DNA of 64,000 bases from Lepidodermella squamata. Lineage: Eukaryota > Animalia > Gastrotricha. The notes beneath the pieces were generated by a model, which did not search any database, had not been told where the DNA came from, and saw only the letters and a program-made list of their open reading frames with translations. The DNA lies in the NCBI GenBank assembly GCA_047495785.1, contig JBLDXI010000021.1:2418001-2482000 (forward strand), in the 5' to 3' direction. Position numbers and translations under genes: made by a program. The stretch's first letter is position 1. Each line of letters starts with the position of its first letter. This document shows positions 1 through 64,000 of this stretch, one piece after another.

Positions 1-2
1 AT

Positions 3-1344
<1,342 letters not shown>

Positions 1345-2227
1345 AATGCAGAAGTGATATATTGATGGAACGTGAGTTGGGCAAACTGGAGGTCTAGATG
1401 GCGATCCTTGTTGTTTATATTGCTTCGATGAACTGATAAGTTTCGATTCTTTTACTAGTGCTAACATTCGGCTCCTGTCTTTCGTCTGACCGGAGTTAAA
1501 ACTATTTAGGTTCCGATAAATCCGCGTACTATGTGGTGATCCGTTTTGTGGTAAAAATGAAGCTGCGAGTGAAAAACGCGTGCTATCAAGAGGCGTGAGT
1601 CTGCACATTCAGAAATGTATATTTTTGGCATGACAATATCTAGCCTATTGGGGTGGTGTGTTGGGGTGTACCGTCGTTATTATTGTGTGAGACATGTCCG
1701 CTTGTTCATCCTATACCCGGGCGCAATATCGTTGAATGTTGTAAAATTATAATTCTTCTTCGACTGTGCCTTGCCTTAATCTTTCTCGTGTTTTATGTTG
1801 GAGTCGATATTTGCTCAGCCCAGGTATAGCCTCACAGCGCGGTGTGACCGTTGATCAGGCAGCAATTGTTGTGCTCTCCTCCCAACAAGCCGCTGTGGAT
1901 GCGTTTTATGTGATCGCCATAGGCCTCAGGTGCTCCAAGCGCGCACCTAGTGTATTCATTGTACATCATAATTTACTTTCATTCAAAGTGATGATTGTAA
2001 GTAACGTCTTCATTTAGGTTAAATTACCATACACGATGCATTCTAATACACAATTAATTTTTCTGTAAGTTGTGTGAAAAGGCGACTTGCAATAAGACTA
2101 TACGAAAAATAAAATATTGAATGGACTGGTGAAACCTGGCTTCATAGCAGTGCAGTTAACTTACACGGTGTAACAGAAAAAACAATTATGACAAGGCAGA
2201 CAACGCTTGTCATTGTGTCGACGAAAT

Positions 2228-3114
2228 TTAGGCCAGTTCCTCTTTCACGACTTGTAACAGGCAAGCGAGAAACTTTTTCCAAGCCAAGTTATCTGCCGGA
2301 GTGAAGCCTCCGTGTTCCTTCAAAACTTCGCTTATTGTCTGAAAAAGACATTAATATTTACACGTTGAGCAAAAGGCAATTCATTCTCGTACCTCATAAA
2401 GGGCATGAAGCATGTTCTTCGGAACATGAAGAGAAAGAATATGAAGTTTAGAAAATCGCATCAAAATTTGTTGTACCTTAATATGAGTACCCGATATTTT
2501 TCGATCGGTGTGGGACCTTGAGTGCAGCATGCCATAAACTGAATTGTGCAAAGCTGTGATGGATTCAAACAGACAGCAATTTATGAAAATCACGTGTTCA
2601 TGTGAAACAATGAATTCACCTTCTTGATTGTACATTTGGTTCATGAACTCATCGAATATCAGGAAAAAGCGGTCAACGTGAACACACAAAACGAATTTAT
2701 GATGCGCAATTTGATCTGTCGGTACGCCGCGTAGCTGAGGGAACAGCTCTTTGTAATCTGGGTTCTTTTCGAAGAATCTATATATAACCTGAATGAAACC
2801 TAACGTGGCGATGAAAGGAAAAACAAACTTGGTGAAGAATCTTGCTCCATTTGCCTGTCGATTGGCATTGAAAACATCGAAACCTTTTCTTATGCGAAGC
2901 CTTCGGGAAAATTGTATATCTTGAAGGTTTTTTCAAAACAGTCTTACCTATCGTCTTGACTGAGCGTGTTTAAACCTGCTGGGAGCTTGATTGAGAATAA
3001 AAAATGGGTTTAGGTCAAAGCATGGGTGTCATATTGTCACATTCATACCGTCCACCAATCAGCCTGCGCCGTTGAATTTTTTGGGCAACCATTTTTAGGG
3101 ACCTGATCCGACAT
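2228..3114 (-). CDS. Globin paralogue 1, 7 exons (MSDQVPKNG...WWT|LPAGLNTLSQDDR|LRIRKGF...VKEELA*)
   Basis: Spliced product has CD1 Phe (ELFP), E7 His (CVHVDRF), F8 His (SRSHTDRK) and the H-helix AWKKF. Introns fall at the ancestral globin positions B12.2 and G7.0. Confidence 0.9.
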
Positions 3115-3610
3115 AATTTTAACTTGAAAATCAGACAATATTTAAAAAGTTCGTGCCAATGTAAAGATACTATTTCTGCGAGCTAGTAAAAGCAATATTT
3201 CCGATTCGAAACCTCTTTCCTCATGATCAAGTGCATTGTGGGTGTGTAAAACTTGGCAAAGGTTCGATATCGCAAGAGACATTAATGCCACGCTAATGCG
3301 GAATCGCGGATCTGCGTCAAGTTCTCGAGCACCTGACTTGTTTCTGCGACTTAGCCGACTTGCTGTCGGCGGCTTTAATTGAAATGAAACCTATCAAGTC
3401 GCAGCTTCGAATTCTAACACATGGGTGCGCACGAAGACAATATTAAAAATTAAAAATTAAATTTAGCGCGAATTATTTATTACGATGGACGCAGTAGACG
3501 AACGATAATCGGTAGGTGAAACGGTATGCCGAATAAGTATACCCTAGTTATAAGTTTTGCCGTAAAAATGAACATAAAAACATAAGGATAAAAGTTTGTT
3601 TGGCCAAGTA

Positions 3611-4454
3611 TTATGCGTGCTGGGGGTGTTTGATCTTGTCTCCGTCTGATATTTCCTCGCGAATCACCTCGTATAACGCAGCTGTAAACTTCTTCCAAGA
3701 ATTTTCCATATCCGGCGTCCAAGCCTTCTCTTCTTTCAATATCTCTAGTATGGTTGAGAAAAGAGCATCGAGCATGTTCTAAGCGACAAAAGTAAATTGA
3801 TCGTGCAACTTCAGAAGGAATTTCTTCTCACCCTGCAATGTATCGGCTGAATGTTACGCTCGACATGAGACTTGGAATTGAGCATGCCATATACCGCATT
3901 GTGCAAACCTTCGATGATTAAAGAAGAATATCGAGAAGTATTTTAAATGCCTCAGAAAAATTGAAAGCTAATACCCTCAGCGTTATACAAATTGCTGACA
4001 AAATCCTCGAAAATTAAGAAGAATCGTTCGACATGCACACAAAGCAGAAATTGGTGGCTCTTGATCTGGTCGGGGTCGACACCGTGCAAAGCCGGAAACA
4101 ACTCTTGGTAACTAGGATTGTCTTTGAAGAATCTGCGAAAGATTAGCGACAATTGTCGTAGTATGCATAGTTCTGCAGGTTTTATTACCTGGAGAAGAAC
4201 CTTGCTCCGTTTATCAACTTTTTCTTGTTGAAAAGTTCAAAACAAATACGCACCCTTTGGCGATCTAATAATGTAATATTTCAGGAAAGATGGGACAATT
4301 TGAATTAAAAGGGTAAGATTACAATACCATCCTGATTTAGATTTGCTAGGCCATAAGATAGCGTCCACCAAGGTGTGTTTGGGTCAAATGCACCAGTACT
4401 GTCACTGCTTCGCTTATGAAGAACCGGTGAATGTGCACTATGATGGCGCGACAT
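3611..4454 (-). CDS. Globin paralogue 2, 5 exons (MSRHHSAHS...PWWTLSYG...KHPQHA*)
   Basis: Clear paralogue of 2228-3114 (NGARFF, ELFP, LCVHVERFFLIF, LHNAVYGML, KSH, SWKKF). Shares the B12.2, EF-region and G7.0 introns. Confidence 0.9.
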
Positions 4455-4873
4455 CGAAGATTGATATACTAGATTGTACTAAGGACCAAACTGAAAAATC
4501 GCGCTAAATCTTGTAATTTAATTTGTAATTCTGAATCAGAAGCTCCTCAAATGTCGTACCTGGGGATGAAAATTGATGAAACGGAAGTAGCCTCACTGAG
4601 TAGGAGTGTGCTACAGGAAACCTTGCTCTTATTTTTTCATTAACTTGAGATTAGGTAATCATGGCTAATAGACACAATGCTCATTTACTCATGTTAAATC
4701 GAAAACGCAAATGAAAAATACTGATTTCAACACGGTCAAATTTTATTTTGAGCGGTAGCAGAGACATGCGAATATCATAAAATGATCAAATGGAAGCCAT
4801 TTCGTCAAACGGAAAGCTTGAAAAAGATATAACAGAGAGTAAACAGGTGGAAAAAGCAAGAGCAAATAATGGC

Positions 4874-7758
4874 TCAAGCACTCGGCTTGACCTGAAGTTG
4901 AATGTCTGCAAAATTGTCGCCAGATACCAGCTTCAAATTGTGCTCATTCGCGAGATGCAGGAGGCAAACGAACGCCATTTGTGGAGATAACGTTGATGGA
5001 GGCGGCGCTGGGGCGGCAGGTTTTGCAGCCGCCATTGTGTTGCTAACTGCCAAAAGGCTTTCATTAGCGGTAGAAACGACGACACTCATGTGCGTCTCAG
5101 GTTTTGCGTGTCTTTCGACCGATCGCCAAAGTTCTGTTTTCGCAACTCTGACGTCGACTCGGCGCGGCAGAAGACTTGCTGCTAAAGTATTAGACGCATT
5201 GCGAACTTGATTCAGTAGCATCTGACCGATAGCTTTGCCGTCGACACCAATCTGTATATTATTCGGAGATTTAGTCAACTGAAAAAGCTAGTGGAGGATG
5301 AATTTACCTGTTTTTCGTTTTCGGTTCCTTCCTCGTGTTCATTGTCGTCGAAATTTCGTTGCATGATCATGGATTCGTGACGAGAGAGACCTGGGATTCT
5401 GTCGAGATCCGAGCCGAAGAGAGGAGGTTCGTCGAGCAGATTGCCGATGAAACCACCACCAACATCGTCATGCATGTTGTCGTTATCATCGTCGTCGAAA
5501 TCGCTTCTATTGCCGTCGAAACCTTGTTCGAAAGCGCCCGCATTCTCACCAACATGATCCCCTCGCGAATTTTCGTTCGATGACCTGATTGAACGAGCAC
5601 CCTAAATATTAAACATTGACTAGTCTTAAAATAAAAACACTGTCACTAGGACTTACACCCATGATGAAACAATCCCGTAACCTGATTGGAAACAATTAAA
5701 TTCATTTACAAAGCATTTCTTTCACAGCCAAATCGCTTACTTTTTGAGCAATTCATCAAATTCGTGGTTAACAACAGGTTCAGGGAGGTCATTTTCGCCC
5801 GATATCGCAGCTAGAGTCGGCTGCTTCTTCGTGCTCTTCGGCAGCGTCTTTTGCGTTAGCTTTTTTTCAGCTAGCTGGTGAGCCTCTTCACTGAATGCAA
5901 CTTTCTGTACTTTCACAACATTTCGGCGCGGTTTCGTAGCCGCGGCAGCAGCCTTATTCGATTCTGCAGTCGTTTCACTCGCCAGTTTCGGTCTCATCCT
6001 CAATGCCTTTCCCACGGTGCCATTGACGAGCTGTTCAAGAAGCCACGCAGGTGCAACGGCCTGTCCCTCGCCGCCCGCATTATCACCGGTCACGAGGGTC
6101 TTCATGAGAATTTCGTGGAGCTGGTCGATCGAAAACGTGGCCGACGTACCGAGTGGCAGGGCAGAGTTGCTTTGAGATGGCACATCTTCAATCGGAACTA
6201 GAAGCATGCAGTCTTGATTGGCATCAGACGCTTGCTCCGCGTTATCTGGCAGCATGCTTTGGTCCTCCAGCCCAGGCATTTCGAACGAGTCTTCTCCGTC
6301 GCTTTGCTGCTGAGAGCAAACGATTCGGACATTTTCGTCATCGCCAAAGTCTTGACTGTCCGGTAATAAATCTATGTTATATTAATGTTTAATATTAATT
6401 TCAACCAGTCATGTTTGAAAATTACGGGTTTTCGAATGTAGCGCTTCTTCACAAGAAACATCATCGGCCGACTGCGTCGTGTTGATACCTTCAAGCTCAT
6501 TGCCAAAGGTTTTGTTCAAATCGATTGCATGCAGTGGAGGACAGATGTCTTTCTTCAGATCCAGTTTCTGAAGTTCCTCTATAAAAATTGGCTTAAGAAA
6601 AAGGTATCGCATTTTGCCGAAACTTACCCAAGGACCACCTGGGCTTCTTGTTTGAATTGGGGACGGGCGGTTCAGTTTGGCCCATGTGGCGAATCCAAGT
6701 TCCGAATGTACGGTCAGCTGCTTCAGAAACCACGTAGTTCAACGTTGTATTATCGCTATTCAGCGCGCGTTCAGTGACTGGCAATGATGGCAACAGCAGT
6801 ACGCTAGCGAGACCCTCCGAAATGCCACCAGCAGACAAGGCCGATCGGCGCCCCCGCATCAGCGGATTCGCTTTCGATCGTTTATCGATTGGAGCTATCA
6901 GTTTGGTGTTATCTTCCTCAATCACTGCCTTTTTCGAATGAGATTTCTTTTTCTTTTCATCCTGCTTCATTTCAGCTAGTACACTGTCATTGCCACCGTA
7001 ATTGCCTTCTTGATCTTTGTTTTCAGCCTTGGCGTCTTCATCGTCTTCAGCCTCGTCGTCTTTTTTTGACCCGCCACACAGCCAAGTGCAAATTCTTTTC
7101 AGCTCAATGTCATTAGCATCAACTCGGGAGCCGAAAATCCGCGTTCCAACATCGACCAAACTCGCGCACAGCTGAAATCAATATCAAGTTCATTCTCTAC
7201 ATAGCATTTGATTAAAACACCTACCGCGAAATTTTGTCGATTTTTCCCCGTTAATATTGTTTCCAAGTTCTCGATAAGCTTGAGATCAAACGCGTTCTTT
7301 TTATTGATTTTCTGCGGAAGAAAATAAGGTGTATGCGACGGAATTAACTACACTTGACAAGCGGTCAGTACATTTTCAATTGCCAAGCGAAGGCACTGAC
7401 GATAATGCTCCGTGGCGTCGTCGGGCGAGAGGAGATCGAAAGTTGACTTAGCGGTCGGTGCACTATCAATAAATTTCAAACGGAAGTCAGGTCGAGATAT
7501 GAAAGAAAATTAATGAAAAACTCACGCTGGTGCATTGATGTCTGCGACTTTTTCTGGACGCAAAGCTTTAGGTGAAACGATAGAGATGCGGCGTTTTTTA
7601 TCCTCGTACCGCTGCCGGGTAGCTTCTAGAACAGCGTCCTGATTCGTTCCCGACGACATGACCACAGCAGCAGACGAAAGGCGGCGCCTAACCGCGCTCA
7701 TAGAAAGTCGCTGTGCCGTAGCGACAGGCGACATAGGCGGGGTTCTATTTTCGGCCAT
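4874..7758 (-). CDS. NCAPH: Condensin I kleisin subunit CAP-H / barren, multi-exon
   Basis: N-terminal HYRQCLRLAIEN|KINKKNAFDLKLI...NFA|LCASLVDVGTRIFGSRVD and C-terminal winged-helix AFVCLLHLANEHNLKL match barren-family motifs. Confidence 0.9.
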
Positions 7759-8297
7759 GATCAGCAAATCTTAAAGAGCGACTATTAAAATCGGAAAATT
7801 ATCAAAATGCTTTATTTCCAACAGCACAGTAGCGTAGTGAGCAGTGAAAGTATCATCTCTTCCCAAGCGATCTCCAGGTAACAGAAACAAAAGAATTGAG
7901 CACATAATAGGACATGGACACCGAGATAGTGGCAGCAATTGATGATACACGGCACAGATATTGAGCAATAGCTGCGAGGGCGGCTCGGAAGCCGATTAGA
8001 GACACAACCATAATCACCTCATGCATAATACTATATAGTTAAATATTAGAATTAATTAAAGATTTAAAAGGAAACTGCTTTTCGTCATCGTTAATCGTCC
8101 GTTCTCCCGTTTGTGAGTCAGCAGTCGCATCTAATAGCAAAATTGAAACACAAAAAATTCGTCAGCTGCATTAGTCGAGGTCATTTCGAGAAAGAGAAAG
8201 AAAACAATAAATATCACCATAATGAAAGAAAATCTAGGAAGGTCTATAAGCGAGTTCTTTCCATCACCGGTCGCTTTTCTCGGTACACAAATCGACG

Positions 8298-9372
8298 TCA
8301 CGAGACTGTTTGGCAATGTAACGCCTGGTGGCGACGTAAATTCGACTTTTGATTGAATGACCGGTTGCACCTGTCGCACGCAAAAGACGGTGGTTCAGCG
8401 GGCATAGAGGCCGCGTCTTCAACGAGAGAATTGCCAACAGCCGCGGCCAAATTGGCCTGGCTCACGCCATGGACGCAGGTCAAATGGCGGCGAAGGTCGT
8501 GCCGAGCCGGGAAAACCCGACTGCACACCGAACACGCGAATTTTTGACGGTGGCGTCGCAAATGCGCCACGTAGCTTTTTCGGAGTGTGTACGACCGTCC
8601 ACATTGCTGACAAACAATGCGCGGAGGTTCAGGCGGAGCGACAGGCGCTTGGAAAATTCCAAATTGGTGCATCAAAGCCGCGTGATTCGGCGCTAAATTG
8701 AGCGGGACAAGCTGCACGCTACCGTTAGACAGTTGAACCATTTGGATAGGCATAAATTGAGGAGACAGCATCGGGTTCGGCTGCATGAAAGGAATTTCTT
8801 CCGGTCGGCCATGCTGCAATCGATGCATAACTATTTGGTGATGCATTTGAGGATTTGGTACAGCATAAGTGACCTGCTGAAAGTTCGCGCTGCTTTCAGA
8901 CATCATTTGCATTTCTAGCAAAACTATCATGACTAAATAATAGAAAAGTATTGTGAGCTACCTGGTGGAAATGCGCTCATCATTGGGCTGGGTTCAGCCA
9001 GTACTGCACCCTCGAATTCCAGCAACGACTCCGGCACAGATGACGTTCCCTCGGACCCTGGTGAACTGGAATCTGTCACTAAATTACCGAGCGAGTCATT
9101 GAAAACACTGCTGGGAGTCACCACAGCACTATCAAGCGACAAGTCATCGGGTTGAAGAAGATGCGGCGAACCAAGATCGTCATCCAAAGCCGAATAATTC
9201 ATCGTGAAGTCGTCAAGCCAGGGCGATCCGCTGCAATGTCCGGCATATTCGCTGTATTGATTCCGAACATTGTCGCCAATATCATTCAAAAACTGGAAGA
9301 GCACTGATTTAGACACAAAATTGATTCCCGCAAATATTTCAAGCTCACGTGTTCGGAAGAACTAGTAGACAT
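8298..9372 (-). CDS. C2H2 zinc-finger protein with 3 fingers and a Ser/Pro/Gln-rich N-terminus; 3 exons
   Basis: Fingers CQQC..HLRRH, CSVC..HLTCVH and CDRC..HQALH. GT-AG introns join the 9372-9349 exon, the 8933-9316 ORF and the 8298-8930 ORF in frame. The start codon is inferred. Confidence 0.85.
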
Positions 9373-9693
9373 TTCCCCAATATCGCGACTTCGCGACCAA
9401 GTCACAAATGCAACCTGCCTTTTCGGTTCTTTTAACGAATGTACTCCTATACGATACACTTATCAGTCAATAAATTGTCTTTCATTTCCCTCAATTTGTA
9501 AATTCAGTCTGAGCAGAAAAAACGAGGACACAAAAAAACAAATTACGAACGTCAGAAAAATAATTTACATCCCTCATTTAGTCAAATACTTCAATATTTA
9601 GTCAAAAAATCAGTTGGCACAATATAAAATCTACGACTACGTTAGAAGTTGTGTATAAATCAAACGTCGTATCACAAAAATTGAGATTCAGTG

Positions 9694-11288
9694 CTACAAA
9701 ATCAAAGTGTGAGCTATAAAACTTGAAACTAGCAAAAAATCGCATGACATCGGAAATACGCACAAATGTTGCCTAGAACTAGACGATGTGCGTTGTAAAG
9801 ATAACACATCTTCACGTAGTTGTTTCAATGTCAGCGTTTCGTTGGAGGGCGTCTCGGAAGAAGTTGGAACGTTTGTTTGGGTAGTGCTAGGAGCGACAGC
9901 TAAGCTCAAGTCTAGCGTTTGTGGCATGCTCTCTTCTGTGGTCGTTCCCGTTGGGGCAAGAGCTGGCGTTTCGTTAATAACGATGGTCGACTTGACGGCG
10001 GACAACGCCTCTTCGTTCGTCTCTTCTTTCATATCCATCGACGGGTGAACAAAAGAGAGTGATTTCAAGCCCCTGGTGTTGGAATTTACTGCGAGCACTC
10101 GGCGCATATCGATAGCACTTTCTGATAAGAGTGCGCACTTGCTGTCAGATATTAGTAGCTGGAAATTGATAAATTTTAACATTGCTGTAACAATATCATC
10201 CTGAACGGCTTGATCGCAGTATCGATACACTTGCACCGTGAAGCAATCAACCTAAAATTACGCTCAATTGACCATACTGAAATCAAGTCACTGCAAGGGC
10301 TAACCTTTCGATTCAGGTAAAAGCAAGTAGCTTCGGATACGGATGGCATTGCAGAGAAATTCACCTGTCCCGTTAACTCGTCGGCTTTGAGAAGGTCGAG
10401 AAATTGGAAATCTATCCACTGCAACGTAACCGTAGCCAAAACAGGGCTTTTCCATGGATCTTGGACGATTCCATTCACGTCTGTCAAATCAGTATCCGGG
10501 TTCAACTGGGAACCGCCGCATTCCTCCTTAAAGACGATCGGGGTCAATTCTGGACATTTGTCCGACGTTTTAAGGCCGTATCTAAAATTAGGAGTCGTTT
10601 GCTGTGATTTTGCAGAATTTCCGAGAAGAGAGCAAGCCGCCGGTAAATACCGCAACGATCTCACCCAATTGGGCAGTATTCTAAGCTGGCTGGCCTGAGC
10701 TCCGGCAAATATTGTCTTCCAAACAGGCGATTCGTTCGTTGCATCATCGTCAAGGCAAGATCTTTTCGACAGACAGTTCACAATGGGCAGCGTAGCCGTG
10801 CAAACACCACTCAGTTTTTCCTCCAAAGATGCCCGATTAGCGGCTGAAGAGCTCGCCGCGGCAAGGGCAGCCGGTGAAATGAAAGTCGTTCCGCCTATCG
10901 CAGCAATCAAATCGGAGATATCGAAAGGATTGCCCAAATTGAAGCATGTCATAAATGCGTTCTTTGTGCAATTAGCCGCGGGAATTTTGGCGCTTTCCCC
11001 GCCAGTCCGAAAATTAGGGGGTTTCTTGTTGCCATTTTTGGCTTCCGATAGCTTGAGTCCAGTTCGAAAAACTCGTTTAGTGATTGTTGCTTCTTTCCCA
11101 TGGCTGGAATTATGGTGTGTGTGGTGATGAATACGATGACGATGATGAACGGCCGATAGTGGATGCTGGGTTCTATTGCCTAGTTTCGCTACTGCTGGAA
11201 GAATTGAGCAAAAAACAGAGAGCGAAATAGCTGTCACGAAAAGGCCTTTCAAAGAGGCCATCACGTCGAAAACGCCAATAATAACCAT
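9694..11288 (-). CDS. Unknown secreted or surface Cys-rich protein, 2 exons (intron about 10252-10304)
   Basis: Hydrophobic N-terminal signal, a His-rich segment ending in KR, two Cys-spaced blocks, a Thr/Ser-rich stalk and a hydrophobic C-terminus. AAG|gttag...ttttag|GTT joins the two long ORFs in frame. Confidence 0.75.
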
Positions 11289-14200
11289 ACAATATCCATC
11301 CTATGAACTACGAAAAAATCGGTTATGGCTAAAAAATATTAATATTGATCTTCGAGGGTTGTTTTGGTGTTATTACTCGCTAATTTGCACAAGAGCCAAA
11401 ATAACATGACTGTTTGCCGTAGAAGGTACACGGACTGCTTTTTAGACATTATTGGCGCAGAAAAGACGGTACATGGTAAATATTAAAGAAAATAATAATA
11501 AAAAGACGCTCGATGTCGAGCTGAATATAAGGTAGGTAGATAACAACAATGAACGAGTCGATAGAGCAGTAAGATCGTCTGAAGAGAAGCACTGCGAGAA
11601 ACGAACAATCGACCGATAATTTTGCGCTTCAAGTATCAGGTGAGGACGTAAACATTTGAGAAACATTAACAAGTAATGATGGAAATCCATAAAGACTGGT
11701 AAAAAGCAAATATGGGCCGGTAAACAATACCACGCATCGTATCGCTCAGTTGAGGGACACAATTCGAGTTTTGTTGTCAAGCTAAATAAATTGCACTGAG
11801 GTTGCGGCCTGATTACACTAATACGAGTTGAATACTGTTTTTAGCAAAGCGTCCGCACTAGTGTGGTAAAGGCATGCCAAGGCGAAGAAGATGCCAGTTC
11901 ACGACTGCCCAGTGGGCGGGTGTCACATAACGATAACAAGACTTATTGCTGATTGATTTTCCGATGTGTGCATTAGCCTAGTCGGTCTTGATGTAATTCT
12001 CAAATGAAACTACGGCTCATTTTGTGGCGCGTGCGTACTCCAAAATGCACGCGATCGCGCTTCAGAGCACACGCTTAGGCAAAATCATTTATCGAGAGAT
12101 AACACATCATGATGGGCTATATTGGCGTGAAAGTGCTGTCAAAATCATCACCAAATAACGAACTTATCTCAATCGCGACCATTCAGTTTCTTTGCGCTCG
12201 CAGAACACAAAGCAAAGTAAATATCATTTCCTAACCGAGTATCTCGCATATCGAATTGATTTAAAAGACAGAGAAAATGGCTAGTCAGCGACGTCCGAGC
12301 ACACTATAGTTTCAACTTCGCCATGGCGTTCTTTTCCGTTCAATTAGGTAAACAGGAGTGACAAAATAATACGAGATTTTCAAGTAAAATTCTCAAAAAA
12401 TATTGCAATTTCACGCGGATAAACAAAAGCCGCGCGCGTAAAGTTATCATCATCCTCCTCAATAAACAAAATGATTGCACAGAAGGCGTTCCCCATTGCC
12501 GTCGATTTTCACGAACTAGAAGGGAAACGCAGATTTGTGAGAGCAGCCATCATCTTCAACCTGTTGCGGGGAATTGATTATTCGAGTAATAAGCGTAAAT
12601 CAGCAAAATAATATTGTGGATATATTGATCATGGATATATGTATTTAGAGATAATTGATGAAATTAATCTAGCTAAGGAGGGCCTTACAGCAAGGGTGAT
12701 TGAATCGCAATATTGGAAATATTCTACGTAAAATTACGAAGATTTCTCTTCATTTCCAACGCGGCAGCTGAGCTGTAAGCATGGCAAATATTCATTTGTG
12801 CAACATTAAAAATTCAAGCGATTTTTAGTCATCCACTGCTCTCGATAACATTCACTTGAATACATAATGTGGCAGGAGAGACTAAGTAGAAGCCCAATAC
12901 ACGTGAAGTCATGTTTTAATTATTAACAATCAGCAACCATAAACAAGGCACGTAGGTGACAGTGTGCCGATTGGAATAACAGAAGAATTTATTTCAGCCC
13001 GAAAAACATCCCCCTAAGTTCTCTATGTTTTTGTATTAAATCGCGCCAGGTTTTAATTCGACCTAAATTGCTTCCGAACCTCGCAGCAGTGCATAAAGCG
13101 TGCCTATGCGAAGACTTGTTTTCCATCATGAAATCGATTACGCGCAAAATTGTAAACAGCCTGCATTGCGGTTTAATTTCAAAACGAAAAGCTTAAAAAA
13201 ACGTTTAGATGGTGACCTAAAAGAGATGTTAAACGAGTGATAATTTGATGACAATAGAATATAGTCAGTTTAGGACTGAGTGTATTCCCTAGTTAAAGCA
13301 TTTTGTGTTATACAATGTCTTGCAATTACTTGCAATTAGGCGAAGGCTGAATCTATGACCCAATACATAAAATAAAGCAAAGATAAGACCCTTTTTGGAG
13401 AAGATAGATGATATTGTTAGATGATAAAAGTAGCACAATTTCGGACTAGTATAAATCGCGGCACAGTGCCAAACTAGTTTGCGTTATAACCTTGCAGGGG
13501 CACTTGATATATACAGGCGGCTTCATCAGAATGATCTCACAGGGCGAACCGAATGGGCTAAAGCTACAAAATGTCTTGCCTTCGCTTTTGAAGCTCTTTT
13601 GGTTTGCCTTCCTCAACCCCAAAGGGTACTGACGATCAGTCGCGTGGAAAATACTTGAATAAAAATTTCAATTTCAATTACGAAGAGTTAAACACTTTCT
13701 TCGAACTATCCCTTTACAACGACTGAAGTTTGATGCGTCTTAATAGTCTTGTATCTCAGACGAATTCAGGAATTCAGCAGTGGCGGGTAACGGAATCGAA
13801 TTGGAAGCGAATCGATGTGAAACACCTTCGATGAGGGGGTACCTTTTACAACAATTACAACAATAGATGTATGCGCAAATACGTATTATGAATTACAACT
13901 ATTTCCTTCACCAAAAACCAGAGCTCCAAAAACCCGGTAATATAGTAATTAAATTACGAGACAGATTCAGAGGATAAGCTATTAGGGTAACAAGATTGAC
14001 AATTTGTCTCGCTAATCTCACGTGCTTCGAATGTTTGAGGTGTCTGAGGCTATTTATATCTTAATATTTGTAGTAAAATGCTATTTGTTCAACTCCCTGT
14101 AATCTGAGAAGGTGACAAAATGAAAGCTATGTCATGTTTTCGGTAATGGAAGGCAAGAGACAGTTTTCAAAAGCGTCTGACCGCTTATGAGACAGAAATC

Positions 14201-14960
14201 TAGTTTTTGGAGCACTGTTCCTACTTACCACCCGTGACTAAAACAGGCAACAACATGCACATGAAGCTACAATAAGACTCTTGTTTATAGCACTTCGTTT
14301 GCGCATCCAGCGAAATCTAATGGCTACAATGCTAATATGCATGTAGACCTAAATCATCGGCGGTAGTTTACAGCAAACATAGGTATGTCACATTGAAATG
14401 TGTACAGTGTACAGTTTTTAACAAAAATCGTCATTAAATGTGTTTAATTTAGCGGTCCCGTGAACCGTGAACCACCAGGATAACCAATAGGAGGAATCCG
14501 AATTTGAAGTCATTTCCCGAATTCGGGAAAGTGATTGGTATAAACTCAAAGTTTGTGAGATCGTTAGTTCCTTAAGAATATCAGATTTCAGATACTGATT
14601 CATCTATTCAGATTCCAAAAAGTACCTGGTGGACATTCTGTTGATTCACGGGACAGTCGAATTATACACATCTAACATTAGCAGTCCGCAGTCCCAAGAC
14701 CCGAACATTCGCCGAGGAGAGAGTTTGACACATTTCAGAACTTCAATTCTCAGCCAGCTACAGCATAACGTAAAACTACCCACAGGGCGCATGCATTTCG
14801 ATTTTTGAATCGCCCGCTTTATTTTGAGAAAATTTGATAATTAATTTTTTATTTATTAATCATACTGAATAGAATTATTGAGTAATCTGCATAGAAAATC
14901 ATTTGGAGGCGTTTTCAAAAAAAGAAAAAAGAGACTTTTGCAACTTCGCCGGGGGATAAG

Positions 14961-15460
14961 TTTTGCGCGATTTCGAGCTTTTGACACGGGGATACGCCCG
15001 CAGCCACCGCTAAAGGGCTCGTACGTAGACGTGGGTGGTCATACTCATTACTAATCTAATGGTCCTGACATCTTTGTGGAATTCACTACCTAATAATATC
15101 ACCAGTATTCACTCTACATTGATTTTTGCTACCAAAGTGCGCCATTATATTCTCGAGTTCCTACCTATCCTGCCGAACATGTAATCTTTGTACCATTCCT
15201 CCTGTATCTAAGTATGTATACAGTTGTATGCATCATGCTGTAATTAATTTTATGCAGTCCCGGACGCCTTGTTCTTTGCGCTCGAGCCTCCCTTTGCCAC
15301 CTTTGTACTCATTCTGAATTTTGTAAACATTATGACTAATAATAGGTGCAAAGCGAACGGTAAGCAATAAAGATTTGAGATTTGAGAATGGTCGAAATGC
15401 TCAGAGGAGCCATCAATTAAATCGTTTGTCGTCATCCTCAGTCAGGCCTGGTTTTAGGCT
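14961..15460. repeat. Copy A of a dispersed repeat family, interrupted by an insertion at about 15066-15397
   Basis: Shares blocks gagcttttgacacgggatac and ctcagagga...taaatcgtttgtcgtcatcctcag with 25277-25670 and 56970-57235. Confidence 0.6.
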
Positions 15461-15464
15461 TGTC

Positions 15465-16056
15465 AGCACCCTACCCTATCTAACTATATTCAGAGGGTGG
15501 CTAGGTTTGAATTGCTATCCTTAAACCAAAGATGGTTAATCCGCGATCTAACGATGGCGTTCAAAATAATTAATAATATGTCTCATCCTCTAGAATTCGA
15601 TACTTTCTTTCTCAAACCTAATCTCTCTACTACTCGACATCATTCTAATAACAAATTAACAATTCCTCAACATTCACTTTGCCCTAGGGGCTTTAGCTTT
15701 GCTATTAGAACTGCCAAATTATGGAACCTTCTACCTGCCTCTATCACTAACATTACTTCGATAAATCTTTTTGTTAACTCGTGCAAAAAATTTATATTGG
15801 AAGAATGGCCTGTCCTTACAAATCTGGCCTTAGTTAAATAAAACTAATTATTATTTTAATCACCTTATCTAATGTATGCGTGCCTTGCGCGCATCATCCT
15901 ATATAAACATTCTTATATGCTGTGTACGGTCGCCTTACTTCTGCGCTCGATCCTCTTTTTGCCCATTTATAAATCCATTCCTAAACACTGTTATTCTTTT
16001 ATAAAATTAAAAAAAAAATGGTGCAATCAGAAGGAAAACAATAAAATGATGATGAA
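15465..16056 (+). mobile_element. 5'-truncated LINE (CR1/L2-like): ORF2 C-terminus plus 3'UTR
   Basis: LLSLNQRWLIRDLTMAFKII...TRHH...SFAIRTAKLWNLLP is typical of CR1/L2 ORF2 ends. It finishes with AATAAA and an (ATG)n tail. No TSD was found. Confidence 0.85.
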
Positions 16057-17362
16057 CTGAAGATAACCTTACGGATTTCTGGGTTTCAACCCGTCGGCGA
16101 CACCCGGTTTTCTCCCGCATCAACACGAGCCCTGTTAAACATCACCGGAATAAGTTACAGGGTCTAACCATCACCCATCCCGTATGAAGTAAGAACTTTG
16201 TAAAGATCCAGTGTTTTGGATTTTTGACTTTTTGACTACTATGATTTATTTTTCACTTGTGTGTTAAAGATGGCTTCGGAATAATTCTCGCCACCCGTGG
16301 ATTGGTTATTATTCTTGACTGAGGTTTTACACTAACCCTATGTCCTATGCCAAAGTGTCGTTAATTATGTTTATTTGTCTTGACGCCTCGTCCAATTTCG
16401 TTGGTAGAAGTGCCCTCTCAGAGGGCTCGCGATTCTCCAAAATATCGGTCTGGGTGGCACATTATATTTGGTTCTCAACTTCGGTAATTATGCTACAATT
16501 AAAGAATATATCTGCCGAGGGTACTATAATGTCGAACTGTAAGCCTGAATCAGAATTTTTGAGATATTTTCTTAGGGTATTTCCCGCGAGATTAATTCTA
16601 GGTTTACCTAGATTTTCGGGGGAACTTTTCCGAAATTTTCCAGCAGTCTGAATTCCCTGCACCGTTTTTGTCCGCCGGGTCTGAACATCTTAAACCCTGA
16701 TTTTTCAAGTAATATACTGCAATATGCATAACGAAAAGCGTAAAACGAGGATGAACGGAAATAAGGTACAGGTATCTTACTGAACCCGTTTAGTTGATGG
16801 GTAAAGGTGTATGTACCTTTATAGGCATGGTTTTCGAGTGAGTTCACGTAAACTCTCTGAATGAGTTGCAGTTATGCAGTTATGAATAGTATATTCATTC
16901 ATATTATTGCTTGCTAGCTTTTTCTTCATCAACTCGCAACACTTCGCCTGTAATTTGTGGCTATTGCGAGTTGTGCGTTGCCATTAATATTTTCTAGGTC
17001 CCCTAGCATTGCCGTGTGAAATATTAACTGCGAAGTTTTTGTCTTTGAGCTGGAAAAACATGCTCATTATGAGCTGTTCGGGTCGCTATTTCTGTGAGAC
17101 GGCTCATTGCATGTTCGCTTTGTGTGCATGTTTTTTCAAGACGTATTGTTGTCGCTTCTATCATCCCTTTCTCCGGCGATGTAAGTTTAGATTATACCTC
17201 AATTGTTACTCAGGGTAACTTTGTTGGTGGCGGGATAGTTATGAATTTGATTGTATACTAATGTAGCCTCATTGTCTACAGCTTTTGTAGGAACATGTAG
17301 CCGCACAATCCGCACTGCGGCTTTTTATTTCGCGGGATGTTATATCATATCTTACAACGCTT

Positions 17363-17921
17363 ATGATCCCTGTGAAGTTTCGCCAGCCCCTGCATGCTAT
17401 ACTACTGGCTTTATTCTGCACATCATGCTCTGGTATGATTTATTTTTGCCACCTACTCGAATGGGTTAATCGTCGATTAAATAGGTGTAATGTGGTGTTA
17501 CTGGTGTAACAATTGCGATACAGCGGCACTCTCAACCGCCGACTTCGTGTTGTGCCCTAGCACAGGAGATCAGTACTGCGTGGTTTGTTCCTCCCGCATT
17601 TTCAACTTCTAGCCTAATTATTTTTTCTGTGGTAATTAGAAAGCATCTGTCAACGGAATCAATTATCGCTACTGCTCTAGGTAGGTGACCGTTATGGCTA
17701 TTTGTTTATTAGCCATTGTGTCTTATTTTCATAGGCAATGTACGCCTGGAAACGTTACAACGACTAGCGGTGCCGTTCTTGCCATTAGTTGCTGTCACAC
17801 GCCCCGCTGCAACTCAGCATCGAATCCATATTATTCACCCAGACTAATAGCTTTATTTTTATCGTGCTGCACTTTACTTCGTATATCGCGCCTCCCTATC
17901 GGTATCGGCATAGAAAGCTGA
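17363..17921 (+). CDS. Ly6/uPAR three-finger protein, probably GPI-anchored; exons 17363-17432, 17485-17582, 17640-17680, 17735-17921
   Basis: Spliced product is MIPVKFRQPLHAILLALFCTSCS|GVMWCYWCNNC...CPSTGDQYCV|K...RYCSR|QC...SCCHTPRCNSA plus a hydrophobic tail. It has a signal peptide, 10 Cys and the CCxxxxCN motif. All introns are GT-AG. Confidence 0.88.
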
Positions 17922-19100
17922 GCTAAAATTAGAAATGTCAAGACTAGTCCGAGCATAATAACATTTTTTTATTGTTCGATTTCATTGTAATAATATTGAC
18001 CGAACTGAGCTGAGCCGTCTGAAACTAAGTATACTCTGGAGAAATGTGGCTTAAAATCGAACACTTGAGTGTTATCGACATCGCGGTTAGATAATAACAG
18101 TTTCGCATCCTTTCGAAGATGATACTATTTATCTCTGCTATCTCTCGCCTGCTGGTGCCTATTGCTCTTGCCCTTAATCGTGCTCCGTGCCTACATGGCG
18201 ATCTGAGGCGCGGTTGTCTATCAGCGATGCTAAACGATATCGTTATAATTTGCTTTCAAATTGCGGCACCAGCATCGAAATATATCCTGATGAGTTGTAA
18301 ATAATATATTTGCAGTACGCCGAAACAATACTTGTTGCACAAACAGTTTGGCAGCTCGAACCGCGGAAGATGTTCTCTTCGTTCGTTTAATAACAGACAA
18401 CGACCGTTGCACATGAAAGCACCGGAGCCGGCAGCGCGCCCGTTCACGAGCTGCTGTGTTGAGTTTCGCGCTCCGACGGCCGCGCGTGGACTGAGTCGTG
18501 TTGACAGCGTCGTTGAAGCATGTTATTAACATAATTGACCAAACATCGGCGAGCGCCAATTTCTGCCATCATTGCTTATACAAATTGCGTAACGTGTTAG
18601 CTACTTGCTGCGCGTTCACCCTCTGCCGTTTTGTCTGTTCGCTGATTATAAACATCAACACAGCGCGCCTTCAGTTTTATTACTCGGCCGGTCCCGCATA
18701 TGTTTACAAACATGTTTTCGGTCCATTTTAGATTTCAGCCGCCCCACCCCTCTACTTCCTGTACATTAACAATGTGTCTTGCTGCGCAGCGTGGATTCAA
18801 TTACCGCGCCGCATCTATCTCCTCTATCGCTGCTGTGCGCGAACTTGTGTCGCGGCCCGCACTGATCGACATTTCGATCCGGCTATTCGTTGCCTCAACT
18901 AACACCATTATTTTCGTTGAGCCTGTTGTGACTGTTGTTGTTTTATGATTGAATCTCACGCCTTTAACACAACTCCAATCTCTAGCGTCGTTAAGGTTGT
19001 TATACTTGAAGGTTGTTGCGATATTTTGATTGGCTGGCGCAATAAAAGCCACTTTCTCATCAATTTTAGGCCATTAACAAAAGTATCTGCATCGAATAAT

Positions 19101-21795
19101 ATGCTCAACAAATGTTGGCCTTCAAAGGGCCGACTGGTTAAACATGGCGATAGATCCGGCTCCGGAACGGCTGGATCGACACCCGACGAGGGCGACGAGA
19201 AATCGGCTTCTTGCTCGACGCCACGGGTCCATCAACTGTGGTCTTACTTTTACTGCATCGTTCTTTGCGTTGTTCAAGCGCTCCTTGTTTACCGAGCCGC
19301 GCTTACAATAACCGAAAGCACTTCAAACCCTCATTTATCAGCTGAGCTCTACGGTTACACTATTGCTGTTGCACTCTCAATCACCGTGTCCCTGCTCGCC
19401 GTGGCTGCCAGCATTTGCCGTCTGGGAAATTTCGCCAACGATGGTGATAAACTCGGGAAAGTTATCGTGCGAATTCAGAAGAACAAGGTTACAGACGGCA
19501 GTGCCTCTGGTGACGGAAGCGCCAACTCCACTGGTAAAATGCCGCTGTGGCGTCGGTGTTGGCAACGCGCGGCACCTTTTGCGCCAACCTGTCATTTGAT
19601 TGCTGCTTTTTTGCTGCTGCTACCGAAAAACTTTTTGATGGCTAAAACGTTGGCTCAAGGCATGAAGCCAGGTATGTTTCTGTGGTTATCATTCTAGATT
19701 CTGTTCATCTGTCTGATTTAGAAATGGCGACTGCCACTGAAATCGACATTTTTATGCGCCGAAAAACAACTCGGCTTGATCTATACTTGCTGTTAACTCT
19801 GTCGTCGTCGCAGTCCAATCCGTCGAATGGCACGTGGGCCCACCAGACACAGCCTGGTTTTTCCCTTGGGGCTGATAGGCCATCTGCACTTCTCTTGCCC
19901 TCAGCTGAGTGGGCTAACGTAAGGACCTTGCGAGCTAGTTGATTTTCCTCAATTTCCCATGTCTTCTTTTAGTACATGGTGGCAGCAATTCTATTTGCTA
20001 GCCGTTACCCCGCGGTATTCTGGTACACAAACAAGTCCATTGCCACGTTTTTCGTCATTCATCAGATTTTGACGGTTATCAACTACGCCACGTCTCACGC
20101 CGGTTTTGTGCTCTTATTCAACTTGGCTTCGATGGCCAAACTAGTCCCGTTCGATTTCTTGCTTCAGTAAGTTGATTGATTGCCTTTCCTCGAATACGTC
20201 ATTTCATATTTGTTTTTAGCCCGGTTGCGGTATGTCTTCTCTACATGTTTTCGCTGATAGTCATTTTGGCGTCTTCGATGATTGTTTTCGAGTACGGATA
20301 TGAGCAGTACTTGAAGCAAATTCGAACCTATCAGCGGTTGGTGAGGAGGTCGAGCACGATTTCTCAGCAGCAAGTTGTGCTGTCAGCCAATGGCCACCGC
20401 GCAGATAGCGAGCTCGCGGACATGAATGACAACAGTACCTTAATGTCGTCGGCCTACAGTTGGCGGTCTTATTGTTCGAATATAGCGGCAGTGGTCGCGT
20501 TGATTTGCTTGACTGCGTCGAAGGTGCCCCTAGTCTACGATTACATGACAATTTATCGATTATCGGAAGATACGCTGGTATTCGTTTGCTTGATCTCCGA
20601 CGCTGTTTATTTTTTCTTCTGGATTCTTATCTGGTTCATTTTCACGCTCAAGCAACATTGGACATTTTTAATCCAACACCCGTTCATATACTTTCGAGAC
20701 GTGGCTATTGACAGCACCGATAATTCCAAAACTCGTGGGCTCTTGGCAATGAGCAACAGCAATGTATTTCCGAGCAGTGTCAGTAACAGTAACATGCGTG
20801 CGTCAGACCACGGCTCAGTAATGGCTCCACAAACGCGACGCCACCATCCGTCGACTTCGCTCATGAGCCGAGGCAGCTCGCCGACTAGGTCACTCATGGA
20901 CATAGCAGCGATGACTGGACCGGTAGCGCCAGCTTACGGCCATCATCAAAACCACAGGTTAACAAGGCCGATGTCAGCATTGGTCAACCCTCAAATAGCT
21001 AACGGTCTCAGTTCGCCTTCGCTACCAAATTGCAAATCCGCATTCGCAAATGGTTGAGCTAGAATTTCGTTACGTTAGTCGCTTAATTCATTTCATGTTT
21101 TTCTCACAGATGTTCATGGACCCCCATCGGCCTCTTCGACGCTTCATTTATTCCGGCAAAGTCTACGTGATAAAAACCCGAACCATTTCTACCGTGGCGG
21201 TACGTTGAACCCTCCCAGTCATGTTGTTCAGCAATCGAATATGGGTGTCGCAAATGACCCTAAGCGTCGCAGCTTACCGGCAAAACATTTTTCGGCCCTT
21301 AACGGCTTACCTACGTCAAAGCTCATAAATGGCAACCACATGACTATTAACGAAAATAGCGAAAGGCAATCTCTGAACGGGTGGGCGCTGACTTCTAGTG
21401 GCACAGCGACTGACATCATCCCCGAGGACGCGCCAGTTGACTCTTTCAAGCCGCATGTTCCTTTAAAGCTCTCGACATCATCGACGTGCTACCAGTTGGA
21501 CAACAGCGGGCGTTTTTCGAATGGTTCAAACTCGGGCCTGCACGAGTCACGCTCTGATTTTCTTTTGATGAGCTCTGCGAACAGTAACGGGCAGCACTAT
21601 TTCGCGCCAGGTAGCGGCGCCAACCCTACGTCGACGGCGTCGTTCGCCAGCATTCCGTCAATAATTAAGAAGCGTCCTGCGCCGCCGCCTCGCCAGTCCA
21701 CCGCGAATCTCGAATCGAATCAGCAGCCATCGTCATCGCCGAACGAATCCAATGGTACGGCGACGCTCACTTCCAGTACCGCAAGTCAGGTCTAA
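19101..21795 (+). CDS. tinc: Tincar-like multipass membrane protein, 5 exons
   Basis: Motifs LWSYFY, LGNFANDGDKLG, APTCHLIAAFLLLLP, RYPAVFWYTNK and WFIFTLKQHWTF recall Drosophila tincar. A long Ser/Asn-rich cytoplasmic tail follows. Confidence 0.82.
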
Positions 21796-22284
21796 CACTA
21801 GGCTGACGCGGCATTAGCGTTACATCCGGTTGATTGATGTCTCAATATTATTTAATTACATCCTCATATCAAAAATATTATTGCTGCCGTGATGAAATGA
21901 TGATAATTATTATTATAAGTAGCGCAAAGATGCTACGGCAAACTGCGGCTTTTGTTTTTATGGAATTTATGTTGTTGCGTTTCGATGCGTGTTTCTGCAA
22001 CGCTGCGCGGCGAAAATCTCTGGCCAAGCCGCCCTAGTCTTAGCTCATATGTAAAGCCAATCAATTTCTTACGTGGTCTCGCTATTTCGAAACATTTCTT
22101 GATCAGTCAGGCTTTTGTTTTGATATTGTTTTACTTTTGTTGATGAATTTTTTCTGAAGTGCTACGTCTCCAAGTCTGTGGAGCACATGCAACGCGCCTC
22201 ATTTTATTGGTGCATACCTTTTCGCAGATATCACATTGAAATAAATTGGTGATTCAATTCTACAATGTCTCGTATTATTTATGT

Positions 22285-23375
22285 TCACAGTAGAAGTGAC
22301 CAGTTGTGCGGAGAAACATTGAGATCAATCGGCCAGGTAACTTCTGTTGCAAACGCCTCCAAAACAGGACGTTTGAAAGTGTTAAGCAATTCCGAGGCTG
22401 ACCGGATTGCTCGGTCATTCGTGCTTAACAAGGTCGCAATCGTATCTGCATAGATTTAGTCAATTGTAAACGAATCGTTTAATAAAATTTAAGAGCTTTT
22501 ATACCTTGCGCTGGCAAATAAGGACCAGCCTTCTCATGAAGATTGTCCATTACGCTTTTGACTTTTTCGGGTGGAGTTTCCTGAATGAAGTTTGCTAGTC
22601 TAACAACTTGGCTCATGAGATCTGATGCTGTTTTTGTGATAGGCTCCGAGTTTTCTGCGTCACTGCCAATGACAATTGAGGCAGCAATATCGATATTACG
22701 CAGCGTCCATGTGGGAAACAGTCGCGTTGATATGTCGTGAGCGAAGCATACAACTTTCACAGCTGAAAATGGTGATTTGTGTTGGGAAGCCTGCATGGAT
22801 CACTAGGTCAACAAATTTTACTGAGGGAAAGAAATCGAATCATACCTTGGTGTCAATAATCGCTAGATAATTCAGCAACGCGTCAGCAGAACCTTCAATA
22901 GCGTGACTAACAGAGAAGATAATTAACAGATACTCTTCCTAAACTTAATGCTTACAGCGTCTGCGTAGGGTAAACTAAGCCCATGCCGGTTAGGGGTTCC
23001 AATAATTGACCGTTCGGGCTGAGCTCAGTTACTCTTTGGACGGCCGCTTCTAAGAACGTCAGGGCCGTTGTTGAGCTCGTTTCATTTTCCAACTTAGCTA
23101 CGTAGAATAATCGGTGCACCAAAACGCGCTGAAAAAATTTGTGAAAATAGTAATTCAAGCATCAAGCAGATTACGAGTAAAATTAACACTCGGATTAATG
23201 CGTACGAAAAGCTTACTCTATCCGACTCTCCCCTAAATCGCCGTTCAATTTTACAATGTAGCAAAGATGTCAGAGGCCATTCTAACTCGAACGCTTCGGC
23301 AAGTAATAAATCATCATCATTGGCTGATTTGCTCTTTCTGCTGAAAGTACGCTTGGGCTGAACGCGTTTATTCAT
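22285..23375 (-). CDS. TEX47: TEX47/C7orf62-like protein, 5 exons from the proximal first exon
   Basis: Spliced product contains HRLFYVAKL, LTGMGLVYP, HAIEGS, HDISTRLFPTW, YLPAQD and TEVTWP, matching the recalled TEX47 family pattern. Confidence 0.75.
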
Positions 23376-23830
23376 GGTGAAAATAATATTTTACGAGTTT
23401 CAACGGCATCAAAATTAATATTGCTTCCTACTAATAACGAGCAACGTGCTGACACTGAGGTGGACACTAAGCAACGACAATCGATTCACGCTGCGAGTAA
23501 TTACTGAAAATCACAAGTACATGTTTACGATGGATCGATCCAAAATGAGCGGCATAATGAACTTGAGGCAAGCGTAATCATTCTTCATTATAAACAAATT
23601 AATAATTTATGAGTAGCCATAGCGAGGTGTTTCACGGTAGTAACTGCATTCGCTTACTTCCTCTTCGCAGGAAAATTCTGCTTCACAACTTGAATATAAA
23701 TTAATTTGCTTTGCCTTCGTTGACCAAAACGAAAAACTGTGCATTTTTATAATCCCTAAGATATTCTACTACCCCGTAACAGTCGATAACTGAGCCTAAC
23801 ATGTTATTAGCTGAAAGCCAAGGAAATTAC

Positions 23831-24001
23831 CTGCCCTGCGACTTGCAGTTTATTCTTTGTCAGCTGGAAAATAGACAAGCCAAGTTTTCCTATGTCCGAC
23901 TCATTCATAAGCTCATCGTAGTCGTCGAGATCATCGTCGTTCTTTGAATTTTTGCCACTCTTCAAAGTGCTTTTCGATTTATTCTTCGCTATCACTGGCA
24001 T
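23831..24001 (-). CDS. Candidate alternative first coding exon of the TEX47-like gene
   Basis: ATG-initiated 57-codon exon ending CAG|gtaatt (phase 0), compatible with the phase-0 acceptor before 23128. It shares a basic tract plus NDDDL with exon 23217-23375. Confidence 0.55.
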
Positions 24002-25161
24002 TTAAAGTCAATGTAACCAATAGTTAAATCTATATAAATGGGGAAGGAACTGATTATCATCGGATAAAATAATCAATGACAACGATTCAAAAATTGCATT
24101 TCACGTAATCACCAACTTACCCTTAGTGATAACTGACCAACTGAATTTAGCAATATCAATGCACATTGGGACCTAAAAATGTAATGCTTCGAAATTGGCC
24201 CAATGGTGTTTATCACATTTGTTACTGCTGTTAAGCAGGACATTTTGATGAAATTTGACGCCATTTTGACTGACCTTTTGATTCTCTGTCGAATGGCTCA
24301 TTTAAATTTGAGCCCAGCCATTTGAGACAAAAGATTCCTTCATGCCAAAGTACCATGGATCATTTTCGCCAGTTTCAATCTTACCGTATAGAGTCAACAT
24401 AAAATATCATCACTCATCCGACATAGTATCATCCAACTATAGATAAAGTACATATTTTAGCAAGCCAAGGATAGACAGGGTTGTTATTGTGGCAAGGCAT
24501 GGTATCAATGGAATACTCTTTACAATGTTTCTTCCAACAACAATGTTCATGTTCATAATCATGTTCATTATCTTCCTGCTTCCTATATGTGCAGACAGTG
24601 CAGACAGTAGCTTTGACAGTAGCTCGCTTTCCGTATGTAACCAATCGTCTGTAATATAATAACCAATAGCATGCCTACAATAAGTTTCGTCTATAACCTA
24701 TCATTACAGCATTACCCCGCTAACCCCTCTGCGCCACTTTGACGGCATACCCACTAATTCCCTCATTCCCACCGATGAAACATGTTTTAATGTTTGAGTT
24801 TGGCAAGGCTCGTATAACTTATGCGATAGTTTTCAATGCCTCAGGACTAATTCCCGTTAGAGTGGAGAGTGCCAAAGTGGCGCAAAGAAGTGACGTATCG
24901 TGACTAGATTCAATGATCGTTCAACTTCAACATTCCTGCACTTCTGGCGTTGGGTTCTATGTTGCATTTTAAGAGTTGTTTGTCGCTGATACCACGATTG
25001 GGACTTCGGAAACTTCTTGCGAGAGACAATTGAGGCATTACTATGGCAACGCAAACAAATAATTAATTTTCTTATTTTAAAATCAATTTAAATAAATTCC
25101 AAGCATGTATGTTGCTTAATGTCGATATCAATTATGTGCGTCTTTAGCAACCACCTACCAC

Positions 25162-25955
25162 CCTATAGCGTAAAGCTCTCGCGATTTTTTCACCAGCTCC
25201 GCCTTATTGCTTTAGCTTGAGTCCGTCAGGGCGAGAAGAAATCGTAACCTGATCCTGATCCTGATCCTGACAATGGGAAGTGCGATCGACTGGTGTCGCT
25301 TTTGGATGCTTTTAGCTTAAGGGTTTTTACTGATGTGATGCGACTTCGATTTTGAGCTTCTGACATGGATACACCCGCAGCTACCTCTTAAGGCCATACT
25401 GCTCTAATTACTCTTTGGACGGCCGCTTCTAAGAACGTCAGGGCCGTTGTTGAGCTCGTTTCATTTTCCAACTTAGCTACGTAGAATAATCGGTGCACCA
25501 AAACACGCTGAAAAAATTTGTGAAAATGATGTGATGCGACTTCGATTTTGAGCTTCTGACATGGATACACCCGCAGCTACCTCTTAAGGCCATACTGCTC
25601 TAATGGTCGGAATTCTCAGAGGAAACAATATCTAAATTGTTTGTTGTCATCCCGAGGCCCAGTTAGTGGTGTTCTGTAGAAGGGCCGTGCAGCCAGTACA
25701 GTCCTCTTGGATGCTTTTCGGACTAGCCACTACGCTTACCTTATACAGTGAAAATCAAAAGTTGCGCACGGTCAGGAATTGTTGAGTTGAAACTAGAAAT
25801 ATCTCACACGCGCAGGATCAGGATCAGGATCAGGATCAGGATCAGGATCAGGATCAGGATCAGGATCAGGATTTACGATTTCTCCTCGCCCTGACGGACT
25901 CAAGCTTTCGCCATAAGGCGGAGCTTGTGAGAAAATCGCGAGCTTACGCTCTAGG
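25162..25955. mobile_element. Non-autonomous inverted-repeat element with a captured host-gene fragment
   Basis: Arms 25162-25270 and 25814-25955 are imperfect reverse complements, each lined internally by (CCTGAT)n/(ATCAGG)n. Positions 25408-25527 copy 23029-23148. No TSD is evident. Confidence 0.85.
25814..25872 (+). repeat. (AGGATC)n hexanucleotide tandem repeat, about 10 copies; shorter reverse-complement array at 25249-25270
   Basis: Read directly from the sequence. Confidence 0.95.
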
Positions 25956-26139
25956 AAAGTTTGAACTGGTTTACTAACTACTTAATTGAAATCCCTACTC
26001 CTGGTACTCCAGTTATTGCTGACTGTTTCTCCAGGGCCCAGGCATTAGTGCCCAGGCGCTCGAACTATTTTCAGCTCCAAGCTTGGGTTGAACTCAGCTA
26101 TAAATAAAAAGTGTAACTCGGACAGACCAAGAAGTTTTA

Positions 26140-26343
26140 ATAGTTTTAAAAATATGAATATTCATGAGGCGTTAATTAATATTCCGAAGCCCTCAATTCT
26201 GTCAGAAAAATTATGGAAAAATTATTTTTGATTTGTTTTAACCGTGCTATAAGTGCTCAAATTTTTCCGCAATTTTTGGCTCTCAACTAAGAATGTCCTA
26301 GTTTCATGACATCTCATGAATATATTCATATTATTGAAACTAT
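26140..26343. mobile_element. Degenerate palindromic MITE
   Basis: atagttttaaaaatatgaatattcatgag pairs with ctcatgaatatattcatattattgaaactat. An inner pair is aaaaattatggaaaaatt / aatttttccgcaattttt. Confidence 0.6.
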
Positions 26344-27298
26344 CCCCCTTTTCTAGGAGCTATTTTTGGAGCTCGTGAAAAAGGCGTCATTTTGGTCCGT
26401 TTTGCTGGAGATAAACAGCCTCATTTCGCACGTGCGAAAAAATTCAACTAGCATCGCCTCAATTCCACCGTGCGGATCTTTTGATTGTCACTGTAGTCAT
26501 GTCGTTGAGTCGTTCGCGGCGCCTGGCTTGTCAGCTGTCAGTACCCTACGTTACCTACCTACATACATACCCTACTCTTACGACGCAACCAACGCAGCTC
26601 TCGGGTTTCTTCAACCTGATTCAACCTGAAGAAGAACTGGTGTCCCGTCGACGAACTACGTTGACACCTTAAATGACTCTCCCTAGCTGAGAGGAAGCCG
26701 AAATCCGAGGTGATCAGTGACTCCGCAGGTCTGACAGCCAGACCCCCTGATAGTCTGATAGCACTACCTAAGACCATACAAACATCATCCGTGTCTCGTA
26801 GGCTTGGTGTCAGACTAACCTGGCATAAATGTCGGAATCTGACATTTATGCCAAAGCCAGTTTCCGAGTGGACCAAAGCATGAGACTTACTGTAGGTCTC
26901 ATGGACAGAATAACTGTATTTTTATCCGTACTTGGCGATCTTTAGAAGGAGCTGGGCTACTTAAATAAACACTCATTTTCGGCAAATCGAACTTTTTATT
27001 TTCAGCGTGGTATGTATTTTCTGTGGAACATTGTTAGACTAACCTCATTAGAGAATCATCTTTCTTATCACTGCACCAACGTTCTTTGTCACAATCCTCA
27101 AAGACTGCTAAGCGTTGATCAAAAAATAGTCGAAGAAACTGTAATATATATCAAAATAAACTAGGACGTCAATTTCAGAAAGCCATTCTAAGCTGATTTC
27201 CCAGGATTGGCAGATTGCCTTCGACATTATGGCTCTTTATATGCCCAATGCCCAATGATTAAATTTTCTTCCTGGGGAACCTGTGGTTCCCTAGATCT

Positions 27299-27628
27299 GG
27301 AGCAGGGCATGACTCCCGTAATACCGAGCGCTGTCAAGCCATATGCCAAATTCGCGCAATGACGTCGGTTTTTACACTGAAATATAGACACTCAATTCTC
27401 TATCGATTGCATATAGGTATCTCTCTAGAAGAAATCAACAGGAAAAACCTTTACGCCAATGCGCATTTAAGCGCGTGCAACGATTGACGATTTACCCACT
27501 TTCTATTTGCCTGTTGATTTTATCGAGCGAGGTAACTATATCAAATTTACATTTTGGTGTAAAAACCGACATGATGACGAACTTGGTCTTTGACCCGACG
27601 AAGCGCGGTATTTACGTAGCTCAGCTCC
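27299..27628. mobile_element. Degenerate fold-back MITE of about 330 bp
   Basis: Nested inverted blocks: cgtaataccg/cggtatttacg, gtcggtttttacac/gtgtaaaaaccgac and aaatcaacagg/cctgttgattt. Confidence 0.75.
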
Positions 27629-27923
27629 TTTCGTAAATAACCGAATCTGAGGGGCCCAAGCCATGCTAAATCATCAGTACTATTGGAGATGTACCAAAGA
27701 ATTTTGAGAGAAAACGCGAGCCAAAATCTTCAACACTGATGATGCTTTACAAAAAAGCAATCAGCTAGATGGTAAATGAGAGTAAATGAGACCAATACAC
27801 ACTTAGGCGAAAGGACAGCTTTTCTTCATAGATATGCAATATTCAGTCATCACTCATTTTTCATATAATCTTATAATCTATAGGCCAACTTGATGATTAG
27901 GGTGAACGCTAGAACGACATTAC

Positions 27924-29062
27924 ATGCCTCAAATTGGAAATATGAAGGTGGGCAATCGCGGCAGTGCTCTGAATTGTTTATTCGTTGGCCCTCTTGGAAG
28001 TGGAAAAACCAGCTTGTTAAAATGTCTCAGTGCGGGCTTGGATGCCTTCAACGATACGGCTGATAATCAGAAGCGGTCTGAAAGAGAAATGCTGTTTTCA
28101 ACTATATGTCCGACGGTTTGAAAATGTCCACAATTATTTCATTAATTAGCTAATATAATTTAGGTCGGGACTGAAATGGCCAGCTTGCAGTTTCAAACAA
28201 AACCCTTGCTTTCATCACCATGGACGCATAGAGCACGCGTTAGCAACTCCCAAAGAATGCGACTTTCAGCAACTGGGAAATGCCCGGAGACAATCACAAT
28301 ATCAGCACGAGAAGTCGGTGGATCGTTGCAAGCATTATGGCCACGATATTTCTCCGAAGCTGATGCCTTGTGTGAGTTATCAGCTACCATATTCTGGATG
28401 AATGTATTCCCTAAGCTTAGCTATATAATTAGACTGGATTACGTGTTACAGGATTTATTGGCTTTGGGACATTTATAAGTTGCAGACAGCGGAAATTCAA
28501 AATAAGTATAACATTTGATTTTGGGCCCTATAGAAAAAAGCTGCTTTATTTTTATCCAAAACTCATTTGCTATTTCATTTGCAGAACTCATTACTTATTT
28601 CGGGGAAATGTAATGGGAGCTTTGAAGGAGTGGCGTCCTATTATAGTATGTCTCATAGATTATATGATGAATTAGATGATAATGTGCTTAATGTCATGAA
28701 TTTGACAAATCAATATAATAACATTTTTTGCAGGTATTGTAGTGGATGGTAGCAACCTCCTATCGCCATGCGGGAGCTCTGCTTTTTCGTTCGTATCAAT
28801 CGTGGATATATTGACTAACGAGATAGTAAGAAAGATTCCAGTCGCAATCATATTATCGAAAGTCGAAGATGATGACGCAAAAGATGACACATCATCACAA
28901 CTCTCCGAGGTCATGAGCTTATCTGATCTAATCTTCAATGTTGAACAATTTCTCAGCGAAAGAGACTCCACCGGGTTGAACATCTCAATATGTACCAGCG
29001 CGAAAACTGGAGCAGGATTACAAGATCTGGCTCGTTGGCTCACCTTATTGTCCGTCCCGTGA
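27924..29062 (+). CDS. ARL16: ARF-like GTPase ARL16; exons 27924-28115, 28164-28371, 28734-29062
   Basis: P-loop GPLGSGKT, PT|VG, the ARL16-type REVGG (instead of DxxG) followed by LW, IVVDGS and TSAKTGAGL. Confidence 0.8.
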
Positions 29063-29703
29063 TCATTCAAGTTCAGTTATTGTTTTTACAATTCTTGGAT
29101 TGTAATATTGGTGCAACTTTTCATCTTTCATTTGAGCAACTGGCTGAGGCTCCATCCCTACTCTGATGGCTAAGTACGGGCTATAAAATGGCGTCGAGCT
29201 GAACATTTATGATCAGGATTCAAGTTGTTGCTGAGTCATGCCGCGCTCAAAAAATATGTTGGCTTCAACTGATAATATCTAATGTTGAATGGTGATTATT
29301 CATCAAGTATGTGAATAAAAGTTTCACCTCGAAAGTGACTGATGAAAACGTCATTGATAAGTATTATCATTTCACGGTTGATTGTACATGCGGTATTTGA
29401 GAAAGAAAAGAATACGTATTGAAGTCATACACGCCGTTCATAAGTTGACAAACATAGGTAAAGGTGTTGTGTGTTCTCACGAGGTAACCGTGACGTGCCG
29501 ACGGTGAATGTAACGCGAAAAAAGACGTGGGCTGGAGCCGACCTCGCCGCGCTGAGCCAGTGACTATGACACAAACTGTCAATATAATATCGCTTTATCG
29601 TTCCTTGTATGTAAATAGTGAATCTCCAAATTTTCCACCTAGAATTTTTTCATTTCTGCATCAGCAACTCAACTCCAGAAGCCCTGGTAACTGGTAACCT
29701 GCA

Positions 29704-30624
29704 ATGGCAACTGCCAGTGATGTAAATTTGTGTTTCATCATCTTGCTTGTTGAATAAACATGTCTATTGACGCCATATCGTTTTTCAAGATAACTTTGAA
29801 AGCCGATGAATATGTGCAAGATTTGCTGGACGAATTCGCCGATCTGAAGCCGGAAATTTCCAAGACCGAGAGATCGCGCAACCTCAAGCGAAACAAAGAT
29901 GGATCGTTCATTGTCAATGAGATCAAAGTGCGAATTTATTTGGCCAAAGAACGTTCAATGATTGTCAGGACGATCGAGGAAATTGTTGCGATTCATGGCG
30001 ATTCCGATCAGCAAGATCCTGCACAGCAAACAAAGCGCCACTCAGTCACGAAAAAATACTCCAGAGAAGGTATGATTTTTGTTAGCTTTTACATTTGTTG
30101 TCGTTCATTTGCGCTGTATGTGGCCTAATGCAGGTGAGCTGGAATGGACGAGAGATGATGATAATGATCCTGGTCAACAGCAATATCATGGAAAGCAGCA
30201 TCATGTTTCAGAAACCAATGAACAAGCACATAAAAAGAGTGCTAAGCCAACAACTGCAACGCACGTTTCCGACGAACCTCGAAAATCACTCGGAAATCAC
30301 TCGGACGATGTCCAAAGGTACGATGTGCCTAGTTACGAGTATGCGAACTCGGAGGATGGGAAGCGCGAGACATTACCTGAACAACATGAAACGAATGTTG
30401 GGATGTCATCGAGCGGTGCAGTGCATTATGACGCTACGGAAACGCTTGAAACAGAAGAAATCAGCGATCCTGACGATCGTCGAAATATACCGGGTTCATT
30501 GGGAGATTCATGGGGAAGCGGGCGCAGAGTTTATTCTTCGACTGTCACAACAAGTCAGTCCGGGGGTAGCTCACCAGGCCGGACCACCATTTCATCGAGG
30601 CGCAACTTCATTTCGCACCGCTGA
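29704..30624 (+). CDS. Unknown hydrophilic, probably disordered protein (3-4 exons)
   Basis: MATASD|gtaaat...ttcaag|ITLKADEY joins ORF 29760-30128. GAAG|gtatga...atgcag joins ORF 30079-30624 in frame. No domain was recognised. Confidence 0.6.
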
Positions 30625-32261
30625 ACCCCGGTAACGAACATCAATTAGGACAAACCATGACCGCGCTGGGCTCTTATTAGTTGTTGAAGAATGGCGCAGG
30701 ACTACGTTCACTCTGCTTATCTTAAAATGCGCATCTTTGCTAAATTGAGACGGCAAAGTTAGAGCCGATTTATACTGCCTTACATTCGCTTTATCTCATC
30801 TTTTCTGCTTAGATACTTTTTTTCAAAATAAATCAATGTTAAAAAGTACGAGGAAGTCGCTCAATATCCCTTGGAATTTAATTTTATTAACGGCGCCAAG
30901 TTCTTCGATTTGAAGCTCACAGGACTCGGTGTTTTGAGCTCATTCACTGTCCACGAAATTCCTCAGTAATTCGATAAAATCATGAGTAGAGCCCTTTTCA
31001 TCCCTTTTCATCTGTAACATTGCAGTGAATCACTGAATCTTCCAGCCGCGACCGCCGATTATGACACTTTGTTGCTATTGGGATAGCTTTAAAAAAAACA
31101 AGCAAATGACGAATTCAAATATTTTTATTTGTAGACACAACTCGTTACGGCTAACACGTTATGTTACGAATATGATTAAGCAACTGTCGCAATAATGCGT
31201 CATCGTAAAACAAGAAAAGATTGTATTGTTGTTTTAAAATTGATGTTCGCCAATTGTCTAATGAGCGGCTCGTGAATTCCAAGTAGAGCACACGAATAGC
31301 AGACAATCGAAGACCAGAGAAGCGAATATTTAAGCATAAAAATGTACGAACATTATATTGTTATTATCATGTAAAACTTCCAACACGCATGCAGATCATT
31401 CGAATATTATTTTGAAAATATTACGAGTAAGTATGTGTTTCTCGTCATTACAGCTTGAGATGTATATTGCAGGAAAAAAGTCGGTAGTGTTGGATTCAAC
31501 TTCTCTAGATAAACAGCAGATCTTAGAAGAAAGGTTGACAGTTGCAGTCAGCAGCATTTTATTAAATTAACACAAATTTTGAAAGGAAGACTTGATGATT
31601 CAGCGACTAGGTTGCAATTTGACTAGGGAAGTATATGTGAAGTGTCATTAGCAGTTTGCACGAGCAATAAGGTCCAGCTCAAATAAGAAGAGGCACAAAT
31701 TTGTACAATTTTACAAGCAAGGTCAAGGCGACCCGCAAAGCAAACAAAACGTTGGGTTGCGCGCCACACAGTCTGCAAGTGACAGTGAATCCGCACCTAG
31801 AGAAAGAGTAATGGGAAGACTTCGTGACCACTAATAAACGATATCGACGCCTGGTTGTACCTGGAATCAAACCTAATGATTATTGTATATCGCATAGATA
31901 ACAACAAATAGATAAGTATATAAATAGCGTCAACCATGCGCAATGCGCCATGTTGGACGTGCACCATGTCGAGTAGCGAGCGGTATTTTTGACAAATCTT
32001 GACAATAGTAATAAAAGAGCAATAAACGCAAGAATAAGAAATACCAAGATCGACTAGAAAGGCCACACCGTAGTAATAAAGGAAGCAGCGAGCAGCAGCA
32101 GCAGCGTTATATGTCACCCAATTACTATGAGAATAACCGAATTGAAATCCAATCTACAAAAAAGAGAATCCCAATACCTAAACATAACCAAGATTGCTTT
32201 CATAAAAGTCTTCATGATACAGCATATAATATAAAATTGATTTGTTCACTAGCGCAGTGTT

Positions 32262-34220
32262 TCACTCATTCCCAGCCTCTGCTTCAGCTGAATGTGGGTC
32301 ACCGCCTCCGGTGGTGGATGATGCATGCGAGGGCTGGTGACCGGTGGCCGCAACTCGGCCTACGCTGTTTGAAGCGTTGCTCATCATAGCAGCCACAGAA
32401 GGCGACAATTGTTGCGACTGCCAAGGCTGCTGAGCACTCTGATTGTTTGAAGCAGGTAGCAAGTGAGAATTGGCGAGATAACTTGGAGAAGGTTGGGCGA
32501 AGGCGCCCGAAACTTGAGGAGGAATAACTGATTGATCAAAAACGCGGCTGTTCCGAGAGTGAAGGACATCTAACAGTAATAAATTTATTGACAATGCACA
32601 CTAGAAGACTTGCTGAGGCCTACCATTGAATGCAGCGGATTCGGAGATTGAGTCCACACAACCAGGGATACCCAAACCATTTACAGTCGAATGAGCCGAC
32701 TGCTGCTGGTTATCGTCGCATTTTTCCTCTTCTCTCCGTTTGAGACACGCTGTTTTTGGGTTCAAATTCCGGTCTCTTACTTGGCCCTCTAACTGCGAAA
32801 TCACGGTCACAGCTTGCTGTAACACCATCAGTTTTGTTAGAGGTTGGGTCGCAGACGTATGCATTGAAACCATTTGACCAAGTTCCTTGAAAGCCTCGTT
32901 GATGTCCCGCACACGCATCCTGAAACACGCATAAATTAATTGACAATCAACTGACCATGTGAAAGGTAACTCACCGCTCACGAGCATTATTAGCTTGACG
33001 CCGAACTTTCTCTTTTTCTACTTTCTTCTCAGGGGACTCGTTTGGATCGTCAGATTCGTCACTCCTACAATTAATTGGAAAATAAAACAAATGACCAACT
33101 GATAACGATTTAAGTTACCCAGATGAATCGTGGCGACCGCGTTTAGACTGACGATCACTGCTGCCGGAAGAACTGTTACTGCTGTTGCTGCGAATGTGCA
33201 AATCTTCATTCGTTATTTTTTGACGATTTCCACCCATTGATGACATATGGAGGCCAGAGGAGCCGTGGGTCATGCCAGAATCGACACTTTCCCGAATCTG
33301 AGAAACAAAAATCAGCAATGAAAAAGTCGCGACTAAATCGCGGTTAGATTCTCACCCTATGGAATAACGCATTTTCTACGGGGTGACCGAGAGACGAAAC
33401 GGCCGGTAAAGCATTTCCGTGCATTGCTGCGCTGCTGAAACCAGACGCCGGAGAATAAAGATTAGTACCAGAAGTTGGTACGGGTAAAGGAATAGGGGGC
33501 AACTGGCCACCCGGTGTTGGGTCACCACTCGAATAATTGCCTGTTTGATTGATTGTCAGATCCGGCAGAGGTAAATCTGATAATCGTTTTTCGAATTTAT
33601 TTTGCTGCGAATAGAAAATTATAAGATTTAGAATTTAGTGATAACTTTCATCTCAATTTGACTCACAAGCTCGAGGAAGTCGAACCCTCTTGCACCATAT
33701 GTTTGGCCTCTCACGTCAGACGCCGTATATTCCGCGCCTTCTTCAAGATGATTGTCGCCGTTGCCTTGATTGACAAACCTTGCTCCATCGGTGCCAATGC
33801 CGCTTAGCGAAGGAGCATATACTGACGGTTGATCGTACAGAGCAGAATACACATTGGTAGTGGAGCCAGATGGCATTGAACTGTTAACTTGTGTCGGGTT
33901 TACAAGTCCATGAGAGATTTGTGCATTCGAGAATGGCACTCCTGTTATCCCATCACGTCCCGCCCATGCCGGAGCGTCTAAAATTGTTCTTAGACGCAAA
34001 TTCATTTAGTCTACGACGTTACTTACCTCCCAAGTAGTATGAAGGATCACATTCCGTGGAAGAAAACTTGTTGGCGAACGGTCTGTCACCGACAGGGGCA
34101 CCCGCATTGTCTATTCCATTACCATTAACAGGGCTTTGGTAAGACTGTGCAAATTAAATTATTAATGAGCACAAAACAGCAGAAAGTATAAACACATACC
34201 TGATACTGCGGATAAAACAT
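32262..34220 (-). CDS. da: Class I bHLH E-protein (daughterless / TCF3-4-12 family), multi-exon
   Basis: [10 protein letters not shown]|[14 protein letters not shown]...[39 protein letters not shown] is diagnostic. Upstream exons were chained by GT-AG sites from MFYPQYQ. Confidence 0.93.
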
Positions 34221-35791
34221 TTCAAGCAGTTTAACACATTACAAATACTAAGTAAAACAAAAATTCGAAATAATGATCATAGTGACAGGATTTTGCTCGG
34301 CAAGTCTCAAGTCTCCACCAGTGCGGAATGCGGAAATAGTCAACCTGACTAAGCAGCAGCGGAAAATACAGGCCTCGTTTTGACCAGTGTTCCAAAAATG
34401 CGTTAACGCAGAAATTACTTAGTTTAGATTCTACGCTCTCAGCGATTCAATAGATCTAGTAACGGGACAAGAAGAATTCTTCGCCTTTAATATTTTCCTT
34501 TGAGTTGTCTTTCATAGATTTCACAACTTTGCACGTTCATGAGTTAATGAGGCAACAACCCTTCTCCTTGAGCAATCTACGGGAAAGTCACAAAACCACA
34601 CAGTTCACACTTCATACATAGAGCACGGCAGGGAAGGAGACAGTAACGGGTGCGTAAAGTTGACCTAAACGATGAACGATGGACGGGTTGCAAAGTCAGC
34701 GGCAGTGTAGGATATTTTGCTGTATGATAGGTGCATGAAAAACAAGTTCCTGAAGAAAGCTGATCCCGAATGAAAACATGGCAAAACTTCTCCGACTCGG
34801 CTATCGACCAAGGATGAGAATTGGGAAGTAACTAATAACTGAACAGACGGGAATTTTCAAATTTCGCTCAGTAAAAATTGCCAAGTCGGACGCTGCTATC
34901 GCTTTCATCCATCATTTCATTTATTGGAATCGCCTAGGCCCCAAACCAAAGACTAAAACGAAGCGTTCCTGCCTGCCCTCACACCTTGGGGACTTTGGAT
35001 CCCAAAGTAAACAAATTAAAATCATTCAATCAACTTGGCTATGATGCTGGGTGAGATAATCTGAAGCATCCGAAGCGTCCCGCGTCCCGCGTCCCAAGCG
35101 TTTCAAGCGTTTAGACTTACAGACCCTCGTCTTTCCCTTCCCTATATCCCCTAAAAGGCACTTTTGACGTCAATAGATACCCTTCATTTTTATTTTAAAA
35201 GTCGACCTCTAGTTTTGTAGTAATTAAATACTTAAAATTTTGATTTCTCCATTTGATCACTCTTACCACAATGTAATTAAGTTGAACATTTTTGGTCAAC
35301 TGGGGTTTTTCTTTGCGCGCGAAACACCGGGGGCCGTTCATGATGAACCCGCAATTACCCTGCAAAAATGCGTTGTTGAATGCTATATATTCAAACAATT
35401 GAGAACAGGAAAATTGAAAATCGAAAGAGTCTCTACTACCATTTAGCCTCAAATCACCAGTTTTAAATCAGGACAATCGTTCGTTGTTTGTGTCACATTT
35501 TCGTGGCCTCGGATGACGTTTGGAAACGCTTCTAAGGCCGATCTGTCAATTAAATTCTGTATGCTACTCTGCGATGAATATGCACTTTTCTTTCAGCTTG
35601 ATAGGAGAACTATATGCCTGTAGAATCGATGGAATTTTCTACAATTTAATTTGTATATGCAATATGCAAAATTAATGTTCAAAACCCTGTATACAATTCC
35701 ACTTTTTCACGCCGGATACGTTTTTCACTCAAGTCCATTCTTCCATTCTCTTGATCCGTTCAGTAGTTTCCTTATTTTTCAAAATTATAAA

Positions 35792-37839
35792 ATGGTTGCC
35801 GGAGATCCGACGGATCAAGCTGCGCTTCGTACGCACAAGATGGCTGTTATGCGAGATTACATCGCTCAGCCTCGGCTCACCTACAAAACCGTATCAGGTG
35901 TAAATGGCCCTCTTGTCATCATGGATGATGTCAAGTTTGCGAAATATGCCGAAATCGTCAAGCTGACTCTGCCCGACGGTTCATCTAGGACTGGTCAAGT
36001 TCTTGAAGTAAACGGCTCGAAAGCTATCGTCCAGGTGAGAGTTTAATATTCCCTCGTTAGGAATTCTTAGAGATTTCGAGTGCAGAGCATTGCATGCAGG
36101 GTTTCCTTGTGGTTCGCAATAAGCTTCTTTTTTTCATGTTTTCGGGCTGTCGACAGTACTGCGCGTTTTAGCCTTACTGAGATGACGCGTTGGGGCTTAT
36201 AGAATTCAACTTTCTTCGGTTTTTAAATTTAACACCAGTCTGTATTGTTTCGCGGCAATGTTCCGTGTCTATTCTTACGCGTCGATTTTATAAAGACAAA
36301 AGATAGGCGTCGCTTATCAAGTTATTTCGCGTATCTTCCAGTATTTTCAAGCTAGGAGGCAATGATAGAATAATGTGACGATTGGCGATGTATTCAGTAG
36401 ATTAATTGCCCAGTCAAACATTAAATTGTGCATATCACGGTGAATATAATATCTTACATGAAAATACGATAATGATGTGGGTCAGGGTGACTTTGCATAA
36501 GTCGTACTACTATTTTTTTTCTATATCATAGGTTTTCGAGGGAACTTCAGGCATCGACGCTAAGGTCACTACATGTGAATTCACGGGTGACATTCTTCGC
36601 GTGCCAGTGTCGGAGGATATGCTGGGTCGTATTTTCAACGGATCTGGCAAACCTATTGATAAGGGCCCACCTGTGCTTGCTGAAGATTATTTGGACATCA
36701 TGGGTCAGCCTATCAACCCCTCTTCTCGCATCTATCCCGAGGAAATGATTCAAACTGGCATCTCTTCCATAGACATCATGAATAGTATTGCCCGTGGTCA
36801 GAAAATCCCGATTTTCTCTGCCGCTGGTCTACCCCATAATGAAATCGCCGCCCAAATCTGTCGTCAAGCTGGTTTAGTCAAACAAGAAGGACACCACGGC
36901 CATGGTGGCAAGAGTACTATTGACAATGATGACAATTTCGCCATTGTTTTTGCTGCTATGGGTGTGAACATGGAAACTGCCCGCTTCTTCAAGCAGGATT
37001 TCGAGGAAAACGGCTCTATGGAGAATGTATGTCTGTTTTTGAACTTGGCTAATGATCCTACCATCGAACGTATCATCACCCCACGTTTGGCTCTTACTGC
37101 CGCTGAGTTCTTGGCTTATCAGTGCGAGAAACATATCCTGGTTATTTTAACCGACATGAGCTCTTATGCTGAGGCTTTACGTGAAGTCTCAGCTGCTAGA
37201 GAGGAGGTACCTGGCCGTCGTGGCTACCCCGGCTACATGTACACTGACTTGGCCACGATCTACGAGCGCGCTGGCCGTGTCGAAGGTCGCAACGGTTCCA
37301 TTACTCAGATTCCAATCTTGACTATGCCGAACGACGATATCACTCACCCTATTCCTGATCTTACTGGCTACATTACGGAAGGCCAAATCTACGTCGATCG
37401 TCAAGTAAAATTGCTACCGTTGAATTACTTTAGACCTAAATATATCTCATTTTCATTTTAGCTTCACAACAGACAAATTTACCCACCCATCAATGTACTG
37501 CCATCTTTGTCGCGTTTGATGAAGTCTGCCATTGGTGAAAACATGACTCGTGAAGACCACGCCGATGTATCCAATCAGCTGTACGCGTGCTATGCCATCG
37601 CCAAGGACGTGCAAGCTATGAAGGCTGTCGTCGGTGAGGAAGCCTTGTCCGCTGAAGACCATCTTTCGCTCGAATTCTTGGCGAAGTTCGAGAAGACCTT
37701 CATTGCGCAAGGGCCGTACGAAAACCGTACAGTTTTCGACTCACTCGACATCGGATGGCAGCTTCTGCGCACTTTCCCGCGCGAAATGTTGAAGCGTATT
37801 CCTGGCCAGATGTTAGACAAGTACTACCACCGCCGTTGA
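35792..37839 (+). CDS. ATP6V1B: V-type proton ATPase subunit B; exons 35792-36034, 36532-37404, 37462-37839
   Basis: [49 protein letters not shown] and [21 protein letters not shown]. Confidence 0.98.
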
Positions 37840-38561
37840 TTGGGCTTGGAGGAAGAGATTGAGTTGATTATTAACGGAGTCTAATAATTTTTATTGTCAT
37901 AACAGCATCTTTTCGTTCTTGCAATTTTATCGTCCTTTTCAGAGCCTACGTATGTGCAATTAGAGAAATAATGTTCTTTCTCTGTTAGCCCTGGTGTAAA
38001 TTTTCTTTGCAATTGTGGCATGAAAGAAGTCTTGTTACCAAAAGATATACACAAGTTACTTTTTTGCCTGGTTTGATATGAATATATATTTGCCTTATTA
38101 TGTCATCAACGGGGCTATTAATATTGATTGATGATTGAATAATCATGCATTCATGAGTACTTATTTTCGAATAAAAGTTAGTGAGATCGACTCTGTGGTT
38201 CAACTCCAATCGTAGCGCTAGCTATAAACAGCATCTCGATTTGTATATCTATTTATGAATATCCATGAATGTCATTCTAATGTGCTAATGTGCATCAAAA
38301 GAAACAACGCACTTGTGATTTTCACCCGCTTCTTCTGTCATAAAGTATTTTAGGGTGTTTGAACTGTTCACGTAATCGCTTCTTTACAATCTTGACTATT
38401 GATTTCTGCAATGTTCCTATTTTTATGTCTTTTCGATTTCTCGTGATGATTTAGCAGTCGATGTCGAATAAAATTTCAATGGTATTCGAGCGTTTGTTGC
38501 AAATTTGTCGTTTTTATCTAGTATTTTTATTGCATTTTTTGTTTGCGGTGTCAGCTGTTAA

Positions 38562-39260
38562 ATGGGTCGGTAAGTTTTTGCTCCATAGCTATGTTGGCTT
38601 ATGCAAACATTTTTACCCCACCGCTTAGGGTTGACATCGAATTGGGTGATATCACCCAGCATAACATAAAACAGCTGAAAAAAATCAACTCGCTCGTCTT
38701 CCCTGTTTCATACAACGAGAAGTTCTACAAAGACATCCTCGAACTGGGACAAATGCCCAAATTGGGTAGTGTTTGATTTCATATCTCGTCGTCGTGAATT
38801 CATTTTTGTTTTGTTCCGAAGCTTACTTCAACGATGTTATTGTCGGAGCGGTTTGTTGCCGAGTCGATACTACCGAAAATGCTCGTCGCATGTATATCAT
38901 GACTTTGGGTTGCCTTCCTTCCTTCCGCCGATATGGAATTGGTATGATTTGAAAATTCAATGTTGTGTTAAACTTTTCTGAACACTTACGTCGCGCTCTT
39001 CAGGAACTCGTCTTCTTGACCATGTTTTGGAGCAAGCGGCGAAGCAAAATTGCCAACAAGTTTATCTGTAAGTTGACTATTTATAGCTGGATCCTTGTGA
39101 TAACGGTTAAATTAATTTCAGACATGTACAGGTGAGCAATGAAGCGGCGTTGGCATTCTACGACAAGTTCGGTTTCAAAGTCATTGATCGTAAAGAAGCC
39201 TACTATAAGCGCATTGAACCGGCTGATGCGTTCGTGTTAGCAAAAGACCTAGTTCAATAA
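38562..39260 (+). CDS. NAA50: N-alpha-acetyltransferase 50 (NatE catalytic subunit / san), 5 exons
   Basis: IELGDITQHNIKQLKKINSLVFPVSYNEKFY, YIMTLGCLPSFRRYGIG, LHVQVSN and YYKRIEPADA. Confidence 0.96.
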
Positions 39261-42200
39261 CGTGTGATAATGTTGGTGGTTGAACTTGCTCATGACTTGT
39301 TAGTCTTTAAGATTCTTCTGATATGTCACACGTAACCCAATTTCAAGTTGGGATTGTTTGTTTCCTTTCATTTTCTGCTCATCTTCGACCTCGGGAATGT
39401 CATCAAGACAAATATTATGCCCGCCTTTGATCCATTTAGCTGATGACGTCCTCACTATATTACGATGTGATTTGAATTTGTACGCCTCCAATGCTTAACC
39501 TTGAAGTAATAAATGAATGCGGAAGATCAAAATTACTGATTACGGTGACAGACAATTCTGCAGGTTTTGTATTTGGTACCTAGTTGCAAGCATTGAATGC
39601 ACTGAGTATTGCAAAACTCTTCTTCCCCAATCACTATCTCGATTGGTCGACCTTCCTTGATCATCTGTTCAATCGTCGACAAGTCGGAAAATACACCGGG
39701 AAAACGCTTCCCATTATGAGTCAAATTGAATTCGAAGAAAACGAGCAAGAAAGCCATGAAAGCGAGAATACAGGCTGAAAATTTGCCGTGAATAAAAAGC
39801 TGTATTCGCAGGAGATTAGAATTCTGCGTGTCATTTTTAAATTCTCCATTGGAAAATTAGCTATCGGGACATATTTCAGTGGGAAAGTCATTTTAAAAAC
39901 TCACACACAACCTTGCGATTGGAAAAATGATAACTAATCAGGTAGAATTGCCTAAAGGTCAACGAATCGTAAAACAGCTCTAGAATTATCCGCCCGCTGT
40001 CTAAATTTACTAAGCAGGAAATATACTATCGTTTTGAGGATTGGGTTAGCGGTCTCTTTGATAGCCTCTTGCTTCGGCTTCATGCATAAAATCGAAGCGA
40101 GAAGCAGCTTGGTTATTTGAAATTTTGGAAAGCTAAAACAATTTTACGATTTTATGCCTTGGGCAAAGTAGGTACGATACCAGCGCAATTACTGAGGTGT
40201 AGTAAACCTCTAAAATTATTCACTACTCAAGTAATGGATCCTTCATACCGTAAATAATTGACTTGCATCGATATAAGTCAAGGGGGTCTATGGCAGGATG
40301 GAGTCAGCTCATGGGACAGTTAGAATGCTTACAGACTTTTAGCCGAGTTGTGCAGTATTTTTCATTTCCGACCAGTTCTGAGCCTCTCAGACCGTTATCA
40401 AAAGAAAGTGTATAAATATTTCATTGCGAATAGCCGTAATCTGTAAATATTACTGATGTTTTGTCAGGGGCTCTAGCTGCTATAAATTAAAATCAATAGG
40501 AATGATTAACAATAGCTATGGCAGCATCATCAAATGATTTTCATCAGCGAGCGACGCTCGCTTTCAAACAGCTCTCTCAGGTACGTGAATAAAAGGGGCT
40601 GGAAATGTCAACGGCTGCGAACTAATTAAACGTAACAAAACACGTTGAAACAGGTTTACACCAGCAACTTGCAACTTTTACTTTCAACTATAGGCACAGG
40701 GACTATGCACGCCGTAGTGGTATTACACGTGCGCGCTCTCATGCTTGGAGTTTTATACAATAAACAAAGCAAATTCAAACATATACATCCGAGGGTAAAA
40801 GCGCTGCATTAAAGCACACACACATGTATTGATAGGTAGTAAATAGACCAGTAGTTGCTTGTGGCCTGCGAGCGTCTTCCGCAGCTACGATGTAATTAAG
40901 ATTATGACACACGTGGCTCTAACAGTAATAACCATCAGAAACCGTGGCTTACTATTGCACGCAGCAAACCGTTTCATAGCGCGCATACCAGACATGAACG
41001 TAAAAACTTGACGCACTTCAAGCTCTTTTCTCATCATTATCATGAACATCAACACGAACATCATCATCGTCATGTCAAATGAATAGTAGCGGGGCCACTA
41101 CCATTTGGACTCGACTCGTGTTTTATACCACACTTATATCATCATGAAGTCGTCGAATACACGCGGCGGTAAAAGTACAGTCGTCTTCATCGCATCGTCT
41201 TCGTACGAAATAAAATGAAACGATTTTTGTGAAGGCTGGCAGTGTGTGAATAGTAGAACGGAGGCATAAGAGTGAGTGCAAAAGCAAACCACGTTTGTCG
41301 AAGCTATTCCCACTATTTCGAGATTCACAAACGACCGCTTCACGAAATGTATGATGTAGTAAACAGAGCTTTCAGCAATAAGCGCGACAGTATAGCAAGA
41401 GGAGGACTACGGATGTTTGCGAACTCTTTTTTTCGGATGACGTAGGAGAGCAATGGCGGTATTTTTCAAACATGATGGCGATAGAGACAAGGATGGAGAG
41501 TAAAAACTTCAAGCCGAACAAAAATTGTTAACAACAAGTCGAGGGCGAAGCGGCAAAGCCAGAATCGTTACAAGTAACAGATGATATTAGAGTAGTATAA
41601 TTAGAATAATATTATTATAATTGCGTGTATACATATAATATGATGAATATAATACTTTTATAACCATTATCATCATCTTCATCATCATTTATATATATAT
41701 ATTTATATGAATAATCTGTTTGAATAAACAAAGTGCAAGCATGACAAGAAATTCGATAGCGACATGTTTTGATAATAGTGCCCACGTCGCCTCGAAAACC
41801 GACAACAACAATTCACAGACAAACCAATGTAGCACTGACTTGGACGAAGAGTGAATTATTCGCAGAATAATAATATTATTTTTATGATTACGCCTGCACT
41901 GGTATTTTTATCAACACATTTTTGCCTGAATTCCATCTCAATCTCGACAGCGGAGATATTGTACATTTTTATGCACTTCAGAAATAGGCCGTTACAGAGG
42001 TGACAGCGGTGATAATAATAGTTATAATGATAGCTTTAGCCAGAAATGATCAAACTGAGAAATATTAACGCAAATGCTCGCCTTCCCTCTTTCACTCTAC
42101 ACGCAGAAAAAAAACAAGAGAAGGACAGGGAGATATGTTGATTTTTCTTTTTAGAAAAAATTAAAAATATGAAATTATAGGACTTTTTGTGGATTCCGCA

Positions 42201-42736
42201 AAGATTACAAATATGAGAGGTGCCATGATAAACGTATAGTATCGCAGCCTGACGTAGTATTCTGAAAAATCGATACGTCGGCGGACAAAGGACGGGTAGG
42301 CGCTCCACGCTTCCACGATTTTGAACACGCAGTAAGCAATGCGCTAAGCACGGCAATAAGTAATCGGTGAGTGTAACAAACGGCAGTTGATTATTACTGA
42401 ATTGATGGCGTGTGGCAAAGCATGGCACAGAGTGGAAGACAACTCCACGTTTTGACTACGATACCGTTCTGCGGAGTTGCGCGAATGCAGTCGATCAAAA
42501 CGATGACCAAAAATCTATCATAGCACTTCACAGCGGCATTGACGTTGAGATTATTTTCCGTGGTAACTTCTATTTGTTTCCTGATTTTAAGCGTGACAAA
42601 CAAGTGAAGAAATCTTCGAATCTAACTAAGCAGCCAATCAATATATTGATAGAAGTGATATATAAGTAATATGACGCTCAAAGCCAAAAGACATTATTAA
42701 TAGTTATAAGAGCCAGCAAGAAAACAGTACGCTGCG

Positions 42737-45700
42737 CTAGACCGTGGTGTCTTTCGGACTTGTCGGCTCACGCTTGTCCTTCTTCCGTCCCGACGAAAAC
42801 GACGGAATGCGGAACTTCTTCTTCTTCTTCTCTTTTCCATCTTTTCCCTGTAAAAACACAGAAATGTAATGCAAACTGAGATTGAGCATTTGGATATACA
42901 TTGGGCATTGAATATGTCACGGGGTGCTTAGAAAAAAAATAAAAGCGTGATTTACCTCTTCTTCAATATGAGCCACTGTAGTCTGTGTAACAGTCACACG
43001 CTCACCTGTAAAAGCAAAGACAAACATCAGCAATCGTGAAAGGCTCGAGACAAAATGCGTAATGAAACATAAATAATAAGCGGGTAGTGACTTGAGCAAG
43101 TGTGTAGTAATTTCAAGCAGCGAGCAACTTGGACTAATCAATCGAGTCTTGTTTACGCAACCAGGTAAGAACTGAACGGAATCCACCGAATTAGTGAATT
43201 AGCGGCGCGCCACAGCAAAGTGATCGATCGTCAATTATTGAAGCGGCGAGCAGTATGCTCGATCTAATGTACTTCTCAAAATAATTACCGGAACGGACAA
43301 CACTACCACTACTGAGTGCTAACGAATCACTCGGCAGTTCAACCCGCGAGTCGCGTACTGTAACACGCTGCGGTGGTGCACTTAGTTTTGGAATGCCATG
43401 AGCTGCAAACACGCAATAATATGTGAAAACAGCAAAATCAAACTGAGTAATCGATTTCATCGATGTATTAGTGTCGACGAACGCGTGTCAAGCTCTCTCG
43501 AAGTCGAATAAACGCCTACCTTTGACAGGAACTTCGGTGACAGTTTCAGTTACGATGAGCTGGTGATCGCTGGAATCTGGTTGCGGGCTTTTAACAGGTG
43601 ACTGTTGCTGTTGAGGTACCGGCGATGCGGGGCTTCCCGGACTGCCAGGGCCCGTCGTGACCTTGCGCTGATACTCTGCCAGCTCTTGATCGGTCATTTT
43701 CTCGAACGGGTTCGGGGCATAGTATGACTTGTATACGACAGCGTTATGCTGGAATTCGCGTTGAATGATTCCCTTGCTAGCTGCGCCAACAAGCACGTGC
43801 TGCGTAGCCGCAACGTCGTTTTCGTTCTGGTTTTGGAGCAGACGCTGCGCCTCCTCCCATGTTGTTCCCTCGAGTAATTTCGACTGAGGGCCAGCAGTAG
43901 TCTTGTCTGCATAGTAATCTTGCCGGATTTTCTTGTGCTTGTCGCGAAGTTCTTTCGTACTCACGACAGCGCCCTGAGTTGGCACTGGGGCAAACTGATG
44001 TGCACTTTCGATTTTGATCGGAGTGCTCTGTGTCATAGCACCATCGCCAGCACCTGCCTCGGTTATCCAGTGCGTTATTTTCTTGGGGTGAGGTGTGCCT
44101 ATTTCCTCCTGTTCGACCTTCTGGTACACGTTTGGCGAGGTTAACCATTTAGAAAACGCCGTCTTTGAGGAATTAGCCATTGATTGACGGGCAGGCGAGT
44201 AATGTTGAGCAGCGTATTCCTCCTCCGCGAAACGCAGGGTGGCGGCCGTGGCTGTGGGCGGAATCGCAACCTCGCCGTTCGCTGCGCCGGTTCCGTTATG
44301 ATGCTGCGAATCGCGTACGAGGGCCGTTCGGTAGAGATAGCCGGTGCGGTATCCGGCGTTGTCAAGAAGACGCATCATTGCGGTGAATTCAAGCTCACCT
44401 CTCCGCCACTTGATTACATGCTCACCGTTTTTCCCCGTGCCACGGCCATCTGACACTCCGCCACCGCCTTGTGAGGCAGTTTCAAAAGATCGTTGGCTGG
44501 CTTCCGCTGAAATTTGTACGAGGTTGTCCAGTCCCAACGGAATAAGGCGGACCTGGGTATCGCATGCCAAAACAACATGAACGGCCAAGAAGAATGCTTC
44601 TTCGATAGATTCGCCACAAACTACCACTCCGTGGTTTTGCAGAAACATGACTTTATTTGACGGTCCCAAATCCTTGGCAAGAGCAAATCGTTCCGCATCA
44701 TCAACAAGGATGCCTCCGTATGGATGATACGAAACTGGGCCAATTATTACAGCCTCCTATATAAACAACAGAGCTATGTGCAAGGCATGGCACACAAATA
44801 ATAAGTAAATTCTAACCTGGCTGAGGGGAAGCAGGCCACATTTCATGATTGAAACGGCAACAATGGACGGGGTATGAAGGTGAATAATGCAACGAACGTC
44901 AGGCCTGGCTGAATGGAGCGCTGAGTGAAGAACGAAACCGGCGCGGTTAGCGCCTAATGTAGTGCAGCCAGGATCAAGAACTTCTCCTCGGACGTCAACC
45001 TAAAAATCCATTAGAAGTGAATTTATTGCACATACAGAATAGCAAGTTATACCTTCACGAGGCTTGCTGCTGTGATTTCACTATACAACAGACCGAATGG
45101 ATTGATGAAAAAATGTTCTTGATCAGGCGACAGCCTGGCTGTGATGTGATTGTAAATGTTTTGGGTCCAGCCGAACAAATCAACGACGCGATATAACGAG
45201 GCCAATTTACACCGAATGAGCTTTTCCAATTTTGACATCTATAGGAACAAATGCCGAGATCAATATATCACAAGAAACCACTGAATTTCGAAGCTTACTT
45301 GGCTATGCTCAGGCCCTCGCAGATCATTGATCTGAATAACGGGGCCCATGCCACCGAGAAAGCCAGAGAGGCCTCCGGTTGGATGCCCTTTCACGGCGCC
45401 ATGAGGAGCCAACAAATCGGTTAGATGCTGTAAGGCGACAAACGCTTCTGGATTGCATCCAAGTGGGACACCCTCTGTTAATTGCTGCTTGACGATTTCA
45501 TCCAACTCGTCGCGAAAAGCCTGGCTTTTGAGCAGGAATGATACTCGTTGGCGGTGCTCCATCTTTAATATTGAGCATGCTATGCATAACGCGCCATAAA
45601 CCGTTCATAAATGTTACCTGCTTGACGTCCTCTTTGATTTCCGCCGGCCGTTGGAGCCTACGCTGGTACTCAGGGTCGTCAGGATCTTGTAGCAAATACA

Positions 45701-45834
45701 AGTTGGAAGATTGAGTTGAAAATTGTAGATAAATACATACCGATTCCGTCTATGAAACGGGTTGTTACCCCATTGGTGTGTCCATTCGGAGCGTGAGCGG
45801 GTGATGAACGAGACTTCACCATCTCCGACATCAT
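42737..45834 (-). CDS. hts: Adducin (hu-li tai shao), multi-exon, with C-terminal MARCKS-related domain
   Basis: [25 protein letters not shown] and LQNHG in the aldolase-II-like head, GPQS and NPF in the neck, and terminal [12 protein letters not shown]. Confidence 0.96.
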
Positions 45835-47210
45835 ACAATAAAATCCACCTAATTATCAAGCAACAGTTGCATGTAGTTACGACTAGACCCGTGACTCAAA
45901 AAATCGAGAAAAAGAGTTGAGAGTTGATGGGTAGAAAATGAAAGCCATTGAATTACAAAAGGTCTGGTTTTATAATCAATAGACTCTGGAGTTGGAAGAG
46001 AATAATGCAGATTCGTCGATTGGACTTCCGACACTTTACTATAAACTATGGTGCATGGCAATGAGTAATTCCTGGTTCGTCATTTTTCTGAAAGGAAAAG
46101 ATTATAAAAGCAAATGTAACGGCATACAATTAGGTGAATGCCGAAATCAATTATTGTCCACCACCAAATTAGTTGCAAGCTGCAACCGCAAGAAAAATCA
46201 GCAAAAAGACAGTATATAGTGAAAACCAAATCTCAAATCCCAATGTTACTTTTATGGGAATCTATTTCCCAACACCAAAATGCAATAATCATAAAACAGA
46301 CAATGAAATAATAGCCGGCAGCGCAACATTGTCACTCAAACTGACTGCTTATATTGCAACATGTTACGGATCACAGGCCACAGGCGCCGTTCTGTCAGTC
46401 AGAAGTAATGCGCTGAAAATTCTCAGATCGATTACACGAAATTTTCAATTGCAAAGCAAAATATCAGTTAACTAATAATTCAAGGCATGAGGAATGAACG
46501 AGAGAGATAGAACATTTTTTCATCCTGAGACTGTGTAGCGAGATGCAAGACGATGAAAAAAAAACCACCGACTGATTAAAGTTTAGAGTTATTGTAGATG
46601 AATAAATAGCTAACAGTTGGAAACTTGACAGTGAGTTATCGGTTACTGGTTGGTCAGTGGTCACCTGTTATATCTGTTATATGCAACTTGGCTACTCTTC
46701 AACCCTAGACCTAGACTTTCCGCTTACCGGGACGCCGCGTCGTCTAAGATCGCCGAATGATCAAGGTAGTGCAAAAACTCTTATAATTGACGTGAATAAA
46801 TAATAATCAGAAAAAAGTTTGCGAAAGAAAAATTCGTTTGTGTTTTTAGAAATTATATTTTACAAAGGCGCGCAAAATTTAAAAATCAATCTAGCAACGC
46901 GTCGCTTCTGCAGTGGAAATCGTGTTTGGGAAATGTTCGCTTCTTCATGGCTGCACTTTGTTAGTTGCGCCACGGCCAAAATCAGAGGTCGGAAACAAAT
47001 TGAGGTCGGAGCCGAGAGAACTGACTCCATACTTCCCTTGGTACCCATCACTTGCGTGATCGGTCTATTCACTATTTCCTCTTCTGGCGAATAGGATCTC
47101 TATAGGAAGCAGGTCGCCTGATAGTGGCTGATGCGCAGTACTTGGCTCGTCTTCTCTGAGTACTGAACCAACCTACTTGGCTTATACCGAACATCGAATA
47201 ATTCCCTGCC

Positions 47211-47790
47211 ATTTATTTATTTATTTAAGAGCCATTCATCCGTCTGTAGAGAAAAGTTGGAAAGCTCAGCTGTAAAAAGACAATTACTTGAGGTTTGATC
47301 AAACTTTAAACAAGTATTGGATGGATGGATTAACAAGCCCAATCGCCAGTTGCCCGACGATATGGGTGATTCCACCGTTACGGACAGAGGTTTCATGTCA
47401 GTTTGAAATTTTCGAAATAATTTCTTGTTAAAACTAAAAGCATTCATCACTTGGATTTTTTACCAAGCTTTACCAATGACTTCCTGGTCATTTTAAACAA
47501 AACGTTTGTACCAGTTTGATCATTTTTAATTGGACAGTGACCTAATATATGATTTTGATTTTGATTTTGAGTCGTCTTTATGTTACACACTACAAACCCT
47601 TTGTGTAGTGGGCTAACTATTGCTATCTTCCGTTGTTTAGGAAGTGAACCTGAGTCAATAATCGAATTGAATAGGATTAGCAGATGCGGCCTTAATGCTC
47701 CTGACGCCAATTTCAAAATTGACACGGGAATTTCGTCGTAGCCGGTTGTAGTCGTGTTTTTTATCTTGGAAAATGCCTGATTTTGTTCAC
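47211..47790 (-). mobile_element. Degenerate LINE fragment(s)
   Basis: KIKNTTTTGYDEIPVSILK...LFNSIIDSGSLPKQRKIAIVSPLHKG matches the region just N-terminal to a LINE RT. The segment ends in a (TAAA)n tail at 47211-47226. Confidence 0.7.
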
Positions 47791-48239
47791 TGTCCTTAAT
47801 ATGCGTGAATGAAAATGATTTAAAGCCGGTTGAAGTTTAAACGGTCTGAGAGAGCGTCAGCCATGATACCCAATACCTAATATCCATGAACGCTCAGTTT
47901 AGCAATAAGAAGACTATCGAAAGGTAAGCCAACGCATATGTATATATTGTATTCAAATAACCTCATGATAGAACGATACAATGACATTTAGTAAGAAGCG
48001 GTGTAAATGTCATAAAACGTTAAATTTGATCTCAAACCTCAAAACACATCATTCATGGAGACAATAAGGCCTAAGTAATGGTCACAACAGGATGCTGAGT
48101 AATGCAGAAATAAAATCATTTAGAATTGAGACCATCACATCAACAACATTCTTGAAAGATTAGGTAAATGTCTCACAATTCTGTCGGGTTTTTAAAACCA
48201 CCACCTTGTCGCTGGTTTCAAGAGCTCACAGGGTCAAGC

Positions 48240-50125
48240 TCAGCTAATAGCGGGGTCAACAATTGTCGAAGGGCACACGCTAGTTGTTGCCACAGAACGC
48301 AGGCTGCCTCTTCTCGTCTCATACCGTTCAATGTTTCCTACAACAGCTGACGCGGCGTCAAAACTCGATCGAAAACTTGACCTGAGCCTGTTTGCGCCTA
48401 TGCCTCTATATCCATTTACTGCCCTCATTGACCACCGTCCATACATGTTCTGAACCATGCCACAAATACAAGTTGGTTAATATCAGTAATCATTAGATTG
48501 ATTGATAAGCTTACCGAATATGCGTGGTGCCTTAATGTCGTGCTGAGTTTTCGGCATCGGCAAAACAAAATTTCAACAAATGGGCGCCTGATGTCTCGAT
48601 TGTATAGGGCGTTAATGACGGGGTTGCACATGCTTTTTGAGTATCCAAGCCATAAGAGAAAAGAAAATACTGGCATTGGAACGCAGTCGGATATCGAGCC
48701 ACATCTAAAAAAAATATCGCATTATTGAGGAGCTTTCAATTTCTGTGGAGCCAGAATCTACCTTCGTATAGCATTAATAAGCTGCATCAAAAAGAAAGGT
48801 AGCCAACAAAGTAAGAAAGTCCCCAAGAAAACGCCCAGAGTGTGAATGGCTTTCATCTCGCGGTTAGCAGTTCGGGACCCAAATTCAGGAATCCTGGTAG
48901 GTAGGTCGCAGTCGTTGGCGTGGTATTGGACCATGGGCTGTAAAGACGCTCTCTTAGGCTGTATCGCCATAGCAGACGATTCTGCTTTGGCTATCAAAAA
49001 TTCGAATAAAAGGCACTATAAAGAAGGCTGTGAAGACGTACTTCCATTTCGCGATTCCTTCGATTTCGCCATTGAGTTGCTAGAGTTACTGCGTTCTCGG
49101 GTATTACTTTCAATCGGAGCCGTTGTTGAAAGTACCGAGGAAATAATCTCCCTCTGCCTTATCGTATTTACGGCAGCTTGATCTATCTTGCTCATCCGAG
49201 AGACGACAAGCCATAGTCGAAAGGTTACGTATATAATCACACCAGTTGGAATAAAAAAGGCAACTATTGTAGCGTAGATCTACGTCGATTAGCCATTAGA
49301 AAACGTCCAGTGATATCATTCATTTATTCTGACCTGAAATCCCAAGTCATCTGGGTAATAGCATTCTGAAAACATTGACAGATCTTGCAGGCTGAATTTC
49401 GGAAGACACTCATCATAAATTTACCTCCACGACTCTGTTCTCTTCTCCAGAACACAACTGCCGGTAGCGATACTGCTGCTGCCAAGACCCACGATATCAT
49501 AACTAGTGTTAACATGAATTTAGATGTGCGTCGTTGTGCAAATTTGAACGGTCTCTGCAATGAGGCAAAAAGAAATTATTCAGGATTTAAGACTATTACT
49601 TACTGTTATAATAAGATATCGGTCGACGCTTATTGCGGCGAGGTTGAGGATAGAAACCGTACAAAACAGCATGTCGAGGCAGATAAAAATGTCACAAACA
49701 AGGTTCGATAGAGGCCACTCCCCATCATTTATTTCGGCTACAGCTGCTAATGGCATGACCAAAATTGCAATGCCTATTTCCAAAATCATTAAGTAAAAGT
49801 CCGATGCTTCAATCGTAAACTTGCCCAAGTCTGTAGCAGCCAGAGAAATAATTAGAAAATTGTAGGACGTTTTTAAGCGTTTCACAAAAACAACGCTAAA
49901 TATGACAAGTGCATTCCCGAGAACAGTTCCTAAAATTAGCGCCGCTATCGCCGAGGCGACTAGAATCGACCAAGCGCTCTTCGGGAACACAAATGGAACT
50001 GCTGCCTGTCCTGATTCGATGACGTTGCTCAGGTTGTCATGAAAGCTGTTTTCGACATCGAACGAAGACCAAATTAAGCTATTTTCGACCGGGTCCGTAA
50101 TTGAGGATGAATAATTCCAATCCAT
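48240..50125 (-). CDS. Biogenic-amine GPCR, 5-HT7-like, multi-exon
   Basis: GN in TM1, SLAATDL, TM3 Asp (LDMLFCT), DRY, CWLPFF, WLGY and helix-8 NRDIRRPFVEILFCRC, which resembles protostome 5-HT7 receptors. The subtype is inferred. Confidence 0.88.
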
Positions 50126-51072
50126 CGTTCCAGACGCTGAAAAGCAGTTAATAGTGCAACCGAACTTGCAATTGCGTAGTGATAAAAGAGGTAACCGCCA
50201 AGCATCGAAGAAACAATAAATCTAAATTTTGAATTTTTTGCTCGTCATCTTACGTGTTATATGTTACGGCTGTGGATTTGGTTATGCCGTGGTCTTCGGT
50301 TGTATCACTTGGCGACGAATCTCCTTTCGTGTAATAGCTTGGGTATTATAATTATAAGCCAGACCAGGAACGGCTGCGCAACTTTTCATTTGAAACTCAA
50401 CAGATAACTAGAACGCCGTTATTTTGCAAGCATTAAATCTTACGAGCATTTTTGAAAATTCTATTATGTAGACCAGTATTCAACCACACACGATCCAAAA
50501 TGGACCAGATGACACATGAGGTCAAAATTTTATCCCAATGTCACGCGACTAATCATGGCTTCACGAGGACAGCTGCGTAGGTAAAATGCGGTTATTAGTA
50601 CGTCACCATGGTTACACCACCTGGACTCTGGAAATGAACCATAACTAAATATGGAACTCCACACGAAACCTTCGCGGCTGCACTTATTTAATTATGTAGA
50701 GCTTACGGTTTAGACGTTCCGCCTTCATTTTTTCATCTGCCATTCTTGCTTTAAATTAAAAAAAATTAATAAACAGCTTCGATTTTGAATTCAATTATCT
50801 CGTTAAAAAATGAAACAAGTATCCAAAAAATAATTTATTTTATAACAAAATAGGTATATCTGGAAGGTCACAGGTAGGATTCAACTATGAGTATCTGAGA
50901 AGCTTATATATCGGCAGTGATAGAGATTCCTCGTATGGTCATGTAGAAAAAATACACTGTTTAAACTATAAAGCGCAATAAAACCAGAGGTAAAGAACAA
51001 CGACAATAGTAAGAATTCATTAAAGTCCGGCAGTATCAGTTCAGTATCAGCAATTTCATCATCGTTTGGGGA

Positions 51073-53396
51073 TCATTTTCGCTGCTCGGGCATGCGGCAG
51101 TTGATTTTGAATTCGGATTTCAGCTGAGCGGCGATCTCAGGATAAACAGATGGATCCTCGATCGTCACCGGCAAATCAAACGCCTTCTCATTAACCATGG
51201 CTTGAAGCGTATTACGCGACACTTTGCCACTTCGAGTCTTCGGCAACCGCTTGACAATAAGAACGCCGCCGGAAAGCGTCGCGATTGCCCCGACATGTTG
51301 GCGAACAGCTTCGCGAATTTTATCGATGATCATTTTTTCCTGCTGTTCTGTCACAGTTCCGGCAACGTTCGTGTGCTTCAAGGTACAAAATGCGAACGGA
51401 ACTTGACCTTTCAAGGTGTCATTGCGACCAACCACAGCTGCCTCGGCTACTTCCCCAACGAGTTGGATAGCCTCCTCGAGGCTACCGGTTGACAAGCGAT
51501 GGCCAGCGACATTGATCACATCATCAATACGACCCATAATGAAAACATGGCCATGCTCGTCAATGTAACCGGCATCAGTCGTATTGTAGTAACCCTGTTA
51601 ATGGCATCATCAAAATATTTGTAAAAAATTAAAAAAGTAAATTAAATTACGGGAAATTCCTTGAAATACGACTCAATGAAGCGTTGATCCGATTTAAACA
51701 AAGTCGAGAAAGACCCAGGAGGTAGCGGAAGTTTTACCACAATCGTGCCAAGTTCGTTAGGTTGAGCTACTGAGTGGTCAGCCCTCAGCACTTCCACCTT
51801 CCAACCATGCGATGGACGGCCCGCGGAAGACGGCGGCGGCAGCTTGATTGGCTTTCCGGATGTTTTAGAGCCTTTCAAAGAAGTAGCGGTAATAGCCCAG
51901 CCACTTTCAGTTTGCCACCTGGAAATCATTGTGAAAAACGCATTGCGGCGACTCAGTATAGCTTATACCTACCAGTGATCTATGACTGGACGACCGCCGA
52001 AACGTCCTTTCGCCCACTCAAGTGTTGCTGGATCCAAGTGCTCCCCCACAACAAAAATCCCTCGAAGCGTTTCAATGTCGTAAGGCGCTGCATTTTTGCA
52101 CTCAGGGTCCTAATCGAAGACATATTACTCAAACATTACATCGTCGATCATGGTTTGAAACTATACGTCACGCTTTATGGCTCTCAGCGCTGTAGGTGAG
52201 ATGAAAACTCCTGCCAATTTATATTCGTCAATTAAGCGGAATATAGCCCCTGCGTTAGGAGTGCCAATGGGTTTTCCTGAAAAAAACGGAAAAAGTAAGT
52301 ATCGTGATAGTGTCGAAACAATTCCCAAAATACCTTCGTAAAGGACAGTCGGATTTCTATGTAACAACGGGGCGTAGCATATATAGCTGTGGCCAACCAC
52401 CCAGCCCAGATCAGATAGCGCCATCCAGTTTTCTCCGGGTTCAACGCCGTAGATTGCGTTCATGGTCCAGCGAAGGGCAACAGCATGACCGCCAGACGGG
52501 CGCACGGGGGCCTTAGGTTGGCCGGTTGTTCCTGATGTGTATAACACGTAAATTGGGTCAGTCGCTTGCACAGGAACGGCATCACATTGACGGTTAGCTG
52601 CAGCTGCGGTAACTTCATCATATTCAACGACGTCATATCCACCGTTTCTCAGAACCGTCAAGTCCTCCCTATAATTTTTTCCTGAGACTTGAGGGCGCGA
52701 ATGAACTATAATAGACTTGGGTCTGAAATTGGCTATTTTCAATGCCTCGCAAACAATCGGCAGATAAGGGATTTCACGGTTCGGCTCGATACCAAAAGTC
52801 GACGTTAAAATGACCTACAAATTATAAATAGGAATTATAATAAACTTTTGCATTAATCTTAAAACCTTCGGTTCTGCATGTGAAATACGAGCAGCAAGCT
52901 GCATGGCTGCAAAACCACCGAAAACCAGTGAGTGTATCGCCCCTATCCGTGCAGCTGCAAGCATAGAGAAGAGGGCTTGTGGTACCATCGGCATGTAGAT
53001 CAGCACAACATCTCCTTTTCCAACTCCCAGTTTCAGCATAGCAGCAGCCAAGCGAGTCACTTCCGTCTGCATTTCCTTGTACGTAAATGACGACTTGATT
53101 TGCGACACAGGGCTATCGTAATATAGGCCAGTTGAGTTGCCGAAGCCCTCGTCGATGTGCCGATCAAGAGCGTTGTAGCACGTATTCATTGTCCCACCAA
53201 CGAACCATCTCGTAAACGGGGGGTTCGAGTGATCGAGAATCTTGTCCCATTTTTTGAACCAAATCAACTTTTCAGCTTCCGCAGCCCAGAACTGCGTATC
53301 GGCATGGGAGATGTCATGCTGATTTACATGCTTCGATCTGGCCGAAAGCCGTGTGTACATATACGACGCAGACGTCACGCGCTTGAACACGCTCAT
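51073..53396 (-). CDS. ACSS3: Acyl-CoA synthetase short-chain family member 3 (propionyl/acetyl-CoA ligase) with probable mitochondrial presequence
   Basis: YTSGTTGQPK, SDLGWVVGHSYICYAPL, WWQTESG, KLPLPPG, GRIDDVINVAGHRLS and LPKTRSGK. The N-terminus is Arg/Ser-rich. Confidence 0.93.
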
Positions 53397-53438
53397 TTTA
53401 ATTTATGTACAACACGCCTATAAAACAACAACAATGGC

Positions 53439-53461
53439 TTGGGTGAGGTTGGGTCACGTGA
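53439..53461. promoter_or_regulatory. Palindromic E-box (GTCACGTGA) next to an SRE-like TCACCCAA, upstream of ACSS3
   Basis: gtcacgtga at 53453-53461 and ttgggtgagg at 53439-53448, within 65 nt of the ACSS3 ATG. Function is inferred only. Confidence 0.35.
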
Positions 53462-53553
53462 GTAACGATTCTTAGTATTCATCTGCGTTCCTTCAAAACA
53501 GCTCCCGGTGCTTTCATTCGCAATCCACAACAACTTGAGCAATTGACGGCAAT

Positions 53554-55536
53554 CTACCCGTCGAGTGCATTCTTACTGTAAACCAAGTATACTTCGAAAT
53601 ATCGCTGATTTGTTACAACCACCTTATTCATGTAAGACGTAAAATGGACTAGGCCCCTTTCTTTATCCCGCTTAGCGGGAACGACGATAGCCAATGAATT
53701 GTGCTTCGGCTCGATGGTAACAACCTGAAAATTAAACAAGCGCTGATAACAGTAGGCTCATCCTTAGTCACACTTACTGGATCTTTGCTCCCTTTTTCGA
53801 CATAAATCACCGAGCCTGGGCTGGCTTCTCGGGAACATTTCACAACGCCATCGTCCAGATTTTGAATACATGCATTAGCGTTACTCATCACGAAGAAATG
53901 AACAGCCACTGAATCCGGACTTAATGGCGTATCTGTGTCTTTCAATATTGTGTAATCACCGCCTTCCCACATTCTAACCTCCAAGGTTTTGCAACCGACA
54001 CCGGGTGGCGGTTCCTCACCGCTTCCACCGCTGATGTCGAGCCAAGTCAAGCCCGTCATTTGGCTCAAGAGCACAATAAATGCGTCTGACAAAAGAAAAA
54101 ACAGCAGATTGTCCAGTTCTGATGATCGCTTGAATATATCTTCTTTCAATATATTCGCAATCGAGCACCATCTAGAAGTAACACGTGTTAACAATACTTA
54201 ATGCGTAACATTATCGAATTCCGAACCGCTTGTTGGGTGGACCTTTTTTAACGAAGGACGTGGACTTATTAAGCTCGTCGATAAGTAGCTGTATGTGTGA
54301 TTCCTGGAATAGATTGTTACACAAAACATCAAGCAGTGAATCCAATGTTACACCTGGAAAACTTCGCCCAAACACATATCCGCATGTACTCCCTTCTTGA
54401 GAGATCGAGTAAAATGTCGGGATATCTGGTTCAATGTGCGGTTATCAACATACGCCGGAGATATCCAATCTAAAAAGACATTTTCGTCCATGTCGCACGG
54501 CGGTATTTGCAGGTCATATAATTGGTCAACTAATTTGACCCGAGGTTCAGCTTCTAATTTGGGCTTTGGTTGAACCGTTCCATTAAACCAGCCGTGTATT
54601 GACAGTCTGCATGCTGGGCTGTTTCGAGTTATTTCAGCAACTTGATGAAATGAAGATGGAGTAACTTCAAAAAAAGCGAAGGAATTTCTTGTTGGATTGA
54701 GGCGTCGAGCGATTTTAGATGGAATAGGAGGAGTCATAGCTGGATCGGCTTCAAATAAATCCAGAGATCCACCGTCAACTGAAAATTCCCAATCACTAGG
54801 CGTCAAGTAGTAAATGAACGCTATGCGCCGGCCCTCCAATTTATCGTCATGGCATAACAAAAAATCTGCACGTGAAAATTTGATGCGACAAATATATCCA
54901 TTTTTGCAATTATACCTCCCCAGCCGTATCTATTGTGTGAATGAAAACAAAGACGGCTGGTTGAAAAAAGATGAAAACGCACAACACAACGAACCGAGAT
55001 GAACTTATTGAAATTTCAGAATTCAGATGCAAAGATGTCAGATTCTCCAACGCTGGTCCAACGTGCTGACGGAGAAGGTCGGTAAACCTGCTAATAGCGG
55101 GATATTCGTCAATAGCCAGAGCCTTCATGTCACCACTCTAAAGAAATAAAATGCGTTCCATGGGTAACTGAAAACGATCGCAATCGCAGGAAACCTGGCA
55201 GAAATTGTAAAGATCGTTGCTTTTGAAATTCATCGGCAAACGCTCAGATCCAAGCTCCTCTTCCAACCCTTGAATTAATTGCTGATTTGTCAAAAAGCAG
55301 TTGATCTGGCAGCATTTGAATGGTTGTGATAGAACAGCCCAACTATCACATAGAGCTTCAAAAAAACCATCAAAAATTAACAGAATGTTAAAAATTAAGA
55401 TATATTTCCTACCGTTAGCATCCGACCGATAGGACTGCTGCAATTGCTCATAAGCCTCATTATCGATATCGAGCACACTAGTTAATTCAGTGCCTAATTC
55501 GCAATCCTCCATTTTCCGTCTCTTCGGACTGTTCAT
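53554..55536 (-). CDS. OGFOD1: Ribosomal uS12 prolyl 3-hydroxylase OGFOD1 / sudestada1 / Tpa1 family, multi-exon
   Basis: KSNDLYNFCQ, LLCHDDKLEGRRIAFIYYL (HxD), SFHQVAE, RLSIHGWF and GPPNKR. Confidence 0.95.
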
Positions 55537-56969
55537 TTGGGAGTCTCGTAAAGTTTATGGCAAAATTTAAATATTTTCTCTAGTGAGGGTGAACACGTTT
55601 TCTTGCATATTCAGCCTTAAATAGCGATGTCGAACGATAGTTCCTATGGCTATTAGGAACGCCTGATCAACATCTGTAAATTTGATAAATTTGCTTGCTG
55701 AATGAAACTGGAGATTGGAGTTGGGAATTTCGGCATCTTTAGACAAGCCTTATAGAAAACTTCATAGGATTAACCCTTCAACAGCCGACGGTATCGTTTT
55801 TCATATGAGAATGCCGCCTTTTTGTCATCCCGAGCGTCGTTGTTAGAACGCACGAAAATGTACCCTTGTTCAGGGCGGGTTAAACACTAATATTGTTAGT
55901 CGCACGTAAATAGTACACTATTGGACAAAAAAATGTCGCACGTCCATTTTGCATGTTTTTCTTCCATATCAAAAAGATCTTGCAAACCGTTGCAATTTCT
56001 GCCAATAATATTGCTCAATGAGCGGAGTAGTTTGAGCCGAAAATCTCCAAGATTCAGGGGTGGATCTGAGCAATTAATTTTTGGTCCATTGATCAGGTTG
56101 ATTAACTGTCAGGTTAATGAGAGCTAACTTCTGTATGCGAGAGATAGGTTGATCAAGATTCCAAGCCGCAGAGCTGTTGAACATGGTTCATATGGTACTT
56201 TTACGATCAAGTTTGTGAGACAATTAAGCAAGATTGATTGTGCATATAAGCTGCATACCATTTTTCCGGTTTACTTGAGAACTAGACTGGAATATTCCAC
56301 CGCTACGGTTATTACGAATTTTGCAGGCGAGTTGTACCAAGGTTCAGAAGGTCTAGTGGGGAGTGGGAACTTTGGGTGAATAATAGAAAGAGATGGGATC
56401 CAACTATCCATGTCCAGATTCAACCTAAACATCGTATGTAATAAAACGCCCGTAGCACTAAGCACAAAGTCAACGCTGGTCGATTTAGAAGGTGAAACTA
56501 CGTCGAAACGGAGACTTTAAAGTTGCAATCCCCGGTCAATTAAGTCAACAAGCGGGAAAAACGAGAGAAAGTATGGTAAGTACGGTGACATGCTTTCTGA
56601 AAATGTATAGCTGGGCCCAGGACGAAAAACTTTAGCTTGGATCTTGGACTTTGGACTCATCCGCGGTTTATGCGGATGCGGAACTATCCTTTGAGTCGCC
56701 CCCCGTTTTGTTCGCCAGGATGCTTCGCTGACCGTGCGGGACCTTTTTCTTGGGTTTCGCGGGTTTTCGTTTAATAACTGCATATAAACTCTTAATTTTG
56801 AAAATTAAAGCTGCTAAATAATAAATCTTGTTGCATTTTCAGAAAGTAGTATGACCTCGACATTAATTTAAATAAAATTAACTTGTTCGCGGCGGCGGAG
56901 TTTTGACGCTGCAGACTCGATATACTTTCGTCCCTTTCCGCTTCTACCTACCCTACCTGCCCACCTTAG

Positions 56970-57235
56970 AAGTGCCCAGTGCGATCGACTTATTTCGCTT
57001 CATGGAGCGTTTTAGCTCAAGGCTTAAGGTATTTGGCAGATGTGATACGACTTTTGATTTTTCATTTCGAGCTGCTGACACGGATAAGCAACCAACCAAC
57101 GCTTAAGCACATAGCACGTAGCGCGTATATATGTGGGTGGCCATAACTACTCCTCTAATTGCCTCTGCTCAGAGGAACCCACAACTAAATTGTTTTCGTC
57201 ATCCTCAGTTCTCAGTCAGAGCCAGTTATGGGCCA
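56970..57235. repeat. Copy C of the dispersed repeat family
   Basis: agtgcgatcgact, gatgtgatacgactt, gagctgctgacacggata and ctcagaggaa..taaattgttttcgtcatcctcag are collinear with 25277-25670. Confidence 0.7.
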
Positions 57236-57378
57236 GTTTAATTCTTCCCCGTTCCCCGGTTGAGCTAAATGAGCGATAACCTAGTTGTTTGATAGTCATC
57301 TCAACAATGGCTAATTGCTTGCGGTGCCAGCTTCGCCATTGACCCCGTTGTGCGTTGTGTTATCTCTCTCTCTTTGCG

Positions 57379-57382
<4 letters not shown>

Positions 57383-57417
<35 letters not shown>
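57383..57417. repeat. (AT)n microsatellite
   Basis: About 17 perfect AT units. Confidence 0.97.
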
Positions 57418-57418
<1 letters not shown>

Positions 57419-57813
57419 CTTGTAACTTTCTGTCGGCTGTCGGGAAGAGAGAGGCTGTTGCTAAATGCTCAAATATTTTCCTCACAAGGAAACATCTCAC
57501 GGGCTCATCCAATGCACCCCGATCACCATTATTGTTTTTTTATGGATTTTATTTATTTATATTTGGTTGTTTTACAATTTACAACCTAAAACTTGAGACG
57601 ATTCTCTAGCCTAAAAATGCCCAGAACAAATGGATGCTTTCGGCTTAATTCTTGAAATGGTTCACAGGGCATTCGATGTGCATTGAACTCCCTAATAGGG
57701 CGGACCAGAGGACGTCATTTCCTAAATTTTGATTGCGAGCGAGTTTTATCTACTATTTTTTTGTACGAATTGCATGTATTCGGCGCGGAAAGCTTGGCTC
57801 CGATAACGCCTCG

Positions 57814-58275
57814 CAGAGACTTTGATTTGATTTGATTTGATTGTGATTTGATTTGATTTAGGCCATTTTTTGATTATTTGATTTAGAAAATTTCAGGATG
57901 ATTTGATTTGATTTAAATTTAGCCCACTCGATTTACTGCTGATTTATAAAAATCAGAACTCTCGGAATTCCCCCTGTTACTAAACATGAGAACTTACATT
58001 TGCCTCGAAAACAGCTGTTTTCTAAAGCCCGGAGCTATTTATCCCCTTTCATACCCATTCAACCAAACCCAAGCTTGAAATTTGAAAGAACCCCCAGAAA
58101 TTTATCATGATACTCATGTTTTCATATGCGAAAGATTTGATTTGATTTGATTTAAACGGGCTTGATGATGTGATTTGATTGATTTACGATCAATTTTTTG
58201 GGGATTTGATTTGAAATGATTGATTTACAGAGACCTGTGATTTACTGAATAAATCAAATCAAATCAAAGTCACTG
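57814..58275. mobile_element. hAT-type MITE, 462 bp
   Basis: Perfect 8-bp TSD ACGCCTCG (57806-57813 and 58276-58283). TIRs CAG(A/T)GACTTTGATTTGATTTGATTT, with many subterminal (TTTGA)n units. Confidence 0.93.
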
Positions 58276-58802
58276 ACGCCTCGCTTGGGAAAGATTTTCT
58301 AGAGTGGAAAGATAAAACGGCAAATATCATGTGGATTGGGTAATTCGTATAAATTGGGATTTATTTTATCATCTTGACGAATGCATCACACTTTACATAC
58401 GTTATTTCATTAAATTTCAGAACCACGGAGGAATCGATTGAGAATAGGAGGCATCGGGTCAACCTATGCCCTCATTCCTCATTTTGGTATTTCTTCTACG
58501 GTTGTATCACACCCCCAGGACGCTCACTGCCTCAAAGTTTGGAGCAATTTAATTATATAGTATTCATGGATTCAGATTTATTACTCGTGAGTTAGCCATA
58601 TATTTGAATTGGAACTGATAAATAGCGTTTCAAGCGGCTATTTTTCATTTTGGTCAGAAAATAGCTAGCCGTCGTCTTTCGACCTGACTTCGTTGATAAC
58701 TATGTTTTGAGTTAACCCATGTTATGCGTAGGTGTCGTATTACATTTCGCTTTGGTCTTTGCCATGTAGGAACATAATAGTGTAATTTACTGTTTTAATC
58801 AA

Positions 58803-61800
58803 ATGGAAGACGAAGCTGCATATGACGACAGTTCTGGCATGGATAACGAGGAGGCTGATCCTGAAGAAGCTCACGCCAACGAACTACATGACATGGCCAT
58901 GGCAAGCTACGGCAGGCCTCCGATGGCTCAAGACGGGCCTATGATGTATCCACCCCGCCCGAACATGCCTCCTATGGTTCATCCGCACAGGATGATGGTT
59001 CCACCTGGTAGGTTAACATTGTTCTTGTTGTTCAACGTTTAAAGAACGAAGAAAAAATTGAATCATTGCCCATTTGACGTGAATCGTGTGACCTTCGATA
59101 CTTAATTGAGGCGCAGACCAAAATTTACTCGGATCCAACGTGAATCGAAATTTCAAATTATTCGGTGAATAATGTTTAATTTAATTTGCAGGTCCTCGTC
59201 ATTTCATGCATCGGCCCGAATTTCCTCCCCCTTTTGGAATGCAGCCACATCAGCCGCCTCATTTACCGCCTCACCATGGCTCCATGGGCGATCGCATCAA
59301 CTATGGTATGATTAGGAATTTCTTGATGTTTCATGTCCCTACTTCTTGAATACTTGTCAGAATCGCAAGAGAACGGTATGCCTGGCCCACCGCATGGCGA
59401 AGGGATGCCTCCAGATTTCAGACCGGCTCGTTTCCCATTCAGTAAGATTGAAGCATACTTTTTCATCCGGGTGTTAAACGAGATCTTTTTTTAGGGGGAC
59501 CGCCGCCTCCGTTTTTTGGACCCCCGGGATTTCCACCTCCACCCGGAATGCCACCGGGTCCACCGCCTCACATGATGCACATGCCTCCACCAATGCATCA
59601 TCCTCCTCCAATGGCACCTCAATTCTATCCTCCCCCTCACCCGGTGATTCCAGGGCCGCAGCATGCTCAGTTAACTCCGCGCCATCGTCAGCTTCACGAA
59701 GCTATGCAAAAGGGCGACTTGTACGTTGAGCATCGAACTGAAGATGGTCGGGTTAGTTAAATTTTTCATTTCGAAATCAGTGTTTACATCAGATTTTTTC
59801 AGCACTATTATTATAATGCCAAGTCAAGAGAGGCCATATGGACAAAGCCGGAAGGTTCAGGCGTTGTTTTTACAAATCAAGTGGAATTCGATAATTTGCA
59901 GCAAGTATTACTTTTAAAAGAACATTTGGAGAAGCAGCATTCTCAATTCTCTCAAGGTTAGTTTGCGTTATACCTTCATTGCGTGAATGCAACTTTGCGA
60001 TAATTTAGCTCAGAGTGCTCCACCACCCTCTGCTGCGCCTCCACCGGTTATCACAGAGGTAAATTCTATTATTCAAAATCGATAAGATTTTATATAGTTG
60101 ACGTGTAATTTCAGCCGGGTAGCTTAATAAAGCCAGCGGAAGTTGCTGAATGGTCGGAGCATCAAACACCTGACGGCAGAGTTTATTTCTACAATTCTCG
60201 GTCAATGGAATCCATGTGGGAGAAGCCCAAAGTGATGGCCGATTGGGAAGCTAAAGTTGCTCAATTCCATTCGCAAATGGCTGCTAAAGTAATTGCCGAT
60301 AAAATCGAACTTTTGCGAAGTGAATTTCTTTGTTTCTGTATAACAGCTTGAGAGTATTGCCGCCCAAGAAAACTCGGGAGGCGTGAACAGTTCGTCTAAA
60401 GCAGGCTCTCAGGTAAAGACTTGTAACTTTTGTATAAAACAGACAAATCAGATTTATGATTTTAAGGTGGACAAGTCCAGACCGGTTTCCAGCACGCCTG
60501 TTTCAGGTACTCCTTGGTGTGTTGTATGGACTGGCGAGGGTCGTGCTTTCTTCTACAACCCTTCTGCAAAATCTTCCGTATGGGAGACGCCTGAAGAGCT
60601 ACAAAGAAAAGCGGATGTTCATCGTTTGCTGACGAATCCGCCACCTGAAGTAACCTCGGTACTAGATCCAGGCAAGCTCGACAACGCTGCCACGTGTTAC
60701 TGATTTTTAAACTCTATACTTTTAGTCAAACTAAAGCAGATGCAGGACGAGGGCTTTCAGAGTCAACTGACAGCGGTTAAATTCATTGCCCCCGAAACCG
60801 TGCCCGTAGCCAACAGCGACAGTCAAAGCAACGCAAGTGAAGGTACCATCGATTTGGTGAATGAAAATTCATCAGAACCTACCAAGTAAGACTAGCTTAG
60901 TTTATTGCTTAGTTAATCAGATGCAAAACTGTCTATTATTAGGCAAAACGAGAAGCAACCATCTCAAAACGAAAACGGAAGTGCGCAAAGTGCGGCTAAC
61001 AAGATGGACGCGGAGAAGTACGCGGCTCAACAGCGAGCCCTTCTGCCATTAGAGGTGCGAATCAAACAATTTAAGGAAATGTTGGCTGAAAAAGCCGTGT
61101 CTGCTTATTCTACGTGGGAGAAAGAACTTCACAAAATAGTTTTTGACCCTCGCTACTTGCTTTTGCTTTCAAAAGAACGCAAAGAGGTCTTCGAGGAGTA
61201 CATCCGGCAAACAGTGGAGGAAGAGCGGAAAGCGAAGGCCGCAGAGCTAAAGAAAAAGCGGGAAACCTTCAGGCAGCTGCTTGAGTCTGCCGATCTGAAT
61301 TCTAAGTATTGATTTCTTTTAAGCATTGTTGAACTTTGCACTCATTTACGTCAATTGCAGATCATCCTTTACGCTGTTCAGCCAAAAGTACGCTAAAGAT
61401 GAGCGGTTCAAAGCTCTGGACAAAATGCGAGACCGCGAGGATGCTTTCAGACGATATCTGGACGAATTGAAAGAGAAAGAGAAAAAGAACGCTGAATTGT
61501 CTAAAAAGCGGCCGGATCGGAAAGAGGAGGATGAAAAGCAACGTCATGATGTGAAACGTCCCAGGAGGTCTTCTCGCTCTAGATCGCGATCTCGTTCTCG
61601 AGATGCTGGTCATGGATCTCGCGCAAAAGAGCAGTTTCTGGAATTGCTGCGCTCCACCAAACAGATAACCGCTAAAATGAAGTGGATCGATGCAAAACGT
61701 TATGTGGATAGCGGTGATTCCAGATATATAGCCGTCGGAAGTAGCTCAGTGCGCGAGGAGCTGTTTAAGCAATATCATAAAGAATTGGTTCGTCTTAAAC

Positions 61801-62858
61801 GCTGCTGTTTAGCAATTGTAATTTCTATCTCTAATTTTAGAAAAGAGAGCGGAAGCGAAAAAAGAAAGAAAAGAAGGAGGCAAAGAAAAGCAAAAAGTTG
61901 GATTCTAATCAAAATAACTCCGACAAACGCGCCGATAAAAACCCGGGTGCTAATGACCACAAAAATGGCAATAGTCACAGTAATAGTCATAATAATGATA
62001 GCGACGAGAAAGAAAAACGCGGCAATGGCGACCCCGAGCCAATCGAAGTCGACGAGAACGCTAAGAGTGACGTTGATGTAGAGCGGCAGCGGCGCATTGA
62101 GGAGAGTTTAAAAATGCGTCAGCGCCAAGTAGCCGAGTCTCTGAGTGGTGCATTGCGCGACCGAGAAGCGATGGTTGAGCGGCACAAGAAGCACGAAGCT
62201 GAGGACCTTTTCAAAGCCTTGCTCGCAGATCTTGTGCGCAATGCTGATTCGTCGTGGCATGACGCAAAGAAACAGGCGAAACGCGACGCTCGGTGGGACG
62301 CGGCGGAAAAGCTGTTGTCGAAAGATGACCGAAAACGCCTGTTCAAAGACCATGTGGCAGCTTTGCAGAGCAAGGCTCGCGAACTTTTCCACAAAATGCT
62401 CGATGAATGCCCCAGCTTGACTCTTTCCTCCAAGTGGGTGGAAAATATAAAGCCTGTTGTGGAGTCAGATCCGCGCTGTTCACGCTTTTCGACGTCAGAC
62501 CGGCGTTGTGAGAAGGAGTTCGAGGTCTACATGGCCCGGCGGGTGAAACGTGCCAAAGATGACTTTCATAATCTGCTCAAGGAAACGAAGCTCATTACTC
62601 ATACTACATATGTCACGATTAAGGAGGACGATTCTAAAATGGATGAATTGCGAAAGCTACTCGCGGTAAGGAATGACTTGAAAGTGACTGCCTTCATAGT
62701 TTGATTTCATTTGCGTGTTTCAGAACGATCGCCGTTACCTCGACTTGGAAAGTCTCGGCCGCGAACGCGATGATATCTTGTTGGATTACCTACGCGACCT
62801 CGACGCTAGGGGTCCTCCGCCGCCGCCTACTCAATCGGAACCGGCGAGGCGGCACTGA
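58803..62858 (+). CDS. TCERG1: Transcription elongation regulator 1 (CA150), multi-exon
   Basis: Pro-rich N-terminus, three WW domains (the third is PVSSTPVSGTPWCVVWTG), FF repeats (FKEMLAEKAVSAYSTWEKELHKIVFDPRY) and C-terminal RGPPPPPTQSEP. Confidence 0.96.
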
Positions 62859-63708
62859 ACGCTCGCGTCTTGCCTCAATGTGTAGATTTGTTTATTGTTA
62901 TTATTATGTCGCTGTTTTCGCTCACTTGATGTCATCGCTTGCGTGAAACGTGCTCAAATCAGTACTATGTTAACGAAGATGATCTTGGTATCAGGTGGGT
63001 GACTGCGACAGCTCACCGCAATTCTGTAAACAAATGCCTTGGATAATAAAAATGCGATTTTTTTCACAATGTGTTGTACTGTGTACTGTGACCCATATAC
63101 AAGCCGCTGCAAGGATGCAATCGTTCACAATTTATGTCTCAATATGCCGACATCAGACGTCGCGCCACTTGCGTGTAATGACCACTCAATTCGAACGGGA
63201 AGGGACATATGGGACATTAGTGACATCATTCTCGAGAGACTGGCCTGCAGTCCTCGAGGATTTTCTTCCATGCGCAAATTACAGGCGAAATGGGCTCGAG
63301 TTCAGAAAGTTTCAAAGCCTCCGCCTTGATTGCGCATTCGCAGGTAATTCGCATGTCCCACTTATACGACGAGCGCAAAACTTGATGCTCGCAGTTCCAC
63401 ACGAAACACGCTACATCGCGCTTTGATCCGCCCAAAGTCTTGTGCAACGCGGCTTAGCGAGCGCGCAAGCCGCCTTCTGCCCGCCGGTTGACCCTCAACA
63501 AACAAAGGGAGGCCGGTAGCGAGGCATCCCATATCGTACATCGCTGTGATATTTTGGTATGATACAAGTCGCTGTGTGATATCTTAAAAATTTTCATTCA
63601 GACTCCGTTTACAAAACAGCTATCTAGAGCCACCCACCGATTCACGAATATTTTCACCAAATACTCATAATTAGTTCTAAAATATCAGTTTGGCCCCGGA
63701 AGTTAGAC

Positions 63709-64000
63709 ATGTTTCGGCATGGCCGACATGTCCAAAATCAAGCAGATAGCGCCGCTGAGCCAACAAGCAACTATCATGCCTCCGTCTATTCTGTAAATTT
63801 AAAGGTAAGTTCAATGATCCTTGAAAATACAGCTTATCAACTTTGTGTTTACTGCTTCAGAAGAAATGCAGCACGCCAAAAAACAAAATTTTATTGAAGT
63901 TGAGGTCAGCATCATCTGTCATCATCGAGAACGTAGGCGCCGAAGGCGGACATAATGAGAAGCCATATGACGAATTTACTTTGTCAATGCGGACTTTCGA
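63709..64000 (+). CDS. Probable first two exons of an unidentified gene running out of the window
   Basis: ATG at 63709...AAG|gtaagt, then cttcag| acceptor at about 63860. The frame stays open to the window end. Confidence 0.45.

What the first reader, a model, noticed from the sequence alone, without database searches (positions are those of the whole stretch)
25162..25955. Inverted-repeat element has captured a 120-bp intron-exon piece of the neighbouring TEX47 gene
Seen in sequence: 25408-25527 matches 23029-23148 at 119 of 120 nt in the same orientation. The piece comprises 20 nt of intron, the 3' splice site and 100 nt of exon 2. It sits between two perfect 78-bp direct copies of the element's own interior (25331-25408 and 25527-25604), with only single-base overlaps at the junctions. 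Because intron sequence is included, the capture was DNA-based, not retro-transcribed. Inference: replication or repair of the element jumped 2.4 kb to the gene, copied 120 nt, and re-annealed 78 nt back. This would be a very recent Pack-TIR-like transduplication caught beside its donor. The element can fold back and lies upstream of the gene, so it could also supply gene-matching RNA or a decoy splice acceptor.
Basis: partly seen in the sequence, partly recalled or inferred. Interest (0 to 1): 0.85.

Follow-up and report, generated by a model that had tools for sequence, protein, structure and literature searches.

The report
Local gene-copy scar in nested repeats
A 120-base piece of the neighbouring TEX47 gene really was copied 2.4 kb away between two identical 78-base repeats, but it sits in a pile of unrelated nested repeats rather than in one gene-capturing transposon, and is most likely a recent, silent DNA-repair scar of a known kind.

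Summary
DNA-run contigs fork exactly where this structure predicts, at roughly one haplotype's depth, so it is not a misassembly; that run is probably the assembly's own amplified sample, so support is not independent. The 'inverted-repeat element' is not one element. Its right arm is part of a 242-nt tailed, LINE/SINE-like insert (GCGC target duplication) inside a Tc1-like MITE (25746-26493), itself inside a ~340-nt dispersed repeat; the left arm is a separate truncated copy. So this is not a Pack-TIR. It is a single-copy, directly oriented DUP-NML-DUP (local templated-insertion cycle) with chance-level 1-nt junction homology, exactly equivalent to a 2.38-kb tandem duplication plus a 2.18-kb deletion. 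Two RNA runs splice TEX47 normally and show no contig over the copy. Earlier, unchecked scan notes report similar repair scars and many giant target duplications on other DNA of this genome; this insert may be a transposon-free example of that pattern.

The parts
23029..23148 (-). Donor segment: last 20 nt of TEX47 intron (23129-23148), 3' splice site and first 100 nt of exon 2 (23029-23128)
   Evidence: intron 23129-23216 spliced in two RNA-like runs
25408..25527 (-). Copied 120-nt piece, same orientation as donor, 119/120 identical (25505 A versus 23126 G); first and last base shared with the flanking 78-mers
   Evidence: contig fork at 23096 = 23126-30
25331..25408 (+). First copy of the 78-nt duplicated target (interior of the dispersed 'family I' repeat)
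   Evidence: single copy in relative at 56978-57219
25527..25604 (+). Second, identical copy of the 78-nt target
   Evidence: contig fork at 25575 = 25605-30
25271..25745 (+). Family I dispersed repeat, left part (the actual host of the copy); class not determined
   Evidence: relatives at about 14900-15474 and 56978-57219; many contigs at 85% or more
26496..26549 (+). Family I repeat, right end, separated from the left part by the MITE
   Evidence: joints 25742/25744 to 26496; same end motif at 15457-15474, 0 expected by chance
25746..26493 (.). Tc1/mariner-type MITE: CAGTG termini, TA duplication at 25744-25745 and 26494-26495, about 500 nt without its inner insert, imperfectly palindromic, high copy; does not contain the TEX47 copy
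   Evidence: empty-site joints and depth in the thousands
25814..26055 (-). 242-nt 5'-truncated LINE/SINE-like 3' end inside the MITE: GCGC target duplication (25810-25813, 26056-26059), reading-frame end, 3' hairpin, (ATCCTG)10 tail; contains the 'right arm' 25848-25955
   Evidence: joint 25809 to 26056 with 4 shared letters and contigs running through 25955; retroelement class is inference (no RT seen, Pfam blank)
25162..25270 (+). 'Left arm': separate, shorter 5'-truncated copy of the same tailed family in the opposite orientation; CCTA at 25162-25165 is shared with the flank
   Evidence: spanned with its left flank by contig 24675-25246
23217..23401 (-). TEX47 first exon used in the RNA runs (coding from 23375)
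   Evidence: (X3 record 16), conserved in a relative
22956..23128 (-). TEX47 exon 2
22505..22906 (-). TEX47 exons 3 (22846-22906) and 4 (22505-22790)

Best explanation
A one-off, recent, host-made local templated insertion. Shown: the product is target(78)-donor(120)-target(78), all in direct orientation, with the donor 2.4 kb away, 1-nt junction overlaps, one copy only, lying in an intergenic nest of repeats. Inferred: a nick, break or stalled fork in the family I repeat was repaired in one event in which synthesis left the template at 25408, copied 23029-23148 from the same chromosome (or a loose 120-nt fragment was ligated into a break with a 78-nt stagger), and rejoined at 25331, so 78 nt were replicated twice. 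One substitution arose during or after copying. No transposase acted on it, it is probably on one haplotype only, and it is probably inert. This is the geometry called directly oriented DUP-NML-DUP or a cycle of templated insertion; it works like the transposition-independent, cis-biased gap filling that makes single-copy Pack-TIRs, but the host is not a TIR element.
For: Exact anatomy. Relatives of the host repeat have one target copy and no insert (RNA joint 25346-25588), so the insert is derived. Contig forks at 23096 and 25575 are the two positions predicted for 31-letter words if the copy, its private base and the duplication are in the reads. Depth over the copy (193) against thousands over the MITE and tailed insert shows it was not amplified; arithmetic gives 56-82 for the insert allele where single haplotypes run at about 65 and both at 88-133. 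Divergence 1/198 (95% range 0.01-2.8%) is like that between alleles here (about 0.5%). Donor base G stands in both RNA runs, so A is private to the copy. Cis bias under 5 kb is typical of such captures (PMC8277862); same junction layout in PMC6902434 and PMC7025897.
Against: Junction homology is at chance level (1 nt each; chance of at least 1 nt is 0.44), weak for a template-switch mechanism; only junction 1 has a marginal imperfect match (about 5% of positions score as well at 8 nt). Gap filling in Pack-TIRs usually leaves a small gap, not a 78-nt duplication. Sequence alone cannot tell one event from two. The only DNA run is probably the assembly's own sample, and only contigs, not reads, could be laid. 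Heterozygosity is a depth estimate.
Confidence: 0.55

Rival explanations
1. Two ordinary events: a tandem duplication of 23030-25408 (2379 nt, taking in the TEX47 promoter and first exons) followed by deletion of 2183 nt from the second copy, leaving only its two ends.
For: Simulating these two steps reproduces the window letter for letter except 25505. Explains direct orientation, donor upstream of target and blunt-like junctions without special machinery. Earlier notes suggest duplications are common in this genome (unchecked).
Against: Needs two independent events on one haplotype within a short time (1 change in 198 nt); no intermediate seen, though only one animal was examined.
Confidence: 0.2
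2. RNA-templated insertion: a LINE or Penelope reverse transcriptase primed at a nick after 25408 on an unspliced, chromatin-tethered TEX47 transcript fragment, and the 78-mer is a long target-site duplication.
For: The geometry fits target-primed reverse transcription on the minus strand; unspliced RNA would carry the intron piece; a relative of the host repeat carries a LINE-like 3' end inserted within 4 nt of the same site (15058/15387); earlier notes list LINE and Penelope insertions with 162-1174-nt duplications (unchecked).
Against: No poly(A) or repeat tail; the RNA 3' end would be mid-exon; landing 2.4 kb from the source is improbable for diffusible RNA; the intron end of the copy (-20/-19) misses the best branch-point motifs (-14, -23), so a lariat stop is not supported.
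Confidence: 0.1
3. Artefact of whole-genome amplification (phi29 chimera) fixed in the assembly.
For: The genome is very probably the single-animal MDA/HiFi gastrotrich assembly of PMC11660948 (inference, see report); MDA chimeras join nearby segments; no unamplified DNA run was available.
Against: Only 11 of 475 MDA chimeras were direct and under 10 kb apart, and 91% of those had 2 nt or more of homology (PMC1855051); here two such joins with 1 nt each plus a substitution are needed; insert depth equals about a whole haplotype, not a rare molecule from a many-celled animal.
Confidence: 0.07
4. One reading: a mobile inverted-repeat (TIR/foldback) element 25162-25955 captured the piece, can move it, and may supply regulatory RNA or a decoy acceptor.
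For: The arms pair strongly in folding (z -14); TA lies at both outer ends; a true gene-carrying TIR element was noted elsewhere in this genome (s1-422739, unchecked).
Against: The right end at 25955 is crossed without a break by contigs of other copies, and lies in an insert nested in a MITE that extends to 26493; arms are 87% identical with one-directional tails; the real MITE does not contain the copy; no second copy; no RNA contig on 25380-25533 while exon 2 is covered at depth 79 and 6 without the A base.
Confidence: 0.05

Closest known systems
Directly oriented DUP-NML-DUP rearrangements (PMC6902434) and cycles of templated insertion / local jumps (PMC7025897)
   Same: Two junctions; two short segments duplicated in direct orientation around a single-copy interval; host segment re-replicated around the inserted template.
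   Different: Far smaller (78 and 120 nt, 2.2-kb interval) than the human disease and cancer cases; junction homology only 1 nt; germline of a small invertebrate.
Single-copy Pack-TIRs made by transposition-independent gap filling (Tan et al. 2021, PMC8277862)
   Same: Single copy, donor under 5 kb away in cis, 100-300 nt, DNA with intron and exon, inserted inside a repeat, short or no microhomology.
   Different: Host is not a TIR element and the flanking inverted repeats are not its termini; target is duplicated by 78 nt rather than gapped; no chimeric transcript seen.
Multicopy Pack-TIRs and Pack-MULEs (Ssk-FB4, FoSTeST model; PMC8277862)
   Same: Gene fragment with intron inside repeated DNA; template switching invoked.
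   Different: No transposition after capture, no extra copies, no distinct target duplications, donor adjacent.
3' ends of stringent-type LINEs and their SINEs (CR1/L2-like; 3' stem-loop plus repeat unit, PMC4176376)
   Same: The two 'arms' have a 3' hairpin, a short-repeat tail of variable length, variable 5' truncation and, for one, a 4-nt target duplication.
   Different: No reverse transcriptase frame could be retrieved, so the clade is not shown.
Tc1/mariner-derived MITEs (own knowledge: TA target duplication, CAGT-type ends)
   Same: 25746-26493 has TA duplication, CAGTG termini, about 500 nt, high copy.
   Different: It lies beside, not around, the copied gene piece.

Membership tests
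Pack-TIR | Captured sequence flanked by the two termini of one and the same TIR element | tested here: not met
   Right arm is internal to a tailed insert nested in a MITE that ends at 26493; contigs cross 25955; left arm is a separate copy
Pack-TIR | Target-site duplication around the whole element | tested here: inconclusive
   TA at 25164-25165 and 25952-25953, but the right TA is part of the repeat family's own sequence, which continues to 26055
Pack-TIR | Non-TE insert over 100 nt, 90% or more identical to a unique parent, DNA-level (intron kept) | tested here: met
   120 nt, 99.2%, unique coding parent
Pack-TIR | Empty form of the host repeat exists | tested here: met
   Relatives with one target copy and no insert; an empty allele at this very locus is suggested by depth only
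Multicopy Pack-TIR / Pack-MULE | Further transposed copies carrying the capture | tested here: not met
   Depth over the copy 193 against 110-130 single-copy background; none in window; whole genome could not be searched
Templated-insertion cycle / direct DUP-NML-DUP | [quoted passage not shown] | tested here: met
   25408 to 23029 and 23148 to 25331
Templated-insertion cycle / direct DUP-NML-DUP | Both junctions arose in one event | not testable with these tools
   Sequence is identical to tandem duplication plus deletion
Microhomology-mediated switching (MMBIR/FoSTeS, polymerase theta) | Junction microhomology above chance (2 nt or more) | tested here: not met
   1 nt at both junctions; chance 0.44 each
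Retro-transcribed insertion (LINE-mobilised RNA) | 3' poly(A) or repeat tail, spliced or lariat-bounded template | tested here: not met
   No tail; intron kept; end does not match best branch-point motifs
Retro-transcribed insertion (LINE-mobilised RNA) | Target-site duplication flanking the insert | tested here: met
   78 nt, perfect; unusually long
LINE/SINE 3' end (the two arms) | Short-repeat tail, 3' stem-loop, variable 5' truncation, short target duplication | tested here: met
LINE/SINE 3' end (the two arms) | Linked reverse-transcriptase frame or SINE head | tested here: inconclusive
   Only a 25-codon frame end is in the window; Pfam blank; Rfam blank
MDA chimera | Low-depth, mostly inverted joins with 2 nt or more homology, absent from unamplified DNA | tested here: inconclusive
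   Depth, orientation and homology argue against; no unamplified DNA run available

The most novel reading that the evidence does not exclude
This animal's germline repair routinely re-replicates tens to hundreds of bases around anything that is inserted. Earlier notes describe giant target duplications around LINE, LTR, Penelope and Maverick elements in this genome; the TEX47 piece would be an insert with no transposon enzyme of its own that shows the same signature, pointing to a host repair trait rather than to the elements.
Probability: 0.2. Interest if true: 0.6.

Novelty: new member of a known kind. Interest (0 to 1): 0.3.

Why it matters
On its own it is a small, clean example of a known local copy-and-paste repair event caught beside its donor, in a phylum with almost no genome data; it does not show gene capture by a mobile element or a new regulatory role. 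Its main value is as one data point for a larger question raised by other notes on this genome: whether very long target duplications around many unrelated inserts come from host repair (or from amplification and assembly). It is also a caution: tail-to-tail copies of one retroelement can mimic a TIR transposon.

Tried and rejected
TIR element 25162-25955 with TA target duplication: my first reading, dropped. 120-mer as an abundant repeat: rejected (single-copy depth, spliced coding exon, 53% identical protein in a relative). Short-read misassembly: rejected by the two contig forks. Lariat/branch-point stop for the intron end: not supported; a rough window-wide branch-point survey gave no signal. 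Significant microhomology: not found (one search was a script error). Rfam on 24900-26900: nothing meaningful. Pfam on the two LINE-like frame ends: blank. Metagenome scans for the tailed family and for conspecific TEX47 loci: nothing; exact-protein look-up: nothing. Paper searches for RNA-templated insertions and long target duplications gave nothing close. Left out on the operators' instruction: TEX47 was searched exon by exon and the joined protein was not searched; the 30-letter loose ends have no reference and were not put into any search or script, so the tailed family could not be extended towards a reverse transcriptase.

Full report
OBSERVATION. The sequence is as described. 25408-25527 matches 23029-23148 at 119 of 120 positions in the same orientation (23126 G, 25505 A), between two identical 78-mers at 25331-25408 and 25527-25604, with one shared base at each junction. 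Apart from microsatellites these are the only exact direct repeats of 25 nt or more in the window. The donor gene is TEX47 on the minus strand (PF24787 in two exons). Two runs with spliced contigs remove introns 23129-23216, 22907-22955, 22791-22845 and 22446-22504, so the copy is 20 nt of intron, the acceptor and 100 nt of exon 2. A relative from freshwater-type metagenome assemblies has the same gene, exon layout and neighbours, so the donor is old single-copy coding sequence and the copy is derived.

IS IT IN THE READS? One DNA run (X1) holds the region. Its contigs break at 23096 and at 25575. With 31-letter words these are exactly the forks predicted by the private base (23126-30) and by the end of the second 78-mer (25605-30). 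The donor bin depth (110.9) is fully explained by the one contig starting at 23096, and the bin over the copy has 192.7; solving for the insert allele gives 56-82, where haplotype-specific contigs nearby run at about 65 and shared ones at 88-133. So the insert is on about one haplotype or more, probably heterozygous (estimate, not shown). X1 is probably the assembly's own sample. By inference the genome is that of the gastrotrich Lepidodermella squamata (PMC11660948): about 1991 windows on 147 pieces against 122.8 Mb in 157 contigs, 43% GC, about 100-fold long-read depth, and a companion run of another organism with 100.6 Mb of contigs. That assembly was made from one whole animal by phi29 amplification, so a chimera is the artefact to consider. 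It is unlikely: direct joins under 10 kb were 11 of 475 MDA chimeras and 91% of them had 2 nt or more of homology (PMC1855051), whereas two such joins with 1 nt, a substitution and haplotype-level depth are needed here.

THE 'ELEMENT' IS A NEST. The arms are real (87% over about 110 nt; they pair in folding), but one search shows they are not the ends of one unit. (a) Contigs of other genomic copies run through the supposed right end: 25886-26055 in X1 (depth 362, then 364 further letters) and 25857-26056 in X2. (b) Joints 25809 to 26056 with four shared letters show copies lacking 25814-26055; this 242-nt insert has a GCGC duplication, and on the minus strand a frame end, a hairpin (z -2.4) and ten ATCCTG units: the 3' end of a LINE or SINE by established features (PMC4176376); the clade is not shown. 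(c) It sits in a 500-nt MITE, 25746-26493, with CAGTG ends and TA duplication, for which empty sites are seen (joints 25742/25744 to 26496). (d) The MITE interrupts an older dispersed repeat of about 340 nt ('family I', 25271-25745 plus 26496-26549) with relatives at about 14900-15474 and 56978-57219. (e) The left arm is a shorter copy of the tailed family in the opposite orientation. The TEX47 piece lies in family I, outside the only true TIR element. Family I relatives have one target copy and no insert (RNA joint 25346-25588). Depth over the copy is near single-copy while MITE and tailed family reach thousands, so the capture has not spread.

MECHANISM. Shown: target-donor-target, direct orientation, donor 2.4 kb away, junction homology 1 nt each, which is chance level (0.44), divergence 1 in 198, comparable to allelic differences (about 0.5%). 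This is the layout of directly oriented DUP-NML-DUP (PMC6902434) and of a cycle of templated insertion (PMC7025897). Inferred (0.55): one host repair event, either two template jumps or ligation of a local fragment into a staggered break. A 2379-nt tandem duplication followed by a 2183-nt deletion reproduces the window letter for letter except 25505 and cannot be excluded (0.2). An unspliced RNA template is not excluded by the intron piece (0.1): the geometry fits target priming, and a family I relative took a LINE-like insertion within 4 nt of the same site, but there is no tail, the donor is adjacent, and the intron end misses the best branch-point motifs. Whether the inverted tailed copies or the hexamer tail stalled a fork is untested.

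FUNCTION. No support. Both RNA-like runs cover exon 2 with the donor base and give no contig on 25380-25533; contigs show presence, not absence, and the samples may lack the allele. Splicing into the copied acceptor would read 39 codons to a stop. In the fold-back the copy is in the loop between the arms, so it would not itself be double-stranded. Inert scar is the most likely state.

COMPARISON. It works like the transposition-independent, cis-biased captures that make single-copy Pack-TIRs (57% within 15 kb, most under 5 kb; PMC8277862), but fails the defining test of being flanked by both termini of one TIR element, and has a duplication where those have a small gap. It is a new member of a known kind of rearrangement.

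EARLIER SCAN NOTES (unchecked leads). Similar repair scars (s1-374020, s1-402254), a true gene-carrying TIR element (s1-422739), 'bracketing repeats' that were tails of separate elements (s1-421473) and many giant target duplications around LINE, LTR, Penelope and Maverick elements (s1-431998, s1-432014, s1-407630, s1-379696, s1-404961) were noted on other DNA of this genome. The last group suggests the novel case: long duplications as a host repair trait, of which this would be a transposon-free example (probability 0.2).

LIMITS. One lay of contigs only, with 27 joints and most pieces not displayed; no whole-genome search; organism inferred. TEX47 was searched exon by exon and the joined protein step was left out; the unreferenced loose-end letters were left out of all searches and scripts.

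VERDICT. Real, recent, single-copy local copy of a gene piece; not a gene-capturing inverted-repeat transposon; probably inert. Interest 0.3.

Noticed in passing
window 23831-24001 and 23217-23375 (minus); L001 4436-4591 and 4859-5017: TEX47 has two alternative first coding exons, both conserved in a related species (47% and about 40% identity); only the proximal one appears in the two RNA runs, so the distal one may be stage- or germline-specific.
   Followed up: partly
window 15058-15393: A family I relative carries a 322-nt CR1/L2-like 3' end (WNSLP-type frame end, short repeat tail) with a 7-nt target duplication within 4 nt of the site of junction 1 in the focal copy; possible nick-prone spot in this repeat.
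   Followed up: partly
window 23019-23028: The donor breakpoint abuts a perfect 10-nt palindrome; such palindromes start at 0.19% of window positions. Post hoc, unexplained.
   Followed up: partly
window 25271-25745, 26496-26549, 14900-15474, 56940-57219: Family I is an unclassified dispersed, transcribed repeat of about 340 nt without terminal inverted repeats, bordered by CCCTAC-like motifs at both ends; one RNA contig joins its end motif directly to its start, hinting at tandem or circularly permuted units.
   Followed up: partly
window 24001-27924 versus L001 3390-4436: The spacer between the divergently oriented TEX47 and small-GTPase-like genes is about 3.9 kb here and about 1 kb in the relative; the difference is largely the repeat nest.
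   Followed up: partly
window 24675-25246: The other haplotype in run X1 differs at 10 of 572 sites, six of them within 25078-25111, and its left arm is closer to the right arm at 25189 and 25213.
   Followed up: no
window 26821-26853 and 27359-27575: A 33-nt near-palindrome and a further small inverted-repeat (MITE-like) element in the same spacer.
   Followed up: no
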